Part shown: in pieces, positions 1-64,000 of the stretch
Layout: each line of letters begins with the position of its first letter
How positions within the stretch are numbered: the stretch's first letter is position 1
DNA from: Bdellovibrionia bacterium
GTDB taxonomy: Bacteria > Bdellovibrionota > Bdellovibrionia > Bdellovibrionales > JAGQZY01
Reading direction: 5' to 3'
Assembly (NCBI GenBank): GCA_030427805.1
Contig: JAUICP010000006.1
Location: 138,364-202,363 of the forward strand
Length of the DNA stretch: 64,000 nucleotides
Made by a program: the position numbers and the translations under genes
Notes under the pieces: generated by a model
The model's database searches: none
Told to the model about the DNA's origin: nothing
What the model saw: only the letters and a program-made list of their open reading frames with translations

Positions 1-566
1 TTATCTGGAGTGATTTCATTTCCTGCAAATTCAACTCGAAGATATTTAAGAACACCTGAGCTATCCATGGCATCAGTTCCGCCGTAGAATCCAGTAGCTC
101 CTTCACCCTCGGCTTCGCAAACACCCGAATCACAACCGTTGATGGGAGCGTTTCCGTTGATGATGAGTCCACCCCAGTCACCACGTTGACGCTGACCCTC
201 AGCTTTTGCAGAGGTCATCACGATGGGAGCATCTGCCGTCCCTTGAGCAAAAATTTGAGAGCCACGTGTGATCACGAGGTAATCAGCACCTGATTTGCCG
301 TAAATTTTTGTCCCCGCTTGAATGCGGAGAACCGAATTTTCTTTGTTGTCGTTTCCAAAGAAAACTCCACCCTCTAAAACGTATTCATTATTATTTGTGA
401 GTACCATTTCAGTATTCATGTATGAACCACTGAGAAGGCACGCTGTTTTACCGTTTGGAGCGCCCAAATCTTGGGTCCCAGCAGGACAATTTGCAGAGGC
501 TACTGAAGTAGCACCCAACACGACTAATGTCGCTGCACCTGTAAAAAATGATTTAAGTGACATCAT
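1..566 (-). CDS. secreted protein of unknown function, N-terminal ~188 aa (3' end lies outside the window)
   Basis: A minus-strand frame is open from the ATG at 566 to the window edge. It is absent from the ORF track because it has no in-window stop. Hand translation: MMSLKSFFTGAATLVVLGATSVASA/NCPAGTQDLG...RGDWGGLIINGNAPINGCDSGVCEAEGEG...LKYLRVEFAGNEITPD. It has a clear Sec signal peptide. The overlapping + ORF 322..630 has no recognisable features. Confidence 0.7.
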   Translation of the reverse strand, partial: MMSLKSFFTGAATLVVLGATSVASANCPAGTQDLGAPNGKTACLLSGSYMNTEMVLTNNNEYVLEGGVFFGNDNKENSVLRIQAGTKIYGKSGADYLVITRGSQIFAQGTADAPIVMTSAKAEGQRQRGDWGGLIINGNAPINGCDSGVCEAEGEGATGFYGGTDAMDSSGVLKYLRVEFAGNEITPD

Positions 567-949
567 AGAACCAACCTTTCGATGTTTGATAAAAAGGGCT
601 TTCCCTATGCCCTTTCGAGAACATCTATAAGAAAAATCCTACGAAAATTCACATCAGGGTTTAGTCAGGGTTCTGTTAGCGAAGTAAATAATCTAACGAC
701 TTACCGTATCATTGGGCTTAATTTGCAGATCAACTAGACCTTTATAATTATTTGAAAGTTTAATTTCCCAATTTTTAGATAAGTCTGGTGGCACCATTGC
801 ACCGTCAAACATCTTTTACACTGATTAGTAATTCAACACCGCACATTTGAGGGATGTTTCAAATTGAGAGAGTTCCTCATAGGATATGATCCGCGATTCG
901 ACCTATGAGATTCTAAATAAGGGTTATGACTTAATTTCTGGGGGGAAAT

Positions 950-2035
950 TTGAAATCAATCTATCGCGCGATCGTTCTGGCGCTTCTACTGACTTTTAGT
1001 GTTTTAGGTTACCAAAACTGCTCTGAATCAGATGCATTCAAACTCAGCAGTAAAACAACTAATGACGGGACCGATAACCAAGGCCCTCTTGATGACAATG
1101 GCAATGTACCTGAAGAAGAAGAGCAACAAACGCCAAAGGCCTTTTATGCCGGCGATGCCTTCTCTATTAATAAGATTCCATACACACTAGATAGCGGATC
1201 CTATCAAAATATTGTTGATAATTACGCAGGCCTAGCAAATCCAAAAGCCATTGCGGTGGCAGCTAATGGAATGGCTTCAGCCTGGGGTGGAGCCAGCTTT
1301 TCGAGCCAAGCCGAAGTCAATCAAGCCATGCTTGAGCGTTGCCAACTCAAAACCGGCAACCAGGCCTGTGCTATTTTCGCCGAAGGCGACTTAATTAAAT
1401 ATGATGAAGATGTTTTCTACAACTCACTTGGTTATTCGATTCAACCGACGACCACTTTTGATGCCTCAAAAGTTCCCGGCGTAAACAATAATACGAAAAC
1501 TAATCTCGCCGGTAACAACTACGCCAATCGAACCAATGCCTTTAAAGCGGTGGCCATCGGTTATGTCGGTAACTCCAATGTCGGATGGAGCGAAGTCAGT
1601 CAAGCTGAAGCAACCAGAAGAGCCATCGAGCGCTGCGAATATGTTTCTGACCTCCCCTGTAATGTCTTCGCAGAGGGCAATACCGTGGTATTTGATTTTA
1701 CAACGATCACTTGGAGCCCAAGGCTTTTAACCTATGGCCCCGTCGCCTATGATACCTTGAAAGTTCCATTTGTCAGAGAACAGGACCGAGATGGCAACTT
1801 TGCCGACATCCCCGGTCGGGTTGGAAATGGTCAAAGAGTGGTCGCTGCCCTCCACGTAGCTGGTTACTATTTTATAGGAGTGGATGATAACAATCTTGCC
1901 GCAGCAGAAGATACGGCTCTCACCAATTGCAATAATTCAGTTCCAGCCACGAGTAGCTATAACTGTTTTGTATATTCTCGCGATCTCAACGTGGTAATGA
2001 CCCACGATACGATTGTTAATTCAAGGAAGCCTTAA
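950..2035 (+). CDS. secreted protein with three internal DUF4189-like Cys-pair repeats
   Basis: TTG start and an N-terminal signal peptide (MKSIYRAIVLALLLTFSVLGYQNC). There are three similar segments, each with ...AEA..A...C-x(5-11)-C.[IV]FA. Confidence 0.8.
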   Translation: MKSIYRAIVLALLLTFSVLGYQNCSESDAFKLSSKTTNDGTDNQGPLDDNGNVPEEEEQQTPKAFYAGDAFSINKIPYTLDSGSYQNIVDNYAGLANPKAIAVAANGMASAWGGASFSSQAEVNQAMLERCQLKTGNQACAIFAEGDLIKYDEDVFYNSLGYSIQPTTTFDASKVPGVNNNTKTNLAGNNYANRTNAFKAVAIGYVGNSNVGWSEVSQAEATRRAIERCEYVSDLPCNVFAEGNTVVFDFTTITWSPRLLTYGPVAYDTLKVPFVREQDRDGNFADIPGRVGNGQRVVAALHVAGYYFIGVDDNNLAAAEDTALTNCNNSVPATSSYNCFVYSRDLNVVMTHDTIVNSRKP

Positions 2036-2039
2036 CTAT

Positions 2040-3539
2040 CTACTGAACAGCCTGTAGATAGTTCGGATTCTTTTTAATACTAGCTTCTTCGGCGATTGAT
2101 TCCGTCCAAGAATTGAGCGCACCTTCGACTCGAGCTCGACTCATCAACTGCGCAAAATAAGGATAGGCCTTCATCGGATCATCTTTAGAGTCTTCGACCC
2201 TCATTTCATTAAGTCGAATGATATAGGCTTTTGATCCCTGGCGAATCAAACTGTTGTGGATGTCTCCCTTTTCTTTAAGGCCAATGGCTGCACTTAAAAA
2301 CTGCTCATTAAGACCAATTTTAGGAATTCTTTGCGCTCCCAAATTAAAGAAATCCGTTTGATCCCACTTGAGTTTATATGATCCAATTAATTGGTCGACC
2401 GATGACTTCTCGCCCGTCTGAACAGCCTTTTCAGCTTCGTTAAACAGTCGATCCATTTCATCTTGGGCTATTAATGTCTTGGCAATGGTCTTTTTAAGTT
2501 CGTCATCGAGCTCCTTCGCCTCAGCTTCGATTCGGTCGGTCAGCTTGATAAGAGTATAGCCTTGCTCAGTTTTAATAGGATCACTCACATCACCTTTTTT
2601 CATACTAAAGGCAGCACTCTCAAGTTTCTTATCGAAGCTTCCCTTTTCGAAAAAACCGAGATCTCCGTTTTTAGCTTTCGACTGGGGATCTTCACTGTGT
2701 TTGGCAACCATCTCCTCAAAGTTGTCGAAGTTAATCTCTTTTTTAATCTTCTCAATCTCACCCAATGCCTCACTCGACTTATTCATATCGTCTTCAGGCG
2801 CTGTAATAAGTAAGATAGAGGCTCTCACTTTTTCGGGGTTTGTGAAGCGCGTACTTTTGTTATTGTCATAAAAACTTTGGATTCTCGCCTGGTTTTTCTC
2901 GTCCTGAACGAACTGAGAAATTTCATCGGCACTGGCTGTTCGAGTCACCTTTTTGTCTTTGTTTAACTCGACAAATCCGATGTTGAGTTTTGTATTCTTA
3001 AGAACATCTTCTTTTTCTTGCTCTAAAGAAAGTCGATCCAGGGACGCACTAAACAGACCGCTCACCTTTTGCACCAAAAGGTCTTCACGAATCTGTTCCT
3101 CGATATTGACTCCTCTTCTCTTGTAATCTTCAAAGACATTTTTATATTTTGAGCGAGAGAACTTCCCCTCTTCAATAAAAATTGGGTATTGTTGAATCGT
3201 CTCAAAGACTTCTTGGTCAGAGACAAAAATATTTTCGTCTTTTGCCGCCTGAAGGATCAACTTTTTCTTGATCAAACTATCGAGAACCTGATTTTCGAGC
3301 TCTTTTCTTTGGGGCGTCGTTAAAGTCTTGCCTCGTTCTTGGTTTTTTACAATCTGCAGAACTTCGGCAGACGAAATCATTTCAGAGTTTACTTCTGCAG
3401 CGGCTCCGCCCGTATTAAATAGGGAACTCCCTCCGGTGAGACCAATAAAAGCGAGGGCGATCGTTGCCACAGTCAGCAGGAACCATCCGACGAGATTGTA
3501 AAGGGGATTTTTGCGTTTCTTTAAAACCGATTCAAACAT
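2040..3539 (-). CDS. ppiD: periplasmic chaperone / peptidyl-prolyl isomerase, PpiD/SurA-like
   Basis: N-terminal membrane anchor (LYNLVGWFLLTVATIALAFIGL) and a parvulin-type rotamase block (HSEDPQSKAKNGDLGFFEKGSFDKKLESAAFSMKKGDVSDPIKTEQGYTLIKL). I place the start at the ATG at 3539 (MFESVLKK), which is preceded by GGAGG, rather than at the ORF-track start at 3566. Confidence 0.8.
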   Translation of the reverse strand: MFESVLKKRKNPLYNLVGWFLLTVATIALAFIGLTGGSSLFNTGGAAAEVNSEMISSAEVLQIVKNQERGKTLTTPQRKELENQVLDSLIKKKLILQAAKDENIFVSDQEVFETIQQYPIFIEEGKFSRSKYKNVFEDYKRRGVNIEEQIREDLLVQKVSGLFSASLDRLSLEQEKEDVLKNTKLNIGFVELNKDKKVTRTASADEISQFVQDEKNQARIQSFYDNNKSTRFTNPEKVRASILLITAPEDDMNKSSEALGEIEKIKKEINFDNFEEMVAKHSEDPQSKAKNGDLGFFEKGSFDKKLESAAFSMKKGDVSDPIKTEQGYTLIKLTDRIEAEAKELDDELKKTIAKTLIAQDEMDRLFNEAEKAVQTGEKSSVDQLIGSYKLKWDQTDFFNLGAQRIPKIGLNEQFLSAAIGLKEKGDIHNSLIRQGSKAYIIRLNEMRVEDSKDDPMKAYPYFAQLMSRARVEGALNSWTESIAEEASIKKNPNYLQAVQ

Positions 3540-3631
3540 TTGAGCCTCCGTAAGCCCCCATTCCAATCATATTTGTAAGTTTTTTCAAGGAGATTGTTGG
3601 AAAGTGCGCCTGTCTTTGCTAGCTTTTTAGG

Positions 3632-4519
3632 GTGAACTTTTTCTCTTTTGATCTCAGAAAAATATTAATGTTCGTTTTTTTGGCGGCGATCCCCTTGGTA
3701 TTAATGAATACCGAGCAGGACCCTAAAGATACCGCGTTGTATAAAGTGCCATTTATCTATGTGGGTGGAACCCTGCAAAAGGCCTATGCCGGCTTTAGCG
3801 GGATGATCCGAGGAACCACTCGCCAGTATCTCGACCTCATCGGTCTCAAGAACGAAATGGCAGAGATAAGGGATGAGAACCAACTCCTTAAAGCCAAACT
3901 CATGCAATACGAAGAAGTCGTCGAAGAAAACAAGCGCCTGGGGCAACTTCTCAATTTTAAAATCCGAACTAAAATGAAGCTTCTGCCGGCAAAAGTCGTT
4001 GGCCATGACCTCTCTGCCGATCATTTTACGATTACAATCAATCGGGGCCTCAAACATGGCTTGAAAAAGCTGCAAGCCGTCATTTCCGTGGACGGAGTCG
4101 TTGGCTATATTTTTGAACCCCAGCAACATATCTCACAGGTCCTGTTACTGACCGATCGCTCGGCGAGCGTTGACGCGATAGTTCAGCGAACTCGGGCTCG
4201 CGGAATCTCCGTTGGACGATCTGTTCAATCCTGTCGACTGCGATATCTAGAACGCTCCGATGATATAAAAGAAGGAGACAAGGTCGTCACAAGCGGACTG
4301 CAAGGTTACTTCCCCAAAGGCTTTCCCATTGGTGAGGTCGAAACCATTAAAAGTACCGAGTACGGAATTTCCGTTGAGGCCTTTTTAAAGCCTTCCGTTA
4401 ATGCCTCTAAACTTGAAGAAGTCTTTATCGTCCTCGAAACCGGAGAAGCCGATCTAAAGCTGCAAAGCCAATCTGAAAAAGAAGAAGCTCCGAAAAAAGA
4501 AACGGAAAGTGGTGAGTGA
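3632..4519 (+). CDS. mreC: rod shape-determining protein MreC
   Basis: N-terminal TM, a coiled-coil (ENQLLKAKLMQYEEVVEENKRL), then the MreC beta-domain (VISVDGVVGYI, VVTSGLQGYFPKGFPIGEV). Its stop overlaps the next gene's start (GTGA). Confidence 0.9.
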   Translation: MNFFSFDLRKILMFVFLAAIPLVLMNTEQDPKDTALYKVPFIYVGGTLQKAYAGFSGMIRGTTRQYLDLIGLKNEMAEIRDENQLLKAKLMQYEEVVEENKRLGQLLNFKIRTKMKLLPAKVVGHDLSADHFTITINRGLKHGLKKLQAVISVDGVVGYIFEPQQHISQVLLLTDRSASVDAIVQRTRARGISVGRSVQSCRLRYLERSDDIKEGDKVVTSGLQGYFPKGFPIGEVETIKSTEYGISVEAFLKPSVNASKLEEVFIVLETGEADLKLQSQSEKEEAPKKETESGE

Positions 4520-5055
4520 GAGAAGTTAATCGCAGAATATTGAACATTGCTTTTTACGCTCTATTCACACTTATTCTGGTGAGCTTTCAAACTTCTCTTT
4601 GGCCCCAGTGGCTTGGCCCGATCCCTCCTCCTTATTTTTGGATACCAACAATCGTGTATTTGGCCCTCTACCAACCTCCCCTTAAAGCCGTCGTAACCAT
4701 TTACGTTACTTCGCTGGTCATTTCGTCGATGAGTTCAATGTCGGCGGGACTTCTCATGCTGAACCATTTACTTATTTTTACAATTCTTCTCGCTCTCAAA
4801 AGTCGAGTGTTTTGGCCGGGTACTTCTTACTTTATGCTCGCAACAGCCATCGCTAGCTTCGCGTTCAGCCCCTTCTTGTTCCTACTTTCAATTATGATCG
4901 AAGCGAACCCCATGCCCTACCCGAGAGTCCTACCCTGGCTCACTGCCGTTTTGCTCACTCCCATTTTAAGCCCCTTCTTGTATAATATTTTTATTTGGAC
5001 GGATCGAACCACTAAAATTGACCAGGCTAAAGAGCTTGGAGCGGACTTTATATAA
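4516..5055 (+). CDS. mreD: rod shape-determining protein MreD (polytopic membrane protein)
   Basis: 179 aa with about 5 hydrophobic helices. It sits between mreC and mrdA with overlapping start and stop codons on both sides. Confidence 0.75.
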   Translation: MREVNRRILNIAFYALFTLILVSFQTSLWPQWLGPIPPPYFWIPTIVYLALYQPPLKAVVTIYVTSLVISSMSSMSAGLLMLNHLLIFTILLALKSRVFWPGTSYFMLATAIASFAFSPFLFLLSIMIEANPMPYPRVLPWLTAVLLTPILSPFLYNIFIWTDRTTKIDQAKELGADFI

Positions 5056-7202
5056 TGCAAATTAGTTCTCAAGACGCTGACCCAAAATCACTTCAATCGC
5101 GATACAAAATGCTTTATATCGCCGTGGGCTTCTTTATCTTCGTCATTATCACCCGTCTTTGGTTCTTGCAGATCATGCACGGCAATGAACTTCGAACCTT
5201 CTCTGAACAAAATCTCCTCAAAGAAATTCGCATCCCCGCTCCGCGCGGAATTATTTACGACCGCGAGGGAAAGATTCTCGTCGAAAATTTGACCGGGTTT
5301 GAAGCAACCATTTCTCCTCAGTACACCGAAGACCTGGAGGCGACTTCAAAGGCTGTTGCCAAAGTCCTCGATATGGCGTGGAAGAAAGTCGTTAAAAAAG
5401 TAAAAAAGAGTCGGCGTAAGGACGGACCTTTCCGACCCGTCATTATTAAAGACAACCTCACTCGAGATGAAGTGTTTAAGTTGGCACTTCTAAAACTCGA
5501 TCACCCCGGTCTCGATATTAAAGAGAATATTTTGCGAACTTATCCTTTGGGATCCAACGGCGCCCAGTTTTTTGGCTACGTGGGTGAAATTTCTAAAAAG
5601 CAAATCCCGGTTTACAACGAAAAGTTTGCTAATCAGCACGTATTTAAACAGGGCGATATTATCGGCCGCAGTGGCTTAGAAGAAACACTCGACCTCCATC
5701 TCCGGGGCCACGATGGGCTCTCCTTTGTAAAGGTGGATGCCAAGGGAAGAGAAGCTGCAAGTGAGTCCACAAAACTCCTTGGCCCCATCAGTCGTCCGCA
5801 AAGAGCCATTCCCGGCGCCAACCTCACCCTGACGATTGATAGAGATTTACAGCAGGCTGCATACAATGCCTTTCAAGAGAGTGAAAAAACAAAGACCGGG
5901 GCTCTGGTCATGCTGAAAACCAACGGCGAAGTTCTCGCTTGGATTAGTACTCCATCTTTTGACCCTAACGAATTCTCGCGCGGTATTTCCGCTAAACTCT
6001 GGTCCACCCTGGTGAATGACCCCGACAAGCCCCTGCGCAATAAAGTTCTACAAGATCACAACCCACCGGGATCTACATTTAAACCTTTCGTTGCACTCGC
6101 CGCTCTCCAAGAAGGAGTCATAACTAAGGACACTTTAGTCAATGCCCCTTGGCGGATAAAATTCGGGAGCCGCTATTACCACGATCACACTCGCTCTGGC
6201 CAAGGACAGGTTCGATTGAGAGAGGCCATCGAGCGTTCTTCGAACGTCTTTTTCTATCGGCAGGGAATCGCCCTCGGCGTCGACAAGATGTACAATTACA
6301 TTTCTCAACTGGGCATTGGTGAAAAAACGGGCATTGATCTCATTAACGAAATCCCTGGCCTGCTTCCCAACTCAAAATGGAAAAAAGAAAATATTGGTGA
6401 AGAATGGCAACCGGGCGAGAATCTCACCGTGGCCATTGGGCAGAGTTACGTTTTAACAACTCCCTTACAAATGGCAGCCGCCTATGCGGCAATTGGCACC
6501 AAAGGGAAACTCTTTAAACCCTTTATCGTGAAAAGCTTAAAGGCTCCCGATGGTCGAATTATAAAAGAAAACAAACCTAAACTCGTTCGCGATATTTCAG
6601 ACCCAAAAAATGAACACCATATCGAAAAACGCCACTTTGATGCCGTCAAAGAGGGACTCTGGCATGTGGCCAATGGTGATCGCGGAACCGCCAAGTGGTG
6701 GAAAATTCCCGGTGTAGAATTCGCAGGTAAAACGGGAACGGCCCAGGTCCGCGGTTTTTCTTCGGACCAAATTTACGATAAGTGTGAGGAGCGCCCTAGA
6801 GAACAACGCCACCATGGATGGTTCATTGCTTATGCTCCAGCAGAAAACCCTGAAATTGCTGTTGCCGTTCTCGCCGAACACGCCTGTCACGGTTCTACCG
6901 GTGGTGCGCCGATCGCCCGCGATGCCATATGGGCTTATATGGAAAAGTATAAACCCGAAATGTTAAAGCCTCACAAGTGGTTAAAAGGACCCTTGCAGAG
7001 AATGCGCGAGGCCAAGGAAAAAGAAAAAGACCCAAAGAAATTGAAAAAGGCGCAAAAGAAGAAGAAACCTCTGAACCAGGCCAGCAATCAAATCTCTTCG
7101 CCACCGCCACCTCCGAAGCCAGCTCCCAAGCCCGATGCCGAAAATGGCTCAAGCACTGAAACTCAGAACCAAGATACAACAGCAACCCAACCAGCAGGAT
7201 AA
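5055..7202 (+). CDS. mrdA: penicillin-binding protein 2 (elongasome transpeptidase) with a Lys/Pro-rich C-terminal tail
   Basis: N-terminal TM. Transpeptidase motifs are present: SxxK (GSTFKP), SxN (RSSNVFF) and KTG (GKTGTAQV). The C-terminal ~75 aa are low-complexity (KEKEKDPKKLKKAQKKKKP...SSPPPPPKPAPKP). Confidence 0.93.
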   Translation: MQISSQDADPKSLQSRYKMLYIAVGFFIFVIITRLWFLQIMHGNELRTFSEQNLLKEIRIPAPRGIIYDREGKILVENLTGFEATISPQYTEDLEATSKAVAKVLDMAWKKVVKKVKKSRRKDGPFRPVIIKDNLTRDEVFKLALLKLDHPGLDIKENILRTYPLGSNGAQFFGYVGEISKKQIPVYNEKFANQHVFKQGDIIGRSGLEETLDLHLRGHDGLSFVKVDAKGREAASESTKLLGPISRPQRAIPGANLTLTIDRDLQQAAYNAFQESEKTKTGALVMLKTNGEVLAWISTPSFDPNEFSRGISAKLWSTLVNDPDKPLRNKVLQDHNPPGSTFKPFVALAALQEGVITKDTLVNAPWRIKFGSRYYHDHTRSGQGQVRLREAIERSSNVFFYRQGIALGVDKMYNYISQLGIGEKTGIDLINEIPGLLPNSKWKKENIGEEWQPGENLTVAIGQSYVLTTPLQMAAAYAAIGTKGKLFKPFIVKSLKAPDGRIIKENKPKLVRDISDPKNEHHIEKRHFDAVKEGLWHVANGDRGTAKWWKIPGVEFAGKTGTAQVRGFSSDQIYDKCEERPREQRHHGWFIAYAPAENPEIAVAVLAEHACHGSTGGAPIARDAIWAYMEKYKPEMLKPHKWLKGPLQRMREAKEKEKDPKKLKKAQKKKKPLNQASNQISSPPPPPKPAPKPDAENGSSTETQNQDTTATQPAG

Positions 7203-7207
7203 GTATT

Positions 7208-8314
7208 GTGCGAGTAAATGAAAGAACCTTTTTTAAACGAGTCGACCTCAATTTTGCCCTCGTCATTGCCGTGCTCAATTTCGTTGGTTTGGTCAATCTC
7301 TACAGCGCTAGCAGTAACGACGCCAGTGGTGCTTCGATGATCTTTTTTAAACAAATCGGATGGCTCACAGCCGGTTGGTTTATTTATTTCGTCCTCACAG
7401 TCATCGATTATAAGGTTTTTACGCGGATCGCTTGGTTTCTCTACGGACTCAATCTCGCCGCCTTGGCCGCTGTCGAATTCGTTGGAAAAACCTACTACGG
7501 GGCCCAAAGGTGGCTCGACCTTGGCTTTTTTCGCTATCAGCCCTCAGAAACCATGAAACTATGCCTTATTCTCATTCTCGCAAAGATTCTTTCGCGCAAA
7601 GCCTATGAAGGCGGAATGGGCTTTAAAGACCTGGTCTTTCCATTGATTATTACTGGCGTTCCCTTTCTGTTAACCGTCAAACAACCGGATTTAGGAACGG
7701 CCCTTTTATTTGTCGCCATCGCTGGATCGATGATGTTATTTGTCGGCGTAAAACGAAGAATCATTGTCACCGCGGCAATTATTGGCCTGATTACCGTGCC
7801 CGTTGCCTGGCAATTTGGTCTTAAAGAATACCAAAAAAGACGGGTTAGAACTTTTTTAACTCCGGGTAAGGATCCTCGGGGTGCCGGCTATAATTCGATA
7901 CAATCTAAAATCGCAGTCGGTAGCGGAAAAGTCTTGGGCAAAGGCTTTAGAAAAGGCTCCCAGAGTCAGCTTGAATTTCTACCTGAACGTCACACTGATT
8001 TTATTTTTTCGGTCCTCAGTGAGGAACATGGTTTCTTAGGTTCCCTAACTACGGTCAGTCTTTTCGCTATTTTGTTTATTAAAATCATAGGCATTGCCAG
8101 TCAGGCCCGCGAACGATTCGGGGCCATTATGACCGTGGGAATTCTTGCCTTTATTTTTTGGCATATGTTCGTCAATGTCGGGATGGTCATCGGTATCTTG
8201 CCCATTGTGGGCGTGCCGCTGCCACTCTTGTCCTATGGCGGATCGATATTGATCGCCACAATGGTTGGGCTTGGTTTAATTTCCGCCGTCTCTTACAGAC
8301 GGTACCTCTTTTAG
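7208..8314 (+). CDS. rodA: peptidoglycan glycosyltransferase RodA (SEDS family)
   Basis: About 10 TM segments. FtsW/RodA/SpoVE signatures are present (QPSETMKL, PDLGTALL, QSQLEFLPERHTDFIFSVLSEEHGF, PLPLLSYGGS). It lies directly after mrdA. Confidence 0.93.
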   Translation: MRVNERTFFKRVDLNFALVIAVLNFVGLVNLYSASSNDASGASMIFFKQIGWLTAGWFIYFVLTVIDYKVFTRIAWFLYGLNLAALAAVEFVGKTYYGAQRWLDLGFFRYQPSETMKLCLILILAKILSRKAYEGGMGFKDLVFPLIITGVPFLLTVKQPDLGTALLFVAIAGSMMLFVGVKRRIIVTAAIIGLITVPVAWQFGLKEYQKRRVRTFLTPGKDPRGAGYNSIQSKIAVGSGKVLGKGFRKGSQSQLEFLPERHTDFIFSVLSEEHGFLGSLTTVSLFAILFIKIIGIASQARERFGAIMTVGILAFIFWHMFVNVGMVIGILPIVGVPLPLLSYGGSILIATMVGLGLISAVSYRRYLF

Positions 8315-8345
8315 GTCGAAGAATTTCACCCAATATCTTTAAAAT

Positions 8346-8375
8346 AAAAAAGGAGCCATAAGGGGCTCCTTTTTT
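8346..8375. terminator. bidirectional intrinsic terminator between rodA (+) and trxA (-)
   Basis: AAAAA-AGGAGCC-ataagg-GGCTCCT-TTTTT. A 7-bp GC-rich stem is flanked by an A-tract and a T-tract, between converging genes. Confidence 0.7.
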
Positions 8376-8402
8376 ATAATTAGAAAATATCAAAACACAG
8401 AA

Positions 8403-8729
8403 TTAAACGTGCTTATTGATCATTTCTTGGATGTTTTCTTTGGGATGATTTCCAACGATCTGGTCCACCGCTTTTCCATCTTTAAACAAAATCAAGGTAG
8501 GAACGCCACGAACACCAAACTTAGCCGGAGTATCCTGATTCTGGTCAATATCCACCTTCATTACTTTGATTTTTCCCTGGAATTCATCAGCAATTTCATC
8601 CAACTTAGGCGCAAGCGCACGACAGGGGCCACACCATTCAGCCCAAAAATCGACGAGAGTTGGGACATCTGCCTTAAGAACATCATTTTCGAAATTAGTA
8701 TCAGTAGTTGGGAAAGTATTCGCCCCCAT
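8403..8729 (-). CDS. trxA: thioredoxin
   Basis: 108 aa with the WCGPC active site (FWAEWCGPCRALAP) and the canonical thioredoxin length. GGAGG lies 6 nt upstream of the ATG. Confidence 0.95.
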   Translation of the reverse strand: MGANTFPTTDTNFENDVLKADVPTLVDFWAEWCGPCRALAPKLDEIADEFQGKIKVMKVDIDQNQDTPAKFGVRGVPTLILFKDGKAVDQIVGNHPKENIQEMINKHV

Positions 8730-8905
8730 TTCAAGCCTCCTTTAAAAGCTTCAATTCTTTGAAACCCTCTCAAACTGACACAATCTGGACCTATTTTAAA
8801 TTTAAAAAGAGAATTTCTTATGCCGCGTCAATACCATGGTCCTGCTTTTACAAAACAAAGGCCCTTTCCTTTAAAAAATTAAGCTTAAAGGGCCGATAGG
8901 TAAGT

Positions 8906-10840
8906 ATGCAGAAAAAGGATATAAATCTTGTAATTCTAGAAGATGATCAGGGCTTGGGAAAGTCTCTTAAACAAGCTTTGCAAAGAGCCGGCTATACCGC
9001 TGAACACATCGCCCGTCCCACCGAGCTGAACAAGTATCTGGAGATGAATCAGGTGCACGGCTTTCTCATCGATTGCATGCTCCCCAAAAAGAACGGGGTT
9101 GCCATTGCCGAAGAATTACGCAAAAGAGATTGGGAAGTGGAACCCGTCATTTTTCTGACTTCTGGAATTTACAAAGACAAGAATTTCGCAAAGACCTCTA
9201 CGAAAAAAGTGAAGGCTTTAGACTTTCTAGTTAAACCCGTTCAAGTTTCAACAGTGGTCAAAAAATTTGACGAAGCCTTTGGCGATGTCATCGATGAACC
9301 GACGTCTCCCCTCTATGAGATTTTCTCGAAAGAAACGGTTTCGAGTCGGCAAAAAATTAAAGCGATCAACAACTCCGAGGATGTCCACGGTTTTGACCTT
9401 CCTTGGATATTTTCACTCCTTCTCGACAAGAAGATTACGGGATACCTCAACGTGGTACACCCCAATGGAGATGTTACTGGCGTGGCTTTCAACGGTGGTA
9501 ATATCGTACAAGTGAACTTAAAAGACACTAAGTCCTATTTTGGTCTTCTCCTTGTCGAAAAAGGATTCATCAGCTCAGAGGACCTCGACATGGTTCTCAA
9601 GCAAACAGAAAATAAGAAATTAATTGGGCAGAAGCTCGTCGAAGCGAACGTCCTCAGCCCCCATGCCATTGATATTGTTATTTCTGAACAGCTCGGAATT
9701 CGTCTCAGTAAAATCGTTAATAATACGTCTGTGAACGTCAATTTTAACAAATCCGACGACGTCACGATTGAAGCCGGTTTCGACGTTCAATCTCTCAATG
9801 AGCTGACTGAAACCTGGGTGAATTCAAAGATGAGTAACGACTGGCTAAAGAGCCTTTACTTTCCATGGGTTCACAACTTAATTCGCAAGGGCCCTAACTT
9901 TGCCACTAATCACAAAGTTTTAAATTTACCGACCCTTGCTCGATTCCCAGACCTGCTCGATGATCTAACGAGTGGTGCAAACCTCGAAAAACTTCTCGAT
10001 GGGGACAAATATGAAGAGCGCGCTTTTTATCAAGCCCTCCACCTCTTAGTCCTTAATCGATTGATTCTCTTTGATCCCGCGGTTAAAAACCTTGATTACG
10101 GAGCCCATAAAAAGCGACTCCTTAAAATTCAAGGTGAACTCGACGACAAAAATTACTTTGAACGTCTCGGGGTTTCGAATGCCGCAAAAGACATTGAAAT
10201 TAAACGGGCCTATCACGATCTCGCAAAGACTCTACACCCCGATAAGCTCGACCCGATGACTCCCGAAGATATTACAGCTCTTTCAAGAGTTGTTTTTGAA
10301 AAAATTCAAATTGCCTATGACACTTTGAAAAACAAGGTGTCGCGAGATGCCTACATTAGGGACCTTGAACAAGGTAAAGCCGAAGCCGTTCTCAAGGCGG
10401 AATCTCTTACTGAACGAGGAAAGACTTTCCTCAAAAAGGGAGAGATTGCCCAAGCTAGAGAATTTTTTGACGAAGCCATTAAACTGGCCCCTCCGAGTTC
10501 TGAACTTCGACTCCTCGCGCTTTGGGCCGCAGTTAAATCTCCTGGCGACAAAAAGCCCACGGCTGACGAACTGAAAAAAGACCTCAATGAAATCCCACCA
10601 GAGGATCGTCACAACTCTACTTACTACTTTGTAAAGGGTTTGATTCAGAAAATGGCCCATCAAAGAGATGAAGCTATGAAGAGCTTTCAACACGCCCTTC
10701 ATATTGATTCCAGCTTTATTAATGCTCGACGGGAACTTAACTTTCTCAAGTCAGAAGCGCAGCAGAAAAATAAATCTGTTGATATTTTTAAGAGCGATCT
10801 CAAAGACGTCGTCGGAATGCTCTTCCGCAGAAAGAAATAA
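8906..10840 (+). CDS. multidomain response regulator: receiver - DUF4388-like - J-domain (HPD) - TPR
   Basis: The receiver has an intact acidic pocket (LEDD), an acceptor Asp (FLIDCMLP), T/S (FLTSG) and Lys (FLVKP). A DUF4388-like block follows (FDLPWIFSLLLDKKITGYLNVVHPNGDVTGVAFNGGNIVQV). The J-domain is NYFERLGVSNAAKDIEIKRAYHDLAKTLHPDK. The C-terminus has TPR-like helices. Confidence 0.85.
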   Translation: MQKKDINLVILEDDQGLGKSLKQALQRAGYTAEHIARPTELNKYLEMNQVHGFLIDCMLPKKNGVAIAEELRKRDWEVEPVIFLTSGIYKDKNFAKTSTKKVKALDFLVKPVQVSTVVKKFDEAFGDVIDEPTSPLYEIFSKETVSSRQKIKAINNSEDVHGFDLPWIFSLLLDKKITGYLNVVHPNGDVTGVAFNGGNIVQVNLKDTKSYFGLLLVEKGFISSEDLDMVLKQTENKKLIGQKLVEANVLSPHAIDIVISEQLGIRLSKIVNNTSVNVNFNKSDDVTIEAGFDVQSLNELTETWVNSKMSNDWLKSLYFPWVHNLIRKGPNFATNHKVLNLPTLARFPDLLDDLTSGANLEKLLDGDKYEERAFYQALHLLVLNRLILFDPAVKNLDYGAHKKRLLKIQGELDDKNYFERLGVSNAAKDIEIKRAYHDLAKTLHPDKLDPMTPEDITALSRVVFEKIQIAYDTLKNKVSRDAYIRDLEQGKAEAVLKAESLTERGKTFLKKGEIAQAREFFDEAIKLAPPSSELRLLALWAAVKSPGDKKPTADELKKDLNEIPPEDRHNSTYYFVKGLIQKMAHQRDEAMKSFQHALHIDSSFINARRELNFLKSEAQQKNKSVDIFKSDLKDVVGMLFRRKK

Positions 10841-10844
10841 GGTC

Positions 10845-11558
10845 CTACTTTTTGAAAAGAGCTTTTAGAAACTTTTCAGTTTCCTCGAGGCGAACTTCCT
10901 CGTCGGGGTCATCTTCAAATTTTTGTGCCGCAAGCTCTTTCTGAAACTGGCGCATGGTTTCAGGAGGAAGTGTTTTATGGGTGTCTACTGGAGCCTGATG
11001 ACTGAGAAATTCTTTATAGGATTTTTCCCTCTCCGTCAGTGGAGCCTGCCCTTCACTTTGTCCCTTGAGGTGTTGAATACCCTCTTTGTCTTCTTTGTGA
11101 TGAATGATGTTCACGTCTTTTTCACTGGCCTCTTTGGCTACCTGACTCTCACGGGCCGAGACCATTTTTTGATACTTATTAATGAGCTTTTCTTCGTCCA
11201 TCTCTCCGATGACCGAAATAATGTGGATGAGCTTTCCCGGGTCTACTGGCGATTCAATAAAAGCAGAAACGAGGCCATCGAGCTCCATCATCGACTCGGT
11301 CGGCTTTCCCGAGTAAAGATAGATAATATTGGGCGACGATTCGCCGTGCTTTTTGAGGATATCTTTACAAATCTCAACAGCTGGAATCTGTTTCGACTTA
11401 CCGCTGATAAATAAAATATTGGGATTAAACGAGAGGAGCTCCCCCTCCAATTTAGAGGCCTTTTGAATGCCCACGACGTCAAAACCAATCTTTCGCAGAA
11501 AGGTTTCGATAAATACCATCTCATTATACTCTTCGATTAAAATCAGAATCCGACGCAT
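10845..11558 (-). CDS. pseudo-receiver domain protein (degenerate CheY-like fold) with an acidic/helical C-terminal half
   Basis: MRRILILIEEYNE...NILFISGKS...IIYLYSG...AFIESPVDP follows the receiver beta-alpha pattern. Ser replaces the phospho-acceptor Asp, and Ser replaces the conserved Lys. Confidence 0.7.
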   Translation of the reverse strand: MRRILILIEEYNEMVFIETFLRKIGFDVVGIQKASKLEGELLSFNPNILFISGKSKQIPAVEICKDILKKHGESSPNIIYLYSGKPTESMMELDGLVSAFIESPVDPGKLIHIISVIGEMDEEKLINKYQKMVSARESQVAKEASEKDVNIIHHKEDKEGIQHLKGQSEGQAPLTEREKSYKEFLSHQAPVDTHKTLPPETMRQFQKELAAQKFEDDPDEEVRLEETEKFLKALFKK

Positions 11559-11584
11559 ATAATAATTCTCGCCCTTGGATCTGA

Positions 11585-11639
11585 GGGGGTCAATACACAG
11601 CTTTGCTACGCATCCATATTAAAGCTTAAGTTGACCCCC
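11585..11639. promoter_or_regulatory. 9-bp inverted repeat GGGGGTCAA-N37-TTGACCCCC in a divergent promoter region
   Basis: Perfect 9-bp arms at 11585..11593 and 11631..11639. The right arm supplies TTGACC. A 17-nt spacer follows, then TAATAC (11654..11659), about 10 nt before the ATG at 11669, which has no SD. Confidence 0.3.
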
Positions 11640-11668
11640 CATGACGCCCTTGGTAATACATCAATATT

Positions 11669-12538
11669 ATGAAAGTTAGTGGTTTTACAGTTATTCGAAA
11701 TGCGGAATTGATGGGCTATCCCGTCATTCCATCGATCAAAAGCATCCTTCCCATTGTCGACGAATTTGTTATTGGAGTGGGCCAAAGTGATGACAATACC
11801 AAGGCCCTTATCGAGGGAATCGGCGACCCCAAGATTAAGGTTTTTGACAGCTTTTGGGATACATCAAAAACTAAGGGCGGTCTGATACTCTCAGAAAAAA
11901 CCAATGAGGCCCTCGACCACTGTAGCAATGATTGGTGTTTTTACTTACAGGCTGACGAAGTCATCCACGAACAAGACTTGGCGAGAATTCACTCTGCCAT
12001 GGAAAAGTACGAGAACGACGATTCGATTCAGGGACTTCTATTTCATTACACCCACTTTTATGGCAGCTACTCCGTAGTCGCCCAGTCGAGAAAGTGGTAC
12101 CGCAATGAAATTCGAGTCATTAAGAAATCCAGTGGGGCTCGAAGCCACGGTGACGCCCAAGGGTTTCGAATTCCCCCTGATAATCAAAAATTAAAAGTGG
12201 CCCATTGTAGAGCCCAGGTTTATCATTATGGCTGGGTGAAACCACCGCAGAAAATGGGGCAAAAGAAAAAACTTTTGGATCGATGGTGGCACGGAAATAA
12301 AAAAGATAACGAAAATGATCAATTTGATTTTGATCGGCAATATGGATTGAGAGAATTTAAGGGGAGTCATCCCGCAATTATGAAAGATTTGATTGCTCAA
12401 CAAGACTGGAAATTTGACTACCACAGAAGTATCAGCGACATGACATTAAAAGACCTCAACCTCATGGCCAGTGATCTTTTCGAAACTATATTTAACTATC
12501 GAATTGGTGAATACAAACCCTACCAATTAATCAAATAG
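11669..12538 (+). CDS. glycosyltransferase family 2-like protein
   Basis: The N-terminus FTVIRNAELMGYPVIPSIKSILPIVDEFVIGVGQSDDNT and a later DxD-like YLQADEV match the GT-A/GT2 pattern as I recall it. It lies upstream of kdsA and the Lpt permease. Confidence 0.6.
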   Translation: MKVSGFTVIRNAELMGYPVIPSIKSILPIVDEFVIGVGQSDDNTKALIEGIGDPKIKVFDSFWDTSKTKGGLILSEKTNEALDHCSNDWCFYLQADEVIHEQDLARIHSAMEKYENDDSIQGLLFHYTHFYGSYSVVAQSRKWYRNEIRVIKKSSGARSHGDAQGFRIPPDNQKLKVAHCRAQVYHYGWVKPPQKMGQKKKLLDRWWHGNKKDNENDQFDFDRQYGLREFKGSHPAIMKDLIAQQDWKFDYHRSISDMTLKDLNLMASDLFETIFNYRIGEYKPYQLIK

Positions 12539-12550
12539 AAAGAAGAGCTT

Positions 12551-13453
12551 ATGGAAAAGAAGCGTACAGAAACCATACAAATTCCTGATAGAAAATTCGT
12601 TGTAAAAACAGATCGCTCCGAGGTCCGAATCGGACGCAACGAAAAACTCGCCGTGATTTCTGGCCCGTGTGTTATCGACAGTAAAGAACTCATCATGGAA
12701 ACCGCTAGACGCCTTGTCGATATTTGCGAACGCCTCGACGTGCAGCTTATTTTTAAAAGCTCATTTGAAAAGGACAATCGAGGTAGTGAAAGAAATTGGA
12801 CAGGCCCTATGTGGAAAGAAGGTTTAGAAATTCTTGCCAATGTTAGAAAAGAGTTCGGGGTTCCCGTACTTTCAGACATCCATCGAACTGAAAACCTCAA
12901 TGAGATTGCCGACCATTTAGACGTCCTACAGATACCAGCCTATATGTGTCAGCAAACCTCTCTACTCCTAGCCGCTGGAGAAACCGGACGACCTATTAAT
13001 GTTAAAAAAGGACAATTCCTGGCTCCGGAAAACATGGCAGGAGCGGTCTCGAAAATTTCGAGCACCGGAAATAAAAACATATTACTCACTGAACGAGGGA
13101 CCTGCTTTGGTTATAATCGCCTGCTCGCGGACATGAGATCCATACCAATTATGCAGCAACTAGGAGCTCCCGTTTGTTTTGATGCAACTCACGTTGTTCG
13201 ACTCTATGGAATATCCAGCGCTGACCCCGCCGGTGGCGAACCTAAATACGTTCCACACCTTACTTTAGCGGCTATGGCAGCTGGAGCCGACTCTCTCTTT
13301 ATAGAGACCCACCCTCGCCCTATGGAAGCCAAGTGCGATGCTGCTTCACAACTGAACCTCGATCACTACGAGAATTTAATTAAAATGTCTCTAGAGGTAA
13401 GAAAGGCCGTTAAATCTGCAGAAAACATAGGCATGATTAATCCGGATTTATAG
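12551..13453 (+). CDS. kdsA: 3-deoxy-8-phosphooctulonate (KDO-8-P) synthase
   Basis: It aligns along its whole length to the KdsA pattern: VISGPCVIDS, IFKSSFEKDNRGS, DVLQIPAYMCQQT, INVKKGQF, CFDATH, LFIETHP...AKCD. Confidence 0.93.
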   Translation: MEKKRTETIQIPDRKFVVKTDRSEVRIGRNEKLAVISGPCVIDSKELIMETARRLVDICERLDVQLIFKSSFEKDNRGSERNWTGPMWKEGLEILANVRKEFGVPVLSDIHRTENLNEIADHLDVLQIPAYMCQQTSLLLAAGETGRPINVKKGQFLAPENMAGAVSKISSTGNKNILLTERGTCFGYNRLLADMRSIPIMQQLGAPVCFDATHVVRLYGISSADPAGGEPKYVPHLTLAAMAAGADSLFIETHPRPMEAKCDAASQLNLDHYENLIKMSLEVRKAVKSAENIGMINPDL

Positions 13454-13456
13454 ATC

Positions 13457-14566
13457 TTGGAGCTCTTTCGGTCGCGACTCCTCATTCGATATCTTATTAC
13501 TGAAATGATCCCGAGCTTTCTCATTGGGGTCATTTCTTTTGTTTCGATATTGTTGATGTTTCAAGCCCTGCGCCTCACCGAGTTTGTTCTCATTCACGGA
13601 GTGGAAATCGAAACCATCGGCCGCATCATGATGTATCTTTCGATTAGCTTCCTTCCCGTCATCTTTCCTATGAGCCTCATTTTTACGGTCTTACTCACCT
13701 ATAGTCGCCTGAGTGCCGACTCAGAGATCGTCGCCATGAGAAGCTCCGGGATTAGTATGGCTTCAATACTTTCTCCGGCGGTGCTCTTTTCTGTTGCTGT
13801 GGCGATCCTAAGCGCCCAAACTTCTTTTCAGTTGGCTCCCTGGGGAAATAGAAAATTTGAAGTCCTCATCAATAAGCTCGCTAATGCGAAGGCCAGTGTA
13901 GCAATAAAGGAAGGGACCTTTTCTGAAGGTTTTTTTGATCTAGTCATATACGCCAATGAAGTGGACAACGAAAAAGGGCTACTCAAGGACGTTTTTATCT
14001 ATGACGAGAGGGACCCAAATGTTCCTTTAACCATCATTGCTCAATCGGGCCTTATGTCACAGAAAGAATCGGACGAGTATCAGTCGGCCCAAATCAAGCT
14101 TCTAAAAGGTAACCTTCATCGAATCGCTAAGGGTCGGCACACTAAATTGAACTTTGATGAATACGACATTTTACTTTCAACCCCTATAAAACAAAACGTC
14201 AGATCTAAATCAATGCCCTCACTCACTTTCGACGAACTCAATCAGCTCATGAGGGACAAAAAAATTGAAGAAAAAAAACGACGTAAAGTCGTTGCCGAAT
14301 ACCACAAGCGATGGGCCTTAGCCTTTGCCTGCATTCTTTTTGCATTGGTGGGTGTCGGTTTGGGAGTGCGAAAAAATCGCCGCTCGGCCCGCTCCAATGG
14401 AATCGTCCTCTCTCTCGTCGTCATCGTCGGGTATTGGGTCATTTATGTCTCCAGTGAATCCCTGGTCCGCGGTGGCGCAAGCTTTCCTCCAGGACTCGCT
14501 ATGTGGATCGCAAACTTTCTTTTTATTATAGCTTCATTCTTCTCTTTGAAGAGAGTTTGGAATTAG
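13457..14566 (+). CDS. LPS export ABC permease, LptF/LptG (YjgP/YjgQ) family
   Basis: TTG start. The N-terminus LLIRYLITEMIPSFLIGVISFVSILLMFQALRL is typical. The layout is 3 TM, a periplasmic beta-jellyroll region, then 3 TM. It is adjacent to kdsA. Confidence 0.8.
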   Translation: MELFRSRLLIRYLITEMIPSFLIGVISFVSILLMFQALRLTEFVLIHGVEIETIGRIMMYLSISFLPVIFPMSLIFTVLLTYSRLSADSEIVAMRSSGISMASILSPAVLFSVAVAILSAQTSFQLAPWGNRKFEVLINKLANAKASVAIKEGTFSEGFFDLVIYANEVDNEKGLLKDVFIYDERDPNVPLTIIAQSGLMSQKESDEYQSAQIKLLKGNLHRIAKGRHTKLNFDEYDILLSTPIKQNVRSKSMPSLTFDELNQLMRDKKIEEKKRRKVVAEYHKRWALAFACILFALVGVGLGVRKNRRSARSNGIVLSLVVIVGYWVIYVSSESLVRGGASFPPGLAMWIANFLFIIASFFSLKRVWN

Positions 14567-14582
14567 CACCCCCACTCTGACT

Positions 14583-15287
14583 CTATTTCGTTGACGGCGG
14601 TGCTTTATCGCAAATTTCTAAAAGTTGGCGAAGATCCTCACACTCCCTTATAAGTTGTGCTCCTTCAAAAAGAAGTTTTAGATTTCCGGCAAATTGAGGG
14701 GAATCTGGAAAACTCGGCAAGCAGGCAATGGTTTTTCCGTGCTTCATCGCCCATCCGGCTGACATATAGGATCCACTGGGAAGTCCCGCTTGAATGAGCA
14801 AAAGAAGTTCTGAACTTGCAGCTATTAATCGGTTTCTCATAAAAAAGTGATACTTCTTCATTTCTTCGTCGGGAGGAAATTCACTAATTAAACAACCTCC
14901 ACGCTGTAGGATTTTTTCGTAAATTTCTATGGAAGATTTCGGATAAGGCTGTCTAATTCCAGAGGGCAGAAAGGCCACAGTTGGGCACGATTGATCCATG
15001 GACAACTGGTGAACATAAGAATCAACACCTCGGGCACCGCCACTGATACTGACAAGGGAGTTATCGATGAATAGCTCTGTAAGGTGAACTCTCATCCAAT
15101 GAATGGATTGCGGCGTCGGATTACGACTCCCTACAATTGAAATTCGTTTTTTCTGCAAAAGACTGAGATCGCCTAAAAAATAGAGCTCTTGAGGTGGAGA
15201 GACCATAGCCTTGAACCCAGGAGGCATTCGCTCATCGTCTTCGTCGATTCGATTTATTTCTTTATAAAGACTCTGAAGGTATTCCAT
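14583..15287 (-). CDS. dprA: DNA-processing protein DprA/Smf (short form)
   Basis: Rossmann-like DprA core: ISIVGSRNPT...VSISGGARGVDSYVHQ...TVAFLPSGI...YPKSS...GCLISEFPP. Confidence 0.85.
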   Translation of the reverse strand: MEYLQSLYKEINRIDEDDERMPPGFKAMVSPPQELYFLGDLSLLQKKRISIVGSRNPTPQSIHWMRVHLTELFIDNSLVSISGGARGVDSYVHQLSMDQSCPTVAFLPSGIRQPYPKSSIEIYEKILQRGGCLISEFPPDEEMKKYHFFMRNRLIAASSELLLLIQAGLPSGSYMSAGWAMKHGKTIACLPSFPDSPQFAGNLKLLFEGAQLIRECEDLRQLLEICDKAPPSTK

Positions 15288-15302
15288 GGTTCAGAAACTT
15301 GC

Positions 15303-15337
15303 AAAAAAAAGCCCCTCGTCTGGACTCATTGAGGGGC
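15303..15337 (-). terminator. intrinsic terminator of the LysM gene
   Basis: The minus strand reads GCCCCTC-N13-GAGGGGC followed by TTTTTTTT, 63 nt after the stop at 15400. Confidence 0.7.
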
Positions 15338-15399
15338 TATTGATTCTTTTTTGTACGCCTTTTTAACCCAATATCGAATCTGGGATGGCTCCTATACAC

Positions 15400-17406
15400 C
15401 TATAGGTCGTCATCCTCATCTTCGTCATCTTCGTCATCGAGATCTTCGTCTTCTTCATCTCCATCAGTGAAAAATTCCGAACTCAATCCCGCTGATGCCG
15501 AATCACTTTCTAGGTCTTCTTCGTCATCAAGCTCTTCCGGATCCTCGAGTAGTCTAAACTGATCGGGAGTCACCTCTTTAAAGTTATCGCTATCATCTTC
15601 CGGAACGTAAACGTCTAAATCTTTTCTTAAAACAGTTAATCCAGTTCGATCGCCAGGACGTATATCGTCAAAAGATTTAACAACAAGGGCCGTCGAAACA
15701 TCATTATAAACTTTAACAATCTTCAACAAAGCACTGTAGTCTGGGGCCTGAAGAATCACTGGATTTTTAAGTCTCTTCGTTCGATCTGCAGAAACCGCTA
15801 ATATGTCCCCCACCTGAAGACCTTGGCCCGCACCTCGATCTAAATAAACAATCCCACCAATTCCAAAGAGCTCACGCTTTTTATTAAACTGACCACCGAT
15901 AATTGAGGCCACGATATTTTTTGGAGTACCCTCAACGTTAAAAGTAAAACGTGGAAGGTTTTCATTGATCAGACTGGAACCAACCCAAACTTGATTGACC
16001 GCATTTGTAACTATGGCCCTATAGTATCCAGAACCTTGATCGATTACATCCGTGATCGTAACTTCCCCTTGGACCTCTATAATCTGACCAAGAATTCCCG
16101 TCTCATCCGAAAGAATTTCTTTTTTCTGTATGACTGTAAAACGCTCACCAATCCGGGCCGGTTGATCAACGCGAAGGTAAGTATATTGGTAATTTGATAC
16201 AACTTCGTTGGCCGCTTGGTTTTCGACAACCTGACCCACTTCGGGTAATTGCGAATCAGTAATGAAGTTGGCTAATGTAATCACTGGCTCTTTATAAAGC
16301 GCTGGGCGATCTCCTACTGCAAAACCTAACTCGTCAAATTCGGACTTAATCAATTCACTTCGTTTTACCAATGAAGGTGGGAACTTCTTTAGAACATCTG
16401 ATTTCTTTTTAATAGGCTCAGGAATTTTAGGTGCCCCCGGAAGAAGAAACGTCGGAGTCTTTTTTACGAACCTCTGAATATTTGGAACATTATCAGCATA
16501 CTTTGGAGCTGGCGGCTCGAGTGTTTCTTCTGGAAGTTCTACAGCTAAATCTTCAGGTTCTGGCGAAACTTCTTCTTCGACCTCTGCCGGCTCGACTTCA
16601 TAGGATTGGTCAGTATCGATTGCGATCGACGAATCCGCCCCATCGGCAACTTGAGTGATTTCCAACTGAGGTCCCATCTCGGTTGTTCCGCCGACAAAGT
16701 TAAGGCGGTCACCCTTGTTAATAAGGTGAGGATTTGTAATTCGACCATTGACTGCCCAAAGTTTCGACCAGAAAAACCCATCACCAAAAAAGATTTGCGA
16801 AATTTCCCAAAGGGTATCTCCCGATTGAACTTCGTAATCATTGGCGCCCAAAGATCCGAACTCTTTTTCCCATTCCTCATCGGTAATGGGACTACTTTGG
16901 TAATTGAGATAAATTTTGTGCAGTCGTTCCTCGAGAGCCACATCGCGAAAGTTGTCGAACTGAGGTTCAGAAAATGCGTCTTCAACCAGCTCTTGATCTA
17001 ATTCAATTTCGCTCTCTTCTTGAGAGATTTCTTCTTCGCCTTCTTCAATAAAGATGTCGTCAGCCAATTCGTCGAGCTCACCATCCTCTTCCAAATCCTC
17101 ATCGGTAATCTCTTCATCTTCTAGAACTTCACCGGCGAAAATATCGTCTTCTGTTCCATCGGCTTCGGTGACTTCCTCTCCATCTTCATCGCTATCGTCG
17201 TCTTCGTCACCATCAACAATCTCTTCATCTTCTTCGCCCTCGTCATCATCATCTTCATCACTATCATCGTCTTCGTCGAGTTGAGCGATCAAAAAGGGAG
17301 ATTTAAAACTAGAGGGATTCTTAACTTGAGCCACAGCTCTTTCGCCAAGAAAATCTCCACCTAACAATAAAGTTAGTATGAAAAAAAGAAATAAAAGAAG
17401 TTTCAT
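15400..17406 (-). CDS. secreted LysM-domain protein with hyperacidic N- and C-terminal tracts
   Basis: Signal peptide MKLLLFLFFILTLLLG. LysM domain YEVQSGDTLWEISQIFFGDGFFWSKLWAVNGRITNPHLINKGDRLNF. D/E tracts occur near both ends (DEDDDSDEDDDDEGEEDEE...; ...DEEDEDLDDEDDEDEDDDL). Confidence 0.85.
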   Translation of the reverse strand: MKLLLFLFFILTLLLGGDFLGERAVAQVKNPSSFKSPFLIAQLDEDDDSDEDDDDEGEEDEEIVDGDEDDDSDEDGEEVTEADGTEDDIFAGEVLEDEEITDEDLEEDGELDELADDIFIEEGEEEISQEESEIELDQELVEDAFSEPQFDNFRDVALEERLHKIYLNYQSSPITDEEWEKEFGSLGANDYEVQSGDTLWEISQIFFGDGFFWSKLWAVNGRITNPHLINKGDRLNFVGGTTEMGPQLEITQVADGADSSIAIDTDQSYEVEPAEVEEEVSPEPEDLAVELPEETLEPPAPKYADNVPNIQRFVKKTPTFLLPGAPKIPEPIKKKSDVLKKFPPSLVKRSELIKSEFDELGFAVGDRPALYKEPVITLANFITDSQLPEVGQVVENQAANEVVSNYQYTYLRVDQPARIGERFTVIQKKEILSDETGILGQIIEVQGEVTITDVIDQGSGYYRAIVTNAVNQVWVGSSLINENLPRFTFNVEGTPKNIVASIIGGQFNKKRELFGIGGIVYLDRGAGQGLQVGDILAVSADRTKRLKNPVILQAPDYSALLKIVKVYNDVSTALVVKSFDDIRPGDRTGLTVLRKDLDVYVPEDDSDNFKEVTPDQFRLLEDPEELDDEEDLESDSASAGLSSEFFTDGDEEDEDLDDEDDEDEDDDL

Positions 17407-17410
17407 CTAA

Positions 17411-18055
17411 TTACCTCTGAAGATTATTTCCAAGGTGGTCTAAAAGTTTTAACTCTGCTTTAGCTGACTGTGCCTCAGGACTTTTTGGATAATCACGAAT
17501 AAGCTCTGTGAGTAAGACCCGCGCCTGTTCAGCTAGAGACATTTGATAATATATTTTGGACTTTGCCAGCTTCACTGAAGGAATTTTACCACTCTGAGGA
17601 TAATCGGCTTCAAGAGTTCTAAAATATTTGAGGGCCTCGGCAAACTCTCGAAGCTGCAAAGACATATCACCCATCATGAAGAGGGCTTTGTCCTTATATA
17701 TAGTCTGCGGAAAAGCTCGCATTAGATCCCGATAGGCCCGGATCATTGTCGCTTTGTCTTTGCGAACATAGGCTAAGCTCAACTCTTCAAATTGTTGTTT
17801 TTCAGAAAGCTGGTTCTTAACGACGGTTCTCGTAATATCGGATCCCGTTCTAGCGGCTGGCCTTCTTTTTAATTCCCTAAGACTTTGCTTGAGGACTCTA
17901 TTTTCATTTTTTAAGCGCTGGAGTTCCTTTTGCTTGATCAACAAAAGGCTTTCTAATGCCCGTCCGGGCTTAGACTTTGGGCTTTCTTTGGGTGGCTGCG
18001 TAACACAGGCACTGAGAAAACTACTAATTAATAGTAATAGAAAAATCCGTTTCAT
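17411..18055 (-). CDS. TPR-repeat lipoprotein (YbgF/BamD-like)
   Basis: Canonical lipobox FLSAC. A coiled-coil segment is followed by TPR-like repeats (ALFMMGDMSLQLREFAEALKYFRTLEADYPQS...). I prefer the ATG at 18055 (MKRIFLLL, with GGAG upstream) over the ORF-track start at 18070. Confidence 0.7.
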   Translation of the reverse strand: MKRIFLLLLISSFLSACVTQPPKESPKSKPGRALESLLLIKQKELQRLKNENRVLKQSLRELKRRPAARTGSDITRTVVKNQLSEKQQFEELSLAYVRKDKATMIRAYRDLMRAFPQTIYKDKALFMMGDMSLQLREFAEALKYFRTLEADYPQSGKIPSVKLAKSKIYYQMSLAEQARVLLTELIRDYPKSPEAQSAKAELKLLDHLGNNLQR

Positions 18056-18431
18056 ACTCAAGCACTCCATTGCTTAAGAAGTCCAATATTTAGTTTAGAT
18101 GGATATTAATGATCTGCAACAAGGATTATTCATCGAATCAAAATCCCTGTTTTTGGGCACCAATTTGTTCGTAAATATCCTAATAAATTTCTGACAGAAA
18201 CTTATCCACAATTCCTGTGAATTTTCCACCTCTCTAGACCTTGGACCCATTGTAACACAAGGGCTTCAGCGAATTGCTTAATGATAAAGCACATTTTAAA
18301 TACATGAAATTACTGGATTATTTTAAATTTTTTCATTTTTTTTGGGTTTTTCTGTACGGGAACTTACATCCGAAAATCGAATTTCTAAACTTTTCTGTCA
18401 CGTTTTTCGCGGCCAGACGTTGGAAGGCTAT

Positions 18432-19316
18432 ATGCTAAAAAGTGCCAATATGCGCCTGTTTATTGCTGTTTGCTTATCGATAGTATTAGCAGATGTTTTT
18501 GATCTGCTGAGTTATTTGGCAAACGCAATCCTAACAATTCACAAACAGTGTCTTGTCATCGCACCCGATATCCACCAAAAGCCTTTAATTCAGGCACTCC
18601 TATGTGGACGCAGTTTAGCAAAAGGTCCTCTTTATTCAGCATTACAAAGCACAGGATTACTCCACCTGATCGTCGTTTCCGGAGCCCATTTGGTCTTCAT
18701 TGAACAAAATTTAAACTTTCTCTGCAGAAAACTTAAATTATTAGAATATTTTCGACTTCCCCTCTTAATCGCCTTTAGTTTCGCCACAAACTTTCAGGCA
18801 CCAATCGCAAGGGCTCTTTGTTTTAGACTCTTTAGAAAGCTCAGTCGGTCCTTAGGATTGAATCACCCACCCCTTCTCAGTTCACTATTGAGCGGCCTGA
18901 TCCTTCTTACCTTTATCCCCCAGTGGAGTCAGTCCTACTCCTTTCATCTCAGTTGGGTGGCCCAACTCGCACTTCTTTTGGGTAGCGAGAATAAAAGTAG
19001 ATTTCAGCAGTTTGCAATTTACTTCCTTTTGCTTCCCTTACTCATACCACTCGGGCCTCCCCACCCCATTAGCATTCTCCTCAACTTACTAGTGACCCCC
19101 TTGATTGGTTTTTTACTAATACCCGCAGCCCTTTTTGCCTGCCTTCTCTTTCCGCTTTGGCCCGGTTTCGTAGAGTTTATCTGGAGAAACCTAGAACACT
19201 TCTTTCTTTGGTTGGGCCAAGTCAGTCCCGATTCACTTTACTCAAGCCCCTTGCCGGGAGTTTTTATATATTCTTTCGCCCTGCAATTTTTCTTTTGTAG
19301 AAAATTTCTTCGGTAG
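18432..19316 (+). CDS. comEC: ComEC/Rec2 competence-channel domain protein (membrane part only)
   Basis: Polytopic membrane protein with the competence-domain hallmark TGLLHLIVVSGAHLVFI. The start is taken at the ATG at 18432 (GGAAGG upstream). The ORF track opens at 18342. Confidence 0.75.
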   Translation: MLKSANMRLFIAVCLSIVLADVFDLLSYLANAILTIHKQCLVIAPDIHQKPLIQALLCGRSLAKGPLYSALQSTGLLHLIVVSGAHLVFIEQNLNFLCRKLKLLEYFRLPLLIAFSFATNFQAPIARALCFRLFRKLSRSLGLNHPPLLSSLLSGLILLTFIPQWSQSYSFHLSWVAQLALLLGSENKSRFQQFAIYFLLLPLLIPLGPPHPISILLNLLVTPLIGFLLIPAALFACLLFPLWPGFVEFIWRNLEHFFLWLGQVSPDSLYSSPLPGVFIYSFALQFFFCRKFLR

Positions 19317-19323
19317 GTCTATC

Positions 19324-20013
19324 TTGAAGCAATTTGCCTTTATTTTACTCACCTTAAGTTCCATGCATTGCGATCACGATCCTTTTTTAGGTTTTATCAT
19401 CTGGAATGTTGGACAAGGGCAGATGGTGACCTCAGTGACTCCAGAATCTTGCATTAATTTTGACTTTGGCGGGGAAAAGTTTCCACGAAAGGGCTACCAA
19501 AAACTTTGCCAAAACAAAAAGCAGGTCACCTACATTTCTCACTACGATCGAGATCATTTCAACTTTCTTTATAAAGTAAAGTCACTCAATCATTGTCTGG
19601 CCCTTAAGAATCGACCAAAAACACTAAGGCTTGGAATTCCTCTTTGCAAAGAATCAATTCTTAAAAAGGTTTCGTCTTTTAAAAACCAAGGAGCTTCAAA
19701 AAATAATTCAGGGTTTCTTCTCTATTACAAGGGTTTTTACTTTCCTGGTGATGCCGACACCAGGTTCGAAGGCTGGTCCTTCAAGGCGAAGCAAGCTCAC
19801 GAAGTGAAGTTTCTAATGCTTGCCCATCATGGTAGTAATACATCCAATGGCGAGAAACTTTTTTCATCTTTCAAGAACTTAAAGATGGTATTTGCTAGCG
19901 CTCGCAAGAACAAATACGGCCATCCCCATTGGCAAGTCCTTCACCGAATCAAACAAAAGAAGATTCCACTCATCAGAACCGAAACCTGGGGCCACATCGC
20001 CCTCCCCCACTAA
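19324..20013 (+). CDS. ComEC-type metallo-beta-lactamase domain protein (separate frame from the channel domain)
   Basis: IWNVGQGQM, ISHYDRDH (HxHxDH with the second His changed to Asp), FPGDAD and LAHHGS match the C-terminal MBL domain of ComEC. It starts 8 nt after the stop of the previous ORF, in the +1 frame. Confidence 0.75.
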   Translation: MKQFAFILLTLSSMHCDHDPFLGFIIWNVGQGQMVTSVTPESCINFDFGGEKFPRKGYQKLCQNKKQVTYISHYDRDHFNFLYKVKSLNHCLALKNRPKTLRLGIPLCKESILKKVSSFKNQGASKNNSGFLLYYKGFYFPGDADTRFEGWSFKAKQAHEVKFLMLAHHGSNTSNGEKLFSSFKNLKMVFASARKNKYGHPHWQVLHRIKQKKIPLIRTETWGHIALPH

Positions 20014-20178
20014 TTTTTTACCTCTCCCTGTACAAAAATCCTCTTCTATTTTTTATTTTCTCCCCGAGCCTGACTCTCCCATTTTTTTGAGTTCCGCAGC
20101 CCAAACAGGGCCCGGAGCTCCCTTGGGTAAGATATAGGTGTCTTCCCATTATTAAACTCTCGAACTCTCCCTAAATTT
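20014..20178 (+). repeat. left arm of a ~420-bp foldback (inverted repeat)
   Basis: It aligns end to end with the reverse complement of 20267..20432. Shared blocks are CCTCTCCCTGTACAAAAAT, TTTCTCCCCGAGCCTGACTC, CCAAACAGGGCCCGGAG and ATTATTAAACTCTCGAACTCTCCCTAAATTT. Confidence 0.9.
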
Positions 20179-20266
20179 ACTCAAACAGTCCTCGGCGCTG
20201 ATCATTCCCCAAAACAAAAAAGGCGAGTCAGCAAATTATGAATAAAGACTTGGCCTGCGGAACTCG

Positions 20267-20432
20267 AAATTTAGGGAGAGTTCGAGAGTTTAATAATAGA
20301 AAGACAAATACCCAAGGAAACTCCGGGCCCTGTTTGGGTGAAGACTGTCTGAAAAAAATGGGAAATGAGTCAGGCTCGGGGAGAAAACTACTAAAAATAG
20401 AGAAATATTTTTGTACAGGGAGAGGCAAAAAA
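20267..20432 (-). repeat. right arm of the foldback
   Basis: It is the reverse complement of the left arm, at roughly 75-80% identity by hand alignment. Read on the + strand, it runs directly into the terminator at 20427..20458. Confidence 0.9.
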
Positions 20433-20458
20433 AAGAGACCGGGTGAGGTCTCTTTTTT
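20427..20458. terminator. bidirectional intrinsic terminator (ald on the minus strand; any + transcript of the foldback)
   Basis: AAAAAAA-AGAGACC-gggtga-GGTCTCT-TTTTT, 26 nt after the ald stop. Confidence 0.7.
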
Positions 20459-20483
20459 GGGTATTCACATTTGGAACGTGAAA

Positions 20484-21593
20484 TTACATGGGCTTGTAAG
20501 GAACGTAAGGCATATCCAAGTCCTTAGCGACTGGTTCGTAAGTTACGTTACCGTTGTAGACGTTAATACCATCTACAAGCTCAGGAGCTTTCGTTGCCGC
20601 TTCTTCAACACCAAACTTGGCAAGAAGTGAGGCATACTTGAAAGTTGCATTTGTAAGAGCATATGTACTCGTACGGGCAACAACACCTGGCATATTCGGT
20701 ACACAGTAGTGAACCACTCCGTCCACTTCATAAGTAGGCTGAGCGTGAGAGGTCGGTTTACACGTCTCGATACATCCACCTTGGTCAACGGCAACATCGA
20801 CAACGACAGAACCAGGGGCCATGCTCGAAATCATTTCTTTAGTAACAAGGTGTGGAGCCTTGCGACCGTGAATAAGAACAGCACCAATGACAAGGTCAGA
20901 CTCTTGAACAGAGCGTTCGATATTGTGTTGGTTTGAATAAATCGTAGTAATTTGGTTACCGTAAACATTGTCGAGGTATTCAAGACGATCGTGATTCACG
21001 TCAATCACGCGAACTTCAGCACCAAGGCCCACTGCCATAGTCAAAGCATTCGTACCAACAACTCCACCACCGATAATGGTAACGATTCCGCGACGAACAC
21101 CGGTCACTCCACCAAGGAGTACGCCTTTTCCGCCCTGATCTTTTTGTAGGTAGAAAGCACCCACTTGGGTTGCCATGCGACCAGCCACTTCACTCATCGG
21201 TTTCAATAGAGGAAGTGAGTTATTTGGACCTTCGATTGTTTCATAGGCAACGGCTTTTACCTTTTTCTCACAAAGAACTTTTGTGAGTTTTGGCTCGGCA
21301 GCCAAGTGAAGATAGGTATAGAGAATTTGATTTTCTTTCATGCGATCAAATTCGTCTGGGAGAGGCTCTTTCACCTTAACAATCATATCGGCCTGGGCCC
21401 AAAGCTCATCGGCCGTATTGATAATTTTGGCTCCGACTTTTTCGTATTGTTCATTGGTAATCATTGAACCAAGGCCGGCGTCTTTTTCGACGAGAAGAGT
21501 GTGACCTTCTGTCACGAGTTGACGAACACCTGCTTCGGTCAAACCAACGCGGTTTTCACTAATCTTAATTTCTTTTGGCACACCAATAATCAT
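20484..21593 (-). CDS. ald: alanine dehydrogenase
   Basis: [23 protein letters not shown]... plus the NAD-binding GGGVVGTNA. About 370 aa, as is typical. I place the start at the ATG at 21593 (GGAGGG upstream), not the GTG at 21605. Confidence 0.93.
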
Positions 21594-21716
21594 GGCACCC
21601 TCCACACATAGGAATGTTTAAAGACTCTTGTGTATAACGAAAAGCCTGGCGAAGGGCAATAAGGGCCTAAAAATAATGATAATTTGTGCATTCGCACGAA
21701 GTATTTTTTGAAAGCT

Positions 21717-22637
21717 TTACGCGAATTCTCTGAGGGCCCAGATTGAACCTGGGTCTAAATCATCGGTCTCTGGGAGCTCCGAGCCCAATTCAATCAAGCG
21801 AAATCGGTCTTGAGAAGCCAAAATCGTTTTCACCAAACGATTCATCACATCGTGACCCGCCTTATAGAGCACCAAGTGCCCCATCAAAGGCATTCCCAGA
21901 GTCACTAAGTCGCCAAGGGCATCAAGCGCCTTGTGACGAACAAACTCATCGGCATAGCGAAGTCCCTCGGGATTGAGCACCTCTTTTTGATCGAGGCCAA
22001 TGGCATTGTCTAAGCTCGCCCCTAGGGCCAAACCCTGGGCACGCATTTTCTCCACATCTTGTAAGAAGCCAAACGTACGAGCATTTGAAAGCTCTTTTGA
22101 AAATGTATACTCGTTAATATCAATATCAATTTGTTGTTTTTGAATTTTCGGATGGGGAAATTCAATGGTACAACTCACCCGCAAGCCATTATAGGGGACG
22201 ACATAGGCGTGTTTTTCGCCGTCGCCAAAGTAAATCGGCTGCGTAATATAGGCGTACTTTCGCGGACAATCTTGCTCCACAAAGCCAGCTTCTTGAATGG
22301 CCTCCATAAATACTTGAGCACTACCATCACCGATCGGGATCTCCGGGCCATCGAGTTCAATGAACAAATTATCAATGCGAAAGGCGGCCATGGTAGAAAG
22401 ACAATGTTCAACCGTCGAAACCGCAAACTCTGGTCCCCCAAGAGTTGTCGCAAGAGAAGTCGCTGTTACGAAATCTGCTCTAGCTGCTAGTGCCGGTCTT
22501 CCAGGAAGATCGTTTCTGACAAAGAAAATACCAGTGTTCGATGGAGCTGGACGAAATATGAGTTTCGCCGGCCTTCCTGTATGGAGCCCAATACCTTCAA
22601 CTTCGACTGGCCTTTGAATCGTTCTTTGTAAAAACAT
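21717..22637 (-). CDS. lpxC: UDP-3-O-acyl-N-acetylglucosamine deacetylase
   Basis: MFLQRTIQRPVEVEGIGLHTGRPAKLIFRPA, TTLG...VSTVEHCLSTMAAFRIDN, HKALDALGDL and GHDVMN are canonical LpxC motifs. Confidence 0.95.
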   Translation of the reverse strand: MFLQRTIQRPVEVEGIGLHTGRPAKLIFRPAPSNTGIFFVRNDLPGRPALAARADFVTATSLATTLGGPEFAVSTVEHCLSTMAAFRIDNLFIELDGPEIPIGDGSAQVFMEAIQEAGFVEQDCPRKYAYITQPIYFGDGEKHAYVVPYNGLRVSCTIEFPHPKIQKQQIDIDINEYTFSKELSNARTFGFLQDVEKMRAQGLALGASLDNAIGLDQKEVLNPEGLRYADEFVRHKALDALGDLVTLGMPLMGHLVLYKAGHDVMNRLVKTILASQDRFRLIELGSELPETDDLDPGSIWALREFA

Positions 22638-22884
22638 AGCAACCTCTCCTCGGTACTAACATCCGCTTGAGCTTTACTGCCTAATAGAGCAAGTTAGATA
22701 CCAATGAGGACTCTCTAAAAATTGTTAAGCTAGAATCCGTCTATTAATAGCTGAGTTCAGTAAAAGCTCAAGCAAATCTAATGCTTCGCGCATTCTGTTA
22801 CTTTTTTTCAACAGTCTGTATGGTTTTTCGGAGACACAGAACTGGTCTAGAGGTCTTGCTTAGAAAGTCCGATCCAAACTTGAA

Positions 22885-23163
22885 ATGTATTGTTTTACCC
22901 TTTTGAGACCCCTTATTTTGGCGACTGTTTTCAGTACTTTAGGCTGTGCCACAGCCAGTACTAACAGCTATGTGGGATCGAGCCCTCCGGCAAATAATTC
23001 CAATGCCAGGGCTGCCGCCTACACGGTCGATGGGTTTCAAATTGATAAGAAATGGAGTTCGGGAAAACCGACAGATTTTCAATTTTTCTACAAAGAATGC
23101 GAGCTCTCACGAAGAGCCCACTTTACGAAGGCCGATTACGACTGCTTTAAACTTGGTTTTTAA
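22885..23163 (+). CDS. small secreted protein / probable lipoprotein, unknown function
   Basis: 92 aa with the N-terminus MYCFTLLRPLILATVFSTLGCATAS (signal peptide with Cys). No recognisable domain. Confidence 0.55.
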   Translation: MYCFTLLRPLILATVFSTLGCATASTNSYVGSSPPANNSNARAAAYTVDGFQIDKKWSSGKPTDFQFFYKECELSRRAHFTKADYDCFKLGF

Positions 23164-23189
23164 TACCTACTGAGACAAAGCCCTTGAGA

Positions 23190-24221
23190 CTAAGCGCCAC
23201 CCAAGTCCATTTGACCACTCGAACTCGGAGCGACTTTTGGAATCCCCATGTGCTCATGGGCTGTGTCGGTCAAAATTCGTCCGCGAGGAGTCTTCTGCAA
23301 TAATCCCTCTTGAATTAAAAAGGGCTCATAAACCTCTTCGAGAGTCCCTTTATCTTCGGATAATGCCGCCGACAAAGTTTCAATCCCCACCGGTCCACCA
23401 CTGAACTTCTCTCCAATGACCCGCAGAATATTGCGATCCATATCATCGAGGCCCAAGTGATCGACTTCGAGCTGGTCGAGGGCGTAGTTGGCTAGTTTAG
23501 CATCGATTTCACCATTCGATTTTACTTCGGCGTAATCCCGCACCCGCTTCAAAAGGCGATTGGCGATTCGAGGAGTTCCACGACTACGCCTTGCAATCTC
23601 TCGAGCCCCCTCTGCATCAATTTTCACCTGCAAAATACTCGCGGAGCGATTCACGATTTGCACGAGTGAATCTTTGTCATAAAAAGAGAGTCTTTCAACA
23701 ATTCCAAAACGATCTCGAAAGGGACCATTAAGAAGGCCTGCCCGTGTCGTAGCTCCGATCAAAGTAAATGGAGCAATTTTAAATTGAATCGAGCGAGCAC
23801 CTAAGCCCTCACCCGTAACGATATCGACATAGAAATCTTCCATGGCCGAATACAAATACTCTTCGACCGTACGATTGAGTCGATGGATTTCATCAATAAA
23901 CAAAATTGAATTTTCAGTAAGGCTTGTAAGGATCGCCGCCAAATCCCCTTTTTTGTCGAGAGCTGGTCCCGAAGTTGTTTTGATGGGCACGTCCATAGAG
24001 TGGGCAATGATATGGGCCAATGTCGTTTTACCCAAGCCGGGAGGACCACAAAGCAAAGTGTGATCAATGGGCTCGCCCCGTTTGCGGGCCGCCTGTACAA
24101 AAACATTGAGCTTTTCTTTTAAGCTCGCCTGCCCAGGAAAATCTTCAAAAGATGGAGGGCGAAGTTGGTTTTCCCAATTCGATTCGACTGATGTTGTTTC
24201 TGAAGCTACGATTCGTGCCAT
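23190..24221 (-). CDS. ruvB: Holliday junction helicase RuvB
   Basis: Walker A GPPGLGKTTLA, Walker B ILFIDEIHRL, plus TTRAG and GTPRIANRLL. Confidence 0.97.
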   Translation of the reverse strand: MARIVASETTSVESNWENQLRPPSFEDFPGQASLKEKLNVFVQAARKRGEPIDHTLLCGPPGLGKTTLAHIIAHSMDVPIKTTSGPALDKKGDLAAILTSLTENSILFIDEIHRLNRTVEEYLYSAMEDFYVDIVTGEGLGARSIQFKIAPFTLIGATTRAGLLNGPFRDRFGIVERLSFYDKDSLVQIVNRSASILQVKIDAEGAREIARRSRGTPRIANRLLKRVRDYAEVKSNGEIDAKLANYALDQLEVDHLGLDDMDRNILRVIGEKFSGGPVGIETLSAALSEDKGTLEEVYEPFLIQEGLLQKTPRGRILTDTAHEHMGIPKVAPSSSGQMDLGGA

Positions 24222-24229
24222 TCTTCCAC

Positions 24230-24805
24230 CTAATTTTGATTAGAAAGGATTTGTAACCCTTTGCGAATTCCATCTTGGACATCAATTTTCTCGTCCATTT
24301 CAGCAACGAGCTTTTCGACATCCAAAGCCTTAAAGCCGAGATTCACCAATGCCGATTGAATCTGATCTTTAACAGGCGATTTAATGACTGCCGACATCGG
24401 TTCGTCCATGACGAGCTTTCCTTTTAAAGAAAGAATCATCTGTTCTGCCGTTTTTTTGCCGACTTTAGGGAGAGTCGTTAAACCCTTCACGTCACCCTCA
24501 CTAATAAAACCAATGATACGATCGAGTGGAGCTCCCGATAACACTTGAATCGCCATCTTTGGACCAATGCCATTGACTTTCAAAAGTGAGAGAAACAATT
24601 GTTTTTCGGTTTTACTGAGAAAGCCATAAAGACTGAATTGATCCTCTCGAACATGGGTGTAGACATAAAATTCAATGGCCTCACCCAAAACCATTTCAAC
24701 CAAAGAGTTTTGCGAAAGAGTCAGTTCATAACCCACTCCACCGACATCGAGAATGACTGAGTCTTCGAAAATTTCGTGGACAGTGCCCCGTAAAAAACCA
24801 ATCAC
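24230..24805 (-). CDS. ruvA: Holliday junction DNA-binding protein RuvA
   Basis: MIGFLRGTV...VGGVGYEL...LLKVNGIGPKMA...L..LPKVGKKTAEQ (HhH motifs). It lies between ruvC and ruvB. Confidence 0.95.
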   Translation of the reverse strand: MIGFLRGTVHEIFEDSVILDVGGVGYELTLSQNSLVEMVLGEAIEFYVYTHVREDQFSLYGFLSKTEKQLFLSLLKVNGIGPKMAIQVLSGAPLDRIIGFISEGDVKGLTTLPKVGKKTAEQMILSLKGKLVMDEPMSAVIKSPVKDQIQSALVNLGFKALDVEKLVAEMDEKIDVQDGIRKGLQILSNQN

Positions 24806-24846
24806 AAATATCTCCTCAAATTTAAAATACTAAGTGTGCGCCTTTT

Positions 24847-25332
24847 TTAAAGCCTCGGCTGCAAATTGGCCGTCCGTCTTTGACCGTGATGAACAGCCAA
24901 TGCCAGTGCATCGCTCGCGTCTTCGGGAATTTTACCGGTGATACTGAGTTGTTTTTGCACAAACTCAGAGACCCTTCCTTTATCGGCTTGGCCATATCCC
25001 GTAATCCCCTTTTTTACTTCACGAGCGGCATACTCAAAAAGCTCGCAAGACGCCTGCAAAGCCTCTGAGATAATAACTCCACGAATATGACCGAGCTTGA
25101 AGGCACTGTCGATATTTTTACCGAGAAAGATTCTCTCAACGCAGACTGTAGAAGGCTGGAGCTCTTTGATAAGTGACCGAAAATCAAGATGAATCTCGGA
25201 GACTCTTTGCTCAAAACGAGGCCCTTTAGCACGTAAAACACCGCATTCAATTAATTCTAGGTGGGAAGACTTAACTTCGATCAAGCCATAGCCGGTAATT
25301 CGACTCCCTGGGTCTACTCCGAGGATTTTCAT
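24847..25332 (-). CDS. ruvC: crossover junction endodeoxyribonuclease RuvC
   Basis: MKILGVDPGSRITGYG...VERIF...DASDALALAV (catalytic acidic residues). Confidence 0.95.
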   Translation of the reverse strand: MKILGVDPGSRITGYGLIEVKSSHLELIECGVLRAKGPRFEQRVSEIHLDFRSLIKELQPSTVCVERIFLGKNIDSAFKLGHIRGVIISEALQASCELFEYAAREVKKGITGYGQADKGRVSEFVQKQLSITGKIPEDASDALALAVHHGQRRTANLQPRL

Positions 25333-25408
25333 CTAACTCTGATCAAACACAAATGTTTTTTGCTTTTCAAGAATTGTATTTGTCGCAGCTCGGTGCAAGA
25401 CTCTAGTT

Positions 25409-26176
25409 ATGCCTGAGATTAATCCAGAGTTCATAGAGCGCTACCAACTCATTCTCGAAAAAGACCCCAGTTCTAGGGTTTTTGCCCCTCTGGCCGAGGC
25501 CTATCGAAAGCTTGGCCTCCAAGATCAGGCTTTGGAATTGTGTCGCAAAGGAGTTGAGTTCAATCCGCACTTTGCTTCGGGGCGGGTCGCCCTGGCAAAG
25601 GTCCTCATCGACAAAGAATCCTTTTCTGAGGCCATGGAACACCTTTATAAGGCGATCGAACTTTCTCCCGACAATATCTTAGCCCACAGGCTCCTCGCTA
25701 ATGCTCTGATTAAACTTAAAAAACCAATGGAAGCCCTCAAATCCTATAAAATGATTTTATTTATAAATCCCAGTGATCAAGAGGCGCAAAAGGCTGTGCA
25801 AAAGTGGGAGTTCCTCCAGGCTATTGAGTTTGAAGATGAACTCTTTGAGTTTGTCGACAAAGAAGGCTTTAGTATTTTTGAGTCCGATCAGGGGGAGGAG
25901 AGCACCGTCGCCAAAATATTATCCTTGGCCGATGCTTTAACCATTCGTGAGGAATTTAACAGAGCCCAAAAGTTTCTTGTTCGGGCCTACAAACAATTCC
26001 CTACTGAACAAATAGAGAAACGCCTCAAACTTTTGCAAACAAAGGCCAAAAGCGCCACTCAAGCACAAAGCACTACCACCCAGCCTTCTTCACCCAATAC
26101 TGAAAAGAAGAAAAGACTGCTGAGCAAGATGTTGCATAGAATAAAACGTAACCAGTCGACCCAGAACCTTGACTAG
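25409..26176 (+). CDS. TPR-repeat protein, unknown function
   Basis: Repeated TPR-like helices (LAEAYRKLGLQDQALELCRKGVEFNPHF; AMEHLYKAIELSPDN; ALKSYKMILFINPSD). Confidence 0.7.
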   Translation: MPEINPEFIERYQLILEKDPSSRVFAPLAEAYRKLGLQDQALELCRKGVEFNPHFASGRVALAKVLIDKESFSEAMEHLYKAIELSPDNILAHRLLANALIKLKKPMEALKSYKMILFINPSDQEAQKAVQKWEFLQAIEFEDELFEFVDKEGFSIFESDQGEESTVAKILSLADALTIREEFNRAQKFLVRAYKQFPTEQIEKRLKLLQTKAKSATQAQSTTTQPSSPNTEKKKRLLSKMLHRIKRNQSTQNLD

Positions 26177-26220
26177 GCCCGCCAACTTGGGCACGAATTA
26201 GGGATCAAACAGAGGTAAAT

Positions 26221-26784
26221 ATGTACGAAACCAGTGATTTTAAAAAAGGTCTCAAGATCTTACTCGAAGACCAACCCTATACAATTGTCGATTTTCAACA
26301 TGTAAAACCGGGTAAGGGTAACCAGTTCACCCGAACAAAGCTTAAAAATATGCTCACTGGGAGTAATTTAGAGCGAACCTTTAAATCGGGCGAAAAATTC
26401 GAAGTCCCAGACGTTGCTACTAGGGATGCCAGCTTTCTCTACCAGGACGACAATGGTTTCAACTTCATGGATAAAGAAGATTACAACCAATACACTATGG
26501 CCGCCGAAGATATCGGAGATGCCAATTTATACCTTCTCGAAAATATGGAAGTGACGATTCTCTTCTTCAACGACCGAGCCATTGGTGTTGATCTACCCAA
26601 TTCCGTGGTGCTGGCAGTCCAGCAAACCGATCCTGGCGTAAAGGGAAACACGGTCACAGGGGGCTCAAAACCCGCTACCATGGAGACTGGTCTAGTGGTC
26701 CAGGTCCCACTTCATATCAATGAGGGAGACCGACTAAAGATTGATACTCGAACCGGTGAGTATTCAGAGCGCGTAAATAAGTAA
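26221..26784 (+). CDS. efp: translation elongation factor P
   Basis: MYETSDFKKGLKILLEDQPYTIVDFQHVKPGKGNQFTRTKLKN (Lys-type KPGKG loop). 187 aa. Confidence 0.96.
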   Translation: MYETSDFKKGLKILLEDQPYTIVDFQHVKPGKGNQFTRTKLKNMLTGSNLERTFKSGEKFEVPDVATRDASFLYQDDNGFNFMDKEDYNQYTMAAEDIGDANLYLLENMEVTILFFNDRAIGVDLPNSVVLAVQQTDPGVKGNTVTGGSKPATMETGLVVQVPLHINEGDRLKIDTRTGEYSERVNK

Positions 26785-26878
26785 AAACCATGTAATTGCC
26801 AAGCGTTAGGCCTCCCATTTTAGTGGACAATGTCGCACAATGTAATGTGAAGAAAAGTGCGTCATTGAAGGGGCTAAG

Positions 26879-27928
26879 TTGCAACTCGAATTAAAGATCC
26901 GAGATCTTCTAAATAAAATCGCCGATCCAGGTATCGTCGCTATCGAACTTCTCAAGTGGTGGGAAGGTAACGATCTTAGCGAAGAAGAAAAGCGTGGAGT
27001 TGCATGTTATGCGATCAATGCGGGAAGCATAGGCCCCCTTCTTGAACTGTATTCTAAAAAACTTATGGCCAAAGAAACCATTCCCTGGGGACCGTTTGTA
27101 GAGGCACTTGGCAGAGCCAGCTATCGACCGCAAAAGCCAGAAATTCTCGCTCTCATCACTGGCTCTCAAGCACAAGAACTTCTCCCCGATTTAACAACGA
27201 GTTTTGCACTCGATACTTTTTCTTCTTTGTTTATCGAAAACAGGCGCACCAAGTTTCGCAGGGAGCGTCAGCGAATCCTCGATCTCAGGCAACAACTTCT
27301 AGAAAAACTTGAATTCGTTCGATCGCAAAGAATTCCAACCGAAGAGAAAAAAGTTCTTCATCAACTAGGGACTCTATTTCCTGGCGACCAAAAGGTACAG
27401 TCCGAGGCACAGGTTCACGCCGAACAATGGGCCCGGGAAATTATCAACCAAAGAGAAGCCTTTACCGATCTCGATACGGCCCTTGAAGATGCTCTCCCGC
27501 CCATGAGTACAGAAGTAGTCTCGGCTAAAGATCACCTATTTAATCAAGTCATGAAGTATATTAAAAAGCATCCCGATCAAGCTTTTGATTACGCTCTGAT
27601 GTTTGAGTCCCTTGAGTTCTACAAAGAAGCCTATGAGGTACTCTGTCACGCGCCGAGTACAAAACAGGCCGATTGGTTGAAATTAGAAATCTTAATCAAA
27701 GGGCGACAATTTGTTTCGGCTCTCGAAGAAACCAATGGTCTCGAGCTCAAATACGCAGGAGACCCAAACAGCACTTTTGCCGTCATCTATGCAAGAGCCC
27801 AAGCGCTTTGGGGCTTAGGACAAAAAGATACGGCGATTGATCTCATGAAGAGTATTGTTAACCTCCGCCCCAGCTACCGTTCAGCACGTGCGATTTTGAG
27901 TAGTTGGAGTGAGGGTAGCTATGACTAA
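26879..27928 (+). CDS. helical/TPR-like protein, unknown function
   Basis: TTG start. An all-helical 349-aa protein with a C-terminal TPR-like segment (ALWGLGQKDTAIDLMKSIVNLRPSY). Its stop overlaps the TamB-like start. Confidence 0.6.
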   Translation: MQLELKIRDLLNKIADPGIVAIELLKWWEGNDLSEEEKRGVACYAINAGSIGPLLELYSKKLMAKETIPWGPFVEALGRASYRPQKPEILALITGSQAQELLPDLTTSFALDTFSSLFIENRRTKFRRERQRILDLRQQLLEKLEFVRSQRIPTEEKKVLHQLGTLFPGDQKVQSEAQVHAEQWAREIINQREAFTDLDTALEDALPPMSTEVVSAKDHLFNQVMKYIKKHPDQAFDYALMFESLEFYKEAYEVLCHAPSTKQADWLKLEILIKGRQFVSALEETNGLELKYAGDPNSTFAVIYARAQALWGLGQKDTAIDLMKSIVNLRPSYRSARAILSSWSEGSYD

Positions 27929-30900
27929 AACGACTAAGAAATGGATCATTATTGGTTTACTAGGAGGAATATTCTTTCTTCTGGGGACTATCATTTCTTA
28001 CAACATCCCAAAAATTGAAGCTTGGATTCTCGTCAGTATCGAAAAAGAGTCGCGCAATCAAGGGCCCGCAAGGATACTACCTCAAAGTGCAAGCTTAAGC
28101 CTTCTACCCATCGGCGTTGAACTCTCAGACGTTAGAGTCATCCCCTCTACGGAGTTCCAAAAAACAATCGATCCCTTTATCGTGAAAAAACTCAATATTG
28201 GCTTAAGCCTTTGGTCTCTCATTCGCGGACAAATCAATCCCGATAGCTTAGAGATTGAAGGTATAAATTTAAATCTTCGCATTGCCGATGAATTTCAAAA
28301 AGCTAAAAAGAGTGGAGAAAAATCAGAAAAACTCAACTTTGAAAAAATCTTAGATGCCATTCCTGTCCGCCAGATAAAACTTTTAGATGTTTCTGGAGCC
28401 CTTGACCTAAAGACTCAAAAATCAAACTTCCTCTTTGAAAAACTTGAACTCACACTGAGAAAGCAAAGTCGAAGTCTCTTCTTTTCACTTGATGCTCCCG
28501 AGATAAATGTAAAAACGAAAGAGCTAAAAGAACCTCTTACAATAAGCACCGAAACTAAAATATTTGTTCTCGAAAATAAAATTACTTTGTCATCCGCCAA
28601 AATTTCTAATGAGTCTTCATACGCTCTTGCATCTGGAATTTTAGACGTTAATTACGAAACTCAAAAGCTCGAAAGTCTCGACCTTAAAACTCGGCTCAAT
28701 ATTCAGTCCGAGGAGATGACTAACTTAATCAATCAAAAAGTCAAAGAATTTGAACTGCCTCCTAGTACTGGTGTACTCAAAGCTGACTTAGAGTTTAGAA
28801 AGAACGCTTCTCGCGCACCCATAACCGCTACTGCGAAAATCGAAACTAACAATTTCTTTATCGATGGACACGAAGTTGGAAATGCCAATATAAGTGCAAG
28901 TGCGAGCCCCGACAAAGTCAGCTTCGACAAAATTGAAGTTGTTGGCTCAGGTGGCAAAATTCTACTTTGGGATACAGTCATAGAAAAAACGATCCCAGAT
29001 TTAAAGAGTCAACTCCCCATTGAGCTGCCTCCGCGAACAACAGTGGGACCGGTCAAACCACCCGAAAAACAAGAAAAAAAGAGCGAACAGTTAGAAGTAA
29101 AGACTAAAACACCTCAAGTCCCAGAAAAACCAAAGGTCGCCAAAAGAGAAGAAGTCTGGACAATGAAAACGCAAGTGGGAATACCGAGTCTTGAGGTGGC
29201 TCGTTTTCTCGACTCGATTCGAGTTAATGACGTCCCTATTCGATTGCCACTCAATGGCCAGTTCCCCTGCACTGGTCAGGTCTACCCCGAGTTTGAGTTA
29301 AAATGCGAAGGTTCATTAAATATTCAATCTCTCAATGTGACCAACAGAGGTCGAACAACAAAGATTGTCGATTTTCTAGACGGAGAACTTGTAGGGCAAC
29401 TTCGCGTTAATCTCGAAGAAGTTGAATACGACACTAAGATTCGAATTGGAGAGTCCAAAGGACATTCCAAAGGAATCATCAACTACGAAACAGGGTTTAA
29501 TATTTCATACAGCACCGATCAGCTGCGCTTTGAGGATATCCAAAATTTGGCGGAACTCGATTTTGAGGGAGATTTAAAAATAAAGGGCGTCACCCAGGGC
29601 ACGAGCGAATGGGCGACAATTGACATGAATGTTTCGGCAAAAGATTTTGTCATCGAGGATTTCTACCTATCCGAACTTTCATCACGCATGACTTTTAAAA
29701 AGGGAGTCATTGGACTCAAATCCATCAAGGGTACTGTTGGAAACTCGCGTTACCTTGGAACTCTCGATATTGATGTCGATAACAATCGTATTAAGGGTAA
29801 TGCAACAATGCCTTTTATGACGGCCCCCGATCTCCTTCGGGCCTTTAAAAGAAAAACGCAACTTCCCTTCAGGGTGAATGGCACAGGGACGGCTCAAGTT
29901 GAAGTCAGCGGTCCACTGCGATTTAACGAACTCACATATAATTTAAAGTCATCCTTGTTTCGGGGCAAGGTCGGCCCCGAACCCTTCGACGAAATCGCCT
30001 TTGATGTCGTTTCAGAGAATGGAAATGTTCGCACTAAGCGAGTTTTTGTCTCGAGAGGTCGCTCCAAAATATATATGAGCGGTAAGGGATATCCCGACGG
30101 AAATATCGACGTTAGAATTTTTGGCCAAGGGCTTCACATCGAAGATTCAAATTTGATCTCCCAATCGGGCTTGAAAATCGTTGGGCTGCTCGATCTCGAC
30201 ATGTCCTTAAAAAACTATGTACTGAGCCCTGATACCAATCTCTACGGAAAGTTTCACAGTGTCAGTCTGGGGGGTCAACCCGTCGAAGACTCATCCGTTA
30301 AACTCCAACTCAGGTCAACGTCAATCGAAGGGATTGCACAGTTTCTTGGTGGGACCTTAAAAACTGAGTTTCTCTTACCCTTTGACCTCGAGAATCCTTT
30401 TCGACTAAAGATCAATGCAAATAACTGGAACTTCGCAAGACTCATTTCGAGTTTTGACGAAAACCTCTTAAAAAGAAACTTTGATTCAAATCTGACCGGG
30501 AATATCGATATTTACAGTGCTAAAGGTGGAATTTGGGCGGCATCAGGTGGCGCAAGAGTCGACGACTTTATGGTAAGGCGAGATACTCTGAGAATGATGA
30601 ACCCCAAACCCATCGTCGCAAGCATGACCGAAGGGCGCGTCGAAGTAAATGATCTGAATATTGTTGGTGAAGACACGTTTTTTAGAGTTAAAAATACCCC
30701 CCGCCCTAAACAACCCCTCGACATCCAGATCAACTCAAAACTCAATTTAAGTCTATTGAGTCTGTTCACCCCTTTTCTAGAAGACCTCCGGGGGACATTA
30801 TCCGCCGCCTTTGAATTAAAGGCGGGACCAAAACACTTTGAAGTTCTTGGCTCTTCATTTATCGATAAAGGATTTTTTAAATTCTATAACTTCCCCCACG

Positions 30901-32072
30901 GTCTCTCAGAAGTTCGAGCAGACTTGTTATTTAGCCAGCAGCAGATTCAGGTTAACTCGCTCAAGGGGAGCTTTGCATCCGGCCGTTTCTTTGGCGATGG
31001 TAAAATCGAGTTCAAAGGGTTTCAGGACATTCCCATTGATATTTCCGTTCAAGTTGAAGAGGCAAACTTAAAGTTCCCACAAAACTATGACACTTATGGG
31101 GATGCTACGGTAAAGATATCTGGCAATTGGTTCCCCTTCACAATCGGAGGAGAATACCTCATCCAAAGGGGAAGTATTACCGGAACTCTCACTCAAGGTA
31201 CGGGCGATGGTTCCAAAGAAGCTAAGAATGAGTTTCTTCCCGAACTCTTTCTAGAAACAGAATTTAGCCCACTCCAACTGGACATGAAGGTAAAGACCTT
31301 GAATCCCGTCGACCTCCAAAGAATCAAACCGATTGTCATTAGTGAAGTTCAGGGACGGGCCATGGCCGACATACGAATCAAAGGACCACTGAGCGATCCG
31401 AAAATTTTTGGCCCCATCTCTGTTTTGTCGAATTCAATTATCGACTTTCAAGAAAATGAATTTAAGATTTCAACGGCAACTATTGAAATGAGGGGGCAAG
31501 AAGAAGTCAATCCAAACCTCTATGTCGAAGCAACGACTCGCAAAAATGGATATGAAATAAGCCTTCTCGTTCAGGGTGAGGCCCTGAATCCCCAGGTTTC
31601 TCTGACTTCAACGCCAAATCTACCGGAGCAAGATATTGTTTCACTTCTTGCTCTTGGAATTACCTCTCGCGATCTCGATGAAAGCGTCAGCTCAACAGAG
31701 CAGCTAACAACTTCGATATTCCAGGGCGGAGCGGCCTACCTCTTAAGCAACCCAGTACAAAAAGAAATCAAAGAGCGTTTTGGGTGGGATGCACAGATCG
31801 CTCCGACATTCGATGATGAAAACAATACTTCAGTACCAAAGGTTCTCGTTTCAAGGAAGCTTTCAGACAAAGCGGATATTACCGCATCCAGAGAATTGGG
31901 AAAACAGCCAAAAACTGACGTCAAAGTGAAATACCAACTCAATCCTAAGCTTTCAATTATCGGTAGCTTTGAAAGTACCGGAGCTTCAGAAACGACAACG
32001 ACGACAACAACTGAACGGGATGAGGATGAGGTTTATGGCCTGGATTTCGAGTATCGATTGGAGTTTAAATGA
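27921..32072 (+). CDS. tamB: TamB/AsmA-like translocation and assembly module protein
   Basis: N-terminal signal anchor (KKWIIIGLLGGIFFLLGTII), then a ~1380-aa beta-rich repeat body. The C-terminus is DUF490-like (VLVSRKLSDKADITASRELG...VKYQLNPKLSIIGSFES...YGLDFEYRLEF). Start taken at the ATG at 27921 (MTKTTKKW). Confidence 0.8.
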   Translation: MTKTTKKWIIIGLLGGIFFLLGTIISYNIPKIEAWILVSIEKESRNQGPARILPQSASLSLLPIGVELSDVRVIPSTEFQKTIDPFIVKKLNIGLSLWSLIRGQINPDSLEIEGINLNLRIADEFQKAKKSGEKSEKLNFEKILDAIPVRQIKLLDVSGALDLKTQKSNFLFEKLELTLRKQSRSLFFSLDAPEINVKTKELKEPLTISTETKIFVLENKITLSSAKISNESSYALASGILDVNYETQKLESLDLKTRLNIQSEEMTNLINQKVKEFELPPSTGVLKADLEFRKNASRAPITATAKIETNNFFIDGHEVGNANISASASPDKVSFDKIEVVGSGGKILLWDTVIEKTIPDLKSQLPIELPPRTTVGPVKPPEKQEKKSEQLEVKTKTPQVPEKPKVAKREEVWTMKTQVGIPSLEVARFLDSIRVNDVPIRLPLNGQFPCTGQVYPEFELKCEGSLNIQSLNVTNRGRTTKIVDFLDGELVGQLRVNLEEVEYDTKIRIGESKGHSKGIINYETGFNISYSTDQLRFEDIQNLAELDFEGDLKIKGVTQGTSEWATIDMNVSAKDFVIEDFYLSELSSRMTFKKGVIGLKSIKGTVGNSRYLGTLDIDVDNNRIKGNATMPFMTAPDLLRAFKRKTQLPFRVNGTGTAQVEVSGPLRFNELTYNLKSSLFRGKVGPEPFDEIAFDVVSENGNVRTKRVFVSRGRSKIYMSGKGYPDGNIDVRIFGQGLHIEDSNLISQSGLKIVGLLDLDMSLKNYVLSPDTNLYGKFHSVSLGGQPVEDSSVKLQLRSTSIEGIAQFLGGTLKTEFLLPFDLENPFRLKINANNWNFARLISSFDENLLKRNFDSNLTGNIDIYSAKGGIWAASGGARVDDFMVRRDTLRMMNPKPIVASMTEGRVEVNDLNIVGEDTFFRVKNTPRPKQPLDIQINSKLNLSLLSLFTPFLEDLRGTLSAAFELKAGPKHFEVLGSSFIDKGFFKFYNFPHGLSEVRADLLFSQQQIQVNSLKGSFASGRFFGDGKIEFKGFQDIPIDISVQVEEANLKFPQNYDTYGDATVKISGNWFPFTIGGEYLIQRGSITGTLTQGTGDGSKEAKNEFLPELFLETEFSPLQLDMKVKTLNPVDLQRIKPIVISEVQGRAMADIRIKGPLSDPKIFGPISVLSNSIIDFQENEFKISTATIEMRGQEEVNPNLYVEATTRKNGYEISLLVQGEALNPQVSLTSTPNLPEQDIVSLLALGITSRDLDESVSSTEQLTTSIFQGGAAYLLSNPVQKEIKERFGWDAQIAPTFDDENNTSVPKVLVSRKLSDKADITASRELGKQPKTDVKVKYQLNPKLSIIGSFESTGASETTTTTTTERDEDEVYGLDFEYRLEFK

Positions 32073-34912
32073 TAAACTCCTTGAAACTCTATATTCTTAC
32101 TCTTGCTTTGTTCTTAATTTCTAGTCATAGTTTAGCGGCTAACCGCCCACCGATAATGCTTCAGGGCTTTACTCCCGCAGAAGTAAAGGATTTAAAAAAC
32201 AAGTATCCTAATATCGACAAAGAAAACCTGAGCCTTGCGGTTCTCGATCAGGTCGTTCGCTATTTAATGACCACCGAACAGTTTACAAGTGTACTTTTAA
32301 GAAAGCGTAATAAAAACTCGAAGCAACTCATTCTTGAGGTCAAGTCCACGAGGCGAGTGGGACGCATCACGATTAACGGAAATAGACATTTAAATAGAGA
32401 TCAAATTCTGAAAGTTCTTAACTTAAAACGTTTTGGCACTCTTCGCACTGACGAGTTGGAACTCAGCCTCGATCGCCTCAGAGAGAAGTACCGACAAGAC
32501 GGATATTTTAATATTAAAGCCGAGGTTCGCATGCGACCAACAACTCGAAGAATGACGGACTTAGAAGTCGTCATCGACGAGGGACAGTCCTGCCGTATTA
32601 CTGATATCGACTTTCAAACTGAAAATAAAAAACTCAAAGGCCAGTTACGAAGAATTTCTACAGGAGTGATGCGAGAGCGATATTCCGAAGTACGTCTCTC
32701 ACAATTACAAACGAGGATTAGTAGTTTCCTATCAGATAATCGCTACTTAACAACTCGAATATCTGAACCCACCATTGAATTTAACAGTGATAAGACTGAA
32801 GTTCGAATTCTATATACGATTGAAAACCCCTATGAATATGAATTTCTCATAGACAACAACACCTCAATTAAAGACTCAAGTATCATCAGACAATTCGACC
32901 TCGGAAAATACTCAGGACAAACTTTCAGTCCCTCGGGTCAACTCGCTCAAAAGATCAAAGAAATCTACTTAGAAAAAGGCTTTGCCAATGTCGAGGTCAC
33001 TTTTAAAGAGGAATACTTTAAAAAGAAGTTCCGACAAAGAGTGCGCTTTAAAGTAAAAGAAAACAATCGCATTCGAATACGATCCATAAGAGTCGAAGGG
33101 AAAATATCAAGACCATCCTTTTATTATGCCAACTATATTAGAGAAAATAGCTCCACCTTGGTTCGACAGAGCTTTTATAATAGAGAAGCTATCGACAAAG
33201 GAGCTAAACTTCTCATCGACCAACTACAAAACGAAGGCTTTTTGCGAGCTGAGGTTCTTTCCATTCGACCTCAATTTAATAAAAAGAAAGAGGTCGTCGA
33301 CATTTTTGTCAACTTAGATGAAGGCCCCCTCACTCAGATCCAGAAAATTCAGTTTGAAGGTATCAAAGCTCTCAGTCGAAACCAAATTCTTGATGCTCTC
33401 GACCTTAAAGCCGGTAAACCTCTACGTCTCAATTCACTTCAGCCCAATATCGACAAGATAATGAAACTCTACCGCAGTAAAGGTTACCTCGAAGTTCAGG
33501 TTTCAAACTCCAAAAAAGATCTTATTTCCTATAACCAAAATTATACTCTGGCTGTCGTAAGGTTTAAGGTCAGAGAGGGACCACAAATTGTCGTCAACTC
33601 AATTCGAGTCGACGGAAATACGTTTACTAAAGAAAGTGTCGTTTTACGGGAGCTTGAATTTAAAGAGGGGGATATTCTTACTCCTGAACTGCTCAGCGAG
33701 TCTATCATTCGCCTGCAAAAAATTGGTCTGTTTTCTCGAGTGCAAATCTCGACCCTTGAGGAGGGTTCTAAAATTTCACAGAGAACCGTTAGAGTTCAAG
33801 TTGTCGAAAGGGACCCCGGATTATTTTCTCTGGGTCTAGGTATTACCAACGAACAACAAATTTCTTTTCGAGGATTTACCGGGCTGGCTTATCGAAACCT
33901 CTATGGTACTGGTCGCAAGGTCTTTTCGCGATTAGATCTTCAGTATTCAACCGACCCTGATGTGAGCTTTCTCGAAAACGAAGTCACAATTTCATATCTC
34001 GAACCAGCGGTTTTTTCTGACCGAACACAATTACGAATTAGTTTAATTCGCGCCGAAAATGCTTTGGACCCGGAAGAAGGTGATGTCAACATCACTATTC
34101 AAGAGAATAATGAAATCAACTTTTTACTCGAAAGAGAATTTTCAAAACGCTTAAAAGCTTCATGGAATTTGTATTCATTCTCGAATCAAAGATTTTTTGA
34201 TCGCGTGACTCGTGCCGATGAACGAACCATTAATATAGGTACCATCGGTCCCATCTTCGAGTACGACCTCAGAAATAATATTACCGTACCCACTGAAGGC
34301 TCATACACCCGCCTCGAAGTCGAATATTCAGATCCACTCTTAGGCTCTTCGCAGGACGCCCTCAAGTTTTTGCGCTTTGCTCGCGTCACAGGTAACTACA
34401 CCTATTACAAACCATTGTTTTCGCCAAAGTGGGTTTGGTATAACTCATTTCGCTCGGGCTACGTCGCACCACTGACCGACGATGATCGCTCAGGTGTCCC
34501 CGGAGAAAAAGCATTCTTTCTCGGGGGACGGACCACCATTCGAGGCTTTGATTTAAGTTCTTCAGAAAGAATCCCCCGACTCAGTCGCCTCGGAGTCACC
34601 GAGATTGATGACTTCTTTCTATCCACAGACTCATATTTCTACCTCGTAAAATCTGAAATAAGATTCCCAATTTACGATATCGTCGGTGGACTTGTGTTTT
34701 ACGATGGTGGGGCCGTTCACATCACAGGAACGACGTTTGATGACCCCTTTAGGGATTCAGCCGGGTTTGGCCTGCGAATTATCATCCCTGGTGTCGGTAC
34801 AATTAGCGCTGAGTACGGATTTAAACTCGATCGCTACCAAGACTTCTCAATACCGGGCAACCCTCTCAATGAAAACGAGGGCTCGTTCCACTTTTCATTC
34901 TCGACCTTTTAA
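32069..34912 (+). CDS. Omp85-family outer-membrane assembly protein (BamA/TamA-like) with multiple POTRA repeats
   Basis: Signal peptide, then repeated POTRA-like units (I..I.F.GN....., e.g. RITINGNRHL, ITDIDFQTEN, IRVEGKIS, IQFEGIKALS, IRVDGNTFT). The C-terminal beta-barrel ends ...GSFHFSFSTF. An ATGA overlap joins it to the TamB-like gene. Confidence 0.85.
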   Translation: MINSLKLYILTLALFLISSHSLAANRPPIMLQGFTPAEVKDLKNKYPNIDKENLSLAVLDQVVRYLMTTEQFTSVLLRKRNKNSKQLILEVKSTRRVGRITINGNRHLNRDQILKVLNLKRFGTLRTDELELSLDRLREKYRQDGYFNIKAEVRMRPTTRRMTDLEVVIDEGQSCRITDIDFQTENKKLKGQLRRISTGVMRERYSEVRLSQLQTRISSFLSDNRYLTTRISEPTIEFNSDKTEVRILYTIENPYEYEFLIDNNTSIKDSSIIRQFDLGKYSGQTFSPSGQLAQKIKEIYLEKGFANVEVTFKEEYFKKKFRQRVRFKVKENNRIRIRSIRVEGKISRPSFYYANYIRENSSTLVRQSFYNREAIDKGAKLLIDQLQNEGFLRAEVLSIRPQFNKKKEVVDIFVNLDEGPLTQIQKIQFEGIKALSRNQILDALDLKAGKPLRLNSLQPNIDKIMKLYRSKGYLEVQVSNSKKDLISYNQNYTLAVVRFKVREGPQIVVNSIRVDGNTFTKESVVLRELEFKEGDILTPELLSESIIRLQKIGLFSRVQISTLEEGSKISQRTVRVQVVERDPGLFSLGLGITNEQQISFRGFTGLAYRNLYGTGRKVFSRLDLQYSTDPDVSFLENEVTISYLEPAVFSDRTQLRISLIRAENALDPEEGDVNITIQENNEINFLLEREFSKRLKASWNLYSFSNQRFFDRVTRADERTINIGTIGPIFEYDLRNNITVPTEGSYTRLEVEYSDPLLGSSQDALKFLRFARVTGNYTYYKPLFSPKWVWYNSFRSGYVAPLTDDDRSGVPGEKAFFLGGRTTIRGFDLSSSERIPRLSRLGVTEIDDFFLSTDSYFYLVKSEIRFPIYDIVGGLVFYDGGAVHITGTTFDDPFRDSAGFGLRIIIPGVGTISAEYGFKLDRYQDFSIPGNPLNENEGSFHFSFSTF

Positions 34913-35139
34913 AAACACCCTCTTTTGAGAGCTCGGAGAGACCCTTTCAGTACAATTTACAAGGTCTTTGCCGCTGGCTGTCCTTAATCGAACTTATGCC
35001 ACTGATAAGTGATTTCTCGCAGTAAAAAGCTCTTCAATTCTAGGGAGTTAAAAGCCTCATTTTTTTCAAGTCGAATTCAACTCTGGCATATTTATTGGAA
35101 TGTCTAAAGGAGCTTGCCCGGAGATGGAAGGAGTCCCAA

Positions 35140-35226
35140 ATGCAAATCACTATTTTAGAAATACTCGGCCAAATCGTAATTGCCACGGCAATTAGTCTTC
35201 ACCTCGTTTCGATTTTTCTCGGATAA
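35140..35226 (+). CDS. candidate 28-aa hydrophobic small protein (MQITILEILGQIVIATAISLHLVSIFLG)
   Basis: Found by hand; it falls below the ORF-track size cut-off. An ATG lies 7 nt after GGAAGGAG, and the peptide has a single predicted TM helix. It sits in a 317-nt region that is otherwise empty. Confidence 0.3.
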   Translation: MQITILEILGQIVIATAISLHLVSIFLG

Positions 35227-35244
35227 ACAGTTCTGACAAGCAAA

Positions 35245-36459
35245 TTAGGTTAACTTCTTCAGGCGAGCGCCATAAAATCCATCAAAAGAATCTCTCGGAT
35301 CCATAAAGACTTCCTCAATCAATTCAAAAGCACTCGTAGACTCTAAAAACTTTTTCACTTGCCCTGAATTTTCTGAAGGGAATATCGAACAGGTCGCATA
35401 GACCATTTCGCCTCCAGGCTTTAGCATCGAACTATAATCCTCTAAAATGTCACTTTGTAATTGAATTAAACGATCAACCTCTTCTTGATTCAGCTTCCAC
35501 TTGGTATCGGGATTTCTTCTCAGAACTCCCGAACCACTACAAGGAACATCCAAAAGTAATCGATCCGCTTGACCCTTGAGCCTCTTAATGACCTTACTCG
35601 AGGAGATCGGACGGATCTCTAGAATATCGACCCCTGCTCGTTTTCGCCGCTTCTTCAATTCCTCTAGTTTTCTTTCATGGACATCCAAAGAAAGAATCTT
35701 GCCTTTGTTCTGCATTAAAGCTGCTAAATGGAGAGACTTTCCTCCTGCCCCGGCACAGGCATCAACCACTTTTTCACCCGGCTGAGGATTTAAAAGATAG
35801 GAAACCTTCTGACTTGAAATATCCTGAACCTCAAACAATCCCCTCTTGAAAGCTTCTGAGATAAATAGGTTTTTTCTTTTCAAAAGCTTTATTCCGGTGG
35901 GAACCTCTTCTACGGCCTCGACCTCAAATCCCTCTTCGCGCAATTGTTTGAGTAACTCTTCCCGCGATATTTTGAGTTCATTAGTGCGCAAATAAATTTG
36001 CGCCTGGTGATTGAGGCTTGATAGTAAACTGTCCCAATCATTTCTCCATTGGCTAAACCCATAATTGTCAAACCAGTCCGTAACGGATTCCCTTAAAACT
36101 CGCTCTTCTTGTAAATGTTTCTTTCTCTTTTCTAACTCAGAGACATTCAAATAAGAAAGGCGCTTGGGTAAGTCACTCACTATACCCTTATTCCATACGT
36201 AGATAAGAACGAGATTGACCAGGTCCTCACGGTCAAAATCCTTGTTTTCGAATTTTTTTGCATCGAGGAGGTACCAAAGGCCACGCCAGTTTCGAACGCA
36301 ATCATAAAAAGTTTCTGCAACAAAACGGCGGTCTCGCGCTCCCCATTTTTTGTGCTGCTTGAACTGTCTCTCAAGAACCTTGTCGGCGTAATAGCCTTCA
36401 CCGAAGCAATGCTCAAGCGACTCTGCAACTGAATTAATAAGGTGATCGTGAATTTTCAA
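35245..36459 (-). CDS. rRNA cytosine-C5 methyltransferase, RsmB/RsmF (NOL1/NOP2/Sun) family
   Basis: SAM motif VDACAGAGGKSLHLAAL and catalytic DVPCSGSGVLRRNPD, with a second Cys in YATCS. Confidence 0.85.
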   Translation of the reverse strand: MKIHDHLINSVAESLEHCFGEGYYADKVLERQFKQHKKWGARDRRFVAETFYDCVRNWRGLWYLLDAKKFENKDFDREDLVNLVLIYVWNKGIVSDLPKRLSYLNVSELEKRKKHLQEERVLRESVTDWFDNYGFSQWRNDWDSLLSSLNHQAQIYLRTNELKISREELLKQLREEGFEVEAVEEVPTGIKLLKRKNLFISEAFKRGLFEVQDISSQKVSYLLNPQPGEKVVDACAGAGGKSLHLAALMQNKGKILSLDVHERKLEELKKRRKRAGVDILEIRPISSSKVIKRLKGQADRLLLDVPCSGSGVLRRNPDTKWKLNQEEVDRLIQLQSDILEDYSSMLKPGGEMVYATCSIFPSENSGQVKKFLESTSAFELIEEVFMDPRDSFDGFYGARLKKLT

Positions 36460-37085
36460 AACTGAAACACAGCTCCCAAAGAAACAAAGGAACCATCTGA
36501 ATGCTGACCATCACTTAGAACCAGAAGTGAGTTCTTAAGGCCGGATTCAATAAAAACGCCTGAGTTTTCGTAAAGATTAAAAAATCGCAAACCAATCAAC
36601 AATTGGTAGTCGAAAGCTATGGCCGACTCTCCCGGCAATTGTTTTAGAAAAACAGAAGGCCCGGCAGCGATTCCGAAGTAAAGGGGGAATCCACTCTTCG
36701 CGTCAGGTAAAAATATGGCGGGAAGGAATGCGAGTTTATTAACCCGTTGACCATCAGGCTTGTAATTCATCCAGTCCACGCGAACCGAAAGATCCGTCGA
36801 CCACATCCAATCACCGATTCGATAGGTAAAGCCCAATTGATAGGAGCCGACATCAGATTCGGCATCGGGACCCCAGTGATAGGCGCGATCCGAGAAAAAG
36901 TGTCCAACATGGACGGCCAAAAAACGATCTCCACTGGCAGAACTAGAGCTCTCAGGTCGAGCCTCGCCCTTGGGTTTCTGCCCGATATATTTGCGCGCCG
37001 CTTCTCTACCCACTTCTTCCGCCTGACTGAACAAGGGGAAAAACAACACAATGAGGCTGAGAACAATCCGAAAATGACGGTTCAT
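36456..37085 (-). CDS. small outer-membrane beta-barrel protein
   Basis: Signal peptide (LIVLFFPLFSQAEE), alternating beta-strand pattern, and a C-terminal aromatic beta-signal ...LGAVFQF. Confidence 0.6.
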   Translation of the reverse strand: MNRHFRIVLSLIVLFFPLFSQAEEVGREAARKYIGQKPKGEARPESSSSASGDRFLAVHVGHFFSDRAYHWGPDAESDVGSYQLGFTYRIGDWMWSTDLSVRVDWMNYKPDGQRVNKLAFLPAIFLPDAKSGFPLYFGIAAGPSVFLKQLPGESAIAFDYQLLIGLRFFNLYENSGVFIESGLKNSLLVLSDGQHSDGSFVSLGAVFQF

Positions 37086-37201
37086 ATCATTACTCCTACT
37101 GAAGATTACAATACTCTGTTTTCACCCTAAGAGTCAAAAAACAAGCTTCTTGACCCTTTTCATGGCACTGCCTAGAGTAGCCCCCACCAGGAGGCAAATG
37201 C

Positions 37202-37693
37202 GTGAAATGCCCATTTTGCAATCATAACGAAGACCGTGTTCTAGATACCCGGGTTCAAAAGCAAGGTGAAGTCATTCGTAGAAGGCGTGAATGTTATTCC
37301 TGTAAGCGCCGATTTTCCACAATAGAAATAGTTCAAAGGGTTTTCCCTCTGGTCGTTAAAAAAGACGGCCGACGGGAGGATTTTTCTAAAGAAAAGCTAT
37401 TCAAGGGTGTCCAAGCGGCTTGCCAAAAGCGTCCTGTCAGTATCGCACAGATGGAACATATCGTAGATAAAATCGGTCACTGGGTTCTCGATCAAGGCGA
37501 AAAAGAAATCAAGGCCGAACTTATCGGCCACCAAGTAATGGATGCCCTCAAGGGGCTCGATGATGTGGCCTACGTGCGGTTTGCTAGCGTCTATAAAACC
37601 TTTACAGACATACAAGAATTTGTTGAAGGTTTAGAGCTGGGAAACGATAATCTTCGGTCTGCGACTAAAAATTACTCGCCCAACTCTATTTGA
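37202..37693 (+). CDS. nrdR: transcriptional repressor NrdR
   Basis: MKCPFCNHNEDRVLDTR...RRRRECYSCKRRFSTIE (zinc ribbon) plus an ATP-cone. Confidence 0.95.
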   Translation: MKCPFCNHNEDRVLDTRVQKQGEVIRRRRECYSCKRRFSTIEIVQRVFPLVVKKDGRREDFSKEKLFKGVQAACQKRPVSIAQMEHIVDKIGHWVLDQGEKEIKAELIGHQVMDALKGLDDVAYVRFASVYKTFTDIQEFVEGLELGNDNLRSATKNYSPNSI

Positions 37694-37712
37694 TCCTAAA
37701 GGAACCTGCTCA

Positions 37713-38126
37713 ATGGGTATTAAAAGAAAAGCACGCGAATTTGCCCTTCAAATTCTTTTCCAGAGAGAATTCGATAAATCCAAAGAATTGAGAGATATTA
37801 TTGCCCAGTTTGTTCAAAACTTTGACGTGGACACTGACGTCGGAAAAATGGGCTCAAAAATAGTTAACGGAACCATGGAAAATCTTGATGAAATCGACTC
37901 TAAACTCTCTGGGGTTTCTCGAAATTGGTCGACTTCTAGGATGGCCTTTGTCGACTTAAACATTCTTCGGATTGCGAGCTTTGAAATCCTCTATCTCGAG
38001 GCCGACACTCCTTTTAAGGTTGCTATTGATGAGGCCATAGAATTGGCTAAGAAGTACGGATCAACTGAGTCGGCGTCTTTTATAAATGGCATTCTGGATC
38101 AATTGGCCAAACAAAAAGAGGCTTGA
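37713..38126 (+). CDS. nusB: transcription antitermination factor NusB
   Basis: KAREFALQILFQ..., ...VDLNILRIASFEILY...P.KVAIDEAIELAKKYG...FINGILD. Confidence 0.93.
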   Translation: MGIKRKAREFALQILFQREFDKSKELRDIIAQFVQNFDVDTDVGKMGSKIVNGTMENLDEIDSKLSGVSRNWSTSRMAFVDLNILRIASFEILYLEADTPFKVAIDEAIELAKKYGSTESASFINGILDQLAKQKEA

Positions 38127-38157
38127 CCAAAGCCCCTCAAATTTCAATAGTTAGACT

Positions 38158-38613
38158 ATGACGATTCAAGAACTATCCCAAGCAGGGGCTCTTACAGCAG
38201 GTGCAGATCTATGGTTTGTTCCGGCACTCAACCAGTCGCATTGGACGAATCACATTGATTGGTATCTCAATTTTCAATTCGTTAAAGCAAAACTTCACCA
38301 GCGCAAAGAGTTGAGCCCCCACCTGAAGGAACTCAGTGAGGACTGGGAATTTCCTCTCGAAGAAATAAACCTTTCTATGAATCGAGATCTTTTAATTAGT
38401 AGTCGAAAACTATTGCCCAATCAGTTTACTGTGCAAGTTGAATACGACGGTAATTTGAATTCTTGGATCGAAAGACTTCTCTCTATTTGGAAGTCCCTTA
38501 AACGACCCAGCCTCCGCGTATTTTTACCCGAGGGTGTCTCGAGATCTGATTTTGAAAAGGCCACCGAAGGCATCGAAGACCCCGAGCATATAACAGTCAT
38601 ACCTAACGAGTAA
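38158..38613 (+). CDS. hypothetical protein
   Basis: 151-aa ORF with sensible spacing after nusB. No motif recognised. Confidence 0.55.
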   Translation: MTIQELSQAGALTAGADLWFVPALNQSHWTNHIDWYLNFQFVKAKLHQRKELSPHLKELSEDWEFPLEEINLSMNRDLLISSRKLLPNQFTVQVEYDGNLNSWIERLLSIWKSLKRPSLRVFLPEGVSRSDFEKATEGIEDPEHITVIPNE

Positions 38614-38616
38614 CTC

Positions 38617-39462
38617 GTGAGTGAAAAAAAGCAAAAAACAATTTATATAATTTCTGATGGAACTGGAGAAACTGCCGTCACAATGATTCGCGCAGCACTC
38701 GTTCAATATCGCGATCTCGATATTAATATGGTTCGATGCAAGAATGTTCGAACAGAAGCCCAAGTAGAAAGCACAATGGATCAAGCTTTCGAGGCTCAAG
38801 CCATGGTCGTTCACACGGTTGTAAGTCCGCACCTACGCAAGAAACTTCGAGAAACTGCAGCTGCAAAAGCTCTGGTCGAATTAGATCTTATGGGCCCTAT
38901 GCTCAGTCGCTTGGATCGCTTTTTTGAGGTGGAGTCCAGCGAGGGTGAAGCCGGAATTCTGCGCACGGTGGATGATCGTTATTTTCGCAGAATAGAGGCT
39001 ATCGAATACACGGTTAAACATGACGACGGAAAAACATTTGCTAACCTCGATCAAGCCGACATCGTTTTGGTAGGTATAAGTAGAACGAGTAAAACTCCCC
39101 TTTCCATTTTTATGAGTCACAAGGGGTGGAAAGTCGCCAACGTTCCCCTTGTTAAAGAAACTCCACTCCCCGATGAACTCTTCGAAATTGACCAGAAAAA
39201 GATCGTCGCCCTGACCATTGACCCCAACTCTCTATATCGAATTCGTCGTAATCGCCTTGAAAAGTTTGGCCAAGACCCCGGTGGTGAATACGCACGTCTC
39301 GATCGCATCGAAGAAGAAATTGGTTGGGCCAATGATATTTTTAAGAAAAACCGCAAATGGCCGGTTTTTAATGTAACCGATCGCGCTCTCGAAGAAACGG
39401 CGACTGAAATAATTAAAATCGTCGCCGCTCGAATGGGTTTAAAAAACCCAATGCTCTTTTAG
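38617..39462 (+). CDS. PEP synthetase / pyruvate-phosphate-dikinase regulatory kinase-pyrophosphorylase (DUF299, PpsR/PDRP-like)
   Basis: IYIISDGTGETA at the N-terminus and the P-loop-like VLVGISRTSKTPLS. About 280 aa, as is typical. No ppsA or ppdK lies in the window. Confidence 0.85.
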   Translation: MSEKKQKTIYIISDGTGETAVTMIRAALVQYRDLDINMVRCKNVRTEAQVESTMDQAFEAQAMVVHTVVSPHLRKKLRETAAAKALVELDLMGPMLSRLDRFFEVESSEGEAGILRTVDDRYFRRIEAIEYTVKHDDGKTFANLDQADIVLVGISRTSKTPLSIFMSHKGWKVANVPLVKETPLPDELFEIDQKKIVALTIDPNSLYRIRRNRLEKFGQDPGGEYARLDRIEEEIGWANDIFKKNRKWPVFNVTDRALEETATEIIKIVAARMGLKNPMLF

Positions 39463-40373
39463 CGAGGTGTGGATTTAATCTGCTGTTCTATGGCTTTGTA
39501 AAAGACCTCAATAGTTTTATTCGGATGGTCTTTTTGTGAGTAGTAGTAAACATCAGCTTCGTAGCGAAGACCTTCAACATCAATCCTCGCCATTCTTCCC
39601 ATTCGAACCTGTTTACGAATACTATGGGCGGGTAAAAATCCCCAGCCAAGTCCCGACTCAACCACTCGTTTTAGGGTACCAACATTCGTCGATTCAAAAA
39701 CCGGCGCATAGGCTGTCGATGTATTTATAAATGAGTCCTTCAGTGTCTTTTCAAAATTGGGATAGGTATTAGAAAGGGCCACAAAAGGCTTACTCCCCAA
39801 ATCACTGACTTCAATTTTTTGCGGGAGAGCCGTTTCTTTGCCCGATGCCGCTAACCAGAGTTCATCTTTTAGAAGAAGTTGCTTGTCAGCATTAATCAAT
39901 GACTCATGAAATTCTGATTCGGTATTTGGCAGGATTGCCACATCCAATCGCCCTTCATTGAATTCCTGAATAATCTCCTCTCCCCGAGCGTAATTCAAAG
40001 AGATATTTAGTTTAGAATTGTGTTTTAGAAATAAGCCAACAACGGGACTAATCAAATAAAGCCCTAAGCTATTGATCGTGCCGATTCTCAAACTTCCAGA
40101 AATCTCCGCTCCAATCGTTTGAATGGCGACCTCTGCTTGTTGCGTAAGAGATATAATTCGTTTTGCATAATCGTAAAGTATTTGCCCTTGCAAAGTGGTT
40201 TTTGCTTGGCGAACTCCACGCACTAATAACTCAACACCCATTTCTTCTTCGAGATTTCTAATCTGCTGACTCACTGCCGGTTGGGTCAGAAAAAGGCGTT
40301 CAGCAGCTGCTGTCATGCTGCCTTCGTTGATAACTGTTGTGAATGTTATGAGTTGTTGGAGATTCATATTCAC
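39459..40373 (-). CDS. LysR-family transcriptional regulator
   Basis: N-terminal wHTH LQQLITFTTVINEGSMTAAAERLFLTQPAVSQQIRNLEEEMGVELL plus a ~200-aa substrate-binding domain. Confidence 0.92.
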   Translation of the reverse strand: MNMNLQQLITFTTVINEGSMTAAAERLFLTQPAVSQQIRNLEEEMGVELLVRGVRQAKTTLQGQILYDYAKRIISLTQQAEVAIQTIGAEISGSLRIGTINSLGLYLISPVVGLFLKHNSKLNISLNYARGEEIIQEFNEGRLDVAILPNTESEFHESLINADKQLLLKDELWLAASGKETALPQKIEVSDLGSKPFVALSNTYPNFEKTLKDSFINTSTAYAPVFESTNVGTLKRVVESGLGWGFLPAHSIRKQVRMGRMARIDVEGLRYEADVYYYSQKDHPNKTIEVFYKAIEQQIKSTPR

Positions 40374-40457
40374 CTTCCTTATTCTGAAATGCTTAGATGC
40401 GTTAGGACCTTTGCGAATTTATTATTACCTAATTTATTTCGTCCTGTCCCCTCTAAG

Positions 40458-40490
40458 TTATGGAAAATTTGAATAAATTCTTTTCCATAA
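40458..40490. promoter_or_regulatory. perfect 10-bp inverted repeat TTATGGAAAA-N13-TTTTCCATAA (candidate LysR operator)
   Basis: It lies in the divergent region, 85 nt from the LysR start and 100 nt from the protease start. Confidence 0.35.
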
Positions 40491-40590
40491 GGAATCATTA
40501 TAGCTGCAAAAAAAAGCTTCAAGTAGACAAAAATTAAAATATTAACTCCAATACCTAGGTCCATTGATGGACTGACCATATGGAGGGGTT

Positions 40591-42369
40591 ATGGTTCGCT
40601 TAGGAGTACTCACGATGAGTCTTATGATCCTTGCTGCTTGCGGGCAAAGGAGTCACTGGACTGAAAAGGTTCCAAATTCAAACTTAGAAACAGGATTTTT
40701 AGTAAAAACTGAAAAAGCAGAACTCGAAAGTTTTCTCGACAAGAACGGACTTGAGGCTCGAGTTATTAACGAAGAACAGGGGCTCTTCGAAGTTTTTGCC
40801 AAGGATCCAAGTCTCATTCAAGATCAACTGAAACCACGCTTTATGGAAAAGAACCAATATATGGAGAACTTGGTTCCCGTGGCAAATTCGCGGCCGTTGA
40901 TGCCTTCAAATGTCTTCTCCCAACTGATTAACAATCAAACGAGCGATGATTCCGAAGGTCTTGAGCGTTGTATTCCCATGCGCAAGAAGCCTGACTTACA
41001 ATTAGTTATTAAAAGAGACGGACAAGCCGTTGTCGGCATGCCGACGATTGAACTTGGGTCTGAGTTTAGCTTCGATGCCTCGGGCTCGAAAAACCATGCT
41101 GATGTCAGCGGAGACCTAAAAATTGCCTTCGCTGTCATGGCACCACAATTTTCAGATCAATCTTCGTCGGGTCCGACAATGCAAGACCAACTCACTTTGA
41201 AGCCCGATGCTCTAGGCATGTACCAGGTCATGGTTCTCGTCCAAGACGAAAACAGAAGCTGCGACTATTCAGGCTTTGCTTTTATGGTGACTTCGAATCC
41301 TGAATTCCCCGGCAATCAAGAAATCAAAGATCTCGATGAGTCCATACTCAAAAACTTTCGGCACCTTGATCCTATTAATGCTAGAGAGGCCTGGAAACAC
41401 TCCATGGGTGAAGGCCAAGTCATTGCCATTGCCGATACAGGTGTCGACTACGCCCACCCAGCCTTGAGTGGAAACTTTCTTACAAATGACGGAGAGATTC
41501 CAAATAATGGTATCGACGATGATGGCAATGGATACATCGACGATTACGTAGGATACGATTTTTCAAATAATGACGGACATCCCTTTGATGACGGTGGACA
41601 CGGCAGTCATGTGGCTGGCCTTTCTTCGTCTCCTTACTTCGGGACAGCCCCTCGATCAAAAATTCTACCGGTAAAACTTCTCAATGCCGCGGGCGGTGGA
41701 GATATTGGTACCATTATTAAAGGTTTCTATTACGCCGTCGATCGTGGTGCCGACATTATTAATGCTTCCCTTGGCAGTCATTCTACGGAATTTCTCCTTC
41801 TCAAAGAAGCCATCGACTACGCCGAGAAAAACGATGTTCTCGTCGTCGTATCTTCAGGAAATGGGGATCCTAGAACCGGAAGAAGTTTAGATATCGATAC
41901 TTACCCACAATGGCCCGCTAGTTTTAAAAACGACAATATAATAACCGTGGGCGCAACATCGATCGACCGATCACTCACCTTTTATGCAAATACTGGCGTA
42001 GAGGCCGTCGATATCGTCGCTCCGGGTGGGGATGAAATTGAAGGATTGATTTCCGCAGCCTCTTGGAATCCAAAAGGAGTCGCGCTCGTACCCCAAGTCG
42101 GAACTTCCATGGCAACACCAGTAGTTGCAGGTGCCGCTGCCGTCGTTCGCGCATTACATCCGCAGCTCTCTGCTTCAGAGATCAAAGATCTACTGATGAA
42201 CCGCTCCTATGAAGTCGTTTCCTACAAAGACTTGATACGTTCATCAGGGTTCTTAGATATGCAATTGGCAACTCGAAGAAATTCACCAACGGTTTTGGCC
42301 GAAGCTCCTCTGCAAACGACGACTTCCAAGCCAGGCCCACTTAAAGCTGCCTTTGATTTAATCAACTAA
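40591..42369 (+). CDS. subtilisin-like (S8) serine protease lipoprotein
   Basis: Lipobox ILAAC. The catalytic triad contexts are AIADTGVDYAHP (Asp), HGSHVAG (His) and GTSMATPVVAG (Ser). Confidence 0.9.
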   Translation: MVRLGVLTMSLMILAACGQRSHWTEKVPNSNLETGFLVKTEKAELESFLDKNGLEARVINEEQGLFEVFAKDPSLIQDQLKPRFMEKNQYMENLVPVANSRPLMPSNVFSQLINNQTSDDSEGLERCIPMRKKPDLQLVIKRDGQAVVGMPTIELGSEFSFDASGSKNHADVSGDLKIAFAVMAPQFSDQSSSGPTMQDQLTLKPDALGMYQVMVLVQDENRSCDYSGFAFMVTSNPEFPGNQEIKDLDESILKNFRHLDPINAREAWKHSMGEGQVIAIADTGVDYAHPALSGNFLTNDGEIPNNGIDDDGNGYIDDYVGYDFSNNDGHPFDDGGHGSHVAGLSSSPYFGTAPRSKILPVKLLNAAGGGDIGTIIKGFYYAVDRGADIINASLGSHSTEFLLLKEAIDYAEKNDVLVVVSSGNGDPRTGRSLDIDTYPQWPASFKNDNIITVGATSIDRSLTFYANTGVEAVDIVAPGGDEIEGLISAASWNPKGVALVPQVGTSMATPVVAGAAAVVRALHPQLSASEIKDLLMNRSYEVVSYKDLIRSSGFLDMQLATRRNSPTVLAEAPLQTTTSKPGPLKAAFDLIN

Positions 42370-42405
42370 CAGACTTAAGTTTTTACAATTCATGCAATTA
42401 ATTAA

Positions 42406-42430
42406 CCCGGCCGCTGGCCGGGCTTTTTTT
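42406..42430 (+). terminator. intrinsic terminator of the S8 protease gene
   Basis: CCCGGCC-gct-GGCCGGG followed by C-TTTTTTT. Confidence 0.8.
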
Positions 42431-42454
42431 ATCCTGACGAAAGTCTTGAGTGTC

Positions 42455-42469
42455 GTATCATTATGATAC
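42455..42469. promoter_or_regulatory. perfect 15-bp palindrome GTATCAT-T-ATGATAC
   Basis: It lies 63 nt upstream of the ATG at 42532 and contains a TATGAT -10-like hexamer. Confidence 0.25.
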
Positions 42470-42531
42470 TCTAATCAAAATCGTTTCACTTTTAGATAAC
42501 AATTCAGCCATATTCTTTTTAAAATAAAGGT

Positions 42532-43305
42532 ATGTTTTGTTTTCGTAAGTTCAGTCAATTCGCTCTCTTAGGATTAACCTTGCTCTTTCTCTCGAGCCCC
42601 GCTTCTGCACGGGTTTTCAGGAATGCCTATGTGAGTTTCGAGCTTCCTGAAAAGTGGAATTGCCTTTTAGAAGATACCGAATGGGTTTGCCGATCCACCT
42701 TTGCTCAACAGGCTAAAGAAGCCATTATCATACTAACGGCCAAAGAAGTTGGACCAAATGATAGTTACCAAAAGTACCAAGCCTTTCTAAAAAACCCACG
42801 ACAAGTGATGACTCGTCGAGGAGCTCGAATTTCTTCACGGGTTTTTCACGCCAAACCCGTTCGAATCTCAAATCACCTTTGGATTGATGGGTTTCATCTC
42901 GGCAGTGAGATTCCGAATTACTACACAAGATACCTTGCGACTGTGAAGCAGAAGATCGCAATCCTTGTGACCTTTTCAGCCCATAAACTTCACTACACTA
43001 AGTACTCCTCTGACTTTTTTAAGGCGATTCAAAGTTTAAAAGTTGTCGCTTCAAAGTCTTTGCTCTCGAAAAAGACAATTGGCGGCCGACCGGGAAGTTC
43101 AGGGACCTTTGGTACCAACCTAGAAGGTGATCTTCCGATGGGTTTAGATGGGGATTTTGACGGTGAAGGGAGCGTTGGCGGAGGCAGTGGCCTCGATGCC
43201 ACCTCATTATTTGGCCTCGCCGTGATTCTCGGAGCCCTCGGTTTTTATTTCTGGATGAAAAAGAAGAAAAAGCCCAAGGTTAAGAAGAAAAAGAAAAAGG
43301 CCTAA
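42532..43305 (+). CDS. exported, C-terminally anchored protein with a poly-Lys tail, unknown function
   Basis: Signal peptide (ALLGLTLLFLSSPASA), a Gly/Asp-rich linker, then a TM helix (LFGLAVILGALGFYFW) followed by MKKKKKPKVKKKKKKA. Confidence 0.7.
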   Translation: MFCFRKFSQFALLGLTLLFLSSPASARVFRNAYVSFELPEKWNCLLEDTEWVCRSTFAQQAKEAIIILTAKEVGPNDSYQKYQAFLKNPRQVMTRRGARISSRVFHAKPVRISNHLWIDGFHLGSEIPNYYTRYLATVKQKIAILVTFSAHKLHYTKYSSDFFKAIQSLKVVASKSLLSKKTIGGRPGSSGTFGTNLEGDLPMGLDGDFDGEGSVGGGSGLDATSLFGLAVILGALGFYFWMKKKKKPKVKKKKKKA

Positions 43306-43403
43306 GGGTGATCGACTCATCGCACAATCAACCTGTGTCTTTGAAAAAATTGCAGAGCCCCGCAAAAACTTGATCCCCAGCAGTCTTATGTCATTCTTGG
43401 TCC

Positions 43404-43718
43404 ATGGAATTATTTAGAAATCTATTAGAGCCCATGAGCTGGTGGCAACTCCTACTACTATCTTTTGTTTTAAGCTTCACATTGTTCTTTTCAATGCGAG
43501 AGTTTCTCAGTTGGTATCTAAAGGTTCACGATCTCAAGACCGAAATCAAAAAGCTCATGGCAAGAATTGATGACCTAGAGGCGTTGATTCGAGAAGGTAA
43601 ATCCGAGCCATTCGGCATACAAAATGCCGAACAAAAAAAAGACGACTCCGAAGAGCCGTCTATTGATTTTAACTTGAACGAAAAACCGAGTGTTAATCAA
43701 TTCCCCATTGATCACTAA
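43404..43718 (+). CDS. small membrane / coiled-coil protein, unknown function
   Basis: One TM helix (WWQLLLLSFVLSFTLFF) and then a helical segment (IKKLMARIDDLEALIRE). Confidence 0.55.
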   Translation: MELFRNLLEPMSWWQLLLLSFVLSFTLFFSMREFLSWYLKVHDLKTEIKKLMARIDDLEALIREGKSEPFGIQNAEQKKDDSEEPSIDFNLNEKPSVNQFPIDH

Positions 43719-43728
43719 ACACTAAACA

Positions 43729-45126
43729 CTAAAGTAAATCCCCTGCTTCTTTGATCTCCACAGGGCCCAGTGCCTGAACCTGTTTGAGAGAAGCTTTCTT
43801 GTCGCCATAAACGAGTATCTTCATGTTTTTAGGATTCATATACTTCTTGATAACTCGATTGACGTCAGCAACGTCGATTTTATCAATATTACTGATATAG
43901 TCGTTGAGGTAATCATCACTAATGCCGTAATACCTCAACACGAGAAGGTTGTAAGCCAAGCGTTCTGGCGTCTCGATACTTCGCGGAAATAAACCTTTAA
44001 GGTAGGCCTTGGCCGATGAAATTTCTTTTTCACTGACTCCCTCTTGATGAAACTTCTCGAGCAACTTCAAAATCTCTTCAAGGGTTTTTCCGACAGTTTG
44101 GCTTTTAGTAAATGTCGAAACTTCGAAAGGCCCAAAATCTTCTCGAGCATCGAAACTTGAATAAATAGAATAGGTCAATCCCAGTTGGGCTCTGATCTTA
44201 TTTACGAGACGACTCGAAAAAGCTCCCCCCAGAATGGTATTGGCAACTCTCAAGGTCAGGAAATCCTCATTGGATCTCTTGATTCCTTTTGTTCCCAAAC
44301 GAATCTGCGCCTGAACAAGTCCATTCTTGTGAATGAAACGAAGTTTGCGCCCTTCAATACTCGGGAAAGCACTAAAGTTAGATTTCTTGGAATCAAAAGA
44401 CTTCCACTGCCCCATATTGGCTTCAATCTCTTTTTTCAAGCTTTGATCAATCTTACCTACGACAGCTAAAATAGAGTTGTTGGGTCGATAGTTTCTCGCA
44501 TAAAACTTATTAACATCCTTTTTACGAATCGAAGATATGGACTTCTTTGTACCCGTTGAAGGTTTCGCATAGGGATGATTTTCGAAAAGATAATTCTGCC
44601 AAGCGACATTAGCAAAGTAGCCGGGGCTATCAATTCTCTTGATCGACTGAGCAATGTACTGATTTTTCAAGTCACGAATTTCTTTTTTATCGAACCCCGG
44701 CTTTAAAATCACCTTTGAATAGAGTTTAAATACCTCGGGTGCGTGAAATGAAAGGGCCGTCGTTGAAAGGACCGTAAAGTCCTCACTCACCATAGAGCCA
44801 AATTCCGTTCCGTACTGACCAAAAGCTTCGCTTATCTGAATGGCATTCATTTCGCGAGTTCCCTTACTCAAAAGGTCACTGGTCAAACTCGCTAGTCCCG
44901 CCTGGGTCGCTGGGTCCGTCGCTGAGCCCGAACCAATGAGCATTCTAAAAGATACGTAAGGAAGGCTATCGTCACTGACATATAATACTCTTAGACCGTT
45001 TTCTAGAGTCACTTCTTTGTAGTCGCGGAGCTCAAAGGAGGATCCCCCTCCGAGGTTCACCGACGCGCAGGCCGAAAGCAACAGAAACCCACCAAGAAGA
45101 AAAAAGTTTTTTACTAAGACTCTCAC
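43729..45126 (-). CDS. M16-family peptidase subunit lacking the zinc motif (lipoprotein)
   Basis: Lipobox LLSAC and the M16 fold pattern, but no HxxEH motif. Its GTG start overlaps the upstream M16 gene's stop (GTGA) and has a GGAG SD. Confidence 0.8.
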   Translation of the reverse strand: MRVLVKNFFLLGGFLLLSACASVNLGGGSSFELRDYKEVTLENGLRVLYVSDDSLPYVSFRMLIGSGSATDPATQAGLASLTSDLLSKGTREMNAIQISEAFGQYGTEFGSMVSEDFTVLSTTALSFHAPEVFKLYSKVILKPGFDKKEIRDLKNQYIAQSIKRIDSPGYFANVAWQNYLFENHPYAKPSTGTKKSISSIRKKDVNKFYARNYRPNNSILAVVGKIDQSLKKEIEANMGQWKSFDSKKSNFSAFPSIEGRKLRFIHKNGLVQAQIRLGTKGIKRSNEDFLTLRVANTILGGAFSSRLVNKIRAQLGLTYSIYSSFDAREDFGPFEVSTFTKSQTVGKTLEEILKLLEKFHQEGVSEKEISSAKAYLKGLFPRSIETPERLAYNLLVLRYYGISDDYLNDYISNIDKIDVADVNRVIKKYMNPKNMKILVYGDKKASLKQVQALGPVEIKEAGDLL

Positions 45127-46490
45127 TGTTGAACTCCTTGTGTATTCGCTGAAACATTTCGTGGCTTAACAACAACCCAAGAGGCTTGCTTGGGTGTTAG
45201 ATACTTTTTAGCAACTTCCTGTATATCAATGGCAGTTACCTGATTGTAACGATCGAGATCCTTGAAGAACTCAGAATAATCCCCAAATAGAATTTCGTTG
45301 AGAGCTAAGATATTTGCCTTTCCATCAACCGTTTTCATTGAACTCACATAGGAGAGCATTGTTTGATTCTTCGCCTTCTGGAGTTCTTGTTCGGAAACGC
45401 GGGTGCTTCGCATCTTATAGATCTCGCCCAAAAGTGCCTGTTGAATTTGCGACTCAGGTACTCCTGGCTTTAAAGAAACTCGGACTTGAAAGACTCCAGG
45501 GTCTTTGCCGCTGGCATTGTAAGCACCAACTGAGGTGGCTTTCTTGTTGCGATAAACGAGACGCGTATAAAGGCGACTTGAAGTTCCACTTCCAAGAATT
45601 CGTCCCAACAAATCGAGCGCATAGGTATCCTTATCGCTGGCAGCGGGCCCCCGATAGGCTAAAGACACAAGAGGAGCTTGAACATCTTTAGTGACGACCT
45701 GTTGCCGAAAACCACTCTGCACAGGTTCACTGGCGTACTTCTGCTCCGGCAAAGGCTGAGCCTTGAGTGGGCCGTAGTACTTTTGAATCATTTTTTTAAC
45801 GTTGGAGGTATTAAAATCACCAGCAATAACCAGTACGGCGTTACTGGGTGCATAGTAGGTCTTGTACCACTGCTTGAAGTCTTCAAGTTTATAACTGGAA
45901 ATATCTTTCATCCAACCGATAACCGGCCAGCGATAGGGATGAACCCTAAAAACAGTTCTATAAATATTTTCGTAAAGCACTCCGCCAGGGCGATTATCGA
46001 CTCGCATGCGACGCTCTTCTTTAACGACTTCCCTCTCAGCTCCTAGCATCTCTTCATTGAGATCTAAGTTCACCATGCGATCGGATTCGATATCCATAAT
46101 GAGTTCTAACTTATCACTTGGAAAGTTCTCGTAGTAACCCGTGTAGTCATGGGACGTGAACGCATTATTAGTGGCTCCGTTGGCCTGAAGTAGCTCGTCG
46201 AACTTTTTATTCGGATACTTCTTTGTCCCTTTAAACATCAAGTGTTCGAACATATGAGCGATCCCCGTAATACCAGGTCGTTCATGACGAGAACCGACTC
46301 TAAACCAGGTATGATAACTAATAATGGGGAGACTGTGATCTTCGTGGAGTAACACCGTCAATCCGTTATCAAGTTTATACTTCTCAACAGGAATTCGAAT
46401 TTGAGAACTCAATTTAGTCTGCAGAGGCGTCTCTGCATGGGCACTACAAAATGCGAACACCATAAGTAGGCCAACATAAAGCTTTTTCAT
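45123..46490 (-). CDS. M16 (pitrilysin-family) zinc peptidase, catalytic subunit
   Basis: Signal peptide. The inverted zinc motif HxxEH occurs in GIAHMFEHLMFKGT, with a downstream E in EREVVKEERR. Confidence 0.88.
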   Translation of the reverse strand: MKKLYVGLLMVFAFCSAHAETPLQTKLSSQIRIPVEKYKLDNGLTVLLHEDHSLPIISYHTWFRVGSRHERPGITGIAHMFEHLMFKGTKKYPNKKFDELLQANGATNNAFTSHDYTGYYENFPSDKLELIMDIESDRMVNLDLNEEMLGAEREVVKEERRMRVDNRPGGVLYENIYRTVFRVHPYRWPVIGWMKDISSYKLEDFKQWYKTYYAPSNAVLVIAGDFNTSNVKKMIQKYYGPLKAQPLPEQKYASEPVQSGFRQQVVTKDVQAPLVSLAYRGPAASDKDTYALDLLGRILGSGTSSRLYTRLVYRNKKATSVGAYNASGKDPGVFQVRVSLKPGVPESQIQQALLGEIYKMRSTRVSEQELQKAKNQTMLSYVSSMKTVDGKANILALNEILFGDYSEFFKDLDRYNQVTAIDIQEVAKKYLTPKQASWVVVKPRNVSANTQGVQQ

Positions 46491-46555
46491 AATTTTCCTC
46501 CAAGATCTTATTCTAAACAGAGCCTTCGAAGGGTCAATATATGCTGTGGTTAGAT

Positions 46556-47068
46556 TTACCGAGCTTGTACAACAAAGCGTGAAAAGTAGACGTCTTTAAC
46601 TACACCCTCGTCGAGGAAGTCGTTAATAGCGACCGTGATTTGGTCTTTTAAGAAAAGTTTTCCCTGAATATTTTCAAGATCCTTTTTTTCTTTTTTATTG
46701 AGAATTCTAACAATGGCGTCCCGGGCCTTTGGGTTCTCTGAGATGACTTCCTCAAAACCATCCTCATCCAGAAGTTCAATGGAGACTTCGAGGTTAATCA
46801 CATGACGCGGCGTTAATAGATTCACGGTGAAGGGCTCTAGGGAATAAAGAATTGGATCTCCCTTTTCGAATTGCTTTTGGAACTGCGTGTCCATGAAGAT
46901 ATCCTGCTCTGTAAGCATCGGAGGCTTGTATCCCATGGTCATGGTGTACACCAAATAAGCTCCCCCACCCATAACCACAAGGTTAAGGAGGGCAAAAACC
47001 TGCAAGAGCAGCTTTTTAATATTTCGACCTTTGGGCGCTTCAGCCCCTTCTGGATTCTCTGCCATCAC
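46556..47068 (-). CDS. fliL: flagellar basal-body-associated protein FliL
   Basis: One TM helix, then YSLEPFTVNL...LEVSIELLD...ARDAIVRILNKK...LENIQGKLFLKDQI...VKDVYFSRFVVQ, matching the FliL pattern. Confidence 0.85.
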   Translation of the reverse strand: MMAENPEGAEAPKGRNIKKLLLQVFALLNLVVMGGGAYLVYTMTMGYKPPMLTEQDIFMDTQFQKQFEKGDPILYSLEPFTVNLLTPRHVINLEVSIELLDEDGFEEVISENPKARDAIVRILNKKEKKDLENIQGKLFLKDQITVAINDFLDEGVVKDVYFSRFVVQAR

Positions 47069-47129
47069 TTTCTTTTCGGAATGACGCTAGGCTAACTCAA
47101 TGGAATCCTTTGAATTGAGAGAAGTATTT

Positions 47130-47145
47130 TGCAACACTTTTACCA
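47130..47145 (-). promoter_or_regulatory. candidate sigma-54 promoter upstream of fliL
   Basis: The minus strand reads TGGTAA-AAGTG-TTGCA. The GG and GC invariants have the canonical spacing of TGGCAC-N5-TTGCA. It lies about 60-75 nt upstream of the fliL ATG. Confidence 0.35.
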
Positions 47146-47260
47146 AAGTCTAGGTCGGTAAAGTGTCTCAATAGTGAATAAGTTGATGGACTTTAGCCGA
47201 GTCTCATTGGCAGATGCCTCTGAGCCCCTTAAAATAAGGTAATAACTGACGGTTGGTGAT

Positions 47261-48403
47261 ATGCGTAATTTATTTGTCATTTTGATCACTTTTCTTCTTA
47301 GCTTAAGTCCCATGGCCAACGAGGCCACGAACTTAGAGTCCAATGCGCAGAAGCAACAAAGCGAAACGAATTTGATTACCGACGATCAGGACGACGCCAA
47401 TGAAGAAACCTCGTCCATATCTCCTGAGGATCAAAAGTTTGAACAGAGAGATCTGAGTCAGTACGGAGTGAACTCCATTCCTGAAGGACTCATTCAATTG
47501 GGCAAAGAATCCAATTACTTTTCTCCTTACGTTTTCATCGTTGATAAAACGGATCGCGTACTCAGTATTTGGGAAGAAACTCCTATGGGAGTGAAAAGAG
47601 TTGCCGCCTACACCGCTGATATCGGCAAGAACCAATCAGATAAAAAAATTCTTGGTGATAAGGCGACCCCTGAAGGTATTTATTTTATGCTCGAAAAGTA
47701 CGAAGCAGAAGTACTCGACTTTTCACGATATGGAAGCCGTGCTTTTACTCTCGACTACCCCAATTTCTATGACAAGTTAGAACGTAAGACCGGAAGTGGA
47801 ATTTGGCTTCACGCCGTACCCGATACGGTTTCTCTGCGCCGAGGCTCTAGGGGCTGTGTGGTCGTTAGGGATGAGATTATTAAAAATCTTCACCCCTATT
47901 ATAAACCTGGCTTTACTCCCGTTATCATTCAAGAGAACGTCAAAATGCGAAGTCGGAAAGAGGCGAAGAACCTAAGGAAAGAACTGAATCAACTGGTCGA
48001 AAACTGGCGCCAAAGTTGGGTTCAAGGTGATATCGATACTTACATCAAATATTATCACTCCCAGTTTAAATCTCTAGGCATGAACAAAGAGATGTGGGAA
48101 AAGTATAAAAGGGACCTCAGTGAACGCTATCAGAAAATCGGAGTTCAGCTCTCCCGCCCGGTTATTTACGAACACAAAAATGAAGTCATTGTCCGATTCG
48201 TGCAAAAGTACTCATCTAATGAATATTCCGACTTTGGGCAAAAAACTCTTTATCTCAAGAAAGAAAACGGGTCCTATAAAATTCTCGGTGAGCAATGGAA
48301 GAAAGATGGAAGTCGCCTTGCTCTCGACGAATTAAGAGGACGTTCGATGGTGAGTATGTGCCAAAACCTCATCCAATGCGGCAAAGATGTGATACCAAAC
48401 TAG
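47261..48403 (+). CDS. L,D-transpeptidase (YkuD) with a C-terminal NTF2/SnoaL-like domain
   Basis: Signal peptide. The catalytic block GIWLHAVPDTVSLRRGSRGCVVV fits H-x(n)-S-x-GC. The C-terminal ~130 aa resemble the DUF4440/SnoaL fold (WRQSWVQGDIDTYIKYY). Confidence 0.85.
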   Translation: MRNLFVILITFLLSLSPMANEATNLESNAQKQQSETNLITDDQDDANEETSSISPEDQKFEQRDLSQYGVNSIPEGLIQLGKESNYFSPYVFIVDKTDRVLSIWEETPMGVKRVAAYTADIGKNQSDKKILGDKATPEGIYFMLEKYEAEVLDFSRYGSRAFTLDYPNFYDKLERKTGSGIWLHAVPDTVSLRRGSRGCVVVRDEIIKNLHPYYKPGFTPVIIQENVKMRSRKEAKNLRKELNQLVENWRQSWVQGDIDTYIKYYHSQFKSLGMNKEMWEKYKRDLSERYQKIGVQLSRPVIYEHKNEVIVRFVQKYSSNEYSDFGQKTLYLKKENGSYKILGEQWKKDGSRLALDELRGRSMVSMCQNLIQCGKDVIPN

Positions 48404-48446
48404 GTTTCTAAATCTTTTTACAACCCACTAAAATTTCGACAGCAAA

Positions 48447-48469
48447 ACAGCGACCATTTTTGTCGCTGT
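48447..48469. other. 8-bp stem-loop ACAGCGAC-cattttt-GTCGCTGT between ldt and the giant gene
   Basis: Perfect stem with no U-tract on the + strand and TTTT on the - strand. Its role is unclear: an atypical terminator or a leader structure. Confidence 0.3.
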
Positions 48470-48598
48470 GAAAAATTGATCTCCACAAAAAAAATAGTTT
48501 CAAAAGAAAACGTTTCAAACTGAGACGCAAACTCCCTCAAGTATCGAATATTTCAGTGATTCCTTCACAATAGAAGTAAGCGAAAAAGGGAGTGATCA

Positions 48599-51500
48599 AT
48601 GAATTCCAATAATAGGTGGCACAATGATTTGCCAGCGCTAATGATCATCATAATTGTAATCGTGGGAATGATTCCTATGATTTCATACGGAAGTCCGAAG
48701 ACCAGCCAAACAAAAATTCAGCGAACTGAGCTCAAAAAAGTTAGTAAAAAACAGGCCAAGAGGTCTTCGAAGAAATCGAAACGCGCGCAAAGATACAGCA
48801 AACTTAAGAGACAAAAATACCTCAAAAAACTTCGCATGAAGAAAAGAGCGCAAAAAAGAAAAATCGCTTCAAAGAACTCTAAGGCTCGAAACAGTCAACT
48901 GCGAAAATCTAAACTGAGTAGGGCAAAAATTAAAGCCCTCAAGCAGAAAAAGGCCCGTAAAAGTGCTTACATAAGCATAAAGAAGAAACACCTAAAAATG
49001 CGAAGAGATGCTCGTAATGTAATGAAACTCTCTAAATTGAAAAGAAAATACGCCAAAGGTAAGAAAAGCTTCAACGTTACATTGGGTATGTGGAAGTTTG
49101 CTAACCAACGAACCAAGCTTCGCTATGCCATGGCCTTACGTGATAGCCTTATAAAAATTCAAAAAGAAATGCTTAAGAAAAATCCGAGGGATTTTGCTCT
49201 CAACGAACCCGAGAATCCTTTTGTGGCTCTCCTCAATGGACTCTTTCAAGAAGCAATGGCCGCCAATGTCGGTGATCGCTGCCTCTATGCCGGGTGGCCT
49301 TCTACCTATCAAGAGCATCCTGGATTCGGACGCCCTTATTGTGTTCCGAGTAATGGAAGTGGCCAGGGTATTGGCCCTAATGAAGAGCCTTTTCGAACTT
49401 GGAATGGCGAACTCAAATGTTCTGCCGGACAAATCCTATGTAATCCCGCAATATTCGGAATGGGTAGCCACGGAAATGGATACTGCACGAACAGAGGTCG
49501 CAGAGCCTTTCGCAACTGCCAAGATCAGTACTACTCTGACCGCGGCTTTCCGGCCCGGGCAATTGTTGAACAGCTCATAGCTAACCCACAAACGGGCTAT
49601 CAAAATATTTCAGAAATGCAGACATTTATCGATGACTACTGTGGAAACAGTCAGGCCTATCAATGCCGTTCAATTAGAGATCGACTGGCTCGCCTCGAAC
49701 TCGATTTTCCGCAAGAGGCCCGTGCGATTGTTGCAGCAGCCCCTGCGCCTGAACCAGCCAACGCTGAAGGTGAATGTGCTGCAGGCGATACAGAATGTGA
49801 AGAAAGAGCAGCTGCTGCGGCGGCGGCAGCAGCCGTTGAAACAGCTGAAGTCCCTAACCAATACGCCCATTTGGCCACCCACGATGGCCGATGTGAAACG
49901 GGCCTGCCCGATGATGTCACCGATGTCGATTGCGATACTGTATGTGAACCCCCATCAGAAGAAATTTTCAATCTCGATCGCGATTGCCGAGTTGATTACA
50001 CGTGGAATGCAGAACTCGGTCAAGCCGTTGAGATTGGCGCTGCAGCTCCAGAAGTCGAAACTGCAACTGTCGGTCCTGCGCCAGAAACCGGAGTTGAAGA
50101 AAACGGCTGGGCCGTTCACGATGGAAATTGCCAACGCTGGGAAGGCGGACAAACTGATGTCGACTGCGATGCCATCTGTGAACCGGCAACCCGAGAAATT
50201 TTTGATCTCGATCGCGACTGCTTCGAATATACTTGGGAAGAAGTCGATCCTGCCAATAGAACACCAGCCGTTGCTGAAACTGAAACCGAAGAAGTAATGA
50301 CTCCAGCGCCAGAACCTGAAGCTGAAGTCGCCGCTGGTGACACACGTTGGTCTGTTCATAATGGAGTCTGTGATTACAATACACCCGAAGGTGTTGTCGA
50401 TGTCGACTGTGACACGATCTGTGAACCGGCAACTCGAGAAATTTTTGATCTCGATCGCGACTGCCTCGTCGACTATGTTTGGAATGATGAACTCGGCCGC
50501 GCGGTAGAATACGGCACTGAGCCTCCCGCAGCAGAAACCGGAGAAGTTGTTGCTGCTGGAACCAATGCAGAAGTCGCAGCCCCCGAACCGGAAGCGGATG
50601 AAACTGAAACGTGTACAGACAATGATTGTGCTGTTGCATCTGGAATCGCTGCCGCACCAGAAACCGAAGAGCTTGTCGTTGCCAATGGAGACGCAGAAAC
50701 AGTTGTCCCCGAAGGAGAAGTGAATCCGTCAGCAATTGTTTTGCCCGGCCAAGGGGCTAACCCTATTGTTTACCCAGACTATGTTGAAACTCCGACTACA
50801 GTTCACATGTGTCATGGTAGAAATCAGGTCGTTAACTCTAGTGGAGAAGCAACAAACTTCTTCCCACAAGGGGTCGGAAGCTGCGTTGCCTGCTCTCTTG
50901 ACCTACAAATTAATGAACTCAACCCTGATCAACTCAATACTAAGAGAGTTTCAACGAGGTACTTGGATCTAGTTTCTGTAATAGCTAGAACGTGCTACTC
51001 CGGTGACCGAACTCGAAGCGCTTTGACTGCCAATGAAATCACCCAACAACTCGGTTACTGTGGTGAAGAGACCTATAATTTTAGTCAAATGACTGCCCAA
51101 GAGATTCTCGCCCATCAAATGCATATCCGCTCTATTTTAGGTGGCGGTGGAGATGACTCCTCTTTTCAGGCCCTTTATGGAATGAGTAAAGAGCAATTCC
51201 AGCAAAGTATGTGTGAAGGTCAGAATGGTTTGAAATCGAGCCGAGGTGAGGTCTTAAGAGCGATTAATGGACTCGCACCAGGCCAAGGTGTTCCTGGTGA
51301 CAATGGCAGGGTCTTCCCTGAAGGCAGTTTGACAGGGCAACTCAACGCCTGCCTCGAAGAAGGTAATGAGAGAATGAATTTAAGACCTCAGTACTGCTCA
51401 CTTAATGCGGACGCCCCAGAAAATAATGACCCAACAGATTTTTATAATCGTGAGATGAGAGAGCACATCGACAGTGCTTTCCTTCCCGCCCTCATTCAAA

Positions 51501-52099
51501 CAGGTGAATTCGGCGGATGTACGACAATTACTGATCCCATCCCAATGCCTTCCGATGAAGAAAGGGAAGAGCTAGATCGAACGAGGCAAATGATTTTCAC
51601 CCATGGAGGCTTTAATCACGATGGTGAGCCTACACTGTTTTACTACGACATGGGCGGATCAGAAGGTGAAGGTCTTTATGGACGCACTGAAAGTTATCGC
51701 TCTCGCCGTGAGTTTTATCTCATGTCAGGTCAAAACTTAGACTCGTCCATCCAAAGAGAGCAAGCGCGACTTGCGGAGATTACTGCTGAACTCGAGGAAT
51801 TTAGAGCAGCACTTCCAGAAGAGCCGAGCGAACAACAGAGGGCCGACCTTGCCCAGCTCGAGTCCGATGCTGAGCGAGCACAAGCCGTCGTTGATCAACT
51901 GATAGCAAGCCGCCAATCCCACCTGGAAGAAGCTTCAGGATGGAGAGACCCAGGTCAATTTGTACGCTCTGGAGATAGCTTTATGATTTCTTGTAATCGT
52001 CCCACGCGAATTCATGCGACCATTCCGACCCACGGAGACCAAACCGATCCAGATGCCAGTCTCGTGGGAACTATCGATGGTACTCCCAACGAAAATTAG
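48599..52099 (+). CDS. 1166-aa secreted/anchored protein: polybasic region, Cys-rich core, 3 tandem four-Cys repeats, C-terminal coiled coil; function unknown
   Basis: GGGAG SD. Hydrophobic N-terminus LPALMIIIIVIVGMIPMISYG. About 130 aa are K/R-rich. Many Cys follow. There are three copies of H[DN]G.C...VDCD..CEP...EIF.LDRDC. A coiled coil occurs near the C-terminus (REQARLAEITAELEEFRAAL). Confidence 0.85.
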   Translation: MNSNNRWHNDLPALMIIIIVIVGMIPMISYGSPKTSQTKIQRTELKKVSKKQAKRSSKKSKRAQRYSKLKRQKYLKKLRMKKRAQKRKIASKNSKARNSQLRKSKLSRAKIKALKQKKARKSAYISIKKKHLKMRRDARNVMKLSKLKRKYAKGKKSFNVTLGMWKFANQRTKLRYAMALRDSLIKIQKEMLKKNPRDFALNEPENPFVALLNGLFQEAMAANVGDRCLYAGWPSTYQEHPGFGRPYCVPSNGSGQGIGPNEEPFRTWNGELKCSAGQILCNPAIFGMGSHGNGYCTNRGRRAFRNCQDQYYSDRGFPARAIVEQLIANPQTGYQNISEMQTFIDDYCGNSQAYQCRSIRDRLARLELDFPQEARAIVAAAPAPEPANAEGECAAGDTECEERAAAAAAAAAVETAEVPNQYAHLATHDGRCETGLPDDVTDVDCDTVCEPPSEEIFNLDRDCRVDYTWNAELGQAVEIGAAAPEVETATVGPAPETGVEENGWAVHDGNCQRWEGGQTDVDCDAICEPATREIFDLDRDCFEYTWEEVDPANRTPAVAETETEEVMTPAPEPEAEVAAGDTRWSVHNGVCDYNTPEGVVDVDCDTICEPATREIFDLDRDCLVDYVWNDELGRAVEYGTEPPAAETGEVVAAGTNAEVAAPEPEADETETCTDNDCAVASGIAAAPETEELVVANGDAETVVPEGEVNPSAIVLPGQGANPIVYPDYVETPTTVHMCHGRNQVVNSSGEATNFFPQGVGSCVACSLDLQINELNPDQLNTKRVSTRYLDLVSVIARTCYSGDRTRSALTANEITQQLGYCGEETYNFSQMTAQEILAHQMHIRSILGGGGDDSSFQALYGMSKEQFQQSMCEGQNGLKSSRGEVLRAINGLAPGQGVPGDNGRVFPEGSLTGQLNACLEEGNERMNLRPQYCSLNADAPENNDPTDFYNREMREHIDSAFLPALIQTGEFGGCTTITDPIPMPSDEEREELDRTRQMIFTHGGFNHDGEPTLFYYDMGGSEGEGLYGRTESYRSRREFYLMSGQNLDSSIQREQARLAEITAELEEFRAALPEEPSEQQRADLAQLESDAERAQAVVDQLIASRQSHLEEASGWRDPGQFVRSGDSFMISCNRPTRIHATIPTHGDQTDPDASLVGTIDGTPNEN
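49880..50515 (+). repeat. three tandem in-frame repeats (periods 237 and 240 nt) inside the giant gene
   Basis: Repeat starts fall at the His codons at 49880, 50117 and 50357. The cores of repeats 2 and 3 are nearly identical at the nucleotide level (gatgtcgactg.ga....atctgtgaaccggcaac.cgagaaatttttgatctcgatcgcgactgc). Confidence 0.9.
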
Positions 52100-52123
52100 G
52101 TCGTACCAAGTCATTTAAAGCAT

Positions 52124-52155
52124 AAAAAAAAGCGCCATCGAAGTGGCGCTTTTTT
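52124..52155. terminator. bidirectional intrinsic terminator after the giant gene (+) and the 108-aa gene (-)
   Basis: AAAAAAA-AGCGCCA-tcgaag-TGGCGCT-TTTTT. Confidence 0.8.
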
Positions 52156-52176
52156 AATTGATTATGTGGTTTTACT

Positions 52177-52503
52177 TTAGAAAGTATTTCCACCCTGATT
52201 GGGGTCATTTCCGCCCATGCCTTGGCCAAAAGGATTTGATGTTTCCATCCCCTGATTCATTTGCGATTGATCCTCAACAAATGGCGATGAGTGATCTTGG
52301 GAATTACCCTCGTGGGCTTCTACAGAAGAAGCATCTTTAATATCTTCCTCAAGATTGAAACGCTCTACTTTTGCAGATTCATCGGGCTGGCCGTCTCGGT
52401 GTTGCTTAAGCTCTTCTTCAGTAAGAGTCCCTCGCTTGAGATTGATATTCACCATGCGGTTATCAAACTTTAATTTTTGCATTTGATCGTGAATGTAAGC
52501 CAC
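52177..52503 (-). CDS. hypothetical protein with a Gln/Gly/Asn-rich C-terminus
   Basis: ORF downstream of the rhomboid gene. I prefer the GTG at 52503 (AGGAGG 4 nt upstream) to the TTG at 52521. No motif recognised. Confidence 0.55.
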   Translation of the reverse strand: MAYIHDQMQKLKFDNRMVNINLKRGTLTEEELKQHRDGQPDESAKVERFNLEEDIKDASSVEAHEGNSQDHSSPFVEDQSQMNQGMETSNPFGQGMGGNDPNQGGNTF

Positions 52504-52511
52504 AATGCCTC

Positions 52512-53303
52512 CTAATTCCAATATCGGGGACCGTCCCCGCCGTCATCATCGTCTTCTACCCTGACTTTGTTGTCGTTGTTTACCACGAGTTTCAGCTTGC
52601 GTCCACCGCGCTTAGGCTTTTTCGTCTTCTTTTGCCCTTTATAGCGGGTCCAAAAGATCAGAAAGAGAAAGCCTGTGACCAAGCCCCCGAGGTGAGCCAG
52701 ATTCGCCGTCGAAGAGGCCCCTGACACCCCAGTATTGAGGCTTGAAACAATTTCAATCATCCCAATGATCATCACGAAATACTTCGCTTTAATCGGGATC
52801 GTCATAAAAAGATAGATCACTCTTTCGCCAAAGATAATCCCAAACGCCAAGAGGAGACCGAAAATAGCCCCCGAGGCACCGATCACTGGAGCCGTCCACA
52901 GAATGGGCTGGCTGGCTTTAGCGAGCATGGCGATCACGACAATAAGGCTATAGAGTAAAGCCGCTCCTACCCCGCACACGAAGTAATAGAGCGTAAAAAA
53001 GCGAGTTCCCCACTTCTGCTCCAATTCGCCACCAAACCACCAAAGGACCAACATATTCATGAGTATGTGCATGGGGCTCGTGGCGTGGAGAAACATATAA
53101 GTAAATGGCGTCCATATATTGAAGCTCTCAATAAGGCGAGCGGGACTAAACGAAAAGAAAAGAGTAAAGGGCTGGCCGCTAAAAAACTGCCCCTCGATGA
53201 TGACCTGAACGACAAACCATATGAAGAGATTTGCGATGAGCAGTTTCTTCACCATGGGGGTCATGGGAGCCATCATTTGTAAGTTCATGCCACCGCGCTG
53301 CAT
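52512..53303 (-). CDS. rhomboid-family intramembrane serine protease
   Basis: Six TM helices. The catalytic Ser is in GASGAIFGLL and the His in ANLAHLGGLVTG. A basic C-terminal tail is present (KGQKKTKKPKRGGRKLK). Confidence 0.88.
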   Translation of the reverse strand: MQRGGMNLQMMAPMTPMVKKLLIANLFIWFVVQVIIEGQFFSGQPFTLFFSFSPARLIESFNIWTPFTYMFLHATSPMHILMNMLVLWWFGGELEQKWGTRFFTLYYFVCGVGAALLYSLIVVIAMLAKASQPILWTAPVIGASGAIFGLLLAFGIIFGERVIYLFMTIPIKAKYFVMIIGMIEIVSSLNTGVSGASSTANLAHLGGLVTGFLFLIFWTRYKGQKKTKKPKRGGRKLKLVVNNDNKVRVEDDDDGGDGPRYWN

Positions 53304-53311
53304 TTCCTCTC

Positions 53312-53953
53312 CTAGAGTTTGAGCTTCTCGAAATAAGGTATCAAACGGCCATAGCTTTGCTCAAGTGTTTCGATAACCACTTTTGTATCGGCGATTAAGG
53401 GAAAAAAGTTCGTATCCCCTCGCCAACGGGGAATTAAATGAAAGTGGAGGTGGTCTGGAATTCCAGCTCCCGCCATGGACCCTTGGTTCAGGCCCACGTT
53501 CAAGGCCTCACATTCATAGGCCTCTTTAACGATAGCCGAAGCTCTTCTCAGCAGCTTTGTGACGCGAAGGTAAATATCTTCGTCCAAGCGGTCCATTTCG
53601 CCATTATGTTGAACCGGCAACACCAGGAGGTGGCCGTTGTTATAGGGATATTTGTTGAGAACCACCATGGCCTTGTCATCCTTGTACAAGCAAAGGCTCT
53701 CAAAACTCACTCCCCGCTTTGCTGCCTTGCAAAAAACACAGCCCTTGGGTTTGACGAGCTTGCGCACGTATTTGAGGCGCTCCGGTTTTTCAATAAGCTC
53801 CCGCTCCCCGGGCCAAATATCGTGGACAGAGGCACTCCGAAGCTTTCGAGCTTCGCTCTTTGAAGTAATAAGAACTTTCTTAGCCTTCTTCTTAGCCTTT
53901 TTTTGGGGCTTCTTCTTAGAAGCTTTTGTTTTCTTTTTTGAACTCTTGGCCAC
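53312..53953 (-). CDS. HIT-family nucleotide hydrolase/phosphorylase (Ap4A-phosphorylase-like) with a poly-Lys N-terminus
   Basis: Histidine triad HLHFHLIPRW and the upstream LNKYPYNNGHLLVLP. The N-terminus is MAKSSKKKTKASKKKPQKKAKKKAKK. GTG start 8 nt after AAGGAG. Confidence 0.85.
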   Translation of the reverse strand: MAKSSKKKTKASKKKPQKKAKKKAKKVLITSKSEARKLRSASVHDIWPGERELIEKPERLKYVRKLVKPKGCVFCKAAKRGVSFESLCLYKDDKAMVVLNKYPYNNGHLLVLPVQHNGEMDRLDEDIYLRVTKLLRRASAIVKEAYECEALNVGLNQGSMAGAGIPDHLHFHLIPRWRGDTNFFPLIADTKVVIETLEQSYGRLIPYFEKLKL

Positions 53954-54009
53954 GATTCAACTCCTTACCCCACCTAGATTGACTTAAAAAGGCCTTTGGC
54001 ACAAGAGCC

Positions 54010-54044
54010 GGTAGAAGCTTCCTTTTGGTAGCAATATCGTGTCA
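54010..54044 (+). repeat. 35-nt motif, copy 1 (GGTAGAAGCTTCCTTTTGGTAGCAATATCGTGTCA)
   Basis: It matches copy 2 at 34/35 positions. It lies in the intergenic gap between the 341-aa gene and the HIT gene. Confidence 0.9.
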
Positions 54045-54082
54045 ATTTCAAGTAATCCCCTATCGGCCTTCAAATGATTTAC

Positions 54083-55108
54083 CTAAGAGTTAATTTCTTT
54101 TTGAATATCGGCGGCCCAGCGAGAAAATAATTGTGAATCGGTAATTTCTTTCTGCAGCTCTTTATGGGTCTCACTGGCTTTTTCAAAACCAGAAACCCGA
54201 CTGACTATGTCGTGGGCGTAATGCTCGGGTGTGAGATTGAGAGATAGATTCTCTGACCGATCAAAAACTGCGGCAATTTGATCAATCCACCCACCCCAGT
54301 CCTTTGCCTTTCCAAAAAGGTCAATGTAGTGGGTTGTAACGAGGTAAGGGCTTTCTGCCAGTGAAATCTCCTTAGTGACTGATACCTTTGGCAACTGAAC
54401 AAATCGGCTCTTGCGAATTTCCTCCAATGGATAGTGAGAAAATTCTTTTTCAATCTCCCCGTGAAAAGGGCTCTCACTTTCTAATTTGAAAAGTCCATCG
54501 GCGAATTGAATCATCATAGCGATGTAGCGAATTTCTCGTCTCATTTTATGAGTACCCACTTCAATTTCGTCATGGGGATAGCAATTACTATCGATCCGCT
54601 CCTGTAGCTTTGAAAGGCGTTTTGAAAGGCGCTTACCAAAGAATTCCCGGTCCTTATTATTTTCGAAGAATGAAAAATCAACGACCTGCGAGCGAATTTG
54701 TCCAACCCGATCTTTTCTGAGCCAATCATTTTCAATGTGATCAGAAATAAAGCCCATTTGCATGAGTTGGCCGTTGGAAACAGCTTCTACCAAGAAGTCC
54801 CTGTGTTGAAACTCAGGCCCCAGTTCTGAGTTGGCCTCAGCCAAAAATTCCAGAAGTTCCTTTTCTAGATCGTAGGCACCGAGCGCATCTTCCAAAAGTT
54901 TGGCTTGAACCCGAATCTCCTCAAACCGGGGATCTAACTTTCTGTAGACTTTACCCAAGACCTCTAAGCGAAAGGCTATTACTCTTAAGTCTTTATAAAA
55001 ACGATCAAATGGATTTTCTAGTTCAAGAAAATTCTCGAGACCTCGTTCGAGCTCCTCAAGAATTCTAAGAAACCTCATCGCACCATCAATGACATTAGGA
55101 ACGTTCAA
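54083..55108 (-). CDS. all-helical protein, possibly CHAD-like; function unknown
   Basis: 341 aa. The segments LEDALGAYDLEKELLEFL and GTHKMRREIRYIAMMIQF weakly resemble the CHAD repeat (LGxxxD ... HxxRxxxRRxRY). The TTG start overlaps the upstream stop (TTGA). Confidence 0.7.
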   Translation of the reverse strand: MNVPNVIDGAMRFLRILEELERGLENFLELENPFDRFYKDLRVIAFRLEVLGKVYRKLDPRFEEIRVQAKLLEDALGAYDLEKELLEFLAEANSELGPEFQHRDFLVEAVSNGQLMQMGFISDHIENDWLRKDRVGQIRSQVVDFSFFENNKDREFFGKRLSKRLSKLQERIDSNCYPHDEIEVGTHKMRREIRYIAMMIQFADGLFKLESESPFHGEIEKEFSHYPLEEIRKSRFVQLPKVSVTKEISLAESPYLVTTHYIDLFGKAKDWGGWIDQIAAVFDRSENLSLNLTPEHYAHDIVSRVSGFEKASETHKELQKEITDSQLFSRWAADIQKEINS

Positions 55109-55419
55109 GAAAGTTCCTCGATTATGAGATGGCGCTCTTCGAGCCGTTTCCCATCTGGCCCTGAAAAGGTATAAAGCCGATACTTCTTACCCAAGAACTC
55201 GAAATCCTGATTAGGAGGAGGCAGTTGGCCGTGTACGACTTTTAATATCAAGGAGTGACCATCTTTTCTCGCCTCAAAAAAACGATACCTTAAAGATGCT
55301 GTTGTTTTATCTTCGCGCTCTGATTCTGGATCGACCATCCCGTCATAGGTGAAATCAAAATCCGGAAATTCAATCCGCTCGCTCTGTATATATTGAATAG
55401 GTTCCCCAAAATGACTCAT
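55105..55419 (-). CDS. hypothetical 104-aa protein, translationally coupled to the 341-aa gene
   Basis: The ORF has a 4-nt overlap with the downstream gene. No motif recognised, and the SD is weak (AGGG). Confidence 0.6.
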   Translation of the reverse strand: MSHFGEPIQYIQSERIEFPDFDFTYDGMVDPESEREDKTTASLRYRFFEARKDGHSLILKVVHGQLPPPNQDFEFLGKKYRLYTFSGPDGKRLEERHLIIEELS

Positions 55420-55431
55420 ACCCTAGCTTAC

Positions 55432-55466
55432 GGTAGAAGCTTCCTTTTGGTAGCAATAACGTGTCA
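55432..55466 (+). repeat. 35-nt motif, copy 2 (GGTAGAAGCTTCCTTTTGGTAGCAATAACGTGTCA)
   Basis: It starts 13 nt from the start codon of the 104-aa gene, which is on the opposite strand. Confidence 0.9.
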
Positions 55467-55473
55467 TCAGCAA

Positions 55474-55511
55474 GCAGAAGCCTCCTTATGGTCGTGCTTC
55501 TGCGTTATTTT
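55474..55511 (+). other. stem-loop GCAGAAGC-N14-GCTTCTGC followed by GTTATTTT, 7 nt after motif copy 2
   Basis: An 8-bp perfect stem that looks like a terminator on the + strand. The loop carries GGAGG when read on the minus strand. Confidence 0.3.
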
Positions 55512-55565
55512 CGCGAACTTGATGAGGGAACTTCAATGCTTTCGTAGGGGAGTCGAAGATTATAA

Positions 55566-56084
55566 TTAGGTATCGTTTCCACCAGATGTATTCTGATCAA
55601 CGACTGTCGAAGCTTCAGGCCCGATCCATTCACTCGAAATTTGATTGACCTGATTCACTAAGAAGTCTGGACCAAGACGATTACAAAGGTTGCCTTCAAG
55701 AAGGTCAATTGTTCTGCGTTGCGAGTAATTTCCTTTGCCGTCACCGATACGGACATTCAACTGAGTAATTCGGCCCTCGTGTACTTGTGGAAAAACCTCT
55801 ACCACGCTGTACTTATCTTCATTCTCCAATTCAGTTTTCAACTCATCCACGGCAGCGTTCAATCGCTCCAAACAGATGCGAGAGTCCATTCGAATAATCT
55901 CTCCCGTACCAAAAGCCCTTAGCCGGACTGGTAGATCAGAGCCTTCTATTCCAAAACTATAGTCAATGTTAACTCCAGAATCTTGCGCCCGAACCTCAGT
56001 CCACGGCAAATTGATTCCTACTATTAAAATCAAAATCATCCCGACTTTGAAATTTAGGTTATTTGACTGCATTAGAATCTCCAT
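55566..56084 (-). CDS. exported protein, unknown function
   Basis: GGAGG SD. Hydrophobic N-terminus (VGMILILIVGINLPWTEVRAQ). No motif recognised. Confidence 0.65.
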   Translation of the reverse strand: MEILMQSNNLNFKVGMILILIVGINLPWTEVRAQDSGVNIDYSFGIEGSDLPVRLRAFGTGEIIRMDSRICLERLNAAVDELKTELENEDKYSVVEVFPQVHEGRITQLNVRIGDGKGNYSQRRTIDLLEGNLCNRLGPDFLVNQVNQISSEWIGPEASTVVDQNTSGGNDT

Positions 56085-56268
56085 AAATCCTCCACCAAAG
56101 GTCGCAAGAAAAGATCTACCTTCTAGAAATTCAATTTGCGCACCAGCCCAGCATGGCTCAATTAGATCTCACGTTCCAAAAAGCCTGCATAGGACCTAAA
56201 TGACTATAATTGCTAATCAACTTGTTAGAATTTTGACGTCTCATTTTAATACAGTTTGGAAAAATGAA

Positions 56269-57075
56269 TTATCGCAAGCGAAAGCGGCGTGGAGCCGGAG
56301 GACGGTTAGAAGGAAGTTCGTAAAGAAATTCTAAACGAGGAAGATCAGACTCATTCACCTCACTCGTTTTCGTAACCTTAATCACGGTCGGACGACTAAA
56401 ATCAAAATCTCCCGTTGCTGTTAGAGAACCGACGAGGGCCTCAACATCAAGACCTGGAATTGCTGAAAGGATATCTAAAATAGAAACGATGCCATTTGGA
56501 GTTTCGATTTCGAGTTTAGCAAAATTACTGTGTATATAAAATTCTCCACCGACTTTTAAAAGAGAAAGTGATTGCCGAAGGTAGTATTCGAGATCGTGAG
56601 TGTAAGTAAAAATCCCCATTAAATCTGTCATTAAATCGGTTGAAGGAACTTCACTCAGATCCATTTCTTCAAAAGCGCCAGCAATATACTGAGACGGATA
56701 GTGCTCCATCATTACTGCAAAGGCAGGAGGCTCCAGAAACCCTAAAGCTGTTGTCTGTCCTCGTCCCCTTCGCATGTGGTATTCCATTATAGCTCGGCCT
56801 TCTCCAGCTCCCAGGTCGAGCCAGTGCTGATCGGCCCTTAGAGAAAGAAGGATATTTGATAAACCCGGAAAGAAATCAAAATAGTCCTCAAGACTTCGAT
56901 GGGTTACGTAGGAGTTGTTAGCTTCTTCTCGAACATAGATTGATAGGCTAGTCTCCGCAAAATGCCTCTCACAGGACCTGATCGCCTGGGCCTCTGACCG
57001 AGGGAGCAAAACCAAGAGCCCGAGAATTAAAATAAGAATGTTCCCGCAGGAATTTAGTCTAACAAAGCATTTCAC
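56269..57075 (-). CDS. class I SAM-dependent methyltransferase-like protein with an N-terminal signal/anchor sequence
   Basis: Motif I HWLDLGAGEGRAI and a later LLKVGGEFYIH. The N-terminus NILILILGLLVLLPRSEAQA resembles a signal peptide. GTG start without an SD, 30 nt after the rpsA terminator. Confidence 0.65.
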   Translation of the reverse strand: MKCFVRLNSCGNILILILGLLVLLPRSEAQAIRSCERHFAETSLSIYVREEANNSYVTHRSLEDYFDFFPGLSNILLSLRADQHWLDLGAGEGRAIMEYHMRRGRGQTTALGFLEPPAFAVMMEHYPSQYIAGAFEEMDLSEVPSTDLMTDLMGIFTYTHDLEYYLRQSLSLLKVGGEFYIHSNFAKLEIETPNGIVSILDILSAIPGLDVEALVGSLTATGDFDFSRPTVIKVTKTSEVNESDLPRLEFLYELPSNRPPAPRRFRLR

Positions 57076-57105
57076 AGAAAGAGAAAGTTCAAATTAAGTA
57101 CCAAT

Positions 57106-57135
57106 AAAAAAAGCCCTGTTGTTTCCAACAGGGCT
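57106..57135 (-). terminator. intrinsic terminator of rpsA
   Basis: The minus strand reads AGCCCTGTT-ggaaac-AACAGGGCT followed by TTTTTTT. Confidence 0.85.
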
Positions 57136-57153
57136 TATAATATTTAAGAATAC

Positions 57154-57188
57154 TGACGCAGTATCGCTACCAAAAGGAAGCTTCTACC
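57154..57188 (-). repeat. 35-nt motif, copy 3, inverted (minus strand reads GGTAGAAGCTTCCTTTTGGTAGCGATACTGCGTCA)
   Basis: It begins immediately after the rpsA stop codon (57189..57191). The first 23 nt are identical to copies 1 and 2, and 8 of the remaining 12 match. Confidence 0.9.
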
Positions 57189-58970
57189 TTAGTCTTTTTT
57201 GAAGCCTTCGAGAGCGTCGCCGAACATCTCACCAAAAGTGGTTTTAGATGTTGAAGTGGCTTTTTTGATGTACTCGTCAACATCGCCTTTTTCTTGGCGA
57301 AGTTTAACAAGCTTAGCACTCAAGCCGATTTTGCGAGCGTCGCTATCGATAGTGATAACTTCTGCTTTAATAGTGTCACCAACATTACAGAAATCTTCTG
57401 GCTTATTGATTCGATCCGTACTGAGTTCAGAAATATGAATCAGACCTTCGATATCTGCCTCGAGTTCAACAAAAACTCCGAAGTCTGCAGTCTTAGTGAC
57501 CTTAACATCGTGCTGTGAACCAACAGAGTATTTTTGATCGATATTAGCCCAAGGATCTGCTTCTAGTTGTTTGATACCAAGAGAGAATCTCTCGTTTTCA
57601 GTATCAACACCGAGAACAGCGGCACGGACTTTATCACCCTTTTTGAACATTTCGCTCGGGTGTTGTACGCGCTTCGTCCAAGAGAAGTCAGAAATATGAA
57701 CGAGTCCGTCAATTCCGTCTTCGATACCTACGAAGATACCGAAGTCAGTGATCGACTTCACTTCACCTTCAATAATAGTTCCTGGAGGATAGGTTCCACC
57801 GAGTTCATCCCATGGATTCGGCATTAATTGCTTCATACCAAGAGAAATTCTGCGGTTTGTGCTATCCACTTCGAGAACGATCACATCAACTTCATCACCA
57901 ACATTTACAACTTGTGAAGGATGTTTTACTCGCTTCGTCCAAGACATTTCAGAAACGTGAATGAGACCTTCGATTCCATCGCCGAGTTCAACAAAAGCAC
58001 CGTATTCAGCAAGTGAAACAACTTTACCGTGGAGACGAGTGTCTACAGGGTATTGAGCTTTCGCTGCTTCCCAAGGATCTTCTTGGAGTTGCTTCAAGCC
58101 GAGGCTAACGCGCTCACGCTCGTTATCGTACTTAAGAACTTGTACGTCGATTTCATCGCCCACATTAAGGATTTCAGATGGGTGCTTAACGCGGCCCCAG
58201 CTCATATCAGTAATGTGAAGGAGTCCATCCATTCCACCGAGATCAATAAATGCACCGTAGTCAGTGATATTTTTAACAATACCCTTAACCTGGCTACCTT
58301 CTTTCATTGTATCGATAGTTTGGTTACGTAGATTTTCTCTTTCTTCTTCAAGAAGAGCTCGTCGAGAAAGAACAATGTTTCCACGTTTCTTATTGAACTT
58401 AATAACTTTGAATTTATAGGACTTACCAATGTAAGCATCCATATTGCGAACTGGTCGTAAATCGATTTGAGATCCAGGCAAGAAAGCTTTAACACCGATA
58501 TCGACACTCAAACCACCTTTAACTTTAGAGATGATTGTACCTTCGATAAGCTCTTCGCTTTCAGCTGCGCGAGAAATATCATTCCACACGCGAAGCATGT
58601 CGGCCTTCTCTTTAGAGAGGACTGCCATACCGTTTTCGTTCTCAATCTTTTCGATGTAAACTTCAACTTCGTCACCAGGACTAATTTGAGTTTTACCTTC
58701 AACGACACGAAATTCTGAGAGGTCGATTAAACCCTCTGACTTATAATTAATGTCGACGAGGACATAGTCCGATTGAACTTCGATAACTCTACCAGTGACA
58801 ACGTCACCAACCTTAAAGTCTCGATTTTGTAAGGAACCTTCAAAAAGTTCTTTAAATTCGCCTTCTCTCGTTTCCTCTTGTTTGTCTTCCCCCTCGTCAA
58901 GCAGGGCAAGAATCTTCTGCCGCTCGATTTGGGCCTTAGTTAGATTCTTGGTGTTCTGATTATCAGCCAT
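57189..58970 (-). CDS. rpsA: 30S ribosomal protein S1
   Basis: 593 aa with six S1/OB repeats (recurring G..V.G.V..I...G.FV.L..G..GL.H.SE). Confidence 0.97.
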   Translation of the reverse strand: MADNQNTKNLTKAQIERQKILALLDEGEDKQEETREGEFKELFEGSLQNRDFKVGDVVTGRVIEVQSDYVLVDINYKSEGLIDLSEFRVVEGKTQISPGDEVEVYIEKIENENGMAVLSKEKADMLRVWNDISRAAESEELIEGTIISKVKGGLSVDIGVKAFLPGSQIDLRPVRNMDAYIGKSYKFKVIKFNKKRGNIVLSRRALLEEERENLRNQTIDTMKEGSQVKGIVKNITDYGAFIDLGGMDGLLHITDMSWGRVKHPSEILNVGDEIDVQVLKYDNERERVSLGLKQLQEDPWEAAKAQYPVDTRLHGKVVSLAEYGAFVELGDGIEGLIHVSEMSWTKRVKHPSQVVNVGDEVDVIVLEVDSTNRRISLGMKQLMPNPWDELGGTYPPGTIIEGEVKSITDFGIFVGIEDGIDGLVHISDFSWTKRVQHPSEMFKKGDKVRAAVLGVDTENERFSLGIKQLEADPWANIDQKYSVGSQHDVKVTKTADFGVFVELEADIEGLIHISELSTDRINKPEDFCNVGDTIKAEVITIDSDARKIGLSAKLVKLRQEKGDVDEYIKKATSTSKTTFGEMFGDALEGFKKD

Positions 58971-58992
58971 AGCGTAAATTTGTACCTCCTCC

Positions 58993-59013
58993 GGCCACAG
59001 GCGAACCTGTGCC
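58993..59013 (-). promoter_or_regulatory. stem-loop abutting the rpsA Shine-Dalgarno
   Basis: The minus strand reads GGCACAGG-ttcg-CCTGTG(G)CC, immediately followed by GGAGGAGG and then 14 nt to the ATG. Confidence 0.35.
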
Positions 59014-59067
59014 TAATAGAATTTCTCAATATAGGGACGCATTGCCACAATTTTTTGAGAGAGGCTA

Positions 59068-59095
59068 TTTATAGAGCCTAAATGCCTAAAGTCAA
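59068..59095 (-). promoter_or_regulatory. candidate sigma-70 promoter of rpsA
   Basis: The minus strand reads TTGACT, then a 16-nt spacer, then TATAAA, about 100 nt upstream of the rpsA ATG. Confidence 0.45.
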
Positions 59096-59167
59096 AGAGA
59101 AATCTGATAAATATCTGTGAACTCAAATGGAGGGCGATTTGAGTCAGGAATCGGGAAAATTTTCCCT

Positions 59168-59830
59168 TTAGATCCGACCCTTGAGTTCACTTTCAATGCG
59201 CGCGACAACCTCATCAAAACCGAGGCTCGAGGTGTCAATAACTAGAGCATTTTCAGGTACTTGCATGGGGGCTGAGGCCCTGGAAGCATCGCGCTCATCG
59301 CGAAGTTTTTGCTCCTCAACGGTGGACTCCAATTCAAGCCCTTGCTCTTTAGCTCGGCGCTTTGCCCGATCTTCACTTCGGGCCGTTAAATAGACCTTGA
59401 GAATCGCTTCCGGAAAGACGACCGTACCACAATCTCGGCCCTCGGCGATCAAGCCCGGAGGCTGAAGACTGCAATCCCTCTGCGCCTGCAGAAGTGCGGC
59501 TCTGACTTCGGGGTATTGACTGATAATACTGGCAATAGACCCAGTTTTTTCGCTATTAATTTCGGCTGTCACATCCTTCATTTGATAGATGACAGCGGTT
59601 TTTTCTGAGGTCATTTCAACAGACCAACAATCTGATTTTGCTAACTTAGCGAGGGCTTTTTCATCTTGAGAAGGTGTTCCCTCTTGCATGGAGACATAAG
59701 CAAGGCCCCGATAAAAAGCACCGGTGGAAACCCAATTCCAGGCCAAATGCTTTGCAATTTCGCGGCTCACCGAAGACTTACCACTGGCCGCAGGCCCATC
59801 AATTGTGATGACTGGATTAGTTAAGCTCAA
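59168..59830 (-). CDS. cmk: cytidylate kinase
   Basis: ITIDGPAASGKSSVSREIA (P-loop), ...EGRDCGTVVFP... It is adjacent to rpsA, a conserved pairing. Confidence 0.93.
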   Translation of the reverse strand: MSLTNPVITIDGPAASGKSSVSREIAKHLAWNWVSTGAFYRGLAYVSMQEGTPSQDEKALAKLAKSDCWSVEMTSEKTAVIYQMKDVTAEINSEKTGSIASIISQYPEVRAALLQAQRDCSLQPPGLIAEGRDCGTVVFPEAILKVYLTARSEDRAKRRAKEQGLELESTVEEQKLRDERDASRASAPMQVPENALVIDTSSLGFDEVVARIESELKGRI

Positions 59831-60951
59831 TGGGACTCCTCAGGTAGAATATCGAGTACTTCTTTTATACGCTTCATAGCAAATTGATTTTCAGATTCCA
59901 AGCCCACACTCAGGCGAATATGCCTCGGCAGCCCGTATCCCGCCATGGGGCGAACAATCAGCCCCTTTTTCAGGAGCTCTTCGGTAAACTGGCCACCATT
60001 TCGACGACTATCAAACAAAACGAAGTTAGCTTCAGAGCGAATAAACGGAAGACTCAAACTTTCCAGCTCATTATAAAAATAATCGAGCCCCGCCCAATTT
60101 GTTTGTTGGGCTTTCTGCAAATAATCTTGATCGTCAAGAGCCGCAAGAGCTGCCACTTGTGCCAGTGAATTGACATTAAAAGGATTGCGAACTCTGTGGA
60201 TATAATCGCAATGTTCGGGGTGAGCAATCATATAGCCGATGCGAATTCCCGCCAAGCCATAAACCTTACCCATTGTTCGCATATTCACCACGTGCTTGTA
60301 TTTTTTTACAAGCTCTAGAGCATCGGGGTAATCAGGGGCCCTTACGAATTCATTATAGGCTTCATCGAGAATCACCATGAAGTTGTCGCGGCCTTTTGTC
60401 GCTTCACAGATTCGAAGAATCTCTTCATTCCCCATGTAACTCCCCGTCGGATTATTGGGATTCGCAATAAAAAGAACGCGATCTTTTGGGTCATTTGTAG
60501 TTTCAAAATACTCGGCAATACCCGAAGCATCGATCTTTAAGTCATTGCCCATGGCAAATTCTTTTGTTTCGACTCGAGCCGCTTGAGCGCATATTTTATA
60601 GGCAATAAATGATTTGTCAGACATCAATACCCGTGAACCGGGCTCACAAAATACTCTTATAACCAGGTCGATGAGTTCGTTGGAGCCATTGCCAAACACA
60701 ATCTGATTTTTATCAATTCCCAGCTTGCCACTGAGCTTTTCACTCAGCTGAAAGCAGCTGGCATCAGGGTAGCGATGAATTTCGGGAAGAGCTTCTTGAA
60801 TCGCGCTTAAGACCTTGGGGCTGGGACCGAGGGGGTTTTCGTTACTGGCGAGTTTAACAACCTCAGTCAAATTGTAATCCCTCTTGGTCTCTTCAATTGG
60901 CTTACCCGGTTTGTAGGGAATCAAACTACGGATTTCTTCAGAAACTTTCAC
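59827..60951 (-). CDS. hisC: histidinol-phosphate aminotransferase (class II aminotransferase)
   Basis: LASNENPLGPSP, NPNNPTG, LDEAYNEF, and the PLP-Lys context TMGKVYGLAGIRIGY. Start taken at the GTG at 60951 (AAGGAG 9 nt upstream). The ORF track opens at 60993. Confidence 0.88.
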   Translation of the reverse strand: MKVSEEIRSLIPYKPGKPIEETKRDYNLTEVVKLASNENPLGPSPKVLSAIQEALPEIHRYPDASCFQLSEKLSGKLGIDKNQIVFGNGSNELIDLVIRVFCEPGSRVLMSDKSFIAYKICAQAARVETKEFAMGNDLKIDASGIAEYFETTNDPKDRVLFIANPNNPTGSYMGNEEILRICEATKGRDNFMVILDEAYNEFVRAPDYPDALELVKKYKHVVNMRTMGKVYGLAGIRIGYMIAHPEHCDYIHRVRNPFNVNSLAQVAALAALDDQDYLQKAQQTNWAGLDYFYNELESLSLPFIRSEANFVLFDSRRNGGQFTEELLKKGLIVRPMAGYGLPRHIRLSVGLESENQFAMKRIKEVLDILPEESH

Positions 60952-61013
60952 AGGGACTTGCTCCTTTTTAAAATGAATGGCTATATGTAGCAATAGTCGC
61001 GCGAGGATTCAAG

Positions 61014-62306
61014 ATGGAGCCAACTTTTGGACTAAGTTTAGAAACCGACTTTATCGAGGTCAGTGGCCCCGATGGTTTCCACCGCCGATATCGTTGGAAT
61101 CATACGGCTCTGCCAAAAGAAATGATCTCGGATATAAAAACGCATTGCGACGCAACTCCTCGAATTCAAGTCTTGCCCCCCCCTACGGAGTCATTCGTTA
61201 TTCGAGGGCAAATTAAATGCCCTGCCCTCATAACGACTTCGGGTATGGAACATTGGCTCGATCTTCAAGGGCGCTACCAAAATCAAATCCCGAGTGATTA
61301 TATTTCCTATGTCGACACCCATGACCGAGTTTTTCCGGTTTTTGAGAGAACGTCCGCAACGGGCGATATACTTAAACCTTTAGATTTAGAAGAACTCGAA
61401 GCGCTCCATTCAAAATTTGAGATGGAAAAAGTTGAGACGATTGCCATTTGTTTTCTCCATAGCACCGAAAATAGTACAAACGAAAATCAGGCCTATACCT
61501 TTTTTAAAGAAAAAGGTTACCAAGTCTTTAAGTCCTGCGACTGGGATAATTTTAAAGATGAAGTGGTTCGCTGGTCCCAGTGCCTCAGGACAAGTTTTAC
61601 TGCGAGTTTGTTAAGTGAGGATTTAAAAGTTATCGAAGGTCTCGAAGGAGAGAGTTCATCTTTAGATATCATTGGCGCCACCGATCTGGCAGGAAGCAAT
61701 GAATTAAGCTTCTTTCCTCTTTTAGAGAATTGGTTTAAGAAGAGTCACCTTGTTCACGACTTTGCTTACTTTGGTTTCGACGAGTTCTTTTATGCGATTC
61801 GCAGTGAAGCCGGCCCCCATGTACAGAAGTTAAAAATCCAGGCTTCTAGCCCGGTCTCCCACAGCATTTGGGGGCAGGCCATGGTTAATGTGGCGATCCC
61901 AGGTTCGAGTTCCATACTTCTATCGCCCTCCCTACGCCCCAATGTCTTTGATGTTCTAATTTTAGGAGCACAGGCAAAAGACAGGCCCGATATTTTTGAT
62001 AGTTTCGATTTTGCAAAACTTCAAAATCGTTTCCAAGAAATTTTATTTTCTTTTTCTAGCTCTGAAAAATCAAAAACGTCGAGTATTATCGAAGACCAAT
62101 CCCAGCTAGAAAAATCCGTTTACAGTTTTATCCTCAATGAAATTCTGCTCAATAGAATGGGTGACCAAATACACATTGCCGGTCCGCTGGCATCAATAGT
62201 AAAACGAGGAATAGAGTCTTTAAAACCACCTTTTGAATTGGAGCTTGTTGAAAACTATGCTTTCTTTAAAAGCCAGTTACTCAGCTCCGGAGGTAATCAA
62301 GATTGA
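61014..62306 (+). CDS. hydantoinase/oxoprolinase A-like protein, strongly diverged
   Basis: IAICFLHSTENSTNENQAYTFFKEKGYQVFKSCD resembles the Hydantoinase_A N-terminal domain (vAvcllhSy.np.hE). The expected GGT(S/F)TD phosphate loops appear degenerate (LSLETDFIEV, YFGFDEFFYAI). Confidence 0.55.
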   Translation: MEPTFGLSLETDFIEVSGPDGFHRRYRWNHTALPKEMISDIKTHCDATPRIQVLPPPTESFVIRGQIKCPALITTSGMEHWLDLQGRYQNQIPSDYISYVDTHDRVFPVFERTSATGDILKPLDLEELEALHSKFEMEKVETIAICFLHSTENSTNENQAYTFFKEKGYQVFKSCDWDNFKDEVVRWSQCLRTSFTASLLSEDLKVIEGLEGESSSLDIIGATDLAGSNELSFFPLLENWFKKSHLVHDFAYFGFDEFFYAIRSEAGPHVQKLKIQASSPVSHSIWGQAMVNVAIPGSSSILLSPSLRPNVFDVLILGAQAKDRPDIFDSFDFAKLQNRFQEILFSFSSSEKSKTSSIIEDQSQLEKSVYSFILNEILLNRMGDQIHIAGPLASIVKRGIESLKPPFELELVENYAFFKSQLLSSGGNQD

Positions 62307-63769
62307 GTCGAGCTACGAATAAAAGTATTCAGCTACAAAATCTGCTCGATCGAATTCTTGATTCGACCCACCGCTTTTGTTTTTGCGATGACCTCGGGCA
62401 AATTATCTCGGCAAAACCGAGCCTTCCTTTAGATCTTATGGCTATGGCTCAAGCGGGCAAGTTGGTTAAGGATTATTTAAAACCTTCAGATGGCGACATC
62501 ATACTCACCAATGATCCCGAAATTTCTGGTTGTGGTCTCAGTGAATTCGTTGCCATATTGTATTTTCAAGCGAGCCCTAAATCTAAAGAGTTGTTTTTTA
62601 TTTGTGAGAAATTTTTAGCAGGTGATCTTATTTGGGAGGGAATGGATAAAGATTCTTCGAATCAAAGCCTCCCACCTGTTCCCGTCTTTACTAATGACGA
62701 ACTCCAAGCACCGATGCTCGATGCCATGGAAGCAGGATTTGGTTCACACTTCAAAGACAGAGTCTTGTCGAGCATTAATCGCCTACAAACAATACGCCTA
62801 CAACTTTTTGACCTGAGCCTATGGAATCCCCAGCTTTTTGAAAAAAGCTCCATCGAAGCTCTATTTCGATCGACTCTCATGACAACCCATGAATCCATGG
62901 AAGAGTTTCGATTTGAGGAACAGAAGCTCAGCAAAACTTTTATGGGCAGCCGATTGCAAATGAAATTGCAAAAAGAGGAACAGGTTCACATTGATTTTAA
63001 TCGATGCGAACTCAATTCACCTTTTACTTTTGACGATACCGACTACTTAAGCTGTGCAAGTCTGGCTTTAGTCTACGCACTCGGAGGAGACATTCCTCTA
63101 AATCATGGCTTGCTTTCATACTTGAGTATAAAACCGCCGCGGACCAAGAGCGAAAAGAGAACTGCCAGCGGAAACTCGCTAACACAACTCCTCATGGCTC
63201 CACTCGTTTGCGAATTGATTCTCACTATGCTCAATCAAATCCACCGCGAAGGAATTACCGCGAGCAATGCGTGCTTGCCTTTGCTAGCCGGTCTCGAGTT
63301 CGCCAATGGACAATCCTTTTCAAGACCTTTTCTCGGTGGTGGCGGCGCTAGTCTACACCTGCATGGCAAAAGGGGTTGGAACCCTTGGCTTAAGGATTTT
63401 GCCACTCTTTCGATCGAGTATTTAGAGAGTCACTATCCCCTCCGGGTAGGCGGTGTGGTTTCGCGCCCCCAATCAGGTGGCCGTGGTGAAAAGAATGGTG
63501 GCGAAGGACTCTCGTGGACTTTTCATCTTACCGAGGACGGAACGCTTAATTGGATCCTCGCAGATCAAGGCATCAAAATCGATGGATTTAAAGGCGGCAA
63601 GCAGGGGCAAATGAGTCAGCTCAAGCTTATTCGTGACAAGAAAGATATTCTTGAAGGTGTCGAACTTTCTGAAGTTGGCACTATTGATTTTAAAGCCGGC
63701 GATAGCCTCAAAATTCTGACCGCCGGCGGAGGTGGCTTTCTCCCTCCTCCGACGAGTGATCATATTTAG
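62303..63769 (+). CDS. hydantoinase B/oxoprolinase-family protein, diverged
   Basis: TNDPEISGCGLSEF..., GGGGASLHLHG, LESHYPLRVGGVVSRPQSGGRGEKNGGEGL, and the C-terminal AGGGGFLPP follow the HyuB pattern. The start overlaps the upstream stop (TTGA). Confidence 0.7.
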   Translation: MSRATNKSIQLQNLLDRILDSTHRFCFCDDLGQIISAKPSLPLDLMAMAQAGKLVKDYLKPSDGDIILTNDPEISGCGLSEFVAILYFQASPKSKELFFICEKFLAGDLIWEGMDKDSSNQSLPPVPVFTNDELQAPMLDAMEAGFGSHFKDRVLSSINRLQTIRLQLFDLSLWNPQLFEKSSIEALFRSTLMTTHESMEEFRFEEQKLSKTFMGSRLQMKLQKEEQVHIDFNRCELNSPFTFDDTDYLSCASLALVYALGGDIPLNHGLLSYLSIKPPRTKSEKRTASGNSLTQLLMAPLVCELILTMLNQIHREGITASNACLPLLAGLEFANGQSFSRPFLGGGGASLHLHGKRGWNPWLKDFATLSIEYLESHYPLRVGGVVSRPQSGGRGEKNGGEGLSWTFHLTEDGTLNWILADQGIKIDGFKGGKQGQMSQLKLIRDKKDILEGVELSEVGTIDFKAGDSLKILTAGGGGFLPPPTSDHI

Positions 63770-63837
63770 AAGCTTAATTCGTATTATAATGAGACATCTC
63801 AATTTAAGATCTGGTGTTAGACTTCCGATAAAAACTA

Positions 63838-64000
63838 ATGATCTTACGGGCTTTTATCTTTATTTTGCTTATAATACTCCCCACATTGGGGACAGGCCTT
63901 CCCGTGAAAAATGTGGAAAAGTCAAAATCGCAAACTGCCAAGGATTTAATTGAGTTTAGTCAATTAGCGCGACTTCACTCTAAACATCGCAAAGCTTATA
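63838..64000 (+). CDS. possible exported protein, N-terminal fragment (runs off the window)
   Basis: Hand translation: MILRAFIFILLIILPTLGTGLPVKNVEKSKSQTAKDLIEFSQLARLHSKHRKAY... The frame stays open to the window edge and the N-terminus looks like a signal peptide. It competes with the ORF-track frame 63732..63953. Confidence 0.4.
   Translation, partial: MILRAFIFILLIILPTLGTGLPVKNVEKSKSQTAKDLIEFSQLARLHSKHRKAY

Follow-up and report, generated by a model that had tools for sequence, protein, structure and literature searches.

A long non-coding quasi-palindrome that is inverted between sister lineages of the Bdellovibrionia and whose arms may be kept paired by copying

Bacterial MITEs and foldback repeats such as the Correia elements (CREE) of Neisseria, ERIC/IRU of the enterobacteria, RUP and BOX form dispersed families of tens to hundreds of members, each 100-200 bp in length and as a rule flanked by target-site duplications, and the REP units of 20-40 nt are present in many copies. 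The palindromes of the human Y chromosome and the inverted repeats of plastids extend over kilobases to megabases, carry genes and undergo arm-to-arm gene conversion. Invertons are phase-variable invertible promoters with short inverted repeats and an invertase. Template switching makes the arms of an inverted repeat alike, brings about compensatory changes of several bases at once and turns round the sequence between the arms (PMC8794818; PMC5941160; PMC8604942).

The intergenic element described here shares features with each of these systems. It resembles the template-switch quasi-palindromes (PMC8794818, PMC5941160, PMC8604942) in being an imperfect repeat with mirrored and clustered multi-nucleotide changes, patches of nearby sequence and in-place inversion. 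Unlike the usual cases, with stems of a few to tens of bases, it has arms of ~165 bp and a total length of 419 bp; the whole unit and not a short spacer only is inverted between sisters, and the mechanism is read here from sequence patterns. Like the bacterial MITEs and foldback repeats, it is non-coding and palindromic, lies at a putatively transcribed intergenic site near a terminator, is present or absent at orthologous sites and would fold into a hairpin as part of a 3' UTR; unlike them, it was found as one copy per lineage without a duplication, is 2-4 times longer, and its two occurrences behave as orthologues. With the Y-chromosome palindromes and plastid repeats it shares the concerted evolution of arms that are near-identical within a genome and diverge between lineages, as well as an inverted intervening segment, whereas it is a bacterial intergenic element of 0.4 kb without cargo and with stable arm-specific bulges. 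As in the invertons, a segment bounded by inverted repeats occurs in both orientations, but there is no nearby invertase and no internal promoter, each lineage has one orientation, and the repeats make up most of the element. Like intrinsic terminators and the stabiliser hairpins of 3' UTRs (REP/BIME), it lies between converging genes, behind the last gene of an operon, and could form a hairpin on either strand. Unlike terminators, its hairpin is followed by an A-run and not a U-run, the true terminator being a separate hairpin that exists without the element, and unlike REP/BIME it has 165-nt arms and no other copy in the window or the fetched loci.

The window, i.e. the whole 64-kb stretch of DNA that was analysed, carries the element between two converging genes, and the locus is organised as follows.

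19324 to 20013, + strand: C-terminal (MBL-like) half of ComEC, the upstream gene (TIGR00361 ComEC_Rec2 C-terminus, E = 3e-11, under the curated cut-off)
20014 to 20178, no strand: arm A, 165 nt; its neighbour in the window lineage is the MBL/ComEC stop codon, in the sister lineage ald
20179 to 20266, no strand: spacer (apical loop), 88 nt, with conserved ends and a core replaced between lineages
20267 to 20432, no strand: arm B, 166 nt, its outer A-run overlapping the terminator A-tract
20429 to 20458, both strands: bidirectional intrinsic terminator, 12-bp stem and 6-nt loop, common to the ComEC operon and ald
20484 to 21593, - strand: alanine dehydrogenase (ald), the converging gene (AlaDh_PNT_N/C, E = 8e-86; exact protein in public assemblies)

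The location between converging ComEC-type and ald genes, given in a preliminary description of this DNA, is confirmed by the domain matches, and the ORF upstream of the MBL-like gene matches PF03772 (Competence). The MBL-like gene is called at 196-229 aa in public assemblies, and its stop codon directly abuts arm A. All the genes within +/-15 kb of the element are housekeeping genes. Global alignment of 20014-20178 with the reverse complement of 20267-20432 bore out the earlier coordinates of the arms and the 88-nt spacer and gave 83% identity (144 of 174 columns), in keeping with the high identity described before and slightly above the figure of 75-80% attached to it; the alignment score of 200 is far above chance (-62 +/- 12, maximum -28, in 300 shuffles). 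The six blocks said to be common to both arms were all found verbatim in this alignment, while the indels, earlier listed as 2, 3 and 5 nt, are actually 2+1, 3, 3 (with a compensating 1) and 7 nt (split 3+1+3). The gap between the stop codons of the MBL-like gene (20013) and ald (20484) measures 470 nt, of which the element occupies 419 and not the whole as had been supposed; the terminator and the ald 3' tail make up the remaining 51 nt. The intrinsic terminator at the end of the right arm is present as described, with the stem halves AAAAAAGAGACC (20429-20440) and GGTCTCTTTTTT (20447-20458), and its A-tract overlaps the outer end of arm B. The flanks read ...CACTAA/TTTTTT... and ...AAAAAA/AAGAGACC... 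(the slash marking the boundary), the T-run and the A-run being inverted and not direct. No reading frame is common to both lineages that carry the element, which is thus non-coding, in agreement with the preliminary description, and a search of its concatenated six-frame translations against 5.8 billion proteins revealed no mis-called ORFs derived from it.

Comparison of the orthologous sites in the related genomes showed a filled site in the window, L001/L088, L003, L084 and L085, and an empty one in L086, L087 and L004. In L084 and L085 the MBL-ald gap is 477 bp long and holds the element at the same position as in the window, with the same boundaries in both filled lineages, namely the stop codon on one side and the terminator A-tract on the other. 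Arm B is 100% identical in L001/L002, where it is joined to ald, and the contig of L003 reaches only 151 arm positions (20282-20432, arm B). The element is thus represented by two independent lineages only and by one arm from a third strain, and the concerted change described below is a single comparison. The synonymous divergence (dS) is 0.28-0.49 between the window and L084 and >1.5 relative to L086; by this measure the window lineage and that of L084 are sisters, with L086 outside them. The empty sites, in two outgroup lineages, measure 83 or 55 bp with the terminator already inside: L084/L085 and the unoccupied site of L086/L087 have the same hairpin, and an analogous hairpin is found in L004. 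Since it is already present at the empty site of the outgroups, the terminator belongs to the locus and not to the element, and by these alignments it is the older of the two. The use of MBL homologues as bait for further lineages yielded only three clusters in the protein collection, and no long inverted repeats were found downstream of ald in the more distant Bdellovibrionia (L004-L007). A similarity of the 29-nt spacer of the outgroup to the element (TTCCCTAAA compared with CTCCCTAAA) was considered and rejected, being at chance level by a rough estimate.

The element of L084/L085 lies at the same site and is inverted as a whole. The arms of the window and L084 are 74% and 70% identical when compared crosswise and 64% and 64% in parallel, the orthologue of arm A being the ald-side arm of L084 (74% against 64% identity); among the 28 columns that discriminate between the arms, 22 agree in the crosswise comparison and 1 in the parallel one. 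The spacer is likewise 68% identical when inverted and 50% in the same orientation, with its ends ACTCAAACAGTCCTCGGC and GGCCTGCGGAACTCG identical in the window lineage and L084. The flip takes in the arms out to the outermost discriminating base, and all assemblies of a given lineage (3 in one case, 2 in the other) show the same orientation. Four short segments of the element form two complementary pairs.

20089 to 20099, no strand: segment 'a', GAGTTCCGCAG, arm-A side of the main internal loop, complementary to 20255-20265 and identical in L084
20182 to 20195, no strand: segment 'b*', CAAACAGTCCTCGG, spacer end at arm A, complementary to 20339-20351, unique in the window and identical in L084
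20255 to 20265, no strand: segment 'a*', CTGCGGAACTC, spacer end at arm B, an inverted copy of 'a'
20339 to 20351, no strand: segment 'b', TGAAGACTGTCTG, arm-B side of the main internal loop

Exact copies of segment 'a' occur in the window at 20089-20099 (+) and 20255-20265 (-) and nowhere else. The inverted repeat that holds a/a* is 32 nt long and 81% identical in the window, and 18 nt and 89% in L084, where that of b/b* is 18 nt and 83%; the two pairs of short inverted sites are interleaved, in the arrangement a>, b>, a<, b<. Such interleaved, conserved sites, together with the occurrence of both orientations across the lineages, are what would be expected of an invertible switch (inverton- or shufflon-like), in which a site-specific recombinase flips the element or its inner parts at a/a* and b/b* and thereby alters transcription downstream of the ComEC operon. 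This explanation is considered very unlikely, as the +/-15 kb around the element lack a recombinase gene (ORFs of at least 110 aa from ~5 to ~36 kb had no integrase, resolvase or invertase domain), there is no coding cargo and no internal promoter (a sigma-70-like promoter was searched for without success in 19800-20600), the orientation is uniform per lineage, and recombination at a/a* or b/b* would not reach the outermost arm bases, as the flip does.

Base pairing between the arms is fully retained in both lineages in spite of extensive sequence change. All 145 consensus pairs are paired in each lineage; 30 of them are changed on both sides and none is broken, against 0-6 double-sided changes with slid partners and 15 +/- 2.7 in shuffles. 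In the four-arm alignment, 34 of the 124 columns that are Watson-Crick in both genomes carry a different pair. The changed pairs are clustered (runs test p = 0.0005), with up to 10 consecutive pairs replaced, and 14 of the 30 double changes are transversion swaps with no G·U route. The change is greatest in the following pair of blocks.

20100 to 20117, no strand: most variable paired block of arm A, CCCAAACAGGGCCCGGAG, partner of 20321-20338 on arm B
20321 to 20338, no strand: most variable paired block of arm B, CTCCGGGCCCTGTTTGGG, partner of 20100-20117

The stretch 20100-20117 is only 12-29% identical to L084, yet perfectly complementary to its partner inside each genome, and 10 consecutive pairs are altered on both sides within the block. 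Comparison of homologues, proposed in the preliminary description, has in this way yielded a same-site element in the sister lineage and strong covariation, between two sequences. It had been argued there that selection acts on motifs within each arm and not on arm-to-arm pairing; the supposedly conserved blocks are, however, 12-56% identical in the sister and changed on both arms together, and the segments that differ between the arms are those conserved across the lineages (89-92%). By alignment, it is the complementarity that persists and not the sequence of the motifs. The complementary CCCTGT and ACAGGG pointed out within an arm do occur (20026-20031 and 20105-20110), and neither is kept in the sister lineage. 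The related statement that the element is not a uniformly decaying duplication is supported.

These results bear on the reading initially given to the locus, in which the arms are copies of a ~165-nt unit with selected sequence blocks and the right arm together with the terminator makes a small RNA of ~190 nt. The identity of the blocks between the arms and the intrinsic terminator following the right arm are in its favour. Across the lineages, on the other hand, the blocks are the least conserved parts, and in the covered part of arm B in L003 five of the seven substitutions fall inside them (one indel lies in the outer A-run in addition). Single arms fold no better than shuffled sequence (z = -1.3 and +0.1), the promoter search was negative, the terminator is older than the element and already stands at the empty site of the outgroup, and in L084 it is the other arm that abuts it. 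A terminated RNA of this kind finds no backing in these data, and the reading as a whole is contradicted by the comparison across lineages and regarded as extremely improbable.

Several of the replaced patches have a template nearby, direct or inverted, both in the window and in L084. The fourth block of the window (20100-20117) matches the start of the spacer (20182-20199) directly at 14 of 18 positions, a value reached by 0 of 300 shuffles (P about 0), and the spacer core of the window is an inverted copy of the arm segment 20070-20088 (79%). The spacer core of L084 is a direct duplicate of the arm-spacer junction (76%), and its fourth block, read from the sequence, consists of TCCTTTGGG twice, in both arms. 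Locally inverted (strand-swapped) homology was also tried as an explanation for the most variable block and given up, the similarity by eye being too weak.

The explanation preferred here, to which about an even chance is given, is that of a single-locus, lineage-restricted, long non-coding quasi-palindrome that was gained once, has its arms kept paired by copying and was flipped once in place. The gain would most likely predate the split of the window lineage from its sister L084/L085 and fall in their common ancestor, where the element went in behind the ComEC-type MBL stop codon and ahead of the bidirectional terminator already common with ald. The primary sequence would be largely free to drift at about the synonymous rate, and changes in one arm, including multi-base patches derived from nearby sequence inside the element, would be copied to the other and leave the arms almost perfectly complementary. 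We infer that the copying proceeds by replication template switching in the hairpin or, equivalently, by intramolecular gene conversion, and the flip of the whole element in one lineage may be an event of the same type with its switch points in the outermost paired block. Because no terminator lies between the MBL gene and the element, the latter is probably transcribed as the 3' tail of the MBL operon, and the transcript would fold into an imperfect double-stranded RNA hairpin of ~150 bp. Copying is favoured over stepwise compensation because 14 of the 30 double changes are swaps without a G·U route and because runs of up to 10 pairs have been replaced.

The rates of change were compared with those of the surrounding DNA. 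Arm B is 94.7% identical to that of L003 (8 differences in 152 columns), as against 99.6% for other intergenic DNA (3 in 726; p = 7e-5), and the dS between the window and L003, 0.04-0.07, is close to the arm divergence. The orthologous arms of the window and L084 are 70-74% identical, near the ~71% predicted from dS, while other intergenic DNA of this pair is 93-100% identical. The arms thus appear to evolve at about the synonymous rate, and other intergenic DNA here is apparently far more conserved. It is somewhat surprising that a neutral insert of 420 bp should survive to a dS of ~0.37 where other intergenic DNA is 93-100% conserved. The arm-specific islands (columns 67-102 and 121-150 of the four-arm alignment, boundaries set post hoc), which include GACTCTCCCATTTTTTTGAGTTCCGCAG, TAAATTTACTCAAACAGTCCTCGGC and GGCCTGCGGAACTCGAAATT, and the spacer ends are 89-100% identical across the lineages, clearly more than the ~71% that synonymous-rate drift of the entire element would leave, and some parts of the element may be under selection. 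Special purifying selection on the loops, judged against dS, was dropped as a proposal, the islands being only as conserved as ordinary intergenic DNA (93-100%).

The conserved islands, in combination with the covariation, raise the possibility of a selected RNA structure, i.e. a hairpin of ~150 bp in the 3' tail of the ComEC operon (or in ald read-through RNA) that is kept for a putative function, for instance because RNase III cleaves it, because it blocks 3' exonucleases or because it insulates the converging transcripts from each other. The stem would be free in sequence provided that it is paired, and the conserved asymmetric a/b loops with their loop-to-loop complementarities would be the functional parts. 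This is possible though doubtful. Fully retained pairing with 30 double-sided changes, together with islands and spacer ends conserved beyond synonymous-rate drift, would be expected of such a structure, as would the persistence of the element in a genome whose intergenic DNA is otherwise closely conserved. Both lineages also retain the complementarity of a:a* and of b:b*, with a duplex energy of -23.6 / -25.3 kcal/mol for a:a*; b:b* pairs in full on the reverse strand of the element (-20.2 kcal/mol), while the forward-strand duplex (-13.1) contains two mismatches, and the sole difference in the b loop (U vs C) leaves it paired on the reverse strand. On one strand, most of the transitions from arm to arm are compatible with G·U pairs (10 vs 2 and 9 vs 6), and that strand, the reverse strand of the element in both lineages, folds better by 9-26 kcal/mol. 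Such a strand asymmetry is expected from selection at the RNA level; strand-biased C-to-T mutation would give the same. A hairpin, moreover, works either way round, which would explain that the flip was tolerated.

Against a selected RNA structure, the covariation comes from two sequences and is patch-wise and rich in transversions; every second double change is a transversion swap, and as many as 10 neighbouring pairs are affected together, a pattern that is difficult for stepwise selection and natural for copying, so that copying explains the pattern equally well or better. The islands are no better conserved than the ordinary intergenic DNA of the lineage pair, and close relatives do without the element. 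The G·U-paired strand is MBL-sense in L084 but antisense in the window, because of which the MBL read-through RNA of the window would be the less well-paired strand. To the negative promoter search is added that of Rfam 15, a check named in the preliminary description, which gave zero matches at the gathering score over the whole window; permissive E-values returned only far-sub-threshold plant miRNA precursors and snR86, reflecting generic long hairpins, and a tRNA/tmRNA scan found none.

A broader form of the functional explanation, held to be rather unlikely, is a long-hairpin module of a kind not yet described, in which a ~150-bp stem with free sequence turnover carries two constant copies of the a/b loop. 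These asymmetric copies would stand in opposite polarity, one as an internal loop and the other at the base of the apical loop; they could pair together and would stay constant while the surrounding stems are rewritten. The active form of the module might be the RNA of the ComEC 3' tail, or else a DNA cruciform or protein-binding site, and its being functional in either orientation would account for the tolerated flip.

The presence or absence of the element in close relatives, the opposite orientations in the two filled lineages, the long terminal inverted repeats, the mosaic of conserved and highly diverged modules and the breaks of short-read assemblies inside the element would also suit a MITE-like, non-autonomous foldback transposon. 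A single target beside the terminator would then have received two diverged members of a mobile family in separate insertions, one each way round, with the conserved islands as the parts needed by a transposase. No second copy and no other long foldback were found in the 64-kb window, and nhmmer searches with profiles of the element and the arms in 90 sequences (the window and 89 fetched loci, 934 kb) recovered the known copies only. A 24-mer of the inner part had 0 matches in species-representative genomes and viral contigs, which is a weaker test as the block later proved variable, and an inner-block 20-mer, also from among the variable blocks, had 0 matches in JGI metagenomes. A junction 20-mer that is conserved across the lineages likewise had 0 matches in JGI metagenomes and viral contigs, and in blastn searches of plasmids and phages the terminator hairpin matched a Bacillus plasmid and nothing else. 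Transposases are absent within +/-15 kb and there is no target-site duplication, the flanks having no direct repeat and the A-run being the terminator's own tract; on both points the preliminary description is upheld, while the ordinary MITE scenario that it had envisaged has no supporting match in the collections and the 934 kb of loci searched. The assembly breaks have a simpler origin. Short-read assemblies break between ComEC and ald because of the palindrome, and Logan k=31 contigs are continuous over the outer ~134 nt of each arm and end only at the single inner block of 31 nt that is exact from arm to arm, a consequence of the inverted repeat itself. The lack of derived ORFs in the protein search and the identical boundaries in both lineages also speak against a transposon, as does the divergence of the islands (8-11%), which is near that of the flanking vertically inherited DNA, as for orthologues. 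The filled lineages being sisters, a single gain is more parsimonious, and a transposon is considered an improbable source of the two occurrences.

If the preferred reading of a quasi-palindrome maintained by copying is correct, the locus would be an unusually large and clean natural palindrome in bacteria, self-maintained by copying between its arms and flipped between sister lineages. Two-sided 'compensatory' changes, which are usually regarded as the strongest evidence for a functional RNA structure, could then arise here by mutation, and RNA discovery based on covariation would flag the locus as a false positive. If instead the minority reading of a functional hairpin module holds, the element would represent a long hairpin that acts in cis, of a new type and with loop modules that are conserved, situated on a competence-gene operon in relatives of the predatory bacteria.

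The inverted repeat fills the gap between two converging genes, and its reported end-to-end match was confirmed: 20014-20178 aligns with the reverse complement of 20267-20432 across an 88-nt spacer, with 144 of 174 columns identical (83%) and an alignment score of 200 against -62 +/- 12 in 300 shuffles. All six blocks quoted in the preliminary description as common to both arms were found in this alignment, and the hairpin following the right arm is present as a 12-bp stem with flanking A- and T-tracts at 20429-20458; the indels between the arms exist too, but measure 2+1, 3, 3 and 7 nt where 2, 3 and 5 nt had been given. The G+C content of the element (42%) is unremarkable for the window (44%), and neither a second copy nor any other long foldback was found in the 64 kb. 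A spurious ATG-initiated ORF of 130 aa (20238-20630, +), which automatic annotation could call, runs from the spacer through the right arm and the terminator and antisense into ald; it is not preserved in L084, a sister-lineage locus. Domain searches assigned the neighbouring genes as follows.

18342-19316, + strand, ComEC half with the Competence domain
19324-20013, + strand, C-terminal MBL-like half of ComEC
20484-21593, - strand, alanine dehydrogenase (ald)

Beyond ald lie lpxC and then ruvBAC, and all genes within about 15 kb are housekeeping genes (PBP2, RodA, LptF/G-family permease, DprA, EF-P, TamB), no recombinase, transposase or reverse transcriptase being found over that distance. 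DprA (14583-15287) lies about 3 kb upstream of the split ComEC, which also occurs as two adjacent ORFs in relatives (7165-8636 in the outgroup L004, 4141-5722 in L084) and therefore seems to be a conserved arrangement, not a frameshift. A LysM-domain gene (15400-17406) shows far more indel variation against L084 than its neighbours (103 gap columns, 87% identity), and part of it may be variable or repetitive. Among species-representative genomes, the nearest is an uncultured Pseudobdellovibrionaceae MAG.

The same locus was recovered from other assemblies by exact-protein look-up. To the window lineage belong the Logan contigs L001/L002 and L088, which are 100% identical, and an NCBI MAG, L003 (GCA_041259675.1), with 98.7% identity overall. 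Each of them breaks off inside the element; the Logan contigs do so at the sole 31-nt block exactly identical between the arms (20147-20177 / 20268-20298), as is expected of a k=31 graph at an inverted repeat. With three independent short-read contigs ending inside the element, assembly of the window lineage breaks at this locus systematically. L003 also has ruvB called as two ORFs (606-1637; 124 + 217 aa), against an intact 343-aa gene in the window, which is probably a frameshift error of that assembly, so that its single-base differences need some caution. The sister-lineage loci L084 (GCA_030424665.1) and L085 (a Logan contig), with the longest arm-to-arm identity run below 31 nt, assemble through the element; the gap at this position is 477 bp in these two, and in the outgroups it is 83 bp (L086, L087) or 55 bp (L004) and already contains the terminator hairpin. 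The terminator is a property of the locus and not of the element. As dS places the window and L084 as sisters (0.28-0.49, against >1.5 for L086), one gain in their common ancestor would be the parsimonious history.

That the element is mobile, a MITE-like foldback, appears distinctly improbable. Neither the window nor 934 kb of fetched loci contained another copy, plasmid and phage searches and collection scans gave no matches (the sole genome-collection DNA scan having used a block later found to be variable), and no mis-called ORFs derived from it occur among 5.8 billion proteins. It has no target-site duplication and no transposase near it, its boundaries are the same in both filled lineages, and its islands, the loop-bearing segments that differ between the arms, diverge about as much as the vertically inherited flanks.

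Selection had been proposed to act on motifs within each arm rather than on pairing; the opposite was seen, pairing being conserved and the motifs not. Blocks that are the same in both window arms differ in L084, and identically on both of its arms (examples are CCTCTCCCTGTACAAAAAT, CCCCGAGCCTGACTC, CCCAAACAGGGCCCGGAG and ATTATTAAACTCTCGAACTCTCCC). RNAalifold on the two-lineage alignment predicted 145 pairs, all paired in both lineages, with both-sided changes at 30, against 0-6 after the partners had been shifted by 1-3 columns and 15 +/- 2.7 after shuffling. A four-arm alignment gave 124 columns that are Watson-Crick in both genomes, 34 of them with a different pair. The segments unlike between the arms are nearly identical across the lineages, such as the arm-specific GAGTTCCGCAG versus CAGACAGTCyTCA and a 7-nt insertion in GGGTAAGATATAG.

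Transversion swaps (e.g. C-G to G-C, A-U to U-A), which make up 14 of the 30 double changes, cannot proceed through a G·U intermediate, which points to copying and not to compensation step by step. The changed pairs lie in clusters (runs test, p = 0.0005), a single stretch having both 10 consecutive replaced pairs and only 12% identity between the window and L084. In the window, the block that varies most agrees with the conserved spacer start at 14/18 positions, a value reached in 0/300 shuffles, and the spacer core includes segment 20070-20088 of the arm, copied in inverted form; in L084 the spacer core duplicates the arm-spacer junction, and the variable block, read directly from the sequence, is TCCTTTGGG twice, on both arms. 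Such an identical multi-base rearrangement on both arms would be best explained by arm-to-arm transfer. Replication template switching is described in the literature (PMC8794818; PMC5941160; PMC8604942) as homogenising inverted-repeat arms, as giving rise to multi-base compensatory changes and as inverting the intervening sequence; if its switch points lay within the paired block furthest out, such an event would turn the entire unit around, which is the arrangement observed here.

The L084 element, viewed in window orientation, has an MBL-side arm resembling the ald-side arm of the window, and vice versa. Compared crosswise, the arms are 74% and 70% identical, and compared in parallel 64% and 64%; spacer identity is 68% inverted against 50% direct. 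The arms differ from each other in both genomes at 28 columns, of which 22 match crosswise and one in parallel, the crosswise agreement covering every arm-specific indel. Orientation is uniform in 3/3 window-lineage and 2/2 L084-lineage assemblies. An assembly artefact was ruled out, since L084 lacks a 31-nt arm-to-arm identity run and independent contigs of the window lineage connect each arm with its own flank. L001/L002/L088 come from ERR3428547 and L085 from ERR3428543, neighbouring run accessions probably of the same study or habitat, and both forms may therefore co-occur.

In the main internal loop, segment a (20089-20099) lies opposite segment b (20339-20351), and at the foot of the apical loop b* (20182-20195) and a* (20255-20265) repeat these two sequences in opposite polarity, which makes a and a* complementary, and likewise b and b*; the four segments show 92-100% identity to L084. 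Only on the element's reverse strand do b and b* pair throughout, G·U pairs included, the duplex energy there being -20.2 against -13.1 kcal/mol on the forward strand in the window and -22.9 against -18.4 in L084. Arm-to-arm transitions are likewise G·U-compatible mainly on the reverse strand, 10 versus 2 in the window and 9 versus 6 in L084, and the reverse strand folds better by 9-26 kcal/mol. This bias, the better fold and the b:b* pairing are the main support for an RNA under selection, a reading that we consider unlikely, though less so than mobility. Old template-switch footprints with strand-biased C-to-T mutation would give the same pattern. Relative to the MBL gene, the better-pairing strand is the sense one in L084 and the antisense one in the window. 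The element is presumably co-transcribed with the ComEC operon, as the only terminator lies past it, and a functional role for a long hairpin RNA is possible. A permissive Rfam search (window 20134-20337, L084 3817-4032) gave only matches far under gathering scores, to plant miRNA precursors (MIR8007, MIR2119, MIR396, MIR7533) and yeast snR86; MIR7533 in L084, at 63 bits (E = 4e-12), is also far under its gathering score, and these matches illustrate that any long hairpin attracts such models.

The islands, 89-92% identical between the window and L084, are significantly conserved on the scale of dS (about 71% expected), but other intergenic regions of this lineage pair are 93-100% identical; the islands thus do not exceed ordinary intergenic DNA of this pair in conservation. 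The regions compared were 21594-21716 (100%, 123/123), 22638-23189 (96%, 530/552) and 18071-18341 (93%, 253/271), with dS of 0.28-0.49 in adjoining genes; the second, the 552-nt lpxC|ruvB spacer, may hold an unannotated conserved element, e.g. a small gene or RNA. The L003 arm differs from the window at 8 of 152 nt, against 3/726 nt in other intergenic DNA (p = 7e-5), which is close to the synonymous rate (dS 0.04-0.07), and 5/7 of its substitutions fall inside the blocks of the preliminary description. These comparisons argue robustly for turnover of the paired blocks in concert, at or above the neutral rate, and for several-fold slower change of the loop-bearing islands and spacer ends; in the two lineages compared, the slow parts may be either selected or merely spared by patch events.

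The feature is real, and unusual but explicable. The best explanation, to which we give an even chance, is a quasi-palindrome of about 419 bp, lineage-restricted and confined to a single locus, that would have been gained once and flipped once in place, with copying between the arms keeping them paired. No named family includes it; the closest known kind is the template-switch-maintained quasi-palindrome, for which its scale is unusually large.

What the first reader, a model, noticed from the sequence alone, without database searches (positions are those of the whole stretch)
48599..52099. Giant exported protein with an extracytoplasmic polybasic domain and a Cys-rich core, no recognisable family
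After a hydrophobic N-terminus, residues ~38-165 (nt ~48710-49090) are almost pure Lys/Arg/Ser/Ala (…KKVSKKQAKRSSKKSKRAQRYSKLKRQKYLKKLRMKKRAQKRKIASKNSKARNSQLRKSKLSRAKIKALKQKKARK…). Next comes a Cys-rich globular region (…CLYAGWP…CVPSNG…CSAGQILCNPAIFG…YCTNRG…NCQDQYY…). Ala/Glu/Pro/Thr acidic linkers follow, then three four-Cys repeats, more Cys-containing sequence, and a C-terminal coiled coil.

I recognise no catalytic motif or known adhesin repeat. A histone-like basic block on an exported protein is unusual. It suggests binding to a polyanion such as LPS, DNA, polyphosphate or teichoic-like polymers. The gene has its own SD and a strong terminator, and it follows an L,D-transpeptidase.
Basis: partly seen in the sequence, partly recalled or inferred. 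Interest (0 to 1): 0.55.

Follow-up and report, generated by a model that had tools for sequence, protein, structure and literature searches.

The report
Exported giant protein with polybasic arm
An uncultured relative of predatory Bdellovibrio bacteria encodes a real, strongly conserved 1166-residue protein that most likely sits outside the cytoplasm; it carries an extremely positively charged arm next to a cysteine-rich domain belonging to a small undescribed family, and its function is still only inferred.

Summary
ORF 48599-52099 (+) encodes 1166 aa:
- one N-terminal hydrophobic segment;
- a Lys/Arg block (aa 46-157, net +52, one acidic residue, no Pro);
- a Cys-rich domain, "DomA" (aa 158-372);
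- a 363-aa acidic region (net -73) with three 4-Cys repeats;
- a second Cys-containing domain, "DomB";
- a coiled-coil hairpin, then a terminator.

All regions are under purifying selection (dN/dS 0.067 overall; DomA has 50 synonymous and 0 non-synonymous changes).

Pfam, NCBIfam, PDB sequence or profile searches and Foldseek (PDB, BFVD) match no characterised family. An exhaustive search did find about 25 distant, unnamed clusters that share DomA (8 conserved Cys). Nearly all have a canonical Sec signal peptide directly before DomA and varied C-terminal domains, including anthrax-lethal-factor-like proteases.

The window protein has a single hydrophobic segment, so its polybasic block must lie on the same extracytoplasmic side as DomA. 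The block recurs in four further diverged relatives, three of them directly after canonical signal peptides.

The most likely role is an exported polyanion-binding arm on an envelope or prey-directed protein. That role is inferred, not shown. The source is a Bdellovibrionia MAG. Interest is moderate.

The parts
48470..48598 (+). Conserved upstream leader or promoter region. It includes the direct repeat GTTTCAAA-N7-GTTTCAAA (about 48497-48520) and the Shine-Dalgarno sequence AAGGGAG (48586-48592).
   Evidence: It is virtually identical to L003, although dS in the gene is 0.47. It is about 85% identical to L001, whose protein is only 46% identical. There is no Rfam match and no covariation with three sequences.
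48599..52099 (+). Coding sequence of the 1166-aa protein, stop codon included.
   Evidence: dN/dS is 0.067 against the L003 orthologue. Orthologues are P0003 and P0004 (94% identical) and P0002 (46% identical), in conserved synteny.
48599..48691 (+). N-terminal signal peptide or signal anchor (aa 1-31). The h-region is LPALMIIIIVIVGMIPMI and a possible SPase I site is SYG|S.
   Evidence: It is the only hydrophobic segment. SYGS is conserved in P0002. There are no synonymous or non-synonymous changes in these 31 codons against L003.
48692..49069 (+). Polybasic arm (aa 32-157). The dense block is aa 46-157, with net charge +52.
   Evidence: The composition is conserved but the sequence is not in P0002. 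Analogous blocks lie between the signal peptide and DomA in P0005 (L009), P0006 and P0007. dN/dS is 0.076.
49070..49714 (+). DomA (aa 158-372): an N-terminal helical hairpin plus a Cys-rich core. It has 8 conserved Cys (228, 248, 274, 281, 296, 307, 348, 356) and the motifs C-x-Y-A-G-W-P-S and L-C-N-P-x-I-F-G-x-G.
   Evidence: The alignment A2 holds 25 sequences. The AlphaFold2 model has pLDDT 84.3. Foldseek finds no hit in PDB or BFVD. It is 100% identical in amino acids to L003 despite 50 synonymous changes.
49715..50803 (+). Acidic low-complexity centre (aa 373-735, net -73, 16 Cys), rich in Ala, Glu, Val, Asp, Thr and Pro.
   Evidence: It cannot be aligned with P0002, which instead has C-x4-C pairs in an acidic linker. 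dN/dS is 0.10.
49859..50518 (+). Three acidic 4-Cys repeats of about 45 aa (aa 421-480, 500-556, 580-640). Consensus: W-x-V-H-D-G-x-C ... D-V-D-C-D-x-I-C-E-P ... E-I-F-D-L-D-R-D-C-x-x-x-Y-x-W.
   Evidence: Protein alignment. The DNA repeat cores are 49922-49991, 50156-50225 and 50399-50468.
50804..51553 (+). DomB core (aa 736-985), mostly helical, with 9 Cys. A tenth family-conserved Cys lies in the tail at aa 1132.
   Evidence: It is shared with P0002, P0005, P0006 and P0008. AlphaFold2 gives pLDDT 70-85 for its helices. There is no fold or sequence match.
51689..51946 (+). Coiled-coil helical hairpin (aa 1031-1116).
   Evidence: AlphaFold2 helices 307-347 and 354-392 of model mc04e24b778e5 have pLDDT 80-92. 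It is present only in the window lineage and P0002.
52126..52155 (.). Bidirectional intrinsic terminator hairpin between convergent genes.
   Evidence: 13-bp stem, with T-runs on both strands.

Best explanation
The gene encodes an extracytoplasmic multi-domain protein of an uncultured Bdellovibrionia bacterium. It is either secreted or anchored by its N-terminus.

**Proposed mechanism.**
1. The single N-terminal hydrophobic segment sends the chain through Sec. It is then either cut after G31 or kept as an anchor.
2. Everything after it lies outside the cytoplasm.
3. The 112-residue Lys/Arg block acts as a flexible electrostatic arm. It has no acidic residues and no Pro, so it may become helical once its charge is neutralised. 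It sticks to a polyanionic envelope polymer: LPS or lipid A phosphates, anionic phospholipid head groups, peptidoglycan or extracellular DNA.
4. DomA is the disulfide-stabilised module that defines the family. It probably serves for binding or targeting, because relatives attach different C-terminal domains to it.
5. The long acidic region is an extended spacer.
6. DomB plus the coiled-coil hairpin form the lineage-specific distal head, whose activity is unknown.

Because the lineage is a predatory one, the preferred target is the prey cell envelope.

**Shown:** the anatomy, the conservation, the family and the signal peptides of relatives.
**Inferred:** the topology of this protein (a strong inference), polyanion binding, the prey target and the disulfides.
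For: 1. There is one hydrophobic segment only.
2. DomA relatives have canonical Sec signal peptides (K/R at positions 2-3, an h-region of 10-14 residues, a small-x-small site) immediately before the DomA module, as listed. DomA is therefore extracytoplasmic in the family. The basic block lies between the segment and DomA, so it is on the same side.
3. A basic block follows canonical signal peptides in three other diverged members: P0006 (+33 between signal peptide and DomA), P0007 (+36) and P0005. P0002 has +53. The other relatives have -13 to +5.
4. There are 34 Cys, an even number in every module, and 2.9% Cys against 0.65% background. Eight Cys are conserved across DomA and 10 across DomB.
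5. The composition of the block is conserved while its sequence is not, with dN/dS 0.076. This fits a charge-based function.
6. Relatives join DomA to ATLF Zn-protease domains through low-complexity linkers. This is the layout of a targeting module plus a variable functional domain.
7. The source lineage is Bdellovibrionia.
8. In B. bacteriovorus a Sec signal peptide alone delivers a reporter to the medium (PMC12622784).
9. B. bacteriovorus lipid A is reported to be neutral (Schwudke 2003, cited in PMC10062353). That would spare the producer from its own polycation. This point is an extrapolation to this MAG.
Against: - The positive-inside rule, and the reported effect of positive charge early in the mature region on export in Gram-negative bacteria (Kajava 2000, known here only by its title in the reference list of PMC2638155), argue against easy export of a +52 block. 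A topology predictor might place it in the cytoplasm.
- The h-region is 18 residues long, so an uncleaved anchor is as likely as a cleaved signal peptide.
- No binding partner is shown.
- Amphipathicity of the block is not consistently above shuffled controls (z = 0.1, 2.5, 2.9, -0.6, 0.9), so membrane insertion is not supported.
- Neither DomA nor DomB has a fold match that would indicate a binding function.
- No conserved gene neighbourhood points to predation.
- The organism is uncultured and its lifestyle and lipid A are unknown.
Confidence: 0.45

Rival explanations
1. It is an envelope-spanning tether, with a layout like TolA or TonB. The N-terminal segment stays as an inner-membrane anchor. 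The basic block lies on the anionic outer face of the inner membrane or on peptidoglycan. The acidic region crosses the periplasm as an extended rod. DomB and the coiled coil contact the outer membrane or the cell wall of the producer itself. The role is structural or in cell-wall organisation, not in predation.
For: - The h-region is long (18 aa), more like an anchor than a signal peptide.
- The order anchor, charged extended regions, C-terminal globular head resembles TolA and TonB (own knowledge).
- The neighbours are envelope genes: a YkuD L,D-transpeptidase, FliL, a rhomboid and M16 peptidases.
- dN/dS is uniformly low, as expected of a housekeeping envelope component.
Against: - Relatives P0005, P0006 and P0007 have short, canonical, apparently cleavable signal peptides before the basic block.
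- There is no TonB_C or TolA match, no conserved His or SHLS-type TM motif, and no ExbBD or TolQR genes adjacent.
- The acidic spacer is not conserved in the family; in P0006 it is 16 aa.
- Synteny with the L,D-transpeptidase is limited to close relatives.
Confidence: 0.2
2. The basic block is a removable N-terminal pro-region or an intramolecular partner. It neutralises or chaperones the very acidic remainder of the protein (overall net charge -46) during or after export. Alternatively it retains the protein until it is processed, and it has no external ligand.
For: - In the window lineage the opposite charges are large and of similar size: +52 against -71 for the linker. In P0002 they are +48 against -46.
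- The block sits where secreted enzymes carry propeptides (own knowledge).
Against: - Charge matching is not a family-wide feature. P0006 has +25 against a 16-aa linker of -4. P0007 and P0006 are net positive overall.
- No conserved processing site lies between the block and DomA.
Confidence: 0.1
3. The topology is inverted. The hydrophobic segment is an N-out/C-in anchor, so the basic block and everything after it are cytoplasmic. The block would bind DNA, RNA, polyphosphate or the inner leaflet, and the Cys clusters would bind metals.
For: - This follows the positive-inside rule. The N-terminal flank has net charge 0, the next 14 residues +2, and then +52.
- Weak compositional matches to the rRNA-binding protein bL20 (E about 0.4).
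- Other proteins of this genome that are presumably cytoplasmic carry polybasic tails, for example the HIT protein at 53312-53953.
Against: - DomA is 100% conserved and is homologous to a domain that follows canonical signal peptides in about 20 relatives.
- Three relatives combine a positively charged n-region, an AxA-type site and a basic block.
- Isolated C-x4-C pairs inside disordered acidic linkers, and 34 Cys with even counts per module, fit disulfides better than metal sites.
- No CxxC...CxxC zinc-ribbon pattern is present.
Confidence: 0.1
4. It is a prey-nucleic-acid or extracellular-DNA binding protein. The exported basic block works like a histone H1 tail or protamine and condenses or captures DNA, either in the bdelloplast or in biofilm matrix.
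For: About 48% of the block is Lys or Arg with no acidic residues, like nucleic-acid-binding tails. There are weak compositional hits to ribosomal bL20.
Against: There are no S/TPKK or Pro/Ala repeats typical of H1-like tails, and the block has 0 Pro. No nuclease or DNA-binding domain is detected anywhere in the protein or in relatives. Composition alone cannot distinguish DNA from LPS or other polyanions.
Confidence: 0.1

Closest known systems
Unnamed DomA family: about 25 clusters at 50% identity, all metagenomic or MAG hypothetical proteins (P0005-P0028)
   Same: They share the homologous N-terminal module: a helical hairpin plus a core with 8 conserved Cys, C-x-Y-A-G-[WY]-x-S and L-C-N-P-x-x-[FY]-G-x-G. 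An N-terminal export signal comes before it and a low-complexity linker after it. P0002, P0005, P0006 and P0008 also share DomB.
   Different: Most members are 340-720 aa, have no basic block (net -13 to +5 before DomA) and carry other C-terminal domains. These include ATLF in P0015, P0017 and P0025, and HExxH by eye in P0021 and P0026. The window protein adds a +52 block, a 363-aa acidic region with three 4-Cys repeats, and a coiled-coil tail.
Surface adhesins with basic polyanion-binding segments: mycobacterial HBHA and Neisseria NHBA (own knowledge)
   Same: They are exported or surface proteins in which a low-complexity Lys- or Arg-rich segment binds polyanions (heparan sulfate, DNA) through charge.
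   Different: There is no sequence or domain homology. Their basic segments are short and, in HBHA, made of Pro/Ala/Lys repeats at the C-terminus. Here the block is 112 aa, free of Pro, N-terminal and directly after the export signal.
TonB and TolA envelope-spanning proteins
   Same: They have an N-terminal membrane segment followed by long charged, extended regions and a C-terminal globular part.
   Different: There is no TonB_C or TolA domain, no conserved TM His motif and no ExbBD or TolQR partner nearby. The only TonB hit is a linker-composition match in relative P0012 (16 bits against a 315-bit cut-off).
Polycationic outer-membrane-permeabilising peptides and polycation-tagged endolysins ('artilysins') (own knowledge)
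   Same: A run of Lys and Arg is fused to a cargo protein. Such runs displace divalent cations from LPS and promote passage across or binding to Gram-negative outer membranes.
   Different: Those tags are about 9-30 residues and often amphipathic. This block is 112 residues and not consistently amphipathic, and no lytic cargo domain is detectable in this protein.
SAG1386/EF1546 family surface-associated proteins (NCBIfam NF042931)
   Same: A TM or signal segment is followed by a Lys-rich stretch. This is the only family-library hit below E = 0.001 (aa 14-94).
   Different: The score is 19.8 bits against a cut-off of 80. It is a compositional match only, to a Gram-positive family of 158-aa proteins.
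Bacterial histone H1-like proteins: Chlamydia Hc1/Hc2 and Pseudomonas AlgP (own knowledge)
   Same: They have an extreme Lys-rich composition.
   Different: They are cytoplasmic nucleoid proteins without export signals or Cys-rich domains, and typically have Pro/Ala/Lys repeats. There is no homology.

Membership tests
DomA family (unnamed, defined here) | Eight conserved Cys with the C-x-Y-A-G-[WY]-x-S and L-C-N-P-x-x-[FY]-G-x-G motifs | tested here: met
   Alignment A2. jackhmmer gives a domain E-value of 5e-116 for the query and 1e-34 to 1e-74 for 24 relatives. phmmer E-values range from 1.8e-69 to 7.5e-4.
DomA family (unnamed, defined here) | An N-terminal export signal before the module | tested here: met
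   There is a hydrophobic N-terminal peak in every full-length member. The window protein has one, but with a longer h-region, so cleavage is undecided.
Sec-type cleavable signal peptide | Positive n-region, h-region of 7-15 residues, small residues at -3 and -1 | tested here: inconclusive
   The n-region has net charge about 0 (R6, D10). The h-region is 18 aa. SYG|S fits the -3/-1 rule and is conserved in P0002. No dedicated predictor was available.
TonB / TolA | C-terminal TonB_C or TolA domain, and a Pro-rich or Ala/Lys/Glu helical spacer | tested here: not met
   There is no Pfam or NCBIfam hit. The spacer has a different composition.
TonB / TolA | Adjacent or genomic ExbBD or TolQR energising partners | tested here: not met
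   Neighbouring genes are FliL, YkuD, a rhomboid, HIT and M16 peptidases. Only this 64-kb window was examined.
ATLF (PF07737) metalloproteases, found in DomA relatives | ATLF domain with an HExxH zinc site | tested here: not met
   There is no PF07737 hit in the window protein at E <= 1 and no HExxH in the sequence. The domain is present in P0015, P0017 and P0025.
SAG1386/EF1546 surface-associated protein (NF042931) | Score above the curated cut-off of 80 bits | tested here: not met
   19.8 bits, E = 6.7e-4, covering aa 14-94 only.
Kringle domain | PF00051 match and the 6-Cys kringle pattern | tested here: not met
   The A2 profile gives only E = 0.15-0.4 against prothrombin kringle chains. 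No Pfam Kringle hit was found in any of the 25 members at E <= 1. Foldseek against PDB finds nothing.
Histone H1-like / HBHA-type Lys-rich proteins | Pro/Ala/Lys or S/TPKK repeat units | tested here: not met
   The block has 0 Pro in 111 aa. No tandem repeat was detected. There is no family hit.
Disulfide-bonded extracytoplasmic domain (generic) | Cys residues paired as disulfides | not testable with these tools
   Cys counts are even in every module: 8 in DomA, 16 in the centre and 10 in DomB plus tail.

The most novel reading that the evidence does not exclude
A subclade of a Bdellovibrionota-specific secreted protein family may have evolved a natural 'polycation tag'. This is a 50-110-residue Lys/Arg block placed directly behind the signal peptide. 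It would be exported despite the charge rules known for Sec substrates. Outside the cell it would dock the attached domains (DomA, DomB or others) onto, or help them cross, the anionic outer membrane of prey. The predator's own low-charge LPS would spare it. This would be a new delivery principle for predatory effectors and a natural counterpart of engineered polycation-tagged lysins.
Probability: 0.15. Interest if true: 0.75.

Novelty: new variant of a known kind. Interest (0 to 1): 0.45.

Why it matters
**Protein export.** If the topology inference holds, this family shows that bacteria can export a segment of 50-110 residues with net charge +25 to +52 directly after a signal peptide. Work on E. 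coli suggests that should be strongly disfavoured. That makes the family a useful natural test case for the limits of Sec translocation.

**Predatory bacteria.** The finding defines an undescribed cysteine-rich N-terminal module, DomA, with a confident predicted fold and no match in the PDB. Members join it to different C-terminal domains, including lethal-factor-like proteases. That marks a candidate family of secreted predation or envelope factors. A natural polycationic envelope-binding arm could also guide the design of agents that target the outer membrane.

**Limits.** The function is inferred from composition and architecture only, the family is rare, and the organisms are uncultured.

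Tried and rejected
**Family and fold searches that found nothing**
- Pfam, NCBIfam and PDB sequence searches of the whole protein gave only noise. The hits were evasin (E = 0.79), cholecystokinin receptor and bL20 (E about 0.2-0.4), and SAG1386 well below its cut-off.
- Foldseek of the DomA model against PDB and BFVD, and of the DomB model against PDB, found nothing at E <= 0.001. DomB picked up only generic coiled-coil hits.
- DomA and DomB profiles against PDB sequences gave only a weak prothrombin kringle lead (E = 0.15). I rejected it because no member hits Pfam Kringle.

**Searches for more relatives or annotation**
- The DomA profile in the search for homologous proteins returned a single protein. 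The metagenome scan returned one extra locus.
- The 'GDSH' motif in the C-terminal half of P0007 looked like an SGNH hydrolase. Pfam, NCBIfam and PDB give no support, so I make no claim.
- No source gives a name for any relative.
- Literature searches found no description of the family.

**Ideas about the protein that were not supported**
- The basic block as an amphipathic membrane-inserting helix: its hydrophobic moment is not consistently above shuffled controls.
- Basic and acidic charge matching as a family feature: rejected because of P0006 and P0007.
- A functional link to the neighbouring L,D-transpeptidase: it is not conserved outside close syntenic relatives.
- A conserved neighbourhood for DomA genes: none was found.

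**Other negative results**
- Rfam and RNAalifold on the conserved leader gave no family and no covariation.
- Tandem Repeats Finder found nothing. The three repeats are too diverged and spaced, and they were recovered with the repeat finder.
- There is no DomA paralogue elsewhere in the window.

Full report
**1. What is there**

The window holds an ORF at 48599-52099 on the + strand (ATG start, 1166 aa). A Shine-Dalgarno sequence (AAGGGAG) lies 6 nt upstream. A 13-bp hairpin with T-runs on both strands follows at 52126-52155, between convergent genes.

| Module | Residues | Features |
|---|---|---|
| N-terminus | 1-11 | Polar, net charge 0 |
| Hydrophobic segment | 12-31 | The only one in the protein |
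| Transition | 32-45 | Net +2 |
| Polybasic block | 46-157 | K38, R15, S14, A11; one acidic residue, no Pro, one Gly; net +52 |
| DomA | 158-372 | 8 Cys |
| Acidic centre | 373-735 | Rich in Ala, Glu, Val, Asp, Thr, Pro; net -73; 16 Cys |
| DomB core | 736-985 | 9 Cys |
| C-terminal part | 986-1166 | Includes a coiled-coil hairpin |

- No other open frame of at least 150 aa in the window exceeds +24 over 112 residues.
- Cys makes up 2.9% of the protein, against 0.65% pooled over the other ORFs.
- The three 4-Cys repeats are real. The protein alignment has 23 invariant columns. In DNA there are three 70-nt cores spaced 234 and 243 nt apart.

**2. It is a real gene under selection**

The source is an uncultured Bdellovibrionia bacterium. 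A MAG contig, JAUHWN010000009.1, carries a 92-94% identical orthologue (locus L003).

I compared the window gene with L003 by the Nei-Gojobori method.

| Region | dN/dS |
|---|---|
| Whole gene | 0.067 (dS 0.47) |
| Polybasic arm (aa 32-157) | 0.076 |
| DomA | 0 (50 synonymous, 0 non-synonymous differences) |
| Acidic centre | 0.10 |
| DomB | 0.05 |
| C-terminal part | 0.12 |

A second orthologue, P0002 (1040 aa, 46% identical), sits in the same gene order: FliL, YkuD L,D-transpeptidase, this gene, a small ORF, a rhomboid and HIT. Between the window protein and P0002:
- DomA is almost unchanged.
- DomB is largely conserved by eye; over aa 725-1166 the two are 53% identical.
- The basic block keeps its composition but not its sequence.
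- The acidic centre cannot be aligned. P0002 carries C-x4-C pairs instead of the 4-Cys repeats.

**3. Relatives**

The word-indexed search found only the two orthologue clusters. The exhaustive phmmer search against 1.84 billion representatives found 25 proteins at E <= 0.001. Apart from the orthologue P0002, the matches listed fall in DomA, about aa 160-400.

An alignment of 25 DomA segments (A2) shows the pattern C-x-Y-A-G-[WY]-x-S ... C ... C ... L-C-N-P-x-x-[FY]-G-x-G ... C ... C ... C ... C. Eight Cys are conserved. DomB is shared only with P0002, P0005, P0006 and P0008, and has 10 conserved Cys.

The other members carry different C-terminal halves behind Pro/Thr/Ser/Ala linkers.
- Three have a significant ATLF (anthrax lethal factor-like) domain.
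- Two more show HEHxH by eye.
- The rest match nothing.

No source names any of them. The loci have no common neighbours. A metagenome scan added one locus. The family is small, rare and undescribed, and four literature searches found nothing on it.

**4. No characterised family or fold**

- Pfam, NCBIfam and PDB sequence searches of the whole protein give only noise.
- DomA folds with good confidence (pLDDT 84.3, pTM 0.67). It has an N-terminal helical hairpin, a small beta core and C-terminal helices.
- Foldseek finds nothing for DomA in PDB (best E = 2.4) or BFVD.
- The DomB model is weaker (pLDDT 60.5). It has confident helices and a confident coiled-coil hairpin at aa 1031-1116. Its PDB hits are generic coiled coils.
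- Profile searches against PDB sequences give at best E = 0.007-0.4.
- The weak kringle lead is not backed by Pfam in any member.

**5. Topology, the key question**

*For an extracytoplasmic location.*
- Essentially every full-length DomA relative starts with a canonical Sec signal peptide. Examples are MRFLMIIFVGLLSSQAFA|T, MKRLIILIFGLVASVSWG|K and MKAVVGLCCALMASAMAFA|E. DomA follows after a short helical region. DomA is therefore an extracytoplasmic domain, which fits its eight conserved Cys.
- The window protein has one hydrophobic segment, and its DomA is under complete amino-acid conservation. The basic block between the two must lie on the same side as DomA.
- Three other diverged members place a basic block directly behind canonical signal peptides:
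  - P0006: ...SSTLFA|E..., +33 between signal peptide and DomA.
  - P0007: ...ISFS|KAK..., +36.
  - P0005: its gene call is cut by an assembly gap, but its upstream reading frame encodes MRITKKAVMLFVVTIAVIAFGGQQDVYA|KAKRSKVAKLKKSK....
- All other relatives have -13 to +5 in the same place. The block is therefore an insertion that defines a subclade.

*Against.*
- The positive-inside rule argues the other way.
- So does the reported effect of positive charge in the early mature region on export in Gram-negative bacteria (Kajava et al. 2000, known here only by title through PMC2638155).
- The window protein's n-region has net charge about 0 and its h-region is 18 residues long. I cannot tell whether it is cleaved at SYG|S or retained as an anchor.

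I put the cytoplasmic reading at about 0.1.

**6. What the basic block looks like**

About 48% of the block is Lys or Arg and about 20% is hydrophobic. It has no acidic residues, and its almost complete lack of Pro and Gly is shared with P0002 and P0007. That composition allows a helix once the charge is neutralised. A helical amphipathic pattern is not consistently above shuffled controls (z = 0.1 for the window protein; 2.5, 2.9, -0.6 and 0.9 for relatives). The conserved property is therefore charge density, not a membrane-inserting face.

Matching of the basic block to the acidic centre holds in the window lineage (+52 against -71) and in P0002 (+48 against -46). It does not hold in P0006 or P0007. 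Intramolecular neutralisation is therefore not the family-wide reason for the block.

**7. Most likely mechanism**

The protein is an exported protein, either secreted or N-terminally anchored. Its polybasic arm binds a polyanionic envelope polymer by charge. DomA is the family's disulfide-rich binding or targeting module. The acidic region is a spacer. DomB and the coiled coil form a lineage-specific head of unknown activity.

I favour the prey envelope (LPS) as the target, for three reasons:
- The lineage is Bdellovibrionia.
- Relatives attach toxin-like proteases to DomA.
- B. bacteriovorus is reported to have a neutral lipid A, which would protect the producer (Schwudke 2003, cited in PMC10062353).

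All three are inferences, and the last is an extrapolation to this MAG. Sec signal peptides alone suffice for release of a reporter into the medium in B. bacteriovorus (PMC12622784).

The rivals are:

| Rival | Confidence |
|---|---|
| TolA/TonB-like envelope tether | 0.2 |
| Pro-region or intramolecular partner | 0.1 |
| Inverted, cytoplasmic topology | 0.1 |
| DNA capture | 0.1 |

**8. Comparison with what is known**

Functionally, the protein most resembles surface proteins with basic polyanion-binding segments (HBHA, NHBA) and polycation-tagged lysins. In layout it resembles TonB and TolA. It is not a member of any of these families, because each defining domain or motif that I tested was absent (see the membership table). 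It is a member of the unnamed DomA family.

**9. Verdict**

The feature is a new variant within the broad kind 'secreted modular envelope or effector proteins', and it belongs to a previously undescribed domain family. The conserved export of an extreme polycation is the surprising element. Interest is moderate (0.45), because the function rests on inference and the organisms are uncultured.

Noticed in passing
window 48470-48700: The roughly 130 nt upstream of the gene and its first ~100 coding nt are virtually identical to L003, although dS in the rest of the gene is 0.47; there are 0 synonymous changes in the first 31 codons. The same stretch is about 85% identical to distant L001. It contains the direct repeat GTTTCAAA-N7-GTTTCAAA and a hairpin TGGCACAATGATTTGCCA inside codons 6-12. 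The hairpin resembles a sigma-54 promoter element, but its spacing is one base too long. There is no Rfam hit and no covariation with three sequences. It is probably a conserved promoter/operator or an mRNA element.
   Followed up: partly
window 53312-53953 (-) and 52512-53303 (-): The HIT-family protein starts with a polybasic tail, MAKSSKKKTKASKKKPQKKAKKKAKK, the second highest charge density in the window at +24 per 112 aa. The rhomboid ends in a basic tail, KGQKKTKKPKRGGRKLKL. Lys-rich tails may be a habit of this lineage.
   Followed up: no
window 52177-52521 (-); L001 6060-6371: A small acidic, low-complexity ORF of 114 aa lies convergent with the giant gene and overlaps the start of the rhomboid gene by 10 nt. 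A gene of similar size is called at the same position in L001 and L002. It has no Pfam match.
   Followed up: no
window 49632-50297 (+), 49968-50735 (-), 49955-50359 (-), 49660-49971 (-): Several long alternative-frame and antisense ORFs (103-255 aa) lie inside the acidic, GC-richer centre of the gene. They are most likely by-products of the biased, repetitive composition and not genes. The annotated frame is the one under purifying selection (dN/dS 0.10).
   Followed up: partly
L009 7574-8001: The gene for P0005 is interrupted by a run of N, an assembly gap with duplicated flanks, so the public gene call starts about 140 codons too late. The true N-terminus, a signal peptide plus a polybasic block, lies upstream of the gap. 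P0005 and P0007 are paralogues in one genome (GCA_964523195.1).
   Followed up: yes
L009 1839-3395; L012 389-4971 and 5305-6210: Two unrelated DomA loci have FHA / Yop-YscD_cpl domain genes a few kb away, and L012 also has a T2SSF gene. This may be coincidence or a weak link to a pilus or secretion apparatus. It is not seen at the other loci.
   Followed up: no
window 47261-48403 (+): The upstream L,D-transpeptidase combines a YkuD catalytic domain with a C-terminal Cds6_C NTF2-like domain, and has its own signal peptide and an acidic N-terminal linker. A hairpin at 48447-48469 separates it from the giant gene. Its T-run is on the minus strand only, so it is a doubtful terminator for the + strand transcript.
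   Followed up: no
tool behaviour: The word-indexed homology search missed all 23 distant DomA relatives that the exhaustive phmmer search found. Negative results from that tool for low-complexity queries should not be read as absence.
   Followed up: yes
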